This document shows, one piece after another, positions 1-64,000 of a DNA stretch of 64,000 nt. A program made the translations under genes and the position numbers. A model generated the notes under the pieces. The model was not told the DNA's origin, did not search any database, and worked only from the letters and a program-made list of their open reading frames with translations. Every line of letters starts with the position of its first letter. The first letter of the stretch is position 1. The stretch comes from Klebsormidium nitens (Eukaryota; Plantae; Klebsormidiophyceae). Location of the stretch: contig DF237202.1 of the NCBI GenBank assembly GCA_000708835.1, positions 1-64,000 on the forward strand. The letters run 5' to 3'.

Positions 1-1500
1 CGTTACACACAGAGCAGTTAGAGTCGACGTCCACTTTGAAGGCAAGAACGTCACCCTGTAAAGCAAGTGGAAAGTTCAAAGGGTTTTGCTGTTGATCCTT
101 GCAGCGGTGCGTGTTGGCCTGGAGAGATCTGACCTTTCTGATGGTGACTTTCTTGTGCAACAAAGATATTCTTCAAGAATCTTGAGAAACATGGGTTGTT
201 TCGAGATTCATTCCGCTGGCTGTCTCCCAGATAATTTGACTCTTCTTAAGGCACTTGAACACCTCCGTGTGATCTAGCCCTTACTAAGACCCTCTCAGGC
301 ATCCTTGCAGCAGATCATCTGTCTGAAACATTGTACGTTTGCCCATACACCCCAGTTATGGCAAACCCAACACGAATCGACTACAACGGACAACAGAAAC
401 TGCCCTTCACATGTAGAGTGAATATTCAGGTAGATGCATATACAATTAGAGAAAGAAGCGACGAATGGTTAAGGTGCGCTGGTCAGTGTCGATCTGCAAT
501 CTTACCGCAGATAGGCCCCCTCCGTAGCGTGCGACATACACCCAAACTGCGTCAACTGCCGCGGGAGTCATCTGTTTGACGGGACAAACAGAACACTGCC
601 CATCAGTATTCTACTTTGCCTTGATTGATAAGTCTGAAGCTACTGGACTCAAAATCGGTGTGCCCCCATGATCTGGAGAGAAGTGGACCCTAATCTGCTC
701 TGTTTAATTATAGCTGTTTGTGAAATTCCTAGGGGGTCAGTGGTTTAGGACGCTTCCCTTCCTTCCAAGTTAGGAAGGCTCGCTGAGTCTTACAAGGAGA
801 ATTTGGGCACTTGCTTTGCTGAGTTTTGAGGAGACCTATGCATCGTAAGGTGGGGCCTGTTTGACAAAGAGAAGGTGAGATACCAGGGAGATACCAAAGC
901 GCCTGCTTGCTTGCTTGCTTGCCGTTTAACGGTATGCCTGACAGAAGATATTGGCAGGACACCGAAACACAACAAGAGGAAACGGGGAGACAGTATCGCC
1001 TAATACTGGGGAGTTCTCCCAGTGCCCACTGTGCTGAAAAGCAAAGGTTCTTCAAATTACAGCCATGGTTTCCACATGCATAGGCTGAACCCCTTGTTAT
1101 TCACCTCGGGCTGAATGCCCCATACTATGATTAGCACAGGTAGATACACACTGGGTGGAAGTCTGCTTACGTAACATGAGTGTCAAACTCTAAGGGTTAA
1201 GCTCGTCACTTGTTAAGCTTGCACTGCATGTTTGGAGCCAGTGGCACGCATTTCACTGATTCTCATGCCTCTGTTGAACAGTTGAGTGCAGTCCTTAAAT
1301 TCAGGCCAGGTCCTCTAACCCATTTGCTGGCGCTTTTAACGGCAGACTAGCACGCAAGAAGATAAGAATCTCACCTTGGTTGGGAGTATAAATTTGAGTG
1401 GGCTGGTCGCAAAAACCCTAGACGCCACAGTCCTCCCGCCCAACTGGTTGAATGCGAGCAGACCCATTGGCTGCTCAGGCAACAGTTGGGGCTCCTCCAT
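1..1500 (-). CDS. UreD: Urease accessory protein D (5' part; gene continues beyond the left edge)
   Basis: Exons 1500-1375, 571-506 and 55-<1 with GT-AG boundaries, all phase 0. Spliced product MEEPQLLPEQPMGLLAFNQLGGRTVASRVFATSPLKFILPTK-MTPAAVDAVWVYVARYGGGLSA-GDVLAFKVDVDSNCSVC matches the recalled plant UreD N-terminus (VGGRS..TSCFSKYPLKFL; DVVWIY..TYGGGIVSGD). Confidence 0.88.
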
Positions 1501-3158
1501 TCTAGTTCTCCCGCTGTGCACTGTGAAGGAATTCACACAATGTTTCAGCAACGAGGCTGAGGAGGAGGATAACTTGCATACCTGGGTCAGCGTAGAAAAT
1601 GGAAGAGCAGTAAAGGAAAGAAGAAGAGGGATGAAAACCCACTCTATGAATATCCTGAAGACAAAATCTTTGGCCGGGCAGCCAAATCAAGCCAAGCCTC
1701 TGGTTGACAACACTCCACTGACTGGAGGAATGAAAATCAGAAGGCTCAGAACTAGAAGGGTTCCTTGCAAAAGGTGGTTCAATCCGATGAAGCGGATGCA
1801 ACCAGTGTGGCTAGTGCGGATTCTCTGTTTCAGGAAGGGATAGATTGAGTCCGGTTACGCACAGGGGTTTGGCTAAGACTCTGGAACCTTGTCCTAATGG
1901 GCAACCGTTTTGTCAAGGAGAGGTGTGAGAACGAGCACAGTTGATTGACCCAGCTCCTAGGGGAAGCTTAGATTCACAGGCAACCAGATTGGCTGCATTT
2001 CCAAGTAACAGCAAGGTTAGTCAGCTTTTCAACGAGGCTCTTGAACCTGCTCACTGCCGTTACGTAGACCACCCTTGTCTGGGGCATTGAATTTGGATGA
2101 AATAGTGTCCCAGCATAAATTTTAGTGAAAATGGAGGCTTCAGAAAGGGCTCCAAAACTCACCAAAAAACCGTGACTGACCAGCTGCAAGCTTATCCTTG
2201 CTTCCGCAGGTTTGCAGATTCCAGGGGGGATAAGAACCACGTAATCAGGCTGCTGCAAAAAGGTGGATTATTGAGTAAAGGCCCAACGGTATGATAATAA
2301 TACTATGCTGATCACGAAACTCAGCGCCTGTGACACTTAGCTGGTATGAGAAAGCTTTGCTCTATCCTGCTCTGGTGGAGTTTTGAATTGCAGTGCGCTC
2401 TTTTCTGGCTTTTGGGTGGTAAGAATAATTGAGCTTTGATCGTTCTACTTCAGAGCAAAAGAGTTTACACAAGCTGTAGCAGCAGCAAAAGCCATGTAGC
2501 TACAGAACAGCTAGTTGACGAGCAACCAGGATTGTCTCCTGACCTCACTAATCGAGGCATACCATGTAGTAAGGCCTGCATCTAAGCTCTCGTGATGAGA
2601 TATTGGGGAAGATGAATTAGCTAGTCGCTTCCTTTCTCAAAAATAGCTCTGGATTCATTCCAAATAATCTATCTTTGCTTGCAAGTGGATTGAGGCCCCT
2701 AAATTAGCAGCAAGAACTCATCCAGGGCGAAGGGGAAAGCTATCCAAGTAAGCTTACCCATTAATTGAGGTGGAACCAGCATATCGATCGCGAGCTAGTA
2801 GTAAATGCACGGAGATGGATTGAAGGGGATGAGTCACCAGCTAGGAAAATGATGAAGGCACATACCGTTTGCGGTCATTCCGGCGGTGGTCAGCTGAAAG
2901 CTGCGTGAGCTGCTGGCCGCCGACTCAGGCGCCGATCCTTCTCTTTGTGTTTGGGGCGCCACATACAGTCGTGGATAGTCAAACCCGTCGTGTTGACCAA
3001 AATAAACTAGGTATTACGATGCAAAGTGAGCTGGGACTGAAACGAGCTAGCTCTCTAGCTGGGTCGATCGTTGCTTTCCAAGGGGTTTCCAAGGTCAGCT
3101 GCAAAACGGTAATTTAAATTGTCGAAGAGCAAACCCCCGCAGCGCATTCGAGGTTACA

Positions 3159-3948
3159 GTACAAGACCCTCAAGAGTCGATTGAAGTCATGCTAATTTCT
3201 GTCCATGTACTGCAGGGCTCCTCTTGAAGTTTGAAAGCATCAAAAGTGGGCGGGTTTCAAGATTCCGTGACTAGGTACCGGACGTACTGGTACAGTGATA
3301 ATGACTGGATTATTAGCCACATCGGCGACAGCTAGGCTCGCACGTACATGCTCAGAAAAAGGATAACGGTAGTTCCTCCGGACTCCACCAGTTCGGGAGT
3401 TGTTACCTGCCAGTAGGTACCGTATGACCGTATTCTACGTACCTATGCTCATTTTGTTATTGAGAAGTGCAGACTGCACACTGCAAACAGTTTGCTCCCA
3501 AAGCACCTACGGGTACGTATGAGCACTGAGCAGAACATGTACAGCATTGGCTGAAACAGACTCTTGGTGCAATGGTGCTGGGTACCAATGTACCAGGTAC
3601 GGTACACAATGCTAGTAGGTAGTGCATGCGACTGGTGGCAAGTAACTGCCGCTTATGTACTGGCACCTCATAATGATTGACATTGCAGAAAAGGGTATCT
3701 CGAGCTCGAACGAATTAATTCAAGCCTGTACGCATCCTCCTACACATAAACAGACCGTGCAATTGCCGTACCGTAAATGCCGTACCGTAGTTTGTTGCTG
3801 GTTTGTTACAAACTTGTCGGGACTCGGAAGTTGGAACCTTTACTAGGTCCTAGGCTTTAGGCTTCGAAGTTTAGGTCAGTCACGGTGCTGCTGATAGCAC
3901 CACCGCGCGCGCGCGCGTTGACTCTCGGAATAGGACCTAGGTAGGTAC
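3159..3948. promoter_or_regulatory. GTAC-dense intergenic tract upstream of UreD
   Basis: I counted 19 GTAC tetramers in about 790 bp; about 3 are expected at equal base frequencies. A regulatory role is inference only. Confidence 0.3.
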
Positions 3949-5324
3949 CATTACAACGTATATACCAGGCTACCTCCGTGAGGCGCATATAGCCTCATAG
4001 GTATCTAGATAAGAATTCCGACGTCCGGATGGCAAATTGGGGAATATTTCTGAAGTCTCCGGGTGCAGCCAGCTAGAAATGGAACGGGTGCTTACCTGCC
4101 AGAACGTTTTCAAAGTCTCCATTGGGCCAATTAAATGGCAGGCTTCAACTTTAAGTTAGCCAAATCATTGCTTGCATGATCGATGCTGATATGCTGCTTC
4201 GAGCCGGAACGTCGGTTCAGACTCGTCTCAGATTAAACTGCATATTAAGCTAGTGACATGTCAGGCATTTGATGGCCTGCAATTGTTAAGGTAACTTTCA
4301 TAAATGACAAGTACGTACCTTCAAGAAGTTCTGAGAAACCTGCGGGGAACAGCTGCAGGGTGCAGATGATGCTCAGTTATCTGCAAAAGTCTGACTCCCA
4401 GATCATATCTGCCGATGCCGTTGAATGCGGCCTAAAGTGATAAAGTTTTCGAGTGTAGAAATCAACACTAGTGACTCCCATCTTGCACGTAGGGCCGCCG
4501 TGCGGGCGGCCGCTGATTTCGGTGGTCAATCAGTATGCCACCAGTAGCTAGCTAGTCGCGCGGCGGGCCCGAGGCTCTTCTTGAAGTCGTCAATGCAGCG
4601 AGTCCCGCGCCCGGTATGGGCAGGGCGGGTATACCGTATAGGACTTCATTCATGTTACGTGAGTCACAACACCGGGCCGCGCCACGTGCAGCCAGTGCCG
4701 GTGATTCATTCTATATATAGGTTGCGTGTTCCCAGCTTCGTAGGACTTTTCCCAGCTTTAGTAGAACCTTTCTTAGGATTGGTTGACATGTTGCAGCTCA
4801 ACATCAATTGGTGCGCTTCTGGAGTCACAAAAGCTGGGCTTGTGCAAATATGCAGTGACTCGAGCAACCTGGCAATTGGTAGAAGCAGCCATTTGTCCGA
4901 GATGCTACAATCGTGGGTTCGAACTTCCAGTGTACGTCCCTTCATGCAGCCCAGTATGTTTGTCTTCTCAGCCCCCTCAAAACGAGATCCAAGCAACTCT
5001 TCAAAGAATCGACAGCAGACATCAAGCGGTGGCGACTATCATGAGTGACAAATCTCGTGTAGCTTCTTTTCTTCAGCTAGCAAACCTGACACCAGTCTCT
5101 CGCTCGCAGCCTGTCGCGGTGATCCCGTTTTCCCTCGCAACAAAGCTCGCGAGCTTGTGCCTGTGATCATGTCGATCCCACACGAACCCGTTCTGATACT
5201 CGTATGATTGTCTTATGCTTGCTATCAATCGCTTCGACCCGGACACTCACCCGACTCCTATCAATCGTACAACTGATGACGCGAGGCGTCAGCAGATCAG
5301 ACGGCGGGTTCCCTCTTTATGTTT

Positions 5325-5650
5325 TTGAAAACGGAGGGCTTCTCACTCACACGAAATGTAAGGCGGTATTCCTGGCAGCCAATCAGACTGTGTCTTTATT
5401 TTGGCAGTAATCTCCTCTCCTCTTTCAAAATTGGAAGGCTTTTTGGCTCCTACCCGGTGTAGTCTGCGTTTTGTAATCTCCGTACCCAAAACTGGAGGGC
5501 TCGGAGACTACCACCCGCTCACAAGACCCGTGAAACGCCGCAACTCTAGTTACAATGAAGTTGGATTACTTTGCGGGTTTGAACTCAAAGCTGGAGGGCT
5601 CGGCAGCTACGACCCGCTCGCAGAATCCGTGGAACGCCGCGACTTTGTCC
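5325..5650. repeat. Degenerate ~95-bp tandem copies of the bestrophin last coding segment
   Basis: Coding sequence ctggagggctcggcagctacgacccgctc (5591-5619) is echoed as ctggagggctcggagactaccacccgctc (~5492-5520), with weaker echoes near 5430 and 5330. Confidence 0.7.
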
Positions 5651-8600
5651 AGAATGGGGATGTCCGTTTCGTCCGCGCCGAAAGGGTCCGCGAGCGCGTT
5701 GGACAGCTCGCGCAGTCCGAGGGTAACTAGAGCGGTGAGGGCGAAGGGAACGAGGCTGTAGAAGTAGGACAGGGAGATCTGCGAGCAGAAGAAGAACGCG
5801 TCGTTAGTTTGGCGCGTCGTCAACCGCGCTTCGCAGTTTGAAAGGTTCTAGCTTGGATCTTCGAGAAGGGAGGTTGACGGAAATTTCACTGAAAGAAAAG
5901 CAAAGGGACGGAGATTGTGATTAAGCAAGCTGTGCAGGACGGACGAACAGAAAGGAATGGACCCGCAAAAGACAGGAGGAACGACGAGACGCGACGAAAG
6001 GAAAGCAATCGAAGCAAATAGGACAGGCAAAAAGGACGGGAACAAACGGAGTGGATTGTGAGAGACCAGATGAAAATGACCGGAAAGAACGGAGCAGAAC
6101 GGACGGGAGCGGACGCAAGAAACAGTGGCATGACGGACGGAACCAAACGGAAACCTCAAAGGGGGCAAAACAAACGGCTAGAAGAAGAAACAAAGAAACG
6201 GCGGAAAATGTTTCACAAGGCGGATGAATCTTACGTAGGTATAGCAGAGCAGCGCCAGGTAACCGATGGCCATGACGTTGAGAAGTTGGTAGAAGGCGAA
6301 AGGCACCTGCGAGAATTACGGATGGCTGTCTTCCGAGCGTTCAAAAGATGCTATTGAATCTTGCGGTCATCATGCGCAAATATGAGAGCGGGCAAACCGC
6401 TTCGACTCGCTCCGCTCTTTCTCCTGCTATCGAGCTTCTCAGCTTCGTTCGAACCACACGTGACCAGAAACCCTCCGATGGTTCAGTACGTGCTGCTATT
6501 CGATTGCACTCAAATTTTGCAACCTATTCTACATTGAGCGAACTTTCAAGAGCTTTTGGTAAAGGAGAAACCTGTCTGCAGAAAAACCTATCCAGAAAAG
6601 CTTCGAGCCGACTCTTTATGGCTCGACCCAACGGGCACACTGAGGCGTGAGTCGTGACTGTGGGGTTCAGGCGCCGCGTCCTCGGTTTAACCAAGACCCA
6701 AAGCACAGCGCCAGGTTGTCGAATATGGGGTTGAGACCGTGCATACGGAGCCCTGGCTCGCGCCAGGCCCAAAACCTGATGCCCGAATAGACTTTAAAGC
6801 CTCAATCCCGGCCTATGAAAATTTTGAAATTTAGAAGCAGCCTACTTACCGGCATCGCGGCGAGATTGTAGATGAGGTCAAAGTTGTTCATCATGGAGCC
6901 CTTGAACTGCGCCAGGTAGTCGTGGGAACGCTCCGAGATATGGCCTCTTGCAAACTCCCGGAATAACAAATCTTCGATCAAAAGCTCGATCTGCGCACGA
7001 GGGACAGAACGACTATGGTCACTCTTCTTTCTGGTCACAGAGATTCCTTCCTTTTTTTCAATTCTTGTGTGTGGATTTCCCCGATCGGAAGTGGAGGGAA
7101 GTGTTGCGTGACGAGATCAATTGCTAGACCCTCTGAAAAGGGCTCCGAGAGGTGGCTCTCAATCTGTCCACAGCAAACGCCTTCACCCAAGATTAGACGT
7201 GCAAAGCGAGAATACCACGACGCTTCAACTTTCCTTTTCTGTTTTCCTTCTCGATAACCAGAGTCAATGCTGATGCGCGCGCTAAGGAAGCCGGAGGTGC
7301 AGAGCTCCGTGATGTGGGCTCCTGGCATTTAAGACTTTAACTTCGACGTTTCGAGAAGCGCTAAAAAGCGGGCATTTAGGACGATCCCCTCACCTCCGGC
7401 GGATACAACACAAGACGTGGGCTCCGATTGGTGACCCTCGATTGCGTCCGCAAAAACCGTCTTCGAAGCAAGAATCGACCAACATTTCGAAACGGACTTC
7501 GAGATTGACTGCTATTCCGTTTCCTTCTTTCTTCCCTGATAATCATAATCGAAGCTGCTGAGCTTTGAAAGCCGTGAGTGCAGAACCGTTCCGAGATGTG
7601 GGCTCTTGACATCTCACTTATGACTCAAGATTAGCTTGCCTATACATCATTCCGGCTCGTTTCTCTATCATCCCAGGAGGAACTTTGTGAAAGAAGCGTC
7701 CCATTCGTCGAGATCCTGAAGAAGCAGTTCCTTTCGAAATTACGTGCTCAAGAGCGAGCAAAATGGCACCTACCTCAAGATACAAGACGGCGCTGTGGGG
7801 AAGCGCCAGCAGCTTGCCCTCCTCTTCCGGCAGCAATAAGCCCATCTTGCTGACGTGGCCAAACGCCCACTCGTGCAAGTTATTCGCCTTGTAATGCGGA
7901 AGCCACGTGAAGCCCAAGTAGAGCTGCGCCATGAGATACTTTTGGAGGCGCGTTCGGACCGCGGCCGCGTCGGGGAAAGCGCCGTCCGGAAAATGCGTAC
8001 GGATGCCCATCGCAAAGGCCGAGCTCGAGGAGAGGATCTCGCAGCACGCGGTGTATTGCTGGAAGAACCTGTAAGGGGTGTTGGTAAGAGTTAGGATTTC
8101 GCTTTGGAAACGGGTCAATCTTTCCTGATAGGATTCTTTTGAAAGTCCAAAAGTACGTTCGAACAGTCATGGCGAAGGCCGACCTTAACACGGATTTCGC
8201 AGCGGGCGGTGTATATACTGCTGGAAGAACCTACAACGGGGTCTTAGAAGGGTTGGGTTTAGCATTTTGAGACGGTCAAAATCGTTTGAAAATTCGACTG
8301 TGCTTGGCCGTTCGAAATGCGTTCAGACACTCATGGCGAAGCTTCGGATTCGGCAGACAGGATCGCCCAGCACGCGTTGGATTGCTGGAAGAATATACGA
8401 AGGCTTTCCCAAATACATTCAGCTTTGGGATCCGAATCGGGGTAATCGGACCAGGGGGACCAAACCCCACTCAGAGTGCCGGAACGATGTTCCGCGCCGT
8501 CCGATGAGCTTTTTCTTGGAATGAACGCTCCAGATTGCATCAAAAGGTGTCCCGAGCTCAGCGTGGACCCCGGTTAGCTTGTAATTGGGTCTAGTCGTTG

Positions 8601-9478
8601 TTTATTAAGTAGTTAGAGCAGTTATGCCTGATTAACTCTCCTTAAACAATCCAGAATAGCTCCTAAACCCCTTGTTGCCCCAACCCAAAATTCAAGAGTT
8701 ACAAACAAGACCCTTCGGAGGTTTGATTCCACCAATCTTCGGGTTGGGGCAATTAGAGGTATGGCTGCTGGCACATGGTTCAGGATGCAAACCCATTTAC
8801 CTGGGGCCTTTGGTCCCCCTGAATCAGACCGCTTTCTTCGGTGAGTCCTTAAGTTCGTCTGGAGCCCTTATTCGGCGAGGGCCGAGCTGGCTAAGGCGCA
8901 CGGCATGCGGTCTACTGTGGAAGCCTCGTTGGAGACGCGCGTCCAGCCCCTTTAAGATATTAGGGTTCTGAATCTCAGAAGTGAGGGTCTTTCGATGTCC
9001 TCAAAAGACCTTTGAAAGCTTCCAAAGAAACATGTGAAGCTCGCGGGCTCATGTCGCCACTCTAGCAGCTTGCAGCACAGATTCAGTGCACTGCTGATTG
9101 ACAAGACATTTCAAACCAACGAAGATTTTGAAGTGGAATCCAGACAAGTCGTACTAGAACTCACCTGTTGTAGCTTTGGGTGGTCTGGAAGACGAGGCAG
9201 AACGACACCAAGGACCCCAAGTACCCCGCATAAGTCGACGACCTTATAAACGGCCACGGGTAACCGTCCGCCGTTGCGGTGTCAACCTTGCTGTGCTGGT
9301 TGGAGACCTTATAGTAGAACACCAGCAGAAGCAGGTGAGCGGCTATGAGCCCCCAAAACGATACGCTTTGGAAGACCATTTTGATGGAGCTGGCTCCCAG
9401 ATGGAAAAGGAGACGGATGGGGTGCTCTGCCTCGTAGATGAACGTGGCCCGGGGAATCGGCAGTAAAGGTGCTCGACG
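5566..9478 (-). CDS. Bestrophin family ion channel (YneE/VCCN/UPF0187 type); 5' end unresolved
   Basis: Exons ~9478-9165, 8068-7774, 6990-6850, 6306-6235 and 5778-5566 (stop TAA), with consistent phases. Motifs LVSFCLVFQTTQSYNRFFQQY, AAMPVPFAFYQLL and LRELSNALADPFGADETDIP fit the bestrophin LVFRTN.SYDRW, P.PFAY and DPFG.D..D.P motifs. The open frame extends upstream of Met 9379 to about 9478, so further 5' exons are possible, perhaps up to ~10530. Confidence 0.82.
7125..7620. repeat. Intronic degenerate copies of the bestrophin HISER exon segment
   Basis: Exon sequence cgctccgagatatggcctctt (6929-6949) is echoed at ~7139, ~7304, ~7410 and ~7589 inside the intron. Confidence 0.55.
8170..8410. 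repeat. Intronic copies of the bestrophin exon 8068 acceptor edge
   Basis: gcggtgtattgctggaagaacctgtaagggg (8048-8078) is echoed as gcggtgtatatactgctggaagaacctacaacgggg (~8207-8241) and ggattgctggaagaata (~8379-8395). Confidence 0.7.
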
Positions 9479-11133
9479 CTTTCAGAATGTTTAGATTCAA
9501 GGACTCCCTTTAGGGTTAGGTATTCTGTCTTGACGCCAAAGGAAGAAGGATGAGTGACGTTTTCTGAATGCTGAAAGACATGTCAGGTGACAAAGCTTTG
9601 CAGAGGAGCTTTTGACATTTGGGTACTCTCTGCCAGTGGTCAAGCTAACCCTATTTGCCTACTTACCGTATTTGCCTACTTACCGGGAAGCTTCTATTTG
9701 ACTGACAGACTAAGATACGACAGAGACAGTCAATCAGCTGACTGAGTTGCCATCTATTGAAGTTCCACAAATTAAGGCCTTAGGTTCCGAGTTGTGAGGC
9801 TGGCTAGCTATCTGAACACCTTCACGCGGTGAAAAGTGGTCTATAAGCAGGAAGGGTGGGAAGTCCACCAGTTCATTGGATCGTTTCTCCTCCTGCTCTG
9901 GGCCTTCGAAAGCTGCACATGACACTTGAGCGGCAGGCCGGCCAAAGGCTCCAGTCAACTGTCCAGCGCTTGCCGCACTATGCAACATTATCAAAGGGCT
10001 ATAAACCTGCCTCAGTGGACCAATTAATTGGTATCAACTCAAAGGAAATACTGGTTCTGAAGCCTCCGGAGTCCTGTAAAAGCATTGCCGTCAGAACAAA
10101 GAGCTCTTCTTTCATGGTTTTACTCGAAAATGCAGACTTAGAGGGCTGCTTGTCAACTTGGGAGAAATAGTGAAGCTTACACAAGGACTGACGAGCTAGC
10201 TAGGGCAGCTCAAAAGGGTGAGTGCTTGAAGGACTTGAGACACTGGAAGGGACCGAGACTTGGAACATGATTGTTTCAACTCACGAGATTTGCTTGCTTG
10301 AGAGGAATGAGCGCCGCCTCATAAGGACTTGGCTCCTGGAAACCGCTCAACTCCTTTCCTTGTGGCTTGCCAAAAAGGGTCGCCCCCGCCAGTCTGACGT
10401 CATCATCCCCCAACCCTGGCGTCACCGCGCCCTTTGTGGGAAGCGCAGCTAGGTGGTACATATCAATGGCGCTTTGATGGGGTCTCTCAACTTCAGACAC
10501 GGCTTCTCCGTGGTGTGCTTTTGCGTCCATTCTTGGAATTTTGAAACAAGTTGCTGCTTCTAGTGGCAGCTGCTCAATTCTTGTCACAATAACTGCACAC
10601 TTGGCGACCGCGTCGTTTGAAATCTTTCCTTCCTAGTCACAGCGCCTCCAGCTTAAGTTTGGAATGCTGCAGATGGTTAACTAAGCCACTAGCTATGCAA
10701 CGTAAGAGGGGTCTCTCTTCCTCCAAGGAATGCCAACTTTGAGCTGCAGCTAGCTTGCACTTGGCAAAAACCAGCTTAATTGCTCCTCTGCTGTGAAAAA
10801 GAAACTCGATGTCGAAGGCAGAGCTAGAGAATTCAGAATATATGGGAACGAAAAAACTGAATCAGCTGATGATTACAACTCTCCTTCAGTTTCACGCAAA
10901 TCTTAATAGCTTACCTGAGTACCAGTACGCTATCCCAATATTGGGCGCCTTAAAATCAGGCTGAGATTCGGCATTCCGACGATGATGCTCTTCAAGCAGT
11001 TTTGGACGTTGAGATTCAAATGATTCCCAGCCGGGCCTGGCAAATTGCAAGCTGCAACCACAATACCGTATCCCTTGCAGTCAGGCCGCGTGGAACCTAA
11101 ACCTTGAAATGACGAATTCATATCATGCACTTG

Positions 11134-11651
11134 GTACTAGCTACCTTGGTACTCTTGCAGCTTCCCTGCAGCTCTAGTGTTTCCTTACCTACCGTACGAG
11201 GCGATTATCCGGTACCTGCTGTTGTGGTTGCAGCTGGAAGACTCATTAGAATTTGAGGCTGTGCCTCCTCGGCCTCCAGCCTCCAGGGTATCTGGAAACA
11301 TGAGCTGGCAAAGCATGTGAAAATAGCAATTAATTCAGCTCTCTGTGGCTCCAACCGCTACCCATAGAATGTGGATCCGTGCCAGATTAACTACTACCGG
11401 CCCCCGGGCCGGCTGCCAGCTATATCTGTGCTCCGCTCGTATAGCTGACTCGTATTACCTACTGCCGTTGAGTACCTACCTAGGTACTACGGTACGTGTA
11501 CTACCGTACCTCCAGCCTAGTCCAGCAGTGCATTGTCCTTTGTCCATTATCCACGTCGGACGAAGAAGGGAGGTAGTATCCGACGAAGATAGTAGGTACT
11601 GTAGCTAAGACCTAGTTAGTAGGTACCATGCCTACTTGGTACCTTGTGTAC
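11134..11651. promoter_or_regulatory. GTAC-dense tract between the divergent bestrophin and DUR3 genes
   Basis: I counted 13 GTAC tetramers in about 520 bp, 0.85-1.4 kb upstream of the DUR3 ATG. A regulatory role is inference only. Confidence 0.3.
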
Positions 11652-12495
11652 ATTCAATCTTGCATGATTGGCCCGACTTCGCATACGTCACCAAATTTCT
11701 TCCACAGCTTAGAATTAATTTGCTGCCAGATCCCTGGGTCAAGTTTCAACGAACTGGGACTCGGAGGCTTCACAACCCATTGAAGGCTTCAATGCAATGG
11801 CAGTGCTGCTCAGACTTCCGTCCTCACTGCTCATGAGTGCTAGCGGTCGCCCTTCAGTAACGGCACCGCAGAGTGAAGAAGCGATGAAGAGTGGCGGCCC
11901 CGTTCCACGTACCGTGCCACACTGCCAATGTTGGTGAGAGCGGCCGGCCCCGCAGTAGTGTTGCAGCTTTACTAAGCCCGAAGTTATAGGCTATACTTCA
12001 GCTGGTTGGCTGCACCAAAGCAGATCGGGAGCGCTTCAAGCTTCAAAGGTAGCTGCTGAACTTTGAAGCCTTCAGCAGCTTTAGTGAAGGTACCAAAATT
12101 AAGTCAGCTCCATTCCTGCTGCACATAGTAAAGCACCACCCGTGTGGGGGCAGCCGGTCTTGCTCACTCTTACATACTTCCATTTTCGCATTTGTGCAAG
12201 TTGGCAACATCCTCTACTACTCGATCAGGACAATGCATGGGCAAGGTAGAGCAGTGAGCACCATCAGTGCCTAGGATGGTGATTTCTGTAACATTGGAAC
12301 TCAAAGAACCATTTCCGGAAGCTACTTAACAAGGAGCTGCTAAATCAAGACTAGGATGCTGGAAGCTGAGTAGCATTTTTGCCACCAGATTACTCGTGTG
12401 ATGGCATTCATCAATACGATCAGGCGCCAGCTCAAGTTCTAGCTCTAGCTTTATTCCAACAACAGTGCGCCTTAGGAGCTGCCTGATCTGCCACC

Positions 12496-15400
12496 ATGGT
12501 GTGTCCTCCATTGGCCTGGCCAAATACTACACGCAGCTGCCCAATGGCTCTTGCATGAGGCAGGCGTCCTTCTTCGAGGACAAGCACGTGCTATCCCTCG
12601 GGTTTGGTTACATGGTGGTCCTGGGGCTGGGCCTCTTCTTCTCCGTTTTCACGGCTGCTCTGGTGAGCACTTGGCAAGTTCAGGCTTTTGTTTGCTAGAG
12701 TGAGCAGGGCTCTCAGCTCCCAGCTGTGGGTTAAGTCCTAGTAAGACTGTGGTGACTCTTTGCGGACCTGGAGGTCATTTAACTTGGATGCACATATGCA
12801 TTATAACAGCTTTTCAGACCTGCAAGCACTTGCTACCTAAACTTGAGACTTCTGAAGGTTGCAAGCTGACCATAAAACTCTAATTCAGGGTTGTCTTGAA
12901 AGCCTGAACACAAGGCTCCACTTGTTGTTGAGAATACGCCGTATCATCACTCCTGCAAATGCTCACCCTCTGCGCACAAAGCTCAAATTGACTACCTAGA
13001 TGTGCGAAAGATGTCCTGGTGTCGTTTATATGTGCTTTGAGGTGACTTTATAGGTGACTAGGGCGCCGAAAGAACCAGCCAGATCTATGGTCCGCTCACT
13101 GGAGCTGCATTGCGTCCATCAAAGCACCTGTGCATATGCAGAAGGATTCAAGTACTCAACTGAAAGTCAAACTGGATAAGTACAGCGGTCCCTTGGGTCC
13201 CTTGGTCAACAAAAAGAGCTTCAAAAGGATTCTTGCTTTCTTGTCTTCAGAGGTGTGGTTGGAGGAGCGGTACATGGGCACTGTGGCTTCTTCTGAGTGG
13301 TACGCTATTTCAGATCCCTCCGAGTCTTGTCAACAAAGGCTGATAATCTACTGGGAACGCTTTTGGACATATTGTCACTGGCAGTATGCGGCAAGTACTG
13401 CAGGCTTTGCATTCACATTGACAGCTGCCAATTAGCGGATGCACTTGAAGTACTTCGGTCAAAGACTGTTATATGATATATCAACAAGTATCTACCTAAT
13501 GACTTGTTTGGTCTGTGCAGGTTCAACACGGCAGGGCGAAGTTTCAAAACGGGGCTCATCGCCAGTGTTATTGTGTCCCAGGTAAGCTATACAAAGCTTG
13601 CACCAAAAGCTGTCTATTCAGATCTGCAAGAGAACATGAGCTACTACTGATTGCCCTTATATCTGCGCTTCTCCAATCATACGTTTTTCTTTCACCCAGT
13701 CACAAGCTCTGCAGCACAGCACTCATGTTGGAACTAGGCTTGAAGATTGCACGGTTCTGAAAGCTTGCTGGACACTTCTTCCCCCTTACCTTCTTTTGAA
13801 GCAGCGGAGTTGAAGACAGGAAAAAAGCGGCAAAATGCCGAAATTGACGCTTCTTGCCCCTCTTGTTCCTGATACCTGTCGTGAATTGTCTTGTACAGTG
13901 GACCTGGGCTGCGACAATGTAAGCAAACTGTGCTCTTTCGCATCTAGCTAGTGCAAAAAGATTCACTCGGTTACTATTATTGGATTGGTTTCCGGCAGCT
14001 TTCTTGGTGCTCAGCGGCCCCTACTGGTTTCCCGAGTGTACGGTTCTTTCTATATGATTGCGGACTTGCTGAAGTAGTCAATGAATCTACTCCTTATTAT
14101 CTGTTTAGAATCTTAGTAATCTCAGATGGATGTTGAAAACATGCTTCTGCAGCATCAGGAAAGCTGTTGACATATGACAGAGCTCTGTGCATATTCGTGG
14201 GATTCCTTTGTTTTGCAGCTTGCAGTCAGCCAACGTGGCCTGGAAATACGGCAAGTCCCTGAACACCTTCAAGTTTCTCAATTTGCAGCTCCTGGCTGAC
14301 CTGCAAAGCAGCAGGCTTCGTTTCATTGATGATTGCTAGCTGTGCCCTGCACCACGTATGCATCCTCCATTTGCTAAAGGCTTTCAGAGATTTTGTGAAG
14401 CACAAGAAAGTGGAGACGAAGTTGACTGATTTCCTCTTACTCTCGCCGCAGGGATCAGCGGCCCTTTCTGGTATGCGTCTGGTGCTACAGTTCAGGTGCT
14501 GCTCTTTGGTGTGATGGCCATTGAAATCAAAAGGAAGGCGCCAACAGCGCACACCATCTGCGAAGTCGTCAGGGCCAGGTGAGCCTAACCTTCTAGATGC
14601 TACCCAAAGAGCTTCGGAAGAATTTCAAAAAAGATTCTCATGTCCAAGCTAGCGCTTACTATAATCTATCTGGTGTCAGCTGATATCGAAAAGCTGCACG
14701 ACAAGCTGCAGCCTGTAGGAGGCCCGCTTCGTTCCGTGGCTCTTGATCCAAAGATCAGCTTTCTCAACTGTGGAACGTTGGCAGTATGATTGGAAGCGTG
14801 TCGGAGCTGCGTCTTGAGATCTTGCGAGCTAGCATCTGATTGCTATACCCCGTAATAAAAGCTACCCGCGGATTTTCTCTTTTGCTCTGGGGTTTAAATG
14901 CTTTTTGGATGAAGACGAAAGTCATAGAATGCCATCGAAGATCCTGAATCAGCTCTTGGACTTGAACGGACCTCGTCTTAACCAGTTTTGTGGCCACTGC
15001 AGATGGGGTGAGCATCAACTCCTAAACTCTTGGGGCGAGCCAGGGCTGAGTCCACCTGGATCGCCGTAAAAACTGCATCCATGAGGCTAACAGACCTTGA
15101 CGTGGAGCAGACCGCTTTCTTCCGAGACCTTATTGTGCTCAGCTTTTTGAAGGTTCAGCTTTTGAAGTGTCTGACCAGTTGTGTGAATTCTGACCCCGCT
15201 GGTGTTTCAATCGACTTCAAACAAAACGACAAGCTTCCGAAAGCGTCTGTTCATTTGGCTTGTACTGCTTCTTGTCCGCTTACACAAGCCTGCAAGAATG
15301 AATCTTCTTTTCCGATTGCAGGGCAAATCGCACACATCGTCTTCCTTTTCTTCTGCTTCTTGACAAACTGCATCGTAACATCCATGCTCCTGGTAAGCCG

Positions 15401-18400
15401 TATCCACGATCAGATTTTGTCTCACCTTCTCAGTCGCAGCTAGCTGTCGTGCTACTTTTATTCAGCTTCAGCTACCAACGTCTCAAGAGATAATCTTACA
15501 AGGTATCGCACACCAGATTCCACGAAGTGGCTTTCCTAGCTCAGACGTGTCACGCGGCTGACGAATCACTGCTCTCGCTTACGCAGCTTGGTGGCGCATC
15601 TGTGGTCAACGCTCTGACAGACATGAACGTGTACCTGGCCTGCTTCTTGATTGTAAGTGGCCGCGCTATCTCTACTAGCGATTTGTATTTGTATTCTGCC
15701 TCTCCGCTAAGCGTCAATATGGGGAGAGAGCAAGAAACCTTGGCCTCTCAAGCTCAGCCTTACAACATGCAGAAGTGCTCTACGAATAAGCCCCTCAACG
15801 ACGCTTCGTGCTGCAAGCATTCTGTTCGTTAAGATCGATATATGACCCTCCTAGAAATCTTCAATCTACGCTTCCATGCTTCGTCGAAACCTCTTGTTTG
15901 GTTGCAAACCTGCGTGCGCTTTACTTCAACGGAACCGTTCAATACGCTTAGGTATCTGTTCCATCGTGTCGTTCTGGCAATCAATTACACACTCTCAGAG
16001 AGGATAACTTTTCTTTTGCAGCCTCTTGGGGTCATCTTCTACACGCTGTCAGGCGGTCTCAAGGCCACCTTCCTTGCGAGCTACGTCCACAGTATCATCA
16101 GTAAGTGATCAATTCTCTAAAGCTGCGAGTTCGCAACTGCTGGCAAGCAGCAGGTAAAGACTCGATCATCTCTAGCTTTTCGAGGTTGAGTATTCTTGTT
16201 CCAGGCGTGCTCTTCGTGACTCTTTGTGACTCTTCAAGCAATATCAGATGGCATCAGTTTCCTATCAATGTGAAAGGCCCGTTCTCTTGCTTCTGTAGAT
16301 GCATAAATATGGACAACCCGATGGTATTCACAAGAGACTGTGAGACTACAATTCAAGCTCTCTCTTCGTTCGAAACTGTGCGTCTCCGGATCCTGTTCCT
16401 TTGGATGGCGACTACCCCGCATTCTCTCCTGCTCATACAAAAGCCTACCAAACGAACAGTGCCGAAAAACAGCTTCTTTCTTTGCTTTGCAGTCCACATC
16501 GCTCTGATGATGTTCATCTGGATCGTGTACGCCACCGACTCGGACCTCGGCAGCCCGAAAGCCGTGTACAATGCACTCAAGGCTGTATCCAGTAAGACCA
16601 GGGACTGCCTTGACATACCAGACGGGCAAAAGTGCGGCCCAGTTGCTGGCAACCACAAGGGGACCTACCTAACCATGCTCTCAAATGGAGGACTCGTGAG
16701 GCCTTCGTTTACACTTCTGCTCGCAATTCTCTTGGAAGGTCGATCGGTATCCGAGCAGCGTCCCCCGCGAATGATCTGGTTTCTACACAAACGGCGTTTC
16801 TCACTAGTGAATCCTCGAACTCAAAGCAGATTGCCAGGTTATTTGCTTTCATTGTCTTGCGTTCGATAGAAGAAGAAAAATCTGTACTTTTCACGAGGCA
16901 GCCAATGGCAGACAGCAATGTCTATGAACAGAGTACTTCAGATGACAAATCAATGTAGCACGAGGGAAGGAGTTCACTTTAGGGTCTCTAAAACCATTCT
17001 ACAGCTTTCTGAACCATCTGATCAGTACCGGACGCTTCGATCATTGTGAAAGCTCTTTTCTGCAGACCTTTGGGATCATCAACATCGTTGGAAACTTCGG
17101 AACGGTTTTCGTCGACAACGGCTACTGGCAGTCTGCCATCGCAGCGCGCCCCTCCTCCTCTCACAAGGGCTACCTGGTAAGAGATTCTCTTTCTCTTTCT
17201 CTTTCGAGCCAGGTCACCCGCGGCTCGAACTCTCAGAGGCCTCTGCTTTCATCAAGCAATTTGTTTCTGCAACAAAACTCCTAATCATCGCTGCTAGGAT
17301 ACCCGAGAGTTCTGGAAACCCATCAAGCTTCAAAGCTTCCAGGAATGCTTGAAGTCTGTTTGGTTCCGGCCGTGCCCCCTTCTCTGCGCACGCAAACTCG
17401 CTAGCTTCCCGTACGGTCTGAAGGCTTTCCAATCAAGTTCTGACACGTGTCGTCCCCCATCGCAGCTGGGAGGCCTTGTCTGGTTCGCCGTGCCGTTCGC
17501 CCTGGCTTCCTCCCTAGGCCTCGCTGCGGTCGCGTTGGACTTGCCCCTTACGGCTGACGAGGCAAACGCGGGTCTACTTCCTCCGGCTGCCGCAATCCAA
17601 CTCATGGGCCAGAGCGGGGCTGGCCTTCTCCTGGTCATGCTGTTCATGTAAGCTCGGTAGCTTTTGTAGCCTCTCTTGCACTAGTCATCCGATGTGATGT
17701 TCGGCTGTTACAGCTTTTTGGTCGCACTTCGTGTTGGGGAAAAGTCTCTGACCCAGAATTTTCGGGGTCCCAGTATGCAGACGTTCCAGGTCTGTGCATG
17801 TCACAGAATAGGAGGCCGTAACTCGCTTCTTAAGAGTTTCACGGAAGCCAGGCTGCAGAACAAGTATCGACGAGCTTGCGAGAAAGCGCGCTTGGAAGGA
17901 ACAGCTGCTCTGCGGCCCCGGGCCTCCTTGAATCTCTTCCGCACAATTGCAAGCTTTATTATCCAAAGCATTCGTAGCCCTGATAACGGGCATGTTTCAA
18001 AGCGTCTCCTTATGCTGATTTCGCAGATCCAATTGGGAGCCCCTCTCAGTCGGTTCCAACCGCACCTCCCTATTGATTCCTATTGACTTGCACTCTGCCT
18101 CAAGAAGTTGTTGTTCTGATCGAATGAAGTGAGAAATCATGGAGAAGGTCTCAACCGGCCCTTTCCCTACCCTCGCAGGGCCGTGCTTCTTGCTGGATCG
18201 GCCAAATTTGACCGCCGCAATTTCCCTGTCTGCCTAACGGAGTTTCTGCACCCCACTCTCGAAAGCTGACGAAAAACATTCGCTTCAATCCCTTTTGCAG
18301 GGCTGTCACTTCTGCCGGCTCCGCCGAGCTGATCGCCGTCAGTTCCCTTATCACGTACGACATCTACCGGACCTACATCAACCCCAAGGCCTCCGGAAAG

Positions 18401-21400
18401 CAGATCCTGGCGGTCTCGCGTTACTGCGTCCTCGGCTTTGGGCTCTTCATGGGAGTACTGGCGATTGCGCTCCAAAAGGCGGGCGTTAGCTTGGGCTGGA
18501 TGTGAGCCGATACGCCCATCTACTGAGTGTTCGAACTGTGAAGGTCCCAGTCTGTGCATCTCGCCGCAGCATACAGCTTTGGGAAGGCGGAGATTTGCTT
18601 GGATCTGATGCTCTTCAGTGTCATGGGTTCCGTTTGATTGGTGGTTGCCGAACCGTCACTTCTCGCGCAGTCCTGGACCTTCCCATTCATTGCCGTGCCG
18701 CTTCGGTGAAACCACTGCCTTTTGTACGTTCTTGCTTCACCAGATCTCCTCTTTGAAGGTTTTTTTCACTTTTTCGGATCTACGATTACGTGATATCCCT
18801 TCTGTTTCTAAAAGAAAGGACGACAAGGCGGAACATACTGGCTGCAGTCTCGTTGACCACCGGATTCCTAGCTTGCCTTTGAATCTATAAAACGATTTCC
18901 TGCCAATTGCATGTTCAAGTTGGGTGTGCGAATGCTTCCATCACCCAAGATCTGTTGTCCAAAGCTCTTCATTTGTCTCCAGGTATGAGGCCATGGGCTG
19001 CCTCATCGGTTCCGCCGTCTTTCCTGTCGCTTTCCTCCTCCTCTGGCGGAAGGCCAACGCTATCGGCGCCTTGGCCGGCGCGATCATCGGAATGATTGCG
19101 GGCGTCATCACTTGGCTCGTGGTCGCACAGGTGATTTATGACGTCACACTTCAGATCTCGTTGGCTCTAGAGACTAAGAGCGCACGGCACTCAGCTATGT
19201 CGACCTGATTGGTCGCGAAATCTTCCTATCGTGATCAAGTGTTTTTCAGCGACTCAAAAGCATGAGAAGGGGCGCATAAGGCCCCCGTCAATTCGTGCTT
19301 CGACGCCTTTTCCTCACCATCCTCGACCTAATTATCCAGGCTTGATTCGTTTGGACACGCTTCGAGAGTGGCCCCCTGTACTTCTACAAGCTTCCTTGGA
19401 GAGAAGCAAACTTTCAAGCCCAGCTTACACTACATTTTCGGTCACACAAGCCCGTACGCAGTTCTCAACGCTTAGGTGCTCACTGCAAGCTCGTAGCTTC
19501 CGGATAAGCGAGGCTAAGTGAAGTATGTGACATCACCTGGCTCGCCCTTCGCAGCCTTCCGTTTGTGACTTGGCATGGAAGTCTCTCTCACTGGTGCACC
19601 AGAATCCACTGCACACAAGGAGATTTGCAGTGGACAATGTTCAGAACAGCACTAGGTCAGCGTCCAGGACCCATTTCCGCTGACCTCTTGCGAAGTTCCG
19701 CTGCAGGTTGACAACGGAGCCCTGAACCTGTACACGACCGGAAAGGACGGCCCCATGCTGGCGGGTAACCTGGTGTCTATCCTTACCGGCGGAATTATTC
19801 ACATCACATCCAGCCTCATCTGGCCCCAGGTAACACCAGAATCCAGCACTTGGTGTGTGTAGACCTGCCCGAATTTAGATTGAGAGCTGAATTTTAAGTC
19901 TAATTGAACCCAACGTTCATCGTCTTGCACCATTTTGACTGGTTCAAGATGAGCAGTTCGACTGGTCAAGAACAGCCTCTCAGATCTTTTGGGGAATATT
20001 TCCTGTTGCACATGCACCTCCAATCAACATCACGAAATACAATTTCTGATGAGCTAAGTACTGAGGCTTTCCAGATATCCCCTTGCAAGATTTTGACTGG
20101 GACCGGAATGAAGCAGATCAGGTCTGATTGGGAACGACGCATCCGATCTCACCTTCCGCAAACCTCAGTCATAAGGCCCGAGTAGGCCAAGTGATAGTAT
20201 CTGAAGAGAGTTTTTCAGAAGAATTCCGAGTATTCTTGATTTGCAAATGTACCGTGCGTCCTGATTGGAAAGCTTCGACTCGGTTATCAGATGAAGCGGA
20301 TTACCCTCGTCGAGAACGACGCCTCTGACCTCACCTTCACAAATCACAATCAGGAGAGCCAAGTAGGCCAAGTTCTTTGATTTTTGAAGAAGTTCGTCAG
20401 AAGCTTTACCAACACTCCTATTTGCAAATACAGCGTGCGTCTTGTTTGCAGAACTTCGACTGGGACAAGATGAAGCAGATCACCCTCGTCGAGAACGACG
20501 CCTCCGATCTTCCCGACGACGAGTACGACCCCGCCAAGCTGGCGCACGCTAAGTGGTGGATCATCAAGTGGGGCTGCACCTTCAGCTTTGTCATGCTCAT
20601 CCTGTGGCCCGTCGCAACACTCCCCGCGCGCGAGTTCGGCATCGTCTACTGGACTTTCTGGGGTGAGCACTTGTTGGATTTCCTCCTCCTTTTGCTTTTA
20701 TAGTATTCCTTCCTCAGAATTCTACTGTCTCCCTCCTTCCCAAAGATCGGAGTTGTCAAGCTTTCACTATCAAATGCTCACCATCTGGCCCGTCGCAACG
20801 TCACTCCCTGCTGGAGTTTCTAAGGTGAGCACTTCGTGCATGGATTCGTTTCCCGTTGTTCACGATCTATGCGCCTTACGTTTTTGCCGCTTTGTGTTTG
20901 CCAATCTGGGGAAATGTTGACGATAAAGGAGTAAGATAGGACACAACGTGGGCCGCGGCCGCCAGTCATGCTATAAGTCAGCATGACACACCTCCAGTAA
21001 CTGAGCACTTTGACCTCAATCTCATTCCCCGCTCCGGTTATCGAGTTTCTTCTTTTCCCCTATTCACTAACACCCACAGTCACCTGTTTCCGCCTGTCAA
21101 CGCACTCGAGTTTCTTCAGTCCCTACGTGATCATGACGTCATTCCTGACTACGTGTCCCTTCCCTGCAGTCGTCATCGTGCTCGCGTGGGGCACGATTGC
21201 GTCAGTGGTGATCATCGTTCTGCCGCTGTACGAATCCTGGGCCGGCATCAGCCTGGTCCTCAGCGGCCTCTTTACCTCCGACGTTCTCTACAAGAAGGTC
21301 GAGGTAAGAGTGTCAACAAACTCTAAATTACGGCCATGTTGACTTCACGCCTGCCCGAAGGACGGTTCGGTTTAGTCTGAGGGGTTCCGGCGGTTACCGG

Positions 21401-22086
21401 TGCGCGGAGCATTGCTTCTGGGTTTCATTCTCAGTTTGTTTGAGCCTGGAGAACCGGTCTTGATACTCAGTCTTCACAAGCCTAGGTAGACCTAGTATCG
21501 AGAATTACTGGAGGCAAGAGCTCCGAGTCGGCCAGACCTACTTTCGCTTGAAATCTTCGGGGTTAGGAAGACATACGTACTGTTTCAGCCCGCCTGGCTC
21601 CGGCCCAAGTCCCGATCGATCTGGAAACGCACAACAACTGACTCCCTGAAAGAGGCTTTGCGTGCCTCGCATGGCGATCTGTGAGTCTGGTGCCGAGCGC
21701 TTATGTTGATTTTATCCTGAAAGCTGGACACGGCTCTGCTCTTCAAACACGTTCGAGGAATGGACTCGGATCCAACTTGCAGGGGCCTTTGATGGCGGGA
21801 AAGTGCTGTGACTTATTAGTCTCGTGACAAGGGCGTCTTTCCTCCAGCAGGAGCTTATTGCTTTCAACCAAGCACAAGCTCTGTTCTTCCCCCGATACGT
21901 ACAGCAAAACGTTCCTGTTACATCCAGAAGATGTAAAGCGCTGAGAGACCGGAAGCCCAGGATTCTTTTTTGTTTGTGCAGGACCTGGATGCCAAGATCG
22001 ACGCCATCATTCGATCGAACCCAAGCTACGAAGCGGCGTACCTGCACCCCGGCACAAAGGAAGTTTCGCCCCCGCCCGAAGACTAG
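12496..22086 (+). CDS. DUR3: Urea-proton symporter DUR3 (sodium:solute symporter family), with an apparent 1-nt frameshift near the start
   Basis: 19 exons: 12496-12662, 13253-13299, 13521-13581, 13899-13918, 14219-14250, 14452-14578, 15003-15007, 15322-15392, 15587-15652, 16022-16100, 16493-16695, 17066-17176, 17466-17647, 18301-18501, 18983-19130, 19707-19829, 20452-20662, 21170-21303, 21982-22086 (TAG). Peptides include [102 protein letters not shown] and [15 protein letters not shown], nearly identical to plant DUR3 as recalled. Confidence 0.97.
20083..20335 (+). repeat. Two ~180-bp-period intronic copies of the DUR3 exon 17 acceptor edge
   Basis: atgaagcagatcaccctcgtcgagaacgacgcctcc (exon 17) is echoed at ~20290-20330 and ~20108-20150, together with upstream intron sequence. 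Confidence 0.85.
20772..20832 (+). repeat. Intronic copy of the DUR3 exon 17 3' end with an intact GTGAGC donor
   Basis: atgctcaccatctggcccgtcgcaacgtcactccc...aaggtgagcactt compared with exon atgctcatcctgtggcccgtcgcaacactcccc...gggtgagcactt. Confidence 0.8.
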
Positions 22087-23681
22087 GGATACGGGCATGA
22101 GCAGCCTTATTGCAAAGATCGGCGATTTTATTGAGAGCCTGAGTGTACAACAACTGAACAGCTTAGAGCTTGACTTAGATGAGGAATCTAATCTGAGGCC
22201 CGTTTGTAGGGCACTTAACAGCGGCTCAAGTCGAGTACGCTTCTAAACAATTTTGCCTGAGTGAGACGTCTAGGCATTACAAAACTATTGGCGTCTTCCC
22301 ACATGTAGAAGACCGTTAAAGACTTCCATCCTTGTAAGAGTGGAAGCGCCGCGGTGACGACGAAGCTTTTGTCACGTATTGAGAAGAGCTATACCGGTCT
22401 TGATCCTTGTTGGGTAGAATTCGGGCCAGTGATAACAAATTAAAGTCCGATTATTCTTGAGCGTCAGTTTGCTCCGAAACTCAAACTGCATAAGGGCGGG
22501 TTCTTTTCGACCAGTAAAAGATGGGCAGCAATATCACCACCGTAGGCGCACGCTGCGTGCCAGGTTGGCCGCAGCATGAGAGACAAACTTAGGGAATGAG
22601 ACTTGCACAATTGATAAGCAGACCTACTTACCATCATCGATCAACAGCCAAGGCCCTCAGCCCAAGGGTCAAGCCCAATATACTCATCATGCATTTGTAT
22701 ACGTACTGATGATAAACTGATTAGCATGCTCAACTGACTGTGTAATTCCATCGCACCCCTCGTACATTTTAGCACCAACGGCGTTTAATCAGCAGTGGTA
22801 TCTGTCGATGTCACGGCACCGACGTTTGCAGTGCAGATTCGTGTGCAAATGATCCCGGAGAATGATTGGGTTCCAGCTAGCAGCGGCTCAGCTAGCTACG
22901 TATCTCTTCAAGCCTGTTGTTTGATGCCGATGACAATTAGATGAAAACACAGATGAAATCAACTGAACTTCAGACCGGTCCGACGCGCAGGGGCGGTTGT
23001 GGTTGTCATCACATGGAACTTAGGCCGCGATCCCCTGCTGCCCACAAAGACGATGTACTGGGAGTCACGTGAAGCACCGCTGTTGCACAGCCGCCGCGCG
23101 CAGCCGCCATGTCGGTGTCAGGCGCCAGGTTATACCTGCACCGGGCTCGTCATGGTTGGAAACTCGCGATTGTCGGCACGAGCCCGGGCCGTGCTCGGGT
23201 CATGCACCAGCTTTCATCGACCCCTCGATCACCCTCGACGGGCGGCGGTCGGAAGGCCCGGCGGCAGATCGACCCAGACCCTACTCAGACCGGCGATCGC
23301 GGAGGCGGCCGTCGATCTTCCTATGCCGGGTTACTGGTGCGTCTTGTGATCTTTATGCAACTTAGAATCTCAGAAAGAACCTGCCCCCACTTGGCCATGC
23401 AAGTCACATATATCGTAAGGCGGCGGCTCAGGCATCGACCATGCAGGTCGGGACCCGGCAGCATCGCGTCGGGCATTGGCGCGCGCTCTAGCTCTTCGAT
23501 CTTTGAAGCTGGCAAAGGTGCAATTCCCAAAAGCGTTGAACCTCGAAACATGTACAGTCCGGATGCGCCGTGAAAGCGCCAGAATACAATGCTGATGTCA
23601 TGTCGTTTCGTGTCATGTCGTTTCAGACTGGGACTCAAGAGCGCGGCGCCCTCAGCGACTCGGCGCCCAAGCATTGAACGG

Positions 23682-23706
23682 GCATTGAACTTCGGAAGTT
23701 CAATGC
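23682..23706. repeat. 25-bp palindrome (12-bp arms, 1-nt spacer)
   Basis: gcattgaacttc-g-gaagttcaatgc, immediately preceded by a direct copy of gcattgaac (23671-23679). Confidence 0.85.
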
Positions 23707-25221
23707 GTGGGCGCCCGCCGGCCGGGGACGCGATTTCTTGACGCGGCCGCCTACCGCGGTGGTGGGTCCCCGCGGCCGCTCAGTGTTTGGCTGCGCGATG
23801 ATGCCGAACGACGTACGCCCGACGATGATGATTCAGACCGCGCCAATCGACGGCTGATGGGGCCCAGAGTTTCAACTGCTCTTTGCTTTGGTGAAGGGCC
23901 GCTGACATGGTGATGTGAGCAGGTGGACTCGGATTCCGGGACGCTGCTGAGGCAACTTCTGCGTTGTCAAAATCAAGAATCGGTTGGGGCATGCACTTTG
24001 GATGCTTTCCTTGTACACCTAAAAGGCTGCTTTGAGTCTGCAGCAAGCCATGACCAGCTGGAGCCGCTTTCTTCATGACCGCAAAGAGACAAAAGAATAT
24101 GAGTTGGAGGTCGCGGCTAGAAGAGAAGTGCTTAGCCTTAGGAAACCTCTTCCAAAACAGCGCGTTTGCACGCCATGATGCAAGAATTTGCAAGGATAGG
24201 TCCTAGCCTAAGTCTTCGAGAAAGACGCTGATACGAATACAACCACACCTACCATGCATGTTGTCAGATTGGACTGCTCCAGTACCTGCTGACGCATGCA
24301 GAGGTCGTGACCTCTGCGTATGTTACAAACAGCAATCTGAAGAGCTAATAGCAGCGGATACTTGAGGAGGGAAGGTTGTGAAAGCGGGTTTATTGGTCGC
24401 GTCAACAGCAGAACCTGCACTCAAGAGTCCACGTTGCGCAGGCTCAGCTGAACTTCAAGGAGACTAGCTTGACCACTGAAAAGGAGTCTAACAATCTGCT
24501 AAGAAGCTCGGGGAGAACGGGTCGAGGCTGCCGAAATAACAGCAGGTGACGTCTGCAGTTAGAATTGCCGCCTGTACTTTGAGTGACCGCTTGACACAAT
24601 GTTGGAGCCTAGCATAGTTGTGGCCAGGCTTGGCTCACCAATGCCAGCCAGTAGACCTAAGCAGCAAGCTAGCAAGGTGGCTGTTTTGGGGTCACCAGAT
24701 AACAGCAGTGATAATCAGCGTCTCTCTGACCTGCAAAATACCTTGCTAGCTGTTTCTTTCAAACATTCCTGTTTTGGAGCCCTAGTTTTCCGGATCTGCA
24801 GCCTACTTATCAAGGTGGCCGACTTAAGAACAAGCAAATTGACAATTTATCATTCAGAGCAGCTCAGATCCTTGGCATTACTGAGGAGGGCTGCCGAAGA
24901 AAGCGCAGCACTAATCAACAGAACTACATCCACACAAGCCGCCAGTCTGACCCAGCTCAATCGTTCCCCGACAAAACCGAACCGAACAGCTTGCTCGGCA
25001 CATTCTTTTAGCTGCACGCGCTCTTTCTTGCTGGCGCCATTGCACCAGCCTGACATTGTTTGAGAGTCAAGCTTTCCGAGCAACATTCGCTCTGGTGTTC
25101 CCAAGCAACCCGAGATCGTTTCTACTGATCAGCAGCTCCTGCTGCTGACGTCATCTGCAACAAGCAGCTGGCGTAACTCCTCACCGACGATCTGCGTCTG
25201 GAGCTTACCTCGAGCTCCAAA

Positions 25222-28200
25222 ATGGCGCGCAATACTTACACGTTTCTGTGTGTCCTCGTCATGGCGGCAGCCCTCACCAGCTCAGGTGAGTCTTGCTAGA
25301 TCTGTTTTGTGCTCGTTTTCAACCTATACAATCCATTAAGAACCAGCGTTTTATCTACGTTGAGTTTCTCTGGCACAAAGGATTCTCGAACTACTGCTGA
25401 AGAGTCCTTTGACTGCTGCTTTGAGTTGCGTCACTAAAAGGATTTTGGAATGGCGTGTTGAACAAAAGCAACCGCTGTCTTCTCACATCAGTTACACAAT
25501 GAACAGCTTCGATATCAGATCGGAAGTCGACTGGTGCTTGCACAAAGTCTCAAGGGTGCTTCTGCGACTTGCTCCATGTTTGTCCAGAAATACATCCGCA
25601 AATGTAGTATGCATCAGCAGATCTCTAGCTTCATTGCGGCATCCAACCTACACTGAGCTTTTTGTCAGTTGCTTCTGACCAATGTACTAGCAGTCTGCTC
25701 TCTATTTCCAGTCTCTTACCCTGTCATCAGATAGTCCAACAGCTCAAACAGCTTCTTTATATCGCCTCAAATGCTCCCTAGGTCCGCACTTGCTCCTTGC
25801 TTTCATCAGGACGTCAGCCTGATTCCCCTCTGGTGACTTTCAAGACCGCTTTTGCTGACGTCATCTCCCCTCCTGCAGTGATGGCCCGCCCCCTGGTGGA
25901 CGACTTTCAAAGGAGCTCAAGCAGGAACCGGGTGCTAGTCGGTGAGAAAGCTGAATTTCGACTATTGCTTTAAAGTTGCAAGTAATTATAACGTTTATGG
26001 GTTTAGGAACAAAGGCAGCTGAGCCAGAAGGAGGGGGTTCGATTAGAGGCAGACTGCAGCTTCGCTCAAAGAAAGACAAAAATCGCCTATGAGTTTGACT
26101 TTGTTTGAGAATTGGGGCTCTTGTGATTGCGAAGCAGGGCTTGAGAGGTTTGGGCAGGGGGTCGACGCTTTCTCGGCAAAAGGGTTTGGTCAGCTGAAAT
26201 AATGAACGATGGAATGATGAAAGTTGGAAGCTTCAGGTCAGCTTTGCCAAGATAGTACCAAGCAAAAGGTTTGCTGCTGGAATCTGTTCACTTTCTTTTG
26301 ATTGTCAATGCCCCAGACTTGGGAATAGCTGATGTTCCTGCAAACAACCTGGAAAAGTCACCGACGAGAGCATCACAAACCGAATGCCAAAAGAAGCTCG
26401 AAGCAGCTGCAGTAGTCCACCAAAAGCATCGAGCTTCGAACCAGCACAACAGTTTGATCAAAGTCAGAAACATTACAAGCGAAGCACCAGAAGCATTTTC
26501 TAACTCTTTTCTCCTTGTCTTCTTTTCAGAGGGCCCTGTTTCCGCTCCTTCCATTGCCCCAACCGACGCCCCCGCTCCAACCGACGCCCCCGCCCCCATG
26601 ACAGACGCCCCCGCACCGTCCGTTGGTCCGACCGACGCACCTGGACCGTCCGATGAACCGGCCAGCGCACCTGGACCGTCCGATGAATCGACCAGCGCAC
26701 CTGGACCGTCCGATGAGCCGACCAGCGCACCTGGACCGTCCGATGAGCCGCTCCCGGTCTCAACCATGTTCCTCAACATCGCCCCCGGTCCCGCCGTTAT
26801 GGACCCGACCGTCGCCCCGGGGCCTGGAAGCGTCATCATTACGTCATCCAACGAAACCGCCGCTGCGCCCGAGTCCACCCTCCCGCCGGAGGCCTACCAG
26901 TCCGTTCCGCCCGTCACCAACGGAACGGCCAACGGAACGGTGGCCCCTGTGCCCGGCGGCCCCGCCACGCAGGCGAACACGACAGCGTCCGAGAACGTGA
27001 CGTCACCCGATGCGTCGCCCATGCCTATGGCGGTACCCACCGCTCCCTTGCCCGAATACTCCGCAACCACGTGGTGCGGAACCCTGGAGTGCCTCCAAAC
27101 CGCTATGGTCGTCGCGCAGGTAAGCTATGCCCAACCGCTCAACCGCTGTTCGAATCCTTCGGATTTAGCTCGGAACAGTTTCTCCGACCTTAAAATGGCA
27201 CGCTTGGTCTGACAAAGACAACCACTTCTACTCCTACTTCTTTGAGAAGTTCCTGCAAGCACCGTTTGGGAATATGTTTCTGCTCTAACCTGTGCAATCT
27301 TTCACAGCGGACGAATTCCTATCCCCCCTTGAGAAACAAAAAAGGTTGTGTCTCGCGTCTTATGCCTGACATTGCTCTCAGAAAGGCCTTCGCGGCAGTT
27401 CCCGCTTTGGCAACCCGTTACCCACAAACTCGTTCGGCCGACCAGTAGCAACAGCTCCCTGCAACCCTTTCGCAAACCAAGAATTGAGGAATCAAAAGCG
27501 AACGGACCTTCCTGCCTCTTCTATCAAAATGTTGAGTTCGGACTTGCTCCCTTTTTGTCCCGAAACTGTTAATGCTAGCCCGATCTCAATCCAAAGCAGA
27601 ATCAAACCAGAGATTATGCTTTGCAGAGCAACAACAACTCCATCATTTACGTCACCGACAACATCGACATGACCGGCCAAACCCTCCCGGCGGTCACTAA
27701 CTACCTCGAGGTTATGGGTAACTGCCCCGACGGCTGCTGCTGGATCGACGCGCACCAGCTGAGCCAGGTCTTCGTGGTGACGTCAGCGGGGCACTTTACG
27801 TCACACATGCTGGAGATCCGCAACGGAAAGGCGGCCGGGTGCGGAGGCGCCGTGTGGGTTTCGGAGGGTGCCAAGGCCGGGTTCTTTGACACCAAGTTCA
27901 ACAACAATTCGGCACAGGTGAGGGTTTGGTTGGGGAAAACGTTCATGAACGAAGCAAAGCAGTTGAGCTCTATCGAATCACGAGGTCGCTTTGCTCTTAT
28001 TGGGCTGAATCTAAGCTTCTTTTGCATGTTGTTTGTGATAACATCGAGCGTGAGTGCTGAGTCTGCCGCTGAAGCGCTCGGGGTGGGACGTGGACAAGTG
28101 ATCTTGCGTCAGGAAGCTTGCAGAAGGATGAGAATGAAGTTTTCTGAATTGAGAACCCGCTTTCTTCTGCTACCTAGATCACCAATTCTATCACTATCGT

Positions 28201-31200
28201 TGAAGCCGCATACCGCTTCCCTAACTGCAAAAATTTACTTTCAGATTACTTCAGCTTGAGACCAATTCTCGCTGCTCATTTCCAGCCCCAGCCCATAGAA
28301 ACATAGAAACCTCAGGCCGTCAAATTGCTTTAAACATCAGTCAAAGCTTTTTCTTTCCAGTAAGAAGCCCTGCAATCTCAAATCGCTAAACCGTCGAACC
28401 TCTTGCGCAGACTGGTGGCGCCGTGTGCTTCGACAAGAACACGAGCGGTTACTTCAAGGGCGGCAGTTTCAAGGGTGACGTGGCGTCAACAAACGGTGGT
28501 GACGTGTACGTCGAGACGGGTGCTTGCGTCACCTTCACGAACGTCAACTTCCGGATGTCGTTTGCCGACAAGGGCGGCGCCGTTTACGCCAACACGAACG
28601 GTTCCGTTGACGTCGGGTACAGCTTCTTCGACCGGAACGCCGCAACGGTGAGATTTCTCGCCTTTATAAGCGCTGGTTTTCATGCAAGCAAGTGATGTGA
28701 TCACCTTTAACTAGTTATAAGTCGTATGATGCGATGCAGGAAAAGAGTGAAAGAAACCAGACCTAGTCATACTCAAGAGGTAGAGTGAGGCGTGAGTCGC
28801 ATACAGCGATGTGATTGTAAGATGCAAAGAGCGTTGAGGAGTGACGAGTGTTCAAAGTGAAGAGTTTTGCCTGCAATAATCAGTGCTAGAAGAACGACAG
28901 GCCAGAGAGATACTTTGGACACAGAATCCGACAGAAAAGATATCCGGAGACGAATTTTCTGCTTTGAAATCCCAATGGGCGCTGATAAGTGTCGCTTTTT
29001 CAACAGACCGCGGGTGGCGCGATCGCGGCAGCAACCGGCTCCACTGTCAGCGTCGAGTTCACCCAGTTCGCTGGCAACACAGCCCCGGTAAGTTCCCCCG
29101 GTTGCAGTAGTCGGAAACTTTGAGCCTGCTCCCGTCTTTAGAAGTAAGAGTTGTTTCTCCCGGCCAACGGATCGAACAGGTGCAGCAGCAGCATTGCGGC
29201 TGCTTTGCAAACATTCGCAGCTTTCGCGAGTCCGAGTGAGCAATCAACACAACCAGTGACAATGCGTTTGTCGTCGGAGGATTCTCAAGGGGTCTTCGTT
29301 TGCGCCTTGAAATAAATGCCTGTCACTGTAAGTATTCGGAGGCTGCTTTGAATTCTAGGAGTCGTTTGTACCGTCGGCTGCGTCTGCAATGAAGCTTCTA
29401 AGATGAGACTTCCCTTCGGATTGCGGCCTTGGAAGTGTTCCTTTTAAACATTTTACTAACCCCCAGATATGTGCGAACGCAGACCGGAGCCGACGCGGCT
29501 CTCGAGGCGGGTGTCACAAATTCGTTCTACAAGGATACGTTCACCGCTGCCGGCACAGTTGTGAACGGCAACGTTTGCGATACGCCAACTGGTGAGCTTC
29601 AGGACTCCTTCGATGAGTCCCTTCGGTTCTTCTCCTCTCAGGACTGACCAAAAACCAACAGCTGTCGAAACAGAGTTTCTACATTTAACCACGATTGAAC
29701 ATCTCGCTTGTCGGTATTGCATGTCTGACGTTTCCACCTCTCGTTTCAGGCCACTCAATGAAAGAAGTTACAGATCAGATTGCTGAAGAAACTCCTTCAG
29801 ACATAGCGAGTCCTCTACTCTTCAAAGTCCAAGTCCTCGACCTCTCGATGAAAGACCTCATGAACTCATGAACCATCACTGAACCTCGTTCTTTCCGCCC
29901 TCCTGCACCACTTTCTCTCCGAAGCCCAAGTCCCTGACTTGGCGAACGAAGACATCATAAGTCCGCGGACCCCTTACTAACCTCTTCCTTAATGTTCCCC
30001 TGCAGCCACGTGCCGGTACCTCGCCCCGGTCTGTACCTGGATCCCCAACGACTGCAACATGCCCTTGACCCCGTTCCCGGTTCCCCAGCCGTCTCCTTCC
30101 CCCGCCTCTTCCCCGGTTCCTTCTCCGTCTCCCGCCGCCCCGTCGCCGCAACCGTCCAACTCTCCGGCAGTCCCCTCTCCCTCCCCCTCCCCCCGGTCAT
30201 CGCCCATGACGTCACCTTCCGGCTCGCCCCTGGCGTCACCTCTTCCGTCAGCTTCTAGCTCCCCCCGGGCGTCTCCTGTTGCTTCCCCGGTCGCTTCACC
30301 GATCCCGTCACCGGTTGCTTCACCGTCCAGCTCCCCCAGGGCGTCACCAATTGCGTCACCGGTAGCGTCACCCCTTCCGTCACCTTCTAGCTCGCCCCGG
30401 GCGTCTCCCGTAGCTTCACCGATCCCGTCACCGATCCCGTCACCTTCCAGCTCCCCCCGGGCGTCTCCCGTAGCGTCACCGATCCCGTCGCCGCTTCCGT
30501 CACCGGTCGCTTCACCGGTTCCGTCACCTTCTAGCTCCCCCCGGGCGTCTCCCGTTGCATCACCAATCCCGTCACCGGTCGCTTCTCCGGTTGCGTCACC
30601 AACTGCGTCCCCTTCCAGCTCCCCCCGGGCGTCTCCCGTCCCGTCACCAATCCCGTCTCCGTCAGCTTCGCCTAGACCTTCCCCTGTCGCGTCGCCGAGC
30701 GCGTCGCCGGCCGCGTCGCCGGCTGCGCCATCTCAGTCACCAGTGGCGTCACCGCTCCCGTCACCTTCCCGCTCCCCGGTCGCTTCTCCTGGGCCCTCGA
30801 GCTCCCCCCGAGCGTCACCAATTGCGTCACCGATTGCCTCACCAATCCCGTCACCTCTGCCGTCCCCCTCCGCCTCTCCCCTCCCCTCGGCGCTGCCCTC
30901 CCCCTCGAGCTCGCCCGTGACGTCACCCCTGCCGTCAGCGAGCCCCTCCTCGCGCCCCTCCCCCTCGCTGATGACGTCACCGGTTCCATCTGCTTCCGCC
31001 TCTCCCGCCCCCGTCCCCAGCCCATCTGCATCGCCAAAGGCGCCGGTTTCGTCTACCGGCCCCCCGGCCGTCATCCAGGAAATAACCCCGACGCCAACCA
31101 CGACACTAACCCCGACTAACCCCCCGGTTACCGCTGCCCCGGTCACTCTTCCTCCGGTCACGGCTGCCCCGGTCACTCTTCCTCCCGTCACCAAGCCCCC

Positions 31201-33895
31201 CAAAACGCCGTCCCCTACCGTGCAAATCCAGGGCGTTCCCACCACTTCACCCCCCACAACTTCCGCGCCTTCGACATCGCCCCCAACCGAAATCCCTTGC
31301 GATACCCCGGCAGCTGCTCCGGTTGCTCAGCCAACGCCCGCCCCCTCCGCATCGCCTATCCCCTCTCCATCACCTATCCCCTCAGCCTCGCCGTCGCCCG
31401 TCCCGTCGGCGTCCCCATCGGCAATGCCTTCGTCATCGCCTATGCCCTCTCCCTCCGCATCGCCTATCCCCTCTCCTTCAGCATCTCCTCTCCCATCTCC
31501 GTCCGCATCTGCTCTCCCCTCACCATCACCTATGCCCTCCCCTTCCTTATCTCCTGTCCCATCTCCTTCCGCCCAACCATCCCCGTCCCCTCTCCCCAGC
31601 CAATCGCCAATTCCCTCCCCCTCTGCCATTCCCTCCCCATCTCCCTCCCCCCTGCCATCGCCTATCCCCTCCCCATCACCTATCCACAAGCCCGTCCCCA
31701 CTTCCGGTCCCGGGGGAACCCCCCAAGGCGGCCCTGTCGACGAGCCTACCCCCGCCCCGACTACCCCCGGGGGGATCCCCCAAGCTACCCCCGCTCCTGT
31801 TCCGTCCGCGCCCGTTCCGTGCGAAAGCGGAAGCGGAACGTCTGTGAAGGGCGACCCCCATCTGGTCGGGAAGCACGGCGAGCGGTTTGATTTCATGGGC
31901 GAAGCGGGCAGGGACTACTGCCTGGTCGCCGACAAGAGGGTGCACGCCAACATGCACGTGTTCGCCGGGCGGAGGGAAGGAACCACCGTAAGTCGTCGCA
32001 ATCCCGAGCTCGTTCCGCTCCTTTGCTGTCTGCGAAGTGTGATTGAAGTCTTAGCTTGTTCGTGACTTTGAGCTTTCTGCAAGCTCAGTCGAACCAAGGT
32101 TTTGGTTGGCAAGATAACTTCTGGATCCCATCGAATTTGCAGTTACCGGTGCCGTCGCAGATCAAGTGGATTAAAGTGGTGTGGACAGAGAATCTTTGCT
32201 GAACATGTATATCCTGACTACTTAGAATGCGCGCAGCTTTACACGCAGCCTTATTTGGACCTCAGCTATGATACACCATACGCTTACGAGGAGAACCTAG
32301 GAAAGTGAAGTTCGAGGCTATATAGACCCTAGATTCAAAAGAAGGAAAAGAAGAGCGGAAAGAAGATTATAACGAGAATTGGGCTGACTGCCAAATTCTT
32401 CCCCTGCAGTACATCTCGGAGATCGGTCTGCTGGTGGACTCCGACGAGATCTTCGTTTCCGCCAAGTCCGCGGATTCCGCCGCCTGGAAGGACTTCCACG
32501 GAATGGTCCTCGTGAACGGGATCGAGCTCCCGCTCTCTGACGTCAGCATGGCGCTCGCGAACGGGCTCACGATCACACGTGGCAAGACGAGCGTCAGGGT
32601 TGCTAAGGCGGGCGTCCTTGACGTCACCATGGATATTGCGCGCGCGTCTTTCTGGGAGAACGGCCCAGGCCAGAACTTCGTAAGTTATACTTTTTTTTCC
32701 AGTCTTCCTTCCGCTTAGTATCGGAAGTCTCTGACCCGATCACCGCACCCGATCCACAAAAACCACCGTGAGAAGAAGACACGACTTTCTTGCGCACAGC
32801 GCTTATGCCCTTGGCAAGTCCGCTTAATCCAAATTCAGCAAACTATGGGCTAAGGTCAGAATTTGGGGCTTCACTGTAGTGGATGTAAAGGGGAGGCGTA
32901 CTCAGAACAGGTTTGGGATGCTACAACACTTCCTCAAGACCTCAAATACCCACCATGTCGTTTGCTTAACGAAGTAATCTCGTTAGGGAGAAAGTTTAGT
33001 AACTCCTGACTCGCAAAAGCGGATAAAAGCAAAGATTCGTAAACCCCAGTTTGCTCCAAAACTCGACTCTTAACCACTTTCTGGGCGCCACTTGCAGATC
33101 AACTTTAAGGTGACGTCACTCAACGTCAGCCCCGCCGTCCACGGAGTGCTCGGGCAGACGTACCGGGAGGATGAGCGGACGTACAAGAAGCTCGCCCACG
33201 GAACGGAATTCAAGAAGCTGCGGAACAACGGAATGCCGTATTACGTCGATGGCGAGGAGTCGGACTACCTGTCATCAGGTGAGGGTGTGAATAGGATCAC
33301 GAGGAGCCCGTTTTGCCTGACAGGAATGGCTTAGTTGGAGGACCGTTGGGGGAAGTTCCCATAACGAGAACGTAATTTTGGAAAGATTGCTCAATAAAGT
33401 GGGTCTCGGACCATTACTAAATGTGAGTACTTGATTACTGCTAAGAGTTTCTGGATTCTAATAGCTTCGCTGCTCATTGCTGTTGACCTCGAAAAACATA
33501 TACTCAAGATTCTTTGCCATTCAGCGGACTTTCTGAAGCCTGTCTATTTTAATGTCACAACCTGGCTGGACTTGCGCCAAGTATCTTCTCTAGCTCGTTC
33601 GTGAATAGAAACGAAACCGCCGCACACAGCCAACCGGTCCTCTTGCCGTTGGTTGTGCCTGACTGAGGGATCTCACGGCAAACTCAAAATGTTTGAGTAA
33701 GCAAAAGCCGGCATTCTTTGTTGTCCCCCGGTCGCTTACCTTCTCCTCTTTTCCGCCCCAGGTATCATGGCTGCGGACTGCAATTTCGCCCGGTTCGCTC
33801 CTCAGGGGCCCAAGGCTTCGACCGGGGCAAGAAAGATGCTGTCATCCGAGGAGGCGACACTCACGGTTAAGGGCTCTGGTTTCGGTGACTTCTAG
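25222..33895 (+). CDS. Large secreted hydroxyproline-rich glycoprotein-like protein: signal peptide, Ala/Pro arm, GGA-repeat beta-helix-like domain, SP-rich rod, root-cap-type C-terminal domain
   Basis: 11 exons: 25222-25285, 25879-25941, 26530-27119, 27627-27917, 28411-28647, 29007-29087, 29483-29591, 30006-31987, 32410-32679, 33098-33278, 33762-33895 (TAG), phases consistent. Signal peptide MARNTYTFLCVLVMAAALTSS; repeats GGAVW, GGAVC, GGAVY, GGAIA with FxxN; C-terminal GDPHLVGKHGERFDFMG..DYCLVAD..VHANMH, HGVLGQTY and DCNFARF match the plant root-cap/LEA-related domain as recalled. Confidence 0.88.
26572..26750 (+). repeat. Coding tandem repeats (PTDAPA and 30-nt SAPGPSDEPT units)
   Basis: gcacctggaccgtccgatga occurs four times at 30-nt spacing (26637-26746). 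Confidence 0.9.
30080..31690 (+). repeat. Coding Ser/Pro-rich repeats (SPVASPIPSP, SPSSSPRASP, SPSASP)
   Basis: Visible directly in the 668-aa ORF; interrupted by a Thr/Pro linker at ~31070-31320. Confidence 0.9.
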
Positions 33896-34813
33896 ACGGA
33901 GAAAACAAAGCCTTGCACGTCGAAGCCAAGGAAAACCCAAATACTGACCCAACGGCTCCACTTACGGCCAATTCTTGACACGGTCACTAAAACCCCGGAC
34001 GTTCAGTGAAGGAAAGACAAGTCGACAGTACAGTAGACGGTGATTGACCATATTCTGGTGCTTCATTTGAGGTATCAAATAGATTCCGACATTTTTGGAA
34101 GGTATGTGGTATCCTAACAGGAGCTGTAGGTGTTGTAACTTATAACAGACTGGCACTGTTGGTGCTCGACCGAACAGGATTGAACATCATAGGGGTCGAT
34201 CGAAGAAAGGGCCGAATCGTATTTTGAGGTAGAGAAACTCCCACAGAGAAAATAGCGTACGGTCTCTTCCGCACAAATATGTGTAGAGGGTTCACGAAGT
34301 AGGCACTGACATCAACGCCTTGTTGGTGCACAATAGAATCGAAGTAGGATCACACAAACTTCGGACTGTTTCACTGCTACACAAATTAACCTGAGAGACG
34401 CCCCGCCGATTGCCGACGACTTCGACGTTCATTGATGTTTATGCACCACGGTAGTCACTAGATGCGACAATCCGACTCATCAGCTTAAGTATCAGCTCTG
34501 AAATGTTGCCTGGATACTTGTGAAAGGCGCATATCTTGCTGACATTCAACAGTATGCATATGCGGAAGCTCACTACGGATCACAATCCATTGGCCCATGT
34601 GGCGTACACGCCGCCCTTATCATTTGTAGGTAGAGTAGGACAAGAGCACCGGATTCAATGATGCCATACAAGTTTCAACAAGCATTGAATTGGTCAACAT
34701 TACCGGATGTTTGAAGCTAGCTGGTTTGCATACGAGCCGCCTAGCATGTTAAACTCTTGCATGATATTGAAGTTCATGCAATTTGTCCGCCGTAAGGTAA
34801 CTAATCCCGTGTA

Positions 34814-35129
34814 GGGGACTTTTTGCTATGAAGCTCTTGGCCGCGCGAGCTCACGGTTAGCTGACGCGTGTCCAGTACCCTGATTGACCTTACGCCGATC
34901 GCACGGTCAAAATTTGACTCAAAAATGAAGTCGCCGTCGATCGGAACTTAGTCAAACCTCCGTACTTCAATTTCCGGAATTTTCGGAGGCTGAACCTGAC
35001 GGTCGAATTAACCGAGTACCGTCGATCGAAATTTGCACGAATTTGAACCCGATCGCGACGGTCGGAAGTTGGACACGCGTCAGCTAGCTAGGCTACTGTC
35101 AGGCCGAGAGCTTCATAGCAAAAAGCCCC
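34814..35129. mobile_element. MITE-like non-autonomous element (~315 bp) with nested inverted repeats
   Basis: Left end ggggactttttgctatgaagctcttggcc pairs with right end ggccgagagcttcatagcaaaaagcccc (~28 bp, one mismatch and one indel). Inner perfect 17-bp inverted repeat tagctgacgcgtgtcca / tggacacgcgtcagcta. No coding capacity and no clear target-site duplication. Confidence 0.72.
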
Positions 35130-36238
35130 CAGCCCATGCCTTAGCTTAGTTTTCTTATGGTCACGTACAATGTACGCAAGTGCATATGCAGCAAGCTGAT
35201 CGCTACTAACTAACACCGTCACACACTTGCATAAACGTATACCTTAAAATCATTTAAAGTCGCGCGGCAGTGAAACAGCTTACAATATATGCCAGGATTT
35301 TGCCCAGCTAAGTACTCCACTAGCACTTAAACACATTATATATATCGGACTTCGAAGCCGTCAATATACGAAACTGAGAGCTGCCTGCCGACTCGATTGA
35401 TAGAGTTCCTCATGCAGCAATGATGCATATCAAACGAACGGCCGCCGCGCTGATCAAACATAATCGATATGGTAGAGAATTGACTGCATGTCTCCCTTAC
35501 CGTCACTCATATTTCAAGTTTGATTAAACCCCCAAAGTTGGCCCGGCCCTGTACAATCGCCGCCGGCACTGCCGATTCCTGGTGCATGCAACCAAGCATT
35601 GTACATGCACAAGTACATGACGTGCAAGTAACGATTCGCGCTCACAAGTGTTATGAAGAGCACAGAACCATACCGGCCCGTCTATAGGCCACAGGATCGG
35701 ATCGTCCAACGACGAAGCCATTGCTCGCTCTGGCCGGCTCACGGTCGGAGTGGGTTCACAAGCAAGCCAGGCGTGCCAAGTCCCGGCCTAGCCTTGATGT
35801 CACTAGCTATGCATTCGCTTTCACATGCGTCAGCGAACCAAACGGTTGTATAATCCAAAGCCGGCAACTATTTGCAGACCCTACAAAACTTCCAAAACTC
35901 GGCTTACATAAACACTGGTGCCTTTCTTGTATCTTTTGCTCAATTGTTGCTGATTCGAAATTTGTCGGTACTAGGCCCAACAGACCACTATAATCAAGTA
36001 TCCCCCTTTACCAGAGAGTTCTAGGTTGCATTTGCATATTTGGTAAAAGGAAACTAACCGAATGTCGGAGCTTTCATGTTCCTGCCGTCCACCTTGGCGA
36101 AGTCAAAGCGAAAACGCTAAACGGACCTACTTGACGACCGCGACGCTCCTCCCTTTGCCATATCAACACGGAGCTTGCAATAACAACGGACTACATAACC
36201 AAGCCCGGCAAATTTCAAATACAGTCTATCTGATTGTT

Positions 36239-39200
36239 TCAAACCCCTCCAAAAGGAGGTAGCTTCGCCAGCTGGGTGCTGACGATCTCATGTACGTCCA
36301 CCCGATGGAAACGGATGATGAAGTTGACGTCTTCCCACAAGAACGCGAAGTTGCCATTCTTTTCCACCAACAACTGCCCGGGTACCCACTGCATGCAGAG
36401 AACAAGGTCAGAGGGTTGTTCTTATCTCGGAAAACCAGATTTCCAATTTACAAAACGGCGTTAATTAAAGTGGGCGTCAAATTTCAAAGCCGGGAAATGC
36501 ACACTAGTGAGTCTGAGTCCCTAGGAGAGCCTCGAGAAGGCCAACTCTGAGCCGTCCGATAGATTCAACTTGGACGTTCAAACCGTCCGATGTCCAGGTG
36601 CACTCGCGAGTGCATACGCCCACTTTAAAGCTGACCGATGTGAAACGACAAAAGAAACGCCACTTTCGCAAAAAGAGTGGACGGTTGGAAGTTGGCGATT
36701 CAGAGGAGACGCAGGTCAAACAGACACGGGTCAGCTTATATATGAAGTAGGGTTCCACATTCTCGAGCCCTTTCCGACGCAGCCGTCCTCCACATATCGG
36801 AGAGTAAAGAAAGGCCAAGCAGTACGATACGTTCCTGACTGCCGTGATTAATCAACAGACATCTCGAGCTGACCCTCAAACATTTTGGAACGATCAAGCA
36901 ACATTTCTGGCTTAACAATCCACAACAGAGCCTCCATCCAAGCCAATTGCAATCGGCAGGTGTGCTGCAGGGGACAGCAGACTGGAAACGAGCGGATCCG
37001 CATCAAATGCATGTCTCGTGGCGCCAAACGGTCGATATCTCATCTACGAAAAAGCATGCAGGCTGGTCAACTGTAGGCAGGAGAAGTTGCCGCACCTGGG
37101 GGTACCGGAAACCATAACCTGCAACGCGCCCGTAGCCACGATACCTGCAAAAAGGACAGTAGCAGTTCGTGATCAGAAGCAATTTGAGGCGGACGTTCCA
37201 ATTAAGAACGTCGAGACGGGTTAACTTCAACAGAGTTTCCGGCCCTAGTTAAGAATGTGAAGACGGGTTCGCTCCAACACGGATACTGGCGAGTTGGGTT
37301 AGGAGCACTGGCGCTTGGACTTCCGCACGAGCTTTGGTTGTAGAGGGGAGACAACGGGTCTCTGCAATTGTCGAAACTCGTGATTTGCCAACGACTATTT
37401 GAGATTTGACACGTGTCGAGTATGAACTGACTGCCGAATGCAGGAAAATGGGAACCCGCTAAGTAGCAGACTGAAGAAGCTACAAAGGGGAGCTTGCAAT
37501 GAAAGAAACCTGGTCGAGAAGAAGCGCAGCCAGTAAGGCTAACCGAACATGAAAGGCAGGCAATTGATAGAGAAACCAAACGCACAGAAGACCATTGGAG
37601 AAGACAATAAGCAGACAAAGCACTAGGAAGGGGTTAAAGGAGCTGATGTCAGATGCAATGGAAAGAAGCACGGCATTCTTAGGGGATTAGGGGAATGGGA
37701 GAAGATCGAAGGCAAAGGAAGGGCGGGAGAGAGACACGCACAACGGCTAGGAAGTTGGGACCGCATCTGAAGAAGTAGAGGTCAAAACCAGACAAAGGCA
37801 AAACCAAACGAAAGGATCACGTATAGACAAAGAGAGACGAAAAACTGAAAGGGAGAGGAGGAAGGCACAGAAACACGGCACACGAGAGACGAGCTTGAGG
37901 TGGGGAGAAGGGAACATCTGCGAAGAAAGTCACGGAGAAAGAGGGGCTACAAAAAAAAGAAGAGCACTGCGCACCTCTTCACAATGTTCTGCTCGATCTC
38001 CTCCCACTCGACGTCCAGTGAGTTGGTCACCACTTCCCCTGGGAGCGTAGTCGTCCGCTCGGACTCCAGCTTCACTTGGAACGACACCTCGCCGCACGGC
38101 ACGTTGGGATCGCCTGCCAGAGAAAGGAGCGGGATCAGCTTGACACTTTTTGATCAGATATTCACTCGAAAACTCAACATCTGCAATGCTCTTCGTAAGA
38201 AGGGATGAGCTTAACACTTTTGATCATACATTCACTCAGCAACTCAATATCTGCAATGCTCTTCGTAAGGCCGGCTTCAGCCGCGCTTATTGCTCACATA
38301 TGCTTCAAGACCAGGCTGAAATCATTTGTTCTTTTGCTCCTTGGGAAACGAAAGTCAGCGCCCCCTGGCTAGATCTTTCTTTTCCTACGGGCACTCCAAT
38401 CCACAACCCTGACGTCCGCAAAGAATTCGCTCCTCGTTGTAAACACGAAAAGAATGAATTCAGAATTAAGAACGATCGAGAAGGACAAATGATTGAGGTG
38501 CGCTCTCACCCAGCATCTTTGTGGCCGTTATCCGGTTATCATCAGTGTACGTGACCAACAAAATCTCCCGCCCGTGCGGCCCGTAGACCCCGCTCCACAG
38601 CCCCGCCAACTCCTGAACCTTGCTGGGCTCTGGCACCGCTATTTTCTTGTACGTCGACAAAGGAACGACGGTGCGCCCCGGCAGTTGCTCTGTAGGGCAG
38701 CCTGGAGAAAAAGCAGCATCACAAATGTTTCGTCTTCAACTTTTTCTGTTTGCCTTTTCCTTCGCCTTTTCCTTTTTCTGGAGAAAGGTCGAAGGGAAAG
38801 AAGCAACCTGTGGACTACAATTTCAACAGCGACCTTCTTGTACGTTGACAGGGGGACGCCGGTGCGCCCCGGCAGGTGCTCTGCTGGGCAGCCTGGAGAA
38901 TAAACAGCCATTCTCGCACGTTGAAAGCGGCCATTTTCCTTCTTTTTGCTGGGGAGGTCGATTGGAGGAAGGTTTTTGAAAAGAAGAAACAAGTGGAAAC
39001 GGGATGTCAACTGCAACCTTCTTGTACGTCAACAGGGGGACGACCATGCGCCCTGGCAGTTACTATGCTGGGCAGCCTGGAGAAAGAGAAACAACCATTA
39101 TTTTACCCATTTTTCTTTCTCATGAGCGTGTTGAATCTGGAGAAAGAAAGTCAACGGAAAAGAAGGAATCAACGCAAATGCGGTTGATAACTGCAACCTT

Positions 39201-42200
39201 ATCGTACGATGACAGGGGAACCACTGTATGTTCCGCCAGTTGCTCTGCAGGGCATCCTGAAAGGAAGAAGCATAGCATTAATGCACTCGCTCTCCTTTTT
39301 TAAAGAGCGAAAGGAGACTGACGAAGAACCTGAAAGAAACAAGCAACCAGTAAACTGCAACCTCAACTGCAAACCTCTTGTAAAATGGGAGGGGGACAAC
39401 CACACGCCCCGACAATCGCTCTGCTGGGCAGCCTAAGAAGAAAAAGAAGCAGCCAGTAAATGCCATTTTTCCTTTCCCCCAAGTGGAACAGGACTAAAGG
39501 AAGGGTCTCCAACCGAAGAAGCAAAACATCAATTGGAGATTTGACTCCTGCCACCTTCTTGTGCGTCCAAAAACGGGACAACTGGACAACAAGGGCCAAG
39601 CAATCAACCCACAACTTTTTCTTTTCCCTTCAGTGAAACAAAAGGGAAGAAGGGCCTGAAAGGATACACAACCAACCAACTGCAACGTCAACTCCAACCT
39701 TATTGTACAGCGAAACAGGGACCACCAAGCACCCTGGCAATTCCTCTGCTAGGCAGCCAGGAGATGAGAAGTTGCAACCTGGCTGCTCAGTTCTCATTCC
39801 ACAGGCAGCAAAATGAAAGAAAAAGTTTGAAGCAAACCATTGAACCAACTTACTGCAACAACTTTCCTTGGAAGCGCAAGTCTAAGCCGGATAAAGAACT
39901 GGATCAGATCAATCAACCAACACAAGCACACAATCACCACAATGAAGCTGCTAGAACGCCTCACCAGGTCCCCTTGGTGTGTTCGCCAATCGGAGCAGGT
40001 ACTCATACGCATGCCGCCTTATTTCTCCCGGCGCCTGGCCCTGCCCTTGACCCTGTGCGCGCGCCTCTAGTTGCTGCAACTCCGGGTTACTGGCCGCCCC
40101 TAACCACAGGTTCCGCACTAACTGCTGCTGCCGCAAGTGCACTCTCAGCAAGTACTGCCGTCGCGCCTCCTCGGCGGTTAACCCTGACCCTCCCCTAACC
40201 GGCTCTGGGCTGACCCTGTTGGCAACCCTCTCAGAAGAAACCCTTTCTGAGCTAACACCAACGCTTGTGGCCGTGCTGTTGTCTGGAGAGGAAACTTCTA
40301 AACCCCTAACCCTGCTTAACGTCGTTACCCGCGATAACTCCAGGCTGTAGCGAGCCTGGTCGGCCGTTCCACTACTAACTGCTCTCACCTCCCCTCGCCT
40401 CGTTATGCTTCTTTCTTGCAGCCTACATACCTCTTCCATTTCGGGGGGCCTTTTCCAGCTGCTTGCTTGGCCCCCTGTTTGTGAGGAAGGCTCCCCCTCC
40501 TCAACCCCCTTTTCTCCGGGCAGCCACTTTGGAAACCCATCCCCATAAACAAGCGTCCGAGACCCCTCTCCGCTGACTGAAGCACTCGCCCCTTGTGCCG
40601 CATCCTGCGAGCTTTCACCCCCCTCCCTAGTTGACGCCTCCCCTTGCTGGACTGCCCCCTCTTGAGGAACTGCCGGTTGCCCCCCATCTCTCTCGATGTT
40701 GACTCCAAACAGAGGGGGCGGGGCCCCCCTTCTCCCAGGGAAGATCGAGTCAGGGGGGCCGAGAGATTCTAGGAAGAACTCGGAGGCCTCGGCGTCGAGG
40801 TTGAGCGCGCCCGGCAAGCAGACCTCGATGTTGTCGCGCCCAGTTAAGAGGTTCACCAGGGAAGTGCCGTCGGGGCAGCCGATCACTTCAAATAATCTCA
40901 TACACAACAGCCCATGTCCTGCACATAAAACTCGTCAAAAGTCAAGAGCAGGAACCTCTTCCAACACTTGATAATGTCCTGGATATGACACAGCCCAAGA
41001 GAAGCAGAGCCAAGGGCCCGGTTGCAAATCTTGGTGTCAGGTTCAAGGTGGAGACTGTGAAAGGGCAAAAAAAGACCACCGGGCAAAGTCAAGAACCTCA
41101 ACAATTGACGAATGAGTCAAGCTTATCCTGAAATCTTGGACTGAGGATTCGATATACTCAAACCTTCCACCAGAAAAGGATTCAAATCCAGGGCTTGAGA
41201 ACACATCCAGGAAGGGTTTAGAAGGGGATTGGAAAATACCTGCTTTTCAGACTGTGTTAAGAGAACATTAACAAGCAGACCTGAGCAATCAGAAACCATC
41301 ATTCAAGGGCCATCAAGCTTCTTTGAAACGTCAGTGTCAATCAAACGGAATGTACTCTCCACAAATGTCGCCCTGAATCTTTAGGATCTTGAAGAAAGAA
41401 TCCTGCCCCCATTCTTTGGATCTTGAAAGAAGAATCCTGCCCCCATTCTTTAGCCTCACGACTTGGGTCATACCTGGTCAAAAGCCGCAGCTAAAGCCAA
41501 ACACAATGACCTTCACCAGTGCCAATGCAACGACGAACCAGGGTTTCGAACCTCCTTCAGAGCACCATATACTATCTTTTGTCCATGGAACCCATTGTCC
41601 TCAGAAAATGATTACGCTTGCAAGAGCGGCAGAGAAAAAAACACAGATGCATGAGGGAGTACCTGGGAGACTGCAAGTTAAGGAAGACATCCAGCTTCCA
41701 AGACACGGTGCAAAATATAAGATAAGGTCAACAGCTGTGACGAGCCTCTTTCTGGCTTTCACACGCGCAGCAATATGACAACATTCGTTCAGCAAATCTA
41801 CACTTCCCAGCAAATCTACACTTCTTCCAAATGACTACGGAGCAGTAATGGCCTCACACCAGCCTGCCTAGTGAAGTGTCTGCTGACGTGCACTCTAAAA
41901 GAAGCACAAAAACTCATAATATCCAGGCCTCGGTCCACGACGAAGAAGGAAGCAGATCATACTTATGTTACTGCTGTGTCAACCAAACAAGAGACAAGAA
42001 ATGTCTTACCTGTGCTCTGAGGTTGAACGCGGCAGGCAACTACTGACAGGCGACTCTGCGAAGTAACAGGAGTAATGTTAGGATGGCAATCCGACAGGCT
42101 AATATAAGCAAACCGCTTGCTGAGGCGAATGCTCAGTTGGTGCTCTCTACTACATACTTCTTGAGAGCCATGTGACAAACTAGCACATGCCTGTAGTCCA

Positions 42201-43865
42201 AGGACCCTGTCACAAACCTCCGTCAGAATGTCGTCTCCCATTACGAAGGTTAGCTTCAGAACTACTCATTCCTTGCAGGACTCAGCAATGTGAAGCACAT
42301 CCGCCTGTGAAGGTGCACAGGCCCCCTCATCCAAATCTGCTTCCCCAATGCACATGTTTACGAAAGTACAATCCGACTGAAGCAGACAATGAAGAAAGTA
42401 GCTGAGGCTAGCAAGCAATGCCTTGTTGAAACGGGCATGGTTCAAAGCAGAGCAGAATGTGTCAATTGGAAGTATGCCGAGCCATGACTCACCCATATGA
42501 CATGAAGTAAACCTCCCTTTGGAGCCATCTCCTTTGCAGACCACGTACCAACCTGCACTTCCACATGGAGTGCAATGTGTTCAACAATCTCGGACTATCT
42601 AACCGTGGACTTAGCTTGCACTTTGCCAGAATGTACCCAAACCTCTCAGAACAAAGCATCCGCCAGCATCAGAGAAGAGTGTCCCCCGTGTTGAACAGCC
42701 TGATGCTGACATCTACCGAGCTCGTTGGTCTTCTTCGGACAACCTCATGGAAATGTGAGAGCTAACCCTGCCATCATGGTCGGGCGATAATCGAATACAA
42801 TCAAATATAATAAAAAATAATAAAATATATAGACAGTCTCTGAAATTTTCAGTTTCCTGAAGGTCTCCTAAGGCGTATTCTTGATACAGTCTGCACCATG
42901 CGTATGACCACAGCGAGCATACCAGTGCCTGAAGAAAACTTCAAATCTGAATAGAAGCGGACTGCTTCTTGGAACCAATCTTGCAGGTCTTCAAGAACGA
43001 TTTGCACAAAAAAGATAGCGTCAGAAAGTACAAGAATCTCCGAGCCAATGACGCCGCTGCCCTGACAGTTACTCTGTACTACTAAGGTAGACAGGACACT
43101 GCCAACCTATGCAACAATCTTGAGAACCTCATGCCCTATGCTCTTCCATGACGGCATGATGCATCTGTCTGCGTGGAGCGACCCAAAAAAATGTTTGCAA
43201 GGAAGCGGCTCTGAAGACGCACCAGATGTGTAAAAACCCAACGAACTCCCTATTCCCACGACTACTACATGGTCGAGGAAGACTCTGGCAACTTGAGAGC
43301 GGCGGTGAGACAGAGTAGCTGCCGAAGTTTTGTCTGCATGACTGCACCGACCCTGACAAGAATGGACATCCAGGAGCAGGGCAGGTGTACCAGGGCAGTC
43401 TCCTAAGGTCACAACCACAAAACGCCCCGGAAGTTGAACTTTCAAACCAGCATGCCTTTCAAGTAGTCACTACGAAAAAAAATCTTATACTCGCGGCTAG
43501 CTCCTCCCCATGCACGCCGACAATCTAATCACGCTCAAAAACCATAAAATATACTTCGACCACGCTTGAGAAACGTTGTACAACCTAGACCAAGAAACCC
43601 CGTGAAAACCTCACAGACCACAACTCACCAGCCGTTCCAAGTCACGCAGCAGGCGGTACAGGGCCTTGTAAGATTGCATGCCAGGCCGCCACTCCTCTAG
43701 CTTGACCCGATCTGACCAAGGCTGACACATCTGCTTCCACACAACCTCAGAGCCAGCCGCTACCCTCATCTGATCACAGGTCCGAGACACGACCGCCAAC
43801 CCCTTGGCATCCAAAAACGTGAGGAGGTGCGTGAGCGTGTCTCCCGGCAACTCTAGCAGATCCAT
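36239..43865 (-). CDS. F-box protein, FBXO31/At5g39450-like, with C-terminal cyclin-D1-binding/EXECUTER-type domain
   Basis: 8 exons: 43865-43629, 42552-42493, 42055-42010, 40918-39965, 38701-38510, 38113-37975, 37144-37096, 36388-36239 (TGA). F-box MDLLELPGDTLTHLLTFLDAKGLAVVSRTC; VGTWSAKEMAPKGGLLHV; GLWSGVYGPHGREIL; ATKMLGDPNVPCGEVSF; YRGYGRVAGYGFRYPQWVPGQLLV..FAFLW. Confidence 0.9.
38140..38275. repeat. Intronic ~68-bp tandem duplication
   Basis: ttgacactttttgatcagatattcactcgaaaactcaacatctgcaatgctcttcgtaag is repeated with few changes. Confidence 0.85.
38702..39770 (-). repeat. Array of six ~180-bp intronic copies of the F-box exon 5 acceptor plus its first ~23 codons
   Basis: Acceptor positions 38702 (live), 38893, 39077, 39257, 39433, ~39600 (degenerate) and ~39758 (AG lost). 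The recognisable copies (all but ~39600) read GCP.E.LPGR..VPL..Y.KVAV. Confidence 0.92.
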
Positions 43866-46560
43866 GCTGGCAAACCAAAACCCCAATAGTCGAGCCAAAA
43901 GTCTGGCCAAAAGGGGTCAGTCGTTGCTGCTCGCCGTCTGCATGTAAGGGAGGGCAGTTGAGGAGCCACTAGTGACCAAGTCGCGTTCCTGCTCCCTGTA
44001 AAGCTTCTTCAGGGAAGATGATCACCCGCAATCTACAAGGAGCCAGCCTGGATCGCTTTCCTGGGTGGGTTTCCGCCCTGAATGATTTGGCACATAACAG
44101 GAGCTGTTGCAAAATTGCTCGAGCCACCCGTTCGCGGAAGACAGCTCACATATACCGGTAACGTGTTCTAAGCCCGCCAATTTCGGACAACCGTATTCGT
44201 GTTAATGGGCCGGCTTTAATGTCGTACCGGTACCATCATTTACGCCAACAACCAATGGTCAGACCCTTTAACAAGTGGTTTACAGGGTGCTTGGGTCTGG
44301 TACTAACCACAATCAAACAGTCGCAGCTGCCAGTTCACACGATCTTATGAAGGTCCACGCGCATTATTGGTCACGTTTGCAAACGTCATAATTTTAAAAA
44401 CGAAATCTAAGGACAACAAATCGAACGTCCTAGATTTGACGAAAGTATTATCTGAGTTATCGGAGCGCTCAAGATCTTTGTTGGAATCGTGGACGTGTAC
44501 CAGCCTTCTCTTGCTGTGACGTCGTCGGCTCAAAGCTTACGCAATAATACCAACTTGTGGGTTCCACATCCACGTGCCACTTGCTGGATTTTCGTAACCG
44601 ATCAAGGTAGGTAACACCTGCGGTCACGGTACTTGTGCGCCAAATATCGGAAAACATTGGATCCAGATTCCAGAGTCCAGATCCCGTCGCAAGTAAAGCG
44701 AAGCAAGTTTCGGTGTCCATTACTTCTACCCGGTGTATTTTAGGGTTATACTTCAAATGTCCGCTTCAGCTGCTTGGCACTTGGCCCGTACAAACAAAGG
44801 TACCGTACGGTACTCGAGTGCAAAACCTTGTTATTGGCATACTGTAACACTTCGATTATAAGATACCCCGGCCATGCATCTTGACACACCTCTAAGTTAG
44901 ACAAACCTTATGCAGGATTCCGAGTAAAATGCCCGTGCACTTTCAAGCAGCATCGCATCAAAATTTCAGCATCCGGATTCCGCATTTGTGGATTCTGGAT
45001 CCGACCTGTACCGTACGGCGGCTGCGGCGGGTGGAATCCTGGAAGCATGAGCATCATTGATCGCGGATCGGATGTGGTCCGCTGTGCGCAACCTACCGTA
45101 CGGTAATTGCGGGCGCCGTGGCCCCGGCGTGGGAAGCAATTTCCGAACGGACACTGAGGCTTGACACGGAAGCCCTTTTCATCGACGGCTTCCGCCTACA
45201 GATCAAGATTTTGGGTCGCCTTTAAACCGTAGATCTAAAGATATTTTGGACATTTGTGGATGACACCGTATTAGACTTTAGTTTTAACTTTTGTCCCCCG
45301 ATCTACCTACTTGACTTTGGTTGACCATGTTTTCCACGAGCTTCCCAAAGTAGGTGCGCGCGCGCACATATGAGCTTTGGAGGGGGTCTTCGCATCTGAA
45401 TCTTCGATCATAATGACGTCGTTCGCATTCCGACTTCTGCTTTTTGCACTGGCATGTCATGGCATGTGGACGGGCTTCTCAAAAGCCAAAACTACCTTAG
45501 AGCTCTAGCCGGCCACCACGAACCACTAGCTACCGCGCGCGATCGGATTTGCTATGACATGCAGGTCAGAATGGGGATTGGTACTTGCTTTTCTCGCACG
45601 AGCAGCGCGACAGAGGTGCCTTCATGCCTTCACATTTTGATCGGCTTGGGGGTCGCTCGCTCCATGGGAAAGGTTTTGGAAGTTGGAGAAGGGGGGAGCT
45701 TTACGTGATCAACGTACTGATATCTGGCAGTGGAGAGACCTCATCGACCTGGTTTAAACATCTAGTTTCGACACAGGAATGCTCATGATGAAATCAACAA
45801 CTTCATGCAAGCTGTACGTTGACCCGAAGGTAATTTTGCGTGATGATGGACGTTCCGTGTCGACCTCAAAAAGCTCGAGCTTGACATTCAATTTCCGTCG
45901 GGGGCCTCCGCTGGACTATATCTGGATACCATGCAAGCAAATCCTGATATCACGAAGCACAAGCGGCCTACGTTTTTCGCAGAGTCCGACCGACTTTCGA
46001 TGTGGCCGCAACCTTAAGTTCCGACCGTGACGCCACTTCAATGTTCACGTGTCTACAAACTACAAATCAGGGGAACACTTATTTGTAAGTTCGTGATTGA
46101 AGAGGCCGCCGAAGAAACATACTCGCGATTGTCAGTGTGCCGCAGATTGTCAGTGACGATCCGACAAATGACAAGTTGCTTCTGCGAATGTTTAGACAAT
46201 CCGTTCCTGGTCGCAACTTTTCAACTACAAGATATTTGAAAATATCAGTGAAGAGTCGATTTGACAGGCCGTGCGAGGTAAAGAGAACCCACTAAGCAGC
46301 TGTAGCGGTCGCTAATACCTAGACAACAGGCCCGTTAATGGAGTCCAAGGAAGATCCCACGAGAAATTGCGCGTTTGATCTTCTTATCTTTTTACAGTGC
46401 CCAATTTGTCAGGGCATCATCTCGGACAAGCGAAACGAAGTTGCCAAGCAAGCTGCCAGTCCTGAGACTAATCTGACAACACGTCTAGACTAACGAAGTC
46501 CTATGCATAAATAAGCTCCAGCTGGTAGAGCAAGCAATAAATACGACAATCTAGCCACGT

Positions 46561-49500
46561 CTAGCAGCTTATCCCGTCGCAGTAAGTGGGCAGCGGGCGC
46601 GTCTGCGCGCCGCATAGGTTCTGCTCGACGTCATACGAGATGGCGAAAAGGTCGCCCTCCTTATACGGGTAAGAATGAAACGTGAGCCCCTGGGGAGTCC
46701 CGGACGTGGTCGTCTGGAGGGGGCACGGGAGCGAGATACCGGGGAAGCTGGAGAGAGGAAAGAGCGAAACGTATCACAATCAACATTCTGTTAAGAGTAA
46801 TAAGAAGGTCCTCATGTGCTGTTTAAAGCGGGACGCATGGCGTCGCCGGCTTAGCACTGTTACTTGTCTACGTCTAGTCGACGGTGTGAGGTCGTCCGAT
46901 CTAGTTAAAGATGACTCTTTCGAGAGCTGGGCTAGGCGTGTGACGTTTTGTCTCGGCGTGCGAATCCATCGACTTGAGTCAATATGTACTACAGCAACTA
47001 AGGCTCTGGTGCCAACAAATGTTGGCGCAAATGTGGTTTCGTTTGCAATTGAAGCATGACGTTTGACACTCCGGCAGCCAGCCAATCGTGAAGGTCCAAG
47101 TGCACCAGAAACTTATTGTGATTCGGTTTCTTGATTTTATCAGCTCAGTCGAGAAACGGATCCTTAAAAAGTACAGCCGGTAAGGTACTTCTATTTGCGA
47201 CGAGAATTGAAAAGCTCAAGCTTTACTGAATTACTTTCACAAAAGTTGGGGTCAAGATCGCGAAAAAGGTAGGGACCAATTGAGCATCTGTTTCGCTCGA
47301 GAAGGCCGGCAAGAGCAGCTCACCCAATACGCGCGAAGGTCCCAATGAGATTGCTCGCGGCCGCGACCGCATCGTAGCCGTTGGATGTGAACCAGTCTGT
47401 GATGCTGGCGGCGATCATGGACGAGTTCTGTACGGGAAAGCAACACTTTTTTTCATATCTGATTCTCTGGTCGGAGAAAAAAGCGGGAAAAAGTACAAGA
47501 TGAAATAGTCGATGGGTCTCTGAAATTTGATACAAACGAGCGGACCAATCAATCTGTCCTCTTCTCAATCTCCAGAAGCAACTTTGTGGTGCGACATCCC
47601 TTCAGTGCACCCTTACAGAAAAGATGCCCCAAAGATCCCCCTGCCGGATTACAAGAGAGAGATCGGAGGCAAAAGGGAGCAAACCTAGGAGCAAAAAGAC
47701 TCGGAAGCTCCGGCGAGAATGTGTATCTGCTCGCCAAGCCGGGGCGAAGCCCCCAGAAAGGGCCCTAGAGCAAGATCAACAAGTTCATCTGGTCTGTATC
47801 CTCGCACAGGTGTGCAGAGAAAAGAGGAAAAAGCGGGAAATAGTACAATAGTCGACGGGTCTCTGAAATTTGATACAAACGAGCGGACCAATCGATCTGT
47901 CCTCTTTCATTCTCCAGAAGTAACTTCTTGATCCGACATCCCTTCAGTGCACCCTTACAAAAAGATGCCCCAAAGATCCCCCTGCCGAATTGTAAGAGAC
48001 AGATCGAAGGCAAAAGGGAGCAAACCTAGGAGCAAAAAGACTCGGAAGCTCCGGCGAGAATGTGTATCTGCTCGCCAAGCCGGGGCGAAGCCCCCAGAAA
48101 GGGCCCTAAAGCAGATCAACAAGTTCATTTGGTCTGTATCCTCGCACGGGTGTGCAGAGCGAAGAGGCCGCGACTTAGGCTTCCACACATGTTGCAGCGC
48201 GGAGTTCCGCTGTCAGGATACGAAAGAAGAAGACGAAGCAACGCTAGCATCCGAAGAATCTGAGGGTTCGCGCCTCGCGGCCGCGTGCGCACCATCTTGG
48301 AGGAGACGTAGAAGGGATCCCTCTTGTCGCCCGTCTCCTCTGACGCGACAAAGAGGTCGTCGTAGAATTGGGCAAATGCCGGGTCGCCACGGCAGCACGT
48401 GCCGCCCTGAAACTCCAAGTCGAAGTACTGCAGAGTAAGAGAGCTTGGGTGGTCAATCGACTCTGATCCTTTTGACGAACAGTGACGGCACGAGGAGAAC
48501 GTTGTGAGGATCAAGTGGGGTTCAGGTTACCATGTACTCGACTGGCCGAGCTTTGCGAAAAGTTGAGATTCGGTCGAGTGCAAGCGTTATAAGATTACGA
48601 CCCAGAATATTTCAAGGTCCAAACCAGGGAGGAAGGTTCTGAGCCAATAGGATACGGCTGTTCCAAGCGACAATAACGTTACAGAAATCGAGTGGGGATC
48701 AGAAGTGGTGACGTACTCAAGTGGGTCATAATCTGATGTGGAAAAGGTGAAGCTCGGTCGAGTTCCAACGTCAAGCGATCATGATCCAGAGTTTGTGAGG
48801 TCCAAAGGGAGGAAGGTTCTGAGGCAGGAGGACACTACTCTTCCAGATACCTCGATCATAGAACTTTAGGCCATGCTTCTCCCAATCTTCTGCGAAACTG
48901 TCACTAAGCGTAACTTAAACCGGTAAGTGAGGCCCACGAGTACAAATAGCACAGCAAGCGGGAAGGCGGTCAGACTCCAGCCACTGGATGGCCTCCAATA
49001 AGCGCTTTGGGCGAACATACCTAAGCGGCCGGATCCTCACCTGCTTGTCATAAGCGATGAGGTCCGCGAGGGAGTAGAGGGGCGTGTAACCCTCCTTCCA
49101 GGTAAGCTCTGCAGAGACGAGAGAGATCGTATTGGCTGTTTGGGTCTAAAGCCAGCGCAGCTTTGGATCAGGGGACGAAATCAAGATGCGGAGAAGTTAC
49201 TGAGCGTCAACCACAGAGGTGCATAATTTAACAATTTGCTTGCTGTTCGTTTTTTACACCTCGGCAACAGACCTCTTCTCTTTAATGACATACACGGAAG
49301 CCTCCTAAAACAAAAATGGCCGTCTTAGGAGAAGGAAAGCTCCCGCATCAACATTACTTTCTCAACGAGCCGATAGCGACCTTAATTTCCTCCTTGCTGG
49401 TACTCTGTCGCCCGATTACAAGATATAGTTCTCTGCCTTCGGCTACACCGTTGACTCCGAGGAAAACTCTGCGGTCTCCGCGTTCAGACGTGGCTGCTAC

Positions 49501-52500
49501 GTCTACTTCAGCGGTACAGAGGAAGGATCTGGACTTACGTGAGAGGTAGATGTTCATGTCGACTTTGAAGTCCTGATAGAAGACCGATCCGTCCAAGTTC
49601 AGAAAGTCGAAGGTGTCTGGCAAAACGTCGACGATTGCACCACGGGACCTGCAAGCGCAATGAGATGATCTAGCCCTTTATTCTGGCGATCTCATTCTTA
49701 GTAAGTATCTTTGTGAAAAGGCTTTTGAGAAGGCGTAACCCTGAGTGGTAGGTCAGGTGGTAGAGTCCTTGAAAGTGCGAGAGTGAGTGTGATTGTGTCC
49801 GTGTGAGACTTGTCGGCTGAACGATGTATCAAGAGGATCCAACATTCACAAAAAGCAAAGGAAGTAACCGACATGCGTCTTTACCAAAAAGCTTTGATCT
49901 CGCGCAAAGATCGTCTGAACAAGCTCTTTGGAAAGTGTTAAAAAAGTCGCTGAAGCAAGGAAGACCGTTCAGGGGAGCTCGGCCTTCAATCGAAACCAAG
50001 CCAAAGTGAAACCAATTCAAGCAGCATCGTACTCCGCAAGCGAGAGCAAAACAAGTTGAGCCGAAACCGAAAGCGGCTCACAATGAAGCGACTTTCCAGG
50101 ACGCTTTGCTTTTAAGTTGGAAAGGCAATGACTGACACCACCGGTAGAGTGTCCCGGGGAACACAGATTTCGAGCTCTTGAAAAACGATAGCTGCGCGCT
50201 TTGATGTTTGGCAGATAGGTCAAAGGCGAGTCGGGTACGATCCGGCTCAGCTTTTGTCAAGCGTCACTTGACTGCTTATCTGGTCCACTTGCGAAGGAGA
50301 TCACAACCCTGTTTTCGTCTTGGGACTGGTATCCGCTGAACGTAGTCCATCAGATTGATGTCAAACATGACTGCAAGCTTCCCCGACCTTCTAACCCCAT
50401 ACTCGGCCGCCTCCAAATCTCGCTGAATTACCTGAGCATGTCCGGTAGTTTCGCGTAATTGTCAACAACCGGACCGTTGATTGGGATTAAGGGGTACACG
50501 TCGCTGCCGTCCGGGTTGGGCGAGCGGAAGACGGCGATCTTCTTGCCTGGGCGGAACGGAATGCGAACGGTCAACTTGTGAGGACGCTTCTAGACGTGCG
50601 CCAACGGAAGCCCTGGAGAATTCCGCTTGCTGCTGATAGCTCTGCATTCGCCCGCTACATAACTTCGCGTCATGAGGCGGCGTGTTCGACACAAGCAAGA
50701 TAGATATGTGCCAAAAATTTGAACTTTGGACTTACGTCAAGAAACAAAGGCACGACCCAATCGTTCTTGTCCGACTTTTCTGAGATAAGGTGACGAGAAA
50801 GTTGGATTTGATTCTTACAGACAATCAGTCGGGCCTATGAGAAAATCGCCAGACGTCATGGCTAATCTGCAAACGCTATGAGCACTAGCATCCAAGCGCA
50901 GGACCCTCGTCTGCCTCTGCTCGATCCGACTCATTTCCGGTGACTTTACCGTCTGCTTCCGTCACTTTCTTCTCCAGAAAAAGCGCGGTAAAATCGATCC
51001 CAATCCAACGCAAACCGAATCGGTCGCAAAACCCGAGGCCGCTTGCAGTCTCCAAAGGCGGCCGCGGCCGCGGCGAATTGCGGCCGCGAAGCCGAACGGC
51101 GCCTACCTGCGAGACCGTTGGGATCGAGGAACGGCAGATAGCCCCCCTCCGGGCGGGTATATTGGGGCAGCCAAGGGGTGGATCCGGAATGGACCGGGTC
51201 AGCCAAGTCGTCATAAGCCATGGCGTCGAACATGTATAAGCAGTCGGCGACCGTGCGGCAGATGGGGCTGCGAAGAAAGATACAAACAATTAGTCGTACC
51301 GTATGATCGTTGAATTTCTGACCGAAGTTGGCCCAGTCAATAAACAAGGCTATGTACTAGAGGTCGGAATCCAGCCTGAAACAGACCGTTTGTTTTCTGA
51401 GTTTGAGGGCAGTCGACACGTGGCGGCATGCGAACAGAGTAGGGTATCAGGACTGCAAGCTAGTCAGCACAATCAGGGCTCGCGTTAGCCGACGAAAATG
51501 GTTAAAGGTGGAAGCTGAAAGCGGAGCCTATCTTGGATCTGTCAGCCTAGCAAAGGGCTCAACTCAGCGAGTCAGTCATAGAGAACAGCGACGTGGTTTT
51601 CAGCACGGAAGAGGAACGAGAAAAGCAATTGGTCCAGTCTCTCACCGAAGAAGTCACAAAGAGTTTTGAAACCGCGTATCTTACCCTGCCGTGTCTTGGG
51701 TACTTGAAATCGGCACAATTCCGTTCCGGCTCATGACTCCGTTGGTCGGCCGAAAGCCCACCACGCCGTTCACGCCCGCTGGCGACAGAACGGAACCGCC
51801 GGTCTCGCTGCCGACCGTCACCGCAATCTGCAGCGAGTGACCAGGTTTTGTTTTAGAACTTAAAAGTAAGCGTCTTCGGAAGCGTCTGAGTAACGTCAGA
51901 GAGCGACCAAGACGACCAGGATACTGCTTGCGTTTCGCCTGGGATCATGCTGTCACGTTCCTGTCGAAGCGACAATCAAGCGCGGAAACTTGCTCATCGA
52001 TCGTCGCTGCGTGCTGAGTTAGCAGCTATGCTCCTTTCAAGGTTGGCGTCAGAAACAAGGGGCCGCAAGCCACCCCCAAATCGCCCACTTTTTCTGGTTT
52101 CAAGCAAAATTACGACCTCATATTGACACTAAGACAAAGGGCAAGTGCGCCCCCCGCTCTTCATTTCTTGAATTAAAACGTGTTTGGCCAGAAAGACCCT
52201 TGATACTGATGTGTTCAAAGGGCCTAGCTCGCCAACCATGATAGACGCCGTATTAATGTATACAAAGACGCTGATCAAAGCATTTCTGGAGCCTTGCTTT
52301 AGCAGCTAAGACGAGCTGGGGTGGCAGAAACCCGAAGCATTGGAAGAGGGTAGATTCAGTCCGGTCTTGAAGCTGCCAGCGCTCGATCGCGCTCGAAGCG
52401 CGCCCAAGTAGCGCACTGACCCTGCAAAAGAAGCTCAACCAGACAGCAACCAAACGGTAGTTGCTTCATCGGGTTGATACTTCAAAGAACCGAGCCAAGA

Positions 52501-55500
52501 TGGCAGCTCCGCTTACGATATTCGTAGCCGCCCCAACAGCGGAAGCCCCGGAGCTCCCCGAGATGATTCCGGGGCTGTAAGTGTTGGTGAACGTTTGGTT
52601 GACCGGAACGGCGGACGGTATCTCCGGGTAGTACGGCAGGTCGAACGTGCTGACGTTGATTGGCTGGTACCGCACGTAAGGGCTCTGTACCATCAGAAGT
52701 GTTTAGAAAGTTAGCAACTTAGAAACTTGTAAAGTCAGACGTTAGAACCGGGTGCATGAAGTGCTGGTTAAAAGCGGTTGCTTTGAGGGTTTCTTTCCAA
52801 TGGAAATTGCATAGAGAGGTTTGAGATCAAGGAAGAAGCCTGAGTAACCTTTGCTGATTACAATGGAAGCGAAGGGTTTGGAGCTTTCAAGTCAGAATTA
52901 GTTAACGAGGGACGATTTAAATAAAAACGGCACTTGTTCGAGCATCATTATTTGGGCTCCTCTTCTACCAAAACTCAAAAGGAACGGAGAGCTTAGTGGC
53001 GCATATTTGTCCAACACACTTTTCGTTTCCAGATTAGAGTTGTCCTTTTTGTACGAGTATTCTTTCTTACAACCTTCTATTCCGCCGCGCCCGTTCCAGA
53101 CCGAGATGCCGCCGGAAGTCTCGGAGAACGCCCGTTCCTTGAGACCAAAGTATTAATCAACTTTGTTTCTCGACATTAGTGGTTCAAAAATAAGCTTGTT
53201 ACAGACTCATCGCTTGTTTGTTACTCACATAGGTTTGTCCGCCGCGCCCGCTCCAGCCGGCGATGCCGCCGGGGTCTCAAAGAAGGCCCATTCTTCATGT
53301 CCCAAAGTAACTTTTCCAACTGAGATAGAGAGCAGTCCTAACCCACTACAGATCTTCACAACATGAACGCTTTTACTTACAATCTTTGTCCGCCGCGCCC
53401 GTTGAGCCGGAGATGCCGCCGAAGATCGTGAAACGGCCTACTCTTCGTGAACCAAAATACCATCTTCAATAGCTATACTTTGCGTTCTTAAGCAGAGGTC
53501 TCAGTCTGAACAGAAATAAGTATCCACTCACAAAGGTCCTCTGCTTCGCCCGTTCCAGCCGGAGTTGCCGCCGGAGCTATTGAAGAGAGCCCACTTTCCT
53601 TGGACCAAAGTACCGTCTTCATTTGAGATAGTTTGCGTCTTCGAATAAAGAATGTCGCAATCTAAACACACATCCTCTACTCACATAGGTTTGTCCGCCC
53701 CTCCCGTTCCAGCCAGATATGCCGCCGGAGCTCTTGAAGAAGGCCCACTCGCTGAGGCCCATCTTGGCCATCATGATGCCGCCCGCGTCGCGCAGCTTGG
53801 TCACGATGAAGGCTTCTTTGTGAATCGATCCCAGTAGATTCCATGAACCTGCGCAAAGCATCATGAAGGTTCAGTAAACAGGGTTTTTGAAACATGTGTC
53901 TTCAATCATTGGGCCACTTCTAAATCGGCCGCCACACGATGAAGGCTTCTTTGTGGATCGAGCCCAGCAGGTTCCACGAACCTGCGCAAAAATCGGAATC
54001 ATGAGATCTTCGCCTACAGGGTTTCTGGAATTTGTGTCTTCTCACTGGGTGGCGTTCGGCCGCGACACGATGAAGGCTTCTTTGTGAATCGATCCCAGCA
54101 GATTCCACGAGCCTGCAAAAGGCTTGCAAACGTAATGAAAACATATCTTGCAGGGCGGCATGCGACGTCCATTCGACGGACCCCCAGAAGTTTCTGTGCC
54201 CCAATACGAGAACCTTCGACGGATGTGCAGAAAGCAAAAGGCTGACGTACCAACCGCTGAAACGTCAGGCCTTCCAGGATTTTGGTGCCCTGTGGCAGTG
54301 ACTCACGGGACTGACAGTTTGATGTGTTGGAGCATATGGGCTCCCGGGAGAGATGTCTCGAGGAACGTGCAAAAGAAGTTGAAGGTCCTCATTGCGGAGG
54401 ATCTTTGTGCAAAAAGGACGCCTTTACTTTCGAGCGGAACGCGTTGGAAGAAGCGTGTCTTCCTTATTTTCGACGCTGGCCGGGCCCGACCTCGAGCAGG
54501 GTTCTTAAACAACTCCATTTTGTTATCGCGCACAACTCATGCGAATTTTAAGTTGATGCCGCACGTGAACCTGAACGTCTCTGCAACTTGCAAGCTCGTG
54601 AAACGTAAATCGCTGCGAAACTCAATGAAGTATGACCGCCGAACAGAAGACTTAAAAACTGCCGAGCTTCTCACCTGCAGTGCAGTTGAGCCCATCCGAA
54701 GCGATGTTGTCCTTCAGTCCAATCGGGATTCCGTGCAGTTTGCTGAAGCTGCAGTTTGGCATACACGCCGCGCGTTCCTTGTCTTTCTCCTCCGCCAAGG
54801 CGATCACGTTGGGGTCGATCTCAAGAACGGCGTTTGTCGCGTATGCAACCTGAATTGAACGAGCGGGAAGAGCGTTAGGGCATGCTACAGGGACTGCGTT
54901 GTGAAGAACGTAGAAAGCTTTGCGTTAGGCAATCGAGTGGCTTGCTGGCTTGCAGTCGGGGTTGAAGTTGAACCCTTCAGAGGTTGTTGTTCGTCTTCGG
55001 CCTGGATCAAAACGGGGCCGATCTCAAGAACAGCAATGGTTGCGAGTACAACCTGACGTGGCAAAAGCTTAGAGATGTATTAGGGTTGGTGTCACGGCCT
55101 GAACTGTTTCGTGTCAAAGACTGACTTCCTGCATCATCTTTAGAAGTTGTCTGTCGAGTCTCTTCCGCCAGAGTCGAGTCTTACGATTGATGCTGCACTG
55201 AGTTGCGTTCACGACATGAAAGGTTTTGGAAATCGAGCTTGAAAGACAGCCCCGGGACTTGTAGCTTTCCTTGTTTGGAACGAAAGTCAGGCTTTAGATG
55301 AAGAACAAAAGCTGTCAAGAACGGCGTTGGGTGCATATGATGGCCCTGAGTTTCTGCAGCTTCCTCCAGAAAAAATAGTCAGATCGGGAAAGAAATTTCC
55401 GGCCTCTCGACCTGATTCTAATGCTGTTCCGCCTACTTACTGTCCACCTATCTTAGCCTTGCCCTTGAAGGTGCTACGCAAGCCGGGACCCGCGATCTCC

Positions 55501-58038
55501 TGCAATATGCACCCCGCGAGCAGAACCTTCATAGCATCGAAGAGGCCTTGTGACGGACACGAGAGATTTTAGGTTCCAATCATACGAATTTTGCTCTTGC
55601 GGATGCTTACGATCAATTTGGAAAGGTGAGTAAAGTCAAATAAGTGGAAATCTTTACCTGGCCCTTGAACGTACTGATGCTGTCCAGGTCTGCAATCCTC
55701 TGCAGGTAGCACTCAACCAGGGCACGTGACGTCAGCGTCCCCGCAGCAAAAGCGTCCTGGATCTCGTCGATTGTGATCTCGATGACGTCATCGCAGTTGA
55801 AGTTGGAGGGCTGACTTGGAAAGGAGCCGTCGGGGGACTGCTTATAGCAGGTGTAGCCAGTGCCGGGAAAGCAGCTGCGCAAAAATGGAGAAAAGGACCG
55901 AGGTCAATCAGGATAAGGCAACAAATAGAACAACAATCACATACAGACAAACAAAACGAGACAACTGGAATTTTTAACTTCGTGTTTTGAAAGTGAAGGC
56001 AAGCTGACGTGAAGGATTCAAATGCTGGCAGAGGAAGGAGCTACTGAGGGAATGCTTCTGACGGCTGTTCCTATCATGAATGCAGTGGCATGGACAACTA
56101 AAAGCTTGTCGTTCAGATTCAACCTTTAGTCGGAGTAAAAGAGATTCACGTGTCGTCTTTGGCATAATGCGTCTTTGGCATAATGCGTCTTTGGCATGCT
56201 GAGAATGACGGACAGAGCTTCCTCAAACAAGGCTGACTTGTGTTCAGAGGTTCAAAAAGGTCCTGACTTCCGGTACTTGTGAAAGAAGGCCTATTGTGTG
56301 CATACGGCATACCTCAAGCTATTCCAGACTAAGACAGCGAAAGGACAGGACCTACCTGTATCCAGAAGGGCAGCAATAGGTTGTCGCTGTCCCAGGAACC
56401 GTGCAAATAGTTGGATACATACCCGAGTTACAGAAACCAGATGCTGGAGCCGCGATGCCGATGGGCGCGGTTCCTGAAACGACAGCCACCAAAGGGAGAC
56501 CCTTTCAGCTCGGAAGATACAATATTAGAGTCGCTTTCTTAAGAGTAAAACTCGTTGATACTGTTCTGAGAGCAGGATCCATGTCCCCTTGCGTAAAGCA
56601 GTCGAAAAACCCGAATTTCTTGCGCGAGGGATGTAGAGACCGTGTCAAGACCGGAACATTCAAGGGACACATGTTCTGACAAAAAGAGAGACTTTTTGGT
56701 ATTCCATTTAACCAGCTGAACCATGCCCTAATGATTGCAGAGACCCGGGCAGGAGTCAGTAATGATAAGAGGGCTTGTCATGGACAAAACAGTGACGGCA
56801 TTCCAGGCAGTCAGACAAGATCTCTGAGACATCTTTACACGTCATCAAGAAAGTTCTAGTATCTACCGCGGTGCTTGCTTGACTTGCAAGACAGCAGCTT
56901 TGACGTGTTGCTCAAAGTACAGAGCGTAGACTGTACGGAACTTGTCAAAGCAAACAAAGCTGCGCAGCATACCGTCCATTGTGGTCGCTTGCAACAAAGC
57001 CCTTCGTGTGTTCTGCTCTTCAGCCCTGTGCTCAAGTCTCTTCTCCAGGGGGAGAGCGACCGCCGTTGTCGCAAGCACCAGCACCAGAACTGCAGAGTCG
57101 ATGAGATTTGCTTGACGCAAGCACTTGTTGATATGAAAATGAGATGGTCCATCCAAAAGTTGCAATGGATGTTCACTTAATCGTTACTTCATGTAGTCTT
57201 CTTGCTCACTCTCGAAGCAGGAGCTTAGGCCCGCCTCAACCAAACACAATTATGCTTTCGAACCTGCGAATTACTTTCTTTATTGAGTTCGTATGGATCA
57301 GAAAGACACACTCGCAGACACACTCGCAGAAGGTAGCGAAGGTGGAGCCATTGGATGAGTCTAAGGAGCGGCCAAGTCCCTGGAGATAGCAAGCATGGGC
57401 TGAGGAATTAGAGATGCGCAGGGCTGAAGCTGGTTTGTTGGTTTGAGCATTGAACTTAAGTAATTTGGGCCTACAGAGACATACAAGATGGGCACACGAG
57501 CTAGGTGGTAGATTTATCAATGGTTGGATCATTCTAAAACGGATGGATAACCGGAGGCATGTTGAGAAGAGAGTATTGGTGAGGAAATGTAAGGTTATGG
57601 AACAATGCACATATGTATTTCAAAAGGTTGGAGATCTGGGTCGCATTGACGATAGAAAAGCAGTAGCTTTCAACATCAAGTTGAGTTGCAAGCTGGCTAC
57701 TTATCCAATGCTGAGCTGCAAAGAGTAGCAAGGATTGCAATGCTGTCAATGTTGCTGTGCTTTAAGTACAATCAAGCTGGGCATTGCTGCAGCTTCATGC
57801 AGATGAGGTTCATGAGTGGCCCTTAGCAGAAGAAATCCGTGAGTCCTGTCTTTCTCTAGCATCACAAAGATGTCAAGGTGGTGAATCACACAAAAAGCTA
57901 GCGAACTAAAGCCAGCAATCAGAATCCTAATGATGAAGAGAACAGAAGATCGAGATGCGGACAAAACTCACAGATGCATTTGGTGGCAGTCTGCCAGCTC
58001 TTCAGCACCCCAGAGCCGGTCCCAAACGAAGCCGCCAT
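46561..58038 (-). CDS. Secreted amidase-signature family enzyme with an N-terminal Cys-rich module
   Basis: 15 exons: 58038-57972, 57089-56973, 56473-56356, 55874-55658, 54849-54675, 53848-53685, 52684-52517, 51827-51685, 51267-51107, 50546-50432, 49648-49539, 49108-49041, 48427-48293, 47427-47324, 46747-46561 (TAG). Motifs [41 protein letters not shown] (catalytic Lys), [17 protein letters not shown] (nucleophile Ser), [25 protein letters not shown]. Exon 1 is the least certain; it gives the signal peptide [34 protein letters not shown]. Confidence 0.92.
47477..48166. repeat. ~350-bp tandem duplication in an amidase intron, each unit containing a GGGGCGAAGCCCC hairpin
   Basis: Units ~47477-47826 and ~47827-48166 are highly similar by eye. 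The first unit reads ggggcgaagcccccagaaagggccctag (47741-47768). Confidence 0.9.
48505..48825. repeat. Degenerate ~180-bp intronic tandem duplication
   Basis: Shared blocks atc.agtgggg.tcag, cggtcgagt and aggtccaaa..gggaggaaggttctgag occur at ~48510-48642 and ~48688-48823. Confidence 0.7.
53060..53620 (-). repeat. Four ~153-bp intronic copies of the amidase exon 6 3' end, each with an intact donor
   Basis: Donor G positions 53684 (live GTGAGT), 53531 (GTGAGT), 53380 (GTAAGT), 53228 (GTGAGT) and 53070 (GTAAGA); spacings 153, 151, 152, 158. Confidence 0.92.
53930..54118 (-). repeat. Two ~132-bp-period intronic copies of the amidase exon 6 acceptor plus 16 codons
   Basis: Copies start at 53981 and 54112 (live exon 53848). 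All three follow a CAG acceptor and all encode [16 protein letters not shown]. Confidence 0.93.
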
Positions 58039-59020
58039 GACAACAGATACGCCACCGCTTTCGAGATATTTGGCCTGTGCTCGCAGCTAAGACAGTTGCA
58101 AAAGGGTTCCCGTGGAGATAAGGAAAATAGGTGCAGGTTACATTGGCATTGCGAGCTGGAAGCGTACTCAATGTAGATCACTGCATTTGAAGCTGTTTAC
58201 CTAGTAGCGAAATGCACCATACGGTATTATACGGCAGCTCTCCATTGGCACTCTCTCTTGCATGGGTGCAGCTATAGGACATGGAAGTTGGAATGAGTCG
58301 AATGACCCTTCCACCGCTGACAGCCTGCAATGTGTTGCTGCCACGCCTTGCTGGCATTCTTCAGACCATTTCTTACAGGACGTAAAACCATCAGAATCCA
58401 GATGATCCTGATGTACAGCAGTACACAGTCTGCATGAGCTGGCGCCATAACCTGACATGCTGCAGCCTGCGAGGCGGCCATTTACCAGCTGCAAATGCAA
58501 ATTGCAATCCTGTCCGCTCAGGGCTGAATCCTGCTCCCGACGCCGCGTCTCCATTGAAGGCTGTCTGCGGCGCCATGATGATGATGAGAGCATTGAATGA
58601 TCAAGCTTCAACAGTTCTACCTAAACTTGCAGTGCCACGTGTTTACCAGACAACCCAACACCACGGGCAGATTCCACATCGGACGGTTCCGAATGCATAC
58701 TATCACCAAATCAATTGAATGACGCCAGCACATTCTTCTCTGATTCATTGGCTATTATATTCACTCCTTTCCACGTGTTCGGCGTGGTTTGCCGGCCGGC
58801 CAACACTGTGAAGTTTGAACCGTCCTCGAAGCGGTCGCAAGTCCGGTCACTCTGGTCAGTCGATCAACAGTCACTTCATCACTTCGGTCTGCAGGATGAC
58901 AGGATGGTATGAACGCGGACAAAGCCAGCAAAAAGAGCAACAAAGGAGCCGTGGCAATGTGCACAACCATGGCCCCAATCAACGGAACCCGCCGGGCGCG
59001 ACTTCCGATCAGCCTCTGTA

Positions 59021-59028
59021 TTTATATA
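59021..59028 (-). promoter_or_regulatory. Candidate TATA box for a minus-strand transcript (amidase or a short upstream ORF)
   Basis: TATATAAA on the minus strand, about 50 nt upstream of a gccATGG at 58970 and about 1 kb upstream of the amidase ATG. Confidence 0.3.
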
Positions 59029-60511
59029 CGACAGTTATTCATGATCTGTTCATCTATAGTTAAATTGAATATATTTTGGTGCTTCCTTTAGGCAAGCTCG
59101 TGAGGCCTTGATACCTTAGCATCAATATTGGGGTCAACTACATGGCCGCGCGCGCGGCGGCGACGTCAACAATATAGCTAAGGCGCTATAGACAGTACGT
59201 GAGAATGGCTGATTCGCGCACTAAAGTAACGGTGGCAGAAGTATCGATTTTCTGATCAGGAGGGGACGTGGGGCGCAGCCGAGACAATGGGCTCGCGGGC
59301 GCGATCAGCCGGTTATACTCAGATCGGAACAGCTTGAACTTATAGAAGCCGAGCAACGTATTCACTCACTCACGAACTCAGTCACACTCAAGAACATTTG
59401 CGCCTACATTGTACACACTGCAAAACTCAGCGTCTTCACAAGTTGGGCTTTGCTTTGCAGAGTGTGGAAAAGATTATGCACCACGACGGTACCCCCCGCA
59501 CCACCCGGCAGTCCACTGGCCGGGCGCGCAAAACATACTGAACGATCTCGATATACCATGCATGTCTCTGGTAAAATATAGGCCGGCATGCGATGCGTGC
59601 ATACTAAATAATCTTGCCGAGTCTTCGGTAAAAGAAAGAGGATATTCTGGACGGTGACGCTGACGTATTCAAGTCGGATCCACCGTGCAATACTCAACGA
59701 CCGTCGAAGGGTTCCCGAGAGCTGCGGCGCTATGAACGGATCCCAGCTGTCCACATATGTAAATGCTGAGCGCTAGATCGGGATTCTGTGTTAGTAAAGC
59801 AGTGGCGATAAGGTTCGCTGTTTCGATGATGCAACGAAAATGCTGCTCGTCAGTGATCGACGGCTCTGTCGACTGGCCCGGACTTCGAGGCAGCACTTCT
59901 GCTTCACAAAAAATCGGAACAATCCGAGGACTCGGTTGAAGATTGGACTCAGCCGATATACCGTCCCTTGCTGCTATGATGTATCTGTGGCAAAAAGCGA
60001 ACGGGCTTGGGGAAGGAGTCTCGGTTGAGCTCAGGCGAATTGTTGAGTCGCTCAACAATGAAGGCGGCGCACACGGTACCAATACTTTCAGCTTACTTGA
60101 GAACGAATGATACCGCTTCTCTTTGCGCACTTCGCGCAGGAAATTGTTGAAAATATTCGACACAAAAACTGTCGGTAGCTAGGACGGAGTCATGGCCCTG
60201 ATCCAGTGATCCAAAAGTTATCTATGCTTACTTGCTCTCAGTAGACTTCAAATTCGTAAACGGGTATTTATGAATACTTACAACAAATGCTTTGGGCCTA
60301 ATCGAGGCCCTTAATGCTGTACAGCTTGATGCGGTGAGCCCAATCAAGCAAACCGCTTCCCACTATTTAATCCACTTCGCTGATTTCGTTTCCCGGGTGC
60401 CAGTGCCGCGGTGTTTCGTGTTGTAGGCAGACCCCGGACACCGGTGCCTTGCCCAAACGGCCCCAATCTCACTTTTTTACGCTGCGAGCCACACACTATA
60501 TATCCTATCAC

Positions 60512-63277
60512 TTACTCCAAAACAAGAGCCGCTCTCATCTTCTTCGCCTTGTTCCAGCACTCCCCCAGAAACCGCCCATAAACATCCAAAACCCCAAACG
60601 TCGCCTCCGCGAACTGCGGCTCGAGCCGCGGGTTCGCTTCGACGAACTTGTCGCGCAGCTCCGCGCTCTCGGCCGCGTGCGTGACGTCAAGGACCACGTG
60701 GTGGTGCAGAAACGTCAGCTGGGGCAAAAAGGCGTCGCCCAAAAGCGCGCGCACGCGCGCGATCATGGGCGCGCCCAGGACGAGCGACAGCTGCTCGATC
60801 GCGCTCTGGATGGCGACCTGGGCGTACGGCTGCTTGGACGCGATGTACCTGTAGAGTGGACGTCCGAAAATGATATCAGACTGACCGGCTCAGGCTTTGT
60901 AAAGGTGAATCTGAAGGGAAACGTCTGCGAATGGCAAGGCCCTGGGCGTACGGGTGCTGAGACGCGATGTACCTGCAGAATAAACGTCCGAGTATGCTTT
61001 GGAACTTGATGGGCGCGCTTACAATCTATCAATTATATGAAGACGTACTAACGAACATCTCCAAAATGGCAACTTAGGCGCGTGTAACTGCTTAAATCCT
61101 GATCACCTGGCTAGCAAGCGTCCAAAGAACGAACGGAGAACACGCCCAACTGTGTCGACCATTTAATGGAGTCAGATTGAAGTCGATACCGGAAGCAGCA
61201 TGACGGGAACTCGTCAGCGTTCACTACTTATCAGTGCAGCCAGACTAATAGAATACCGAGTCTCCGTGGCAGGAGATGGTACGATGGGACGGTCTCGTTT
61301 TCAGCACGCAAAACGAGTCTTTGTTTTTCCGCTTGGCACCTTCTGAGGGCAACACCAGTGCCAGTGCTCCAAAGACCGCTCTGGCCGTGAGACGTTTTGT
61401 AACGTGGGCTCTGCTCAAAGTGGCAATCTAGCGCAGAGCGGCGATCTTGACACTCAGGGCTCTTCCTCACGGCGCGTCTTTCCTCCTACCCAAAACCTTC
61501 CAATCTCGTGCGCAAGTCTTCCTATGCAAACAGAATAAGCAGTTCCTAGAGGAATGGGCAGTCTCCGTCCCGTAGCTCACCTGTCATGCAGCTCGTCATA
61601 GTCGTGCACGCTCTGGAAGTACGGTGACGTCAGGAGCGCGTCAGCGGACATGGGGCTGCCGGGGTGCTTCGCGTTCCAGGAGGCTGACAGCTTCGTGACG
61701 TCATTCCGGAACCACCGGTCGTGGCCGGCTTCTTCGAGAGCACCCTCAACCAGGCTGCGGGTGCGAAACGAAGATATACTATTGACAGATTTTATCGAGA
61801 TAGCAAAAATGCGAAATACATGTTTACGTTCCGAGTGGTCATTGATCGGCCAGCTTGGCGGGTGGGAATTGGGTCGAGGCAGTAAAGAAGTAGCGAAACG
61901 GAGATGCGTTGAACGATGCAAAGTCAGGCTGGGGCGGAGTGAATGCCAATCTTACTTTAACGCCTCAAAATACATTCAAGGTAACAGGTTCTGGAAACAA
62001 GTCGTCAGGAAAACAGACTTCAAGATGACCATGCGGTGAGCTTGATGATAACCGAATGGAAAGGATTATGGAAATAATCGCTATAAAGTATATGCGATGA
62101 TACTCGGGAGCCTATCTAGAAATTGGCAAACAAAGGCGACCTGTATGACAGGGATCAGTAGAGGAAAGGTAGACTCCGGTTTGCCGTCTAGAACCTCACT
62201 CTGGTCGTTGTGGGCAAGCGGAAAAACTTCGTCAAGGATCCATGAAAGGGCAGAGACCTTGTAATTCGCGGTTGAGGTGTAAGCCAGAGCTTGACAAAAT
62301 TCTGACGGCTGTCAGATTGCAGTCGCTTGCGCCAGCTTAAGTGCCAAGGGTGCCAATATTATCGGAAAGAAGTCATAGGACTTTTGGGCCCCTTAACCAA
62401 GGACGGTTTTGGGCAGGTTAAAATTCTGGTTATCTGTCCAGTAACCAGACTTGGACGTTAAACAGCTTTGGAGCAAGGTTGAAACCCGGTTAAGCTGTCC
62501 AATAACTCAAGCCTCAAGTTGGTTACCAATCTGGTTAGCAGCCAAAACTTCCTGTGAGTGAAGCCACCTTCTCCTATGTCCTCAGGTTCATCAAATTTGG
62601 GCAGAGTGAGAAGACGACGGCTTACCTGTTTCCCAGTTCCTGCAGCATCTCGACGTCACTGCCTGCGTTAGCAAGCGCCAGGCACTCCTGCCCCGCTCGC
62701 CGAATCCACATCTCGACCTGCGCAGAAACCACCTCTGGATTCCAGCCCAGGCCAAAGTCGAAAAGACTTGGCAGATCCGGCCCTAGGCTGTGTACGTGTA
62801 AGCTCACTCACAAGTCATGAGCCTTTCAAAAGCTCGTGTAATCATTGAAGTCTGTCTGATTCTGAGAGCGAAGCAGACCACAACAGGGATCCCTCCCTAC
62901 CTGCTGCACTGGCAGCCCTTAATGGATACAAAGACAGGTCATGATTTGCCTCCCTCCCCATCTCATCTGCTGTAGGAGCAGTCTTTTGGCTGGTCACTTC
63001 AGGTTCCTGCTGGATAGTCTGGAAGTCAGAAAGAAGGTCGAAGGGACGAATGAGTATGCCAAAATATTGTGTGGCTCACCTTTTCAGTCATGCCAACTCC
63101 TTGGGAGCAGAACACAAGGAAGAACAAGTGCAGTAAGTCGGTGTCATCGCACGCCGCCAGCTCCTGAAGCTCCGGAACCGCCGCCAGGGCCTGGGGCGCG
63201 GCCCTGTAGTCCTGTTGGGATGCTGACGTCAGCGCGGCGGCGACGTCTGTGGTTAGGGCAGCGGTGGCCACATTGCG
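60512..63277 (-). CDS. Heme-oxygenase-like diiron oxidase (HDO / iron-containing redox enzyme), bacterial type; 5' end beyond the window
   Basis: Exons 63277-63080, 62717-62626, 61754-61581 and 60848-60512 (TAA), phases consistent. Protein: FCSQGVGMTEKVEMWIRRAGQEC...LVEGALEEAGHDRWFRND...YAQVAIQSAIEQLS...LTFLHHHVVLDVTH...LDVYGRFLGECW, carrying ExxH, E and HxxxDxxH ligand sets. A GTAAGT donor at 63998 indicates a further upstream exon. Confidence 0.8.
60940..60985 (-). repeat. Upstream intronic copy of the HDO last-exon acceptor
   Basis: ctgcag|GTACATCGCGTCTCAGCACCCGTACGCCCAG (start 60972) compared with the live ctacag|GTACATCGCGTCCAAGCAGCCGTACGCCCAG (start 60848). Confidence 0.85.
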
Positions 63278-64000
63278 CTGCAAAATATTGTGGATGGGCG
63301 TAAACGGAGGAAGAAATGTTCTCAAAATGCGTTTGTGGAGTCAGCGTCAGTTGAGTGTGGATCTTTGCAGAAAGTGCGCACAGAGAAAATGTGATGCTTT
63401 TGGCCCTCTTGATTGCGAGAACAAGCTAGCTGGAATTGCTTTGCTGTAAGGCAGCTGGCGGCAGCAGCCTAGCAATCAGTCCGGAACTTTGATATTGTCA
63501 GCTGCTACTATGGCATCGATTCTGAAATCTGACTCACTGCTAGGCGCATCAGCCCCTACAGAATCATGCTTCAGGTCCAGATTGGAACATGTTTACGAAA
63601 CCTGCTTCCAGACACCAAACCACTGAAAATCTCATTGACAAAAAACTCCTGACTGCCCAGAAATTACCCACAGCTTTCTGAAACTACTCAACCAGATCTG
63701 ACTCTCAACAAAGTTGAGAAGCCTCAACCCACCCATGAGCTCGCACACCCTCTTGGAATACAAGCTTTGGGTTCATGGATAATTCAGCATAATAGAATTC
63801 TGTGGCTACCAAAATAACCTTTTCATTGGTGGGCAATCAGCTGGGGCCTCAAATCACATTTCGTGCGACAGTCTGATGCAGGCATCGGGGGGAGCAAGCA
63901 AAGAATGTCAAGCTTACCATATGGCACCCATTTATTGGAGTCTTATCCAAATCAACAACAGGATTCAGAAGCTTGGTTGTCAAACAGGTTCGACTTACCT

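Follow-up and report, generated by a model that had tools for sequence, protein, structure and literature searches.

How did an enzyme of bacterial type come to be encoded by an intron-bearing nuclear gene of a streptophyte alga, and what might it do there? The question is raised by KFL_002530080 of Klebsormidium nitens, whose last four coding exons lie at 60512-63277 on the minus strand of the window, i.e., the 64,000-nt stretch of contig DF237202.1 analysed here. Its product (GAQ85763.1, 306 aa) is annotated as "hypothetical protein", and literature searches with its gene, protein and UniProt identifiers returned no matches. The original prediction, made from the DNA letters, described a heme-oxygenase-like diiron enzyme of bacterial type, possibly acquired horizontally, and placed it in the superfamily of heme-oxygenase-like dimetal oxidases/oxygenases (HDOs). 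The oxidations performed by HDOs are unusual and include alkene-forming decarboxylation, N-nitrosation, nitrile formation and C-C fragmentation. In HDO enzymology, the superfamily is regarded as bacterial: a 2026 review puts the number of HDO members in bacterial species at more than 10,000 and does not name any eukaryote, alga or plant (PMC13108848).

KFL_002530080 consists of six exons as annotated, separated by GT..AG introns and spliced in RNA (Table 1). The gene is authentic, belongs to the K. nitens nuclear genome and is expressed. The exon translations are 100% identical to GAQ85763.1 (P0001) and contain, on the minus strand, the motifs that had been quoted for this interval: EEAGH (residues 144-148), AIEQLS (211-216), HHHVVLDVTH (243-252) and LDVYGRFLGEC, together with GVGMTEKVEMWIRRAGQEC and YAQVAIQSAIEQLS. 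The stop codon (TAA on the minus strand) has its first base at 60512, and an exon has its first base at 63277, directly after a ttttgcag acceptor. A spliced 1202-nt RNA-derived contig from run X6 joins 60848|61581, 61754|62626 and 62717|63080, each over a GT..AG intron, and confirms the three introns within the interval as well as the splice to the exon immediately upstream. The introns are thus real and spliceosomal, and the splice reading that gave MTE.VE.WIRRAG was right. The X6 contig is approximately 4% different from the window sequence and therefore comes from a related strain; it departs from the window at 63279 and continues into sequence homologous to annotated exon 2, with 4/30 bases differing between its loose end and the K. 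nitens upstream exon. An unspliced contig from run X1 covers 60447-60714 and is identical to the window. The upstream exons that the original prediction wished to see recovered are both found in the annotation. An extra exon at 63018-62901, combined with an exon 4 starting from 62782, was also considered and is ruled out by the X6 contig, in which this stretch is intron. Intron 5 holds a 56-nt copy (60941-60996) of the exon-6 acceptor region (60817-60872), with 84% identity. Positions in locus L001 equal 74643 minus the window position. Besides the annotated start in exon 1 (about 64642), an in-frame ATG at L001:10406 is a candidate start codon and would give an N-terminus reading MAAVRATTRLQ...

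Table 1. Features of KFL_002530080 in window coordinates, listed from the 3′ end of the gene.
Feature	Position	Strand	Content and basis
3′ untranslated region, minimum extent	60447..60511	-	X1 contig
Exon 6 (annotated), last coding	60512..60848	-	Residues 196-306 and third base of R195; stop codon 60512-60514; putative ligands E213, H245, D249, H252; 100% identical to P0001 residues 196-306
Intron 5, GT..AG, 732 nt	60849..61580	-	X6 contig
Exon 5	61581..61754	-	Residues 137 (last base) to 195 (first two bases); both junctions in X6; EEAGH motif with putative ligands E145, H148
Intron 4, GT..AG, 871 nt	61755..62625	-	X6 contig
Exon 4	62626..62717	-	Residues 107-136 and two bases of S137; junction 62717|63080 in X6; VEMWIRRAGQEC helix and 8-residue insertion ANAGSDVE, missing from bacterial relatives in alignments
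Intron 3, GT..AG, 362 nt	62718..63079	-	X6 contig
Exon 3	63080..63277	-	Residues 41-106; end of N-terminal extension, then first HO-like domain helices, finishing in GVGMTEK; translation, X6 contig, pLDDT profile
Intron 2, GT..AG, 721 nt	63278..63998	-	X6 contig and intron ends
Exon 2 (annotated), last two bases	63999..64000	-	Remainder to 64076, past the window edge
Exon 1 (annotated)	about 64600-64642	-	Beyond the window, on DF237202.1

All relatives found beyond algal contigs are bacterial, which could suggest that the gene entered the K. nitens assembly as bacterial contamination or through mis-assembly. This explanation is extremely improbable in light of the gene structure: four GT..AG introns are removed in the RNA-derived contig, and the gene is embedded in a scaffold of 121.5 kb (DF237202.1) between intron-bearing eukaryotic genes, beside an intron-bearing amidase gene. 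Its composition shows the contrast typical of the host, with 62-64% GC in exons (GC3 81%) versus 46-51% in introns. Furthermore, intron-bearing orthologues are found on Klebsormidium-like contigs from four independent runs (SRR14092358-60 and SRR23617307).

The assignment to the HDO superfamily, made initially from short motifs, is borne out by profile, fold and putative ligands. The whole protein matches PF14518 (Haem_oxygenas_2) over residues 129-282 with 34.1 bits (E 3e-8), above the curated gathering threshold of 28.9 bits, while exon 6 alone scores 23.6 bits (E 5e-5); an Atlas feature search returned HO-clan families only. The AlphaFold model is all helical, with a mean pLDDT of 84.6 and values above 90 for residues 70-306, and predicts the seven-helix HO-like bundle that the original prediction had proposed to look for. 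Foldseek places structure 3DDE first (TM 0.79 by target, probability 1.00), ahead of CADD, UndA, HrmI, PolF, AetD and BesC. A candidate 3-His/3-carboxylate set is complete in the sequence: core helix 1 contributes E145-x-x-H148, core helix 2 contributes E213 and core helix 3 contributes H245-x3-D249-x2-H252. The family profile pairs E213/H245/D249/H252 with CADD E142/H174/D178/H181 and aligns the HEEAGH segment to 3DDE. Across 59 relatives, conservation is 97% or higher at each of the six positions. HDOs are defined by the HO-like fold and a 3H/3C ligand set (PMC13108848), and both are predicted for the K. nitens protein from its model and alignments. It is an unusually placed HDO, new to a known enzyme superfamily.

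Some enzymes with the HO-like fold are metal-free, and TenA and PqqC structures do appear in the Foldseek ranking, although below the dimetal enzymes. The K. nitens protein might accordingly be a metal-free or non-oxidative protein of this fold (TenA/thiaminase-like, PqqC-like or regulatory) or a pseudo-enzyme, and the algal loss of a glutamate that is invariant in bacteria (E211), along with several near-invariant residues, would fit such a decay. We consider this unlikely: three algal sequences, all evolving under purifying selection, retain the six putative dimetal ligands, the whole protein gives no match to PF03070 (TenA/THI-4/PqqC) at E<=0.01, and the best fold matches are to 3DDE and to two dimetal enzymes, CADD and UndA.

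Evidence for selection comes from two of the algal orthologues, L005 and L008, which have the intron positions and all six ligands in common with K. nitens. The dN/dS ratio, summed from per-exon counts, is 0.18 (dS 1.2) against L005 and 0.25 against L008; by this measure, KFL_002530080 and its algal orthologues are under purifying selection. All three carry A211 and T278, whereas the corresponding bacterial columns hold Glu in 100% of 59 aligned sequences and Gly in 97%. Residues at which the K. nitens protein departs from near-invariant bacterial ones are G141, D194, Q209, A211, A253, S256 and T278. The annotated N-terminus has about 55 extra residues relative to the bacterial proteins, and AlphaFold predicts this extension to be disordered. 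It could include the end of an organelle transit peptide, as the original prediction suggested for an Ala-rich N-terminal segment.

Searches place the relatives of the protein in bacteria, in agreement with its proposed resemblance to an uncharacterised bacterial family. At E<=1e-3, 141 representatives were retrieved among 1.84 billion, and bacterial relatives at 30-40% identity occur in 128 species genomes, mostly of Myxococcota; among the 80 kept of these 128, the main phyla are Myxococcota, Pseudomonadota, Actinomycetota, Acidobacteriota and Cyanobacteriota. They are mostly soil taxa. The tblastn matches to the 80 bacterial loci range from E 1e-32 to 1e-40, and a word search matched P0145-P0148 at E 1e-29 to 1e-35. 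No named eukaryotic relative beyond K. nitens was found in protein sets of 1.84 billion and 5.8 billion, including NCBI nr, UniRef and EukProt, an absence that depends on the coverage of these databases. Land plants, from which the family was not recognised at the outset, likewise yielded no relative among the 1.84 billion representatives or in the word search.

Phylogeny is less telling. In both a quick and a careful tree, the algal clade stands on a long stem and no donor is resolved. The tree is unrooted, the stem amounts to 1.6 changes per site and attaches near the backbone, and the only supported neighbour of the algal clade (P0005, 95/87) is itself a long branch; therefore, the tree shows neither donor nor direction. 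One could then propose that the gene is an ancient one of the eukaryotic or plastid lineage, passed down by vertical descent and since lost from almost every other eukaryote. The branching of the algal sequences near the backbone, and not deep inside one bacterial phylum, is compatible with such a history, as are the existence of cyanobacterial members (L022, L068 and L069) and a weak Haem_oxygenas_2 (PF14518) match reported in the chlorophyte Chloroidium (PMC5509433). However, the cyanobacterial sequences do not group with the algal clade, and vertical inheritance would require very many independent losses to leave K. nitens as the only named eukaryote with a relative in the proteins searched. 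We hold it to be improbable. A bacterial origin of the algal gene is likely, because its detectable relatives are otherwise bacterial, and the acquisition is likely to be old, with intron positions common to a relative at a dS of about 1.2. Horizontal acquisition followed by intron gain, as the original prediction had it, is the most economical reading, yet it is unproven given the long stem, the unrooted tree and the lack of a donor. Genes of bacterial origin have been described more than once in Klebsormidium, in other charophytes and in land plants (e.g., PMC5570899, PMC5028733), and KFL_002530080 does not stand out as evidence of transfer.

The bacterial relatives form an unnamed HDO clade of proteins of about 245 aa, present in Myxococcota, Acidobacteriota, Actinomycetota, Cyanobacteria and Legionella, of which the Myxococcus xanthus gene (in L041) and two fusions (P0010 and P0040) are typical examples. 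A GNAT-fold acyltransferase is adjacent or fused to 56 of the 83 bacterial HDO ORFs, while 24 have no GNAT partner by the same test. Two types of partner are seen. A PilZ-type partner adjoins 39/83 ORFs and has a tandem GNAT fold (pLDDT 90; matches to VipF at 2e-10, 2WPW and MshD); the other is a FeeM-like GNAT, fused in 8 cases and adjacent in 9. In Myxococcus xanthus, the PilZ-tandem-GNAT gene and its HDO occupy L041:3614-6642. Profile comparison of the two types found no similarity, the tandem-GNAT nature of the PilZ-type partner being seen by fold search only. The surroundings of the bacterial clade also include AMP-ligase and ammonia-lyase genes.

Within 10 kb on either side of the K. nitens gene, HMMs of both partner types gave no match. 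The idea that the head-to-head neighbour KFL_002530090 is a co-transferred GNAT gained no support, this neighbour having no Pfam match and no BLAST, HMM or hhalign similarity to either partner type; a word search found no homologues of it. An Atlas feature search gave a weak hint to AstA/Acetyltransf_1 for this neighbour. With no GNAT partner detected beside the algal gene, and with 24/83 bacterial ORFs also devoid of one, the link from bacterial context to algal function is weak.

Altogether, the explanation that we favour, and consider rather probable as a whole, is that of an acquired bacterial HDO domesticated in K. nitens, likely with an altered substrate. An ancestor of Klebsormidium-like algae would have acquired the gene from a soil bacterium, after which it would have gained introns, a host-like composition and the N-terminal extension. 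As its predicted fold and putative ligands suggest, the protein would bind two metal ions (Fe/Fe or Fe/Mn), activate O2 and oxidise a small molecule. The usual partner of the bacterial enzymes would be an acyltransferase of GNAT fold, which is a PilZ + tandem-GNAT protein in some cases and a FeeM-like N-acyl amino acid synthase in others. On account of this coupling, the ancestral enzyme probably used an acylated amine or amino acid, or a precursor of such a compound. Because the algal gene has no detectable neighbouring partner and E211 and G278 are replaced by Ala and Thr, the algal enzyme probably acts alone and on a changed substrate. A more specific version, which we put forward tentatively and regard as rather doubtful, is that Klebsormidiophyceae possess a working eukaryotic HDO captured from a bacterial GNAT + HDO module and re-tuned for a lineage-specific metabolite. 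Such a module could, for instance, decarboxylate an N-acylated amino acid oxidatively, desaturate it or N-oxygenate it, and E211A, G278T, the 8-residue insertion and the added N-terminal peptide could have re-tuned the enzyme to make or destroy the metabolite.

Other functions can be envisaged by analogy with characterised HDOs. A stress-protective role, like that of A. baumannii DtpC, would have the protein limit oxidative damage on drying in a desiccation-tolerant terrestrial alga. Such a role would suit the soil, bark and rock habitats given for Klebsormidium (PMC10849092), as well as the soil origin of most bacterial relatives; the DtpC ligand residues E143, H153 and H232, however, suggest a different spacing, and we consider such a role unlikely. 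A CADD-like, self-sacrificing p-aminobenzoate synthase is very unlikely: CADD is indeed among the closest solved relatives by profile and fold, but the similarity is at superfamily level only, with Tyr27 outside the alignment, and the GNAT, AMP-ligase and ammonia-lyase context of the bacterial clade points to small-molecule chemistry. On the favoured reading, this intron-bearing, expressed and selected gene, found in a streptophyte alga near the land-plant stem, would be a concrete example of how a terrestrial alga has domesticated an oxidative enzyme from bacteria. Its product is a tractable target, with a soluble domain of 245 residues. As a by-product, the analysis defines an uncharacterised bacterial HDO clade that includes the Myxococcus xanthus protein and is GNAT-coupled, often with a PilZ domain, and this coupling offers a testable starting point for its chemistry.

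How does the K. nitens protein compare with known systems? The best match by profile (E 2e-5) and by fold is 3DDE (Sden_3740 of Shewanella denitrificans), which has the HxxHEEAGH and H-x3-D-x2-H segments in common with it but differs in being bacterial and intronless, at 14-15% identity. A phmmer search of PDB sequences with the whole protein gave no matches, and both 3DDE and CADD were reached by the family profile only. 3DDE is annotated by structural genomics as 'TENA/THI-4 protein, domain of unknown function with a heme oxygenase-like fold', a description that allows no transfer of function.

CADD (CT610) of Chlamydia trachomatis (1RCW, 8VA9), an Fe/Mn p-aminobenzoate synthase, has the same HO-like helical bundle and uses a 3H/3C set (PMC13108848). 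It differs by its low identity (11-12%) and by a profile alignment (E 2e-3) that spans CADD residues 99-211 only; the sacrificial pair of CADD is Tyr27 and Lys152. In its first helix, the ligand spacing is E81...H88, as opposed to E-x2-H in the K. nitens protein. UndA from Pseudomonas (4WWJ, 6P5Q), a diiron fatty-acid decarboxylase that forms 1-alkenes, has the same HDO fold (TM 0.64-0.66 by target) and the same ligand pattern as the algal protein, E-x2-H + E + H-x3-D-x2-H, but no sequence-level match or Pfam link to it. The SznF central domain, BesC, HrmI/BelK and RohS, which perform N-oxygenation and C-C fragmentation, also belong to PF14518, and the predicted fold matches HrmI and BesC. These enzymes of known chemistry are weaker structural matches (TM 0.45-0.6); they act on free amino acids or guanidines in Streptomyces-type clusters, whereas the bacterial clade described here is GNAT-coupled.

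The algal proteins differ from this clade by their introns, N-terminal extension and 8-residue insertion, by Ala in place of the invariant E211 and Thr in place of G278, and by having no detectable GNAT partner next door. They resemble it over the whole domain at 30-40% identity, and both have in common the motifs GVxMTEPVExWIRRAG, HEAGH, PYxQVAIE.EIE.LS, LSFL.EHV.xDVGHT and ALDxYxxFLxDC.

The window covers positions 1 to 64,000 of Klebsormidium nitens scaffold DF237202.1. The four minus-strand coding exons of KFL_002530080 lying within it contain, in their translations, every motif quoted in the original prediction, and these translations match exactly GAQ85763.1 (P0001; "hypothetical protein KFL_002530080", 306 aa), which was retrieved with the last exon as query among 1.84 billion protein representatives. 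This record, deposited with a precomputed PF14518 hit, serves as the whole-protein reference throughout. A 1202-nt contig of the public RNA-derived run X6 joins 60848 to 61581, 61754 to 62626 and 62717 to 63080, and departs from the window at 63279 into an upstream exon. All the stretches it skips start with GT and end with AG; the contig bears out the predicted splice between MTEK and VEMWIRRAG, and rules out an alternative model in which exon 4 was extended and one further exon was present. About 4% of its positions differ from the window, and it therefore comes from a related strain under the same species label. A contig of run X1, identical to the window, spans the 3′ end of the gene down to 60447. 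GC content is 62-64% in exons (GC3 81%) versus 46-51% in introns. The junction of annotated exon 2 with exon 3 is consistent with the X6 contig after allowing for strain differences; annotated exon 1 is putative. The frame of exon 2 is open for 135 codons upstream and includes an in-frame ATG at L001:10406, in what is annotated as intron 1. Translation from this ATG would produce another, longer N-terminus (MAAVRATTRLQ...), so exon 1 and the start codon are possibly misannotated, and the extension at the N-terminus may have about 40 more residues.

Coordinates of the features discussed (window positions, unless a locus is named; L001 is the K. nitens locus, where position equals 74643 minus window position)
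Feature	Position	Strand	Remark
Annotated exon 1	about 64642-64600, beyond window edge	minus	annotation
Annotated exon 2	64076-63999, at window edge	minus	annotation; exon 2/3 junction fits X6 contig
Open frame upstream of exon 2	L001:10240-10644 (window-equivalent 64403-63999)
Last four coding exons	60512-63277	minus
KFL_002530090 (product P0150)	L001:5059-8614	minus on L001	349 aa, divergent from HDO gene
Additional intron, orthologue L008	L008:1478-1836
Ammonia-lyase to HDO gene order	L003:3122-8424; L004:1202-6504
PilZ protein and HDO, Myxococcus xanthus	L041:3614-6642
Tandem HDO copies, Amazonocrinis nigriterrae	L068:5884-7588

Intron 5 holds at 60941-60996 a copy of 60817-60872 (56-nt direct repeat, 84% identity, spacing 124 nt), which duplicates the acceptor of the last exon together with 32 nt from the start of that exon, and which keeps a ctgcag acceptor. 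Read from the sequence, a transcript spliced at the copy would soon reach a stop codon; in the X6 transcript the true acceptor is the one used. In intron 4, 62391-62423 and 62534-62556 are matched by contigs of runs X1 and X2. In these contigs 108 nt of different sequence separate the two matches, and unrelated sequence follows; this is probably a dispersed repeat outside the transcript. Positions 30001-32000 stand out strongly in composition, with a GC content of 0.68 and a GC skew of -0.41, where the remainder of the window has about 0.50 and about 0.

The heme-oxygenase-like dimetal oxidase (HDO) superfamily is defined by a seven-helix bundle and a 3-His/3-carboxylate set (2026 review, PMC13108848), and the original assignment of the algal protein to it holds by profile, fold and alignment. 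Whole GAQ85763.1 scores 34.1 bits against PF14518 ("iron-containing redox enzyme"), above the curated threshold of 28.9; the last exon by itself scores 23.6 bits. The AlphaFold model, with 60 relatives as input, is all-helical, with pLDDT >90 over residues 70-306 and disorder over residues 1-60. The fold check returned as top Foldseek match 3DDE (TM 0.79 by target), a structural-genomics protein of heme-oxygenase-like fold; next in rank are CADD, UndA, HrmI, PolF, AetD and BesC, which are dimetal enzymes. By sequence, the family profile matches 3DDE (E 2e-5) and CADD (E 2e-3); it aligns E142, H174, D178 and H181 of CADD with algal E213, H245, D249 and H252, and the HEEAGH segment of 3DDE with algal E144-E145-A-G-H148, so that E145 and H148 complete the 3-His/3-carboxylate set. 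It is likely that the gene encodes a working HDO, which would use two metal ions (Fe/Fe or Fe/Mn) to activate O2 and oxidise a small molecule. Beside this ligand set, a metal-free protein of heme-oxygenase fold is improbable. A DtpC-like stress protectant (PMC13232832) would be an equally unlikely role, and a CADD-like pABA synthase, despite the CADD matches, is less credible still.

The predicted resemblance to an uncharacterised bacterial family is supported: bacterial relatives of 30-40% identity occur in 128 genomes out of a set of about 185,000 species representatives, and many metagenomic proteins are further relatives. Myxococcota (Myxococcus, Corallococcus, Archangium, Nannocystis, Polyangia) dominate the 80 loci kept; next come Pseudomonadota (Legionella among them), Actinomycetota, Acidobacteriota and Cyanobacteriota. 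A check for broadly distributed eukaryotic homologues found, in protein searches, no named eukaryotic protein other than the K. nitens one; for the desert chlorophyte Chloroidium, one weak PF14518 hit is on record (PMC5509433). Two short matches are fragments of intron-bearing orthologues on Klebsormidium-like contigs, one from three runs (L005-L007, about 65% protein identity to K. nitens) and one from SRR23617307 (L008, 86-89% DNA identity). Exon boundaries fall at the same protein places in K. nitens and the orthologues; an additional intron in L008, absent from K. nitens and the more distant L005, divides the last exon just past ligand His252. These shared boundaries, the retention of all six ligands in both orthologues and a dN/dS, summed per exon, of 0.18 versus L005 (dS about 1.2) and 0.25 versus L008 argue that the gene is old in the algal lineage and under selection. 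Contamination is excluded by introns, splicing, scaffold context and independent orthologous contigs.

In an unrooted tree, the algal sequences group in a single clade with support of 100/100, and the stem leading to it measures 1.6 changes per site. The only supported neighbour of this clade (95/87), P0005, has a long branch and lies on an operon-like, evidently prokaryotic contig. Because the tree is unrooted and the algal stem long, the direction of transfer rests on distribution, not topology. The family is present in at least seven bacterial phyla versus one narrow algal lineage, and this contrast favours the predicted horizontal acquisition, the tree giving neither direction nor donor. 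Transfer from bacteria is thus the likely origin, and vertical descent, which would entail massive loss, has little probability. Within the tree, the HDO of BNCN01000016.1, labelled Comamonas sp. KCTC 72670, nests within Myxococcus and is almost the same as the HDO of Myxococcus sp. Y35; mislabelling or contamination of the record is possible. The cyanobacterium Amazonocrinis nigriterrae carries two tandem HDO copies with identical protein sequences.

Among 83 HDO ORFs at the 80 bacterial loci, 39 directly follow a gene whose product gives a weak PilZ hit, eight are fused to a FeeM/Acetyltransf_5-type GNAT, nine adjoin one, and 24 have no partner by the test applied; metagenomic fusions occur in either order with either partner type. 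Sequence methods detected no relationship of one partner type to the other. The model of the PilZ-type partner, however, has a pLDDT of 90, and in fold its last 330 residues resemble tandem-GNAT acyltransferases: VipF (2e-10), MshD and the tandem GNAT of clavulanate. The bacterial clade is therefore generally coupled to an acyltransferase of GNAT fold. In Myxococcus xanthus, the 758-aa PilZ protein ends on the first base of the HDO gene. At loci L003 and L004 the genes run aromatic ammonia-lyase, AMP-ligase, PilZ-tandem-GNAT, HDO; L068 likewise has an aromatic ammonia-lyase with an AMP-dependent ligase, and L041 has an FAD monooxygenase. Such neighbours suggest that the bacterial module may act on an acylated amine or amino acid; for the algal enzyme, an N-acyl or amino-acid-derived substrate is conceivable, if doubtful.

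Comparison of KFL_002530090, the algal neighbour, with both bacterial partner types by BLAST, HMM and profile gave no similarity, its sole GNAT trace being a weak language-model hint; with no Pfam hit and no homologues in a word search, it would be an orphan gene or a badly predicted one. The KFL_002530080 product probably acts without the ancestral partner, on a changed substrate. Compared with their bacterial relatives, the algal proteins reach about 55 residues further at the N-terminus and have an 8-residue insertion (ANAGSDVE), Ala in place of glutamate E211, invariant in 59 aligned bacterial sequences, and Thr in place of G278. The insertion, E211A and G278T are common to the orthologues where aligned; the N-terminal extension falls outside these alignments. 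A literature search found no mention of the identifiers KFL_002530080 or GAQ85763.1. The HDO review refers to bacterial species only (PMC13108848), and KFL_002530080 would represent an HDO in an unusual host.
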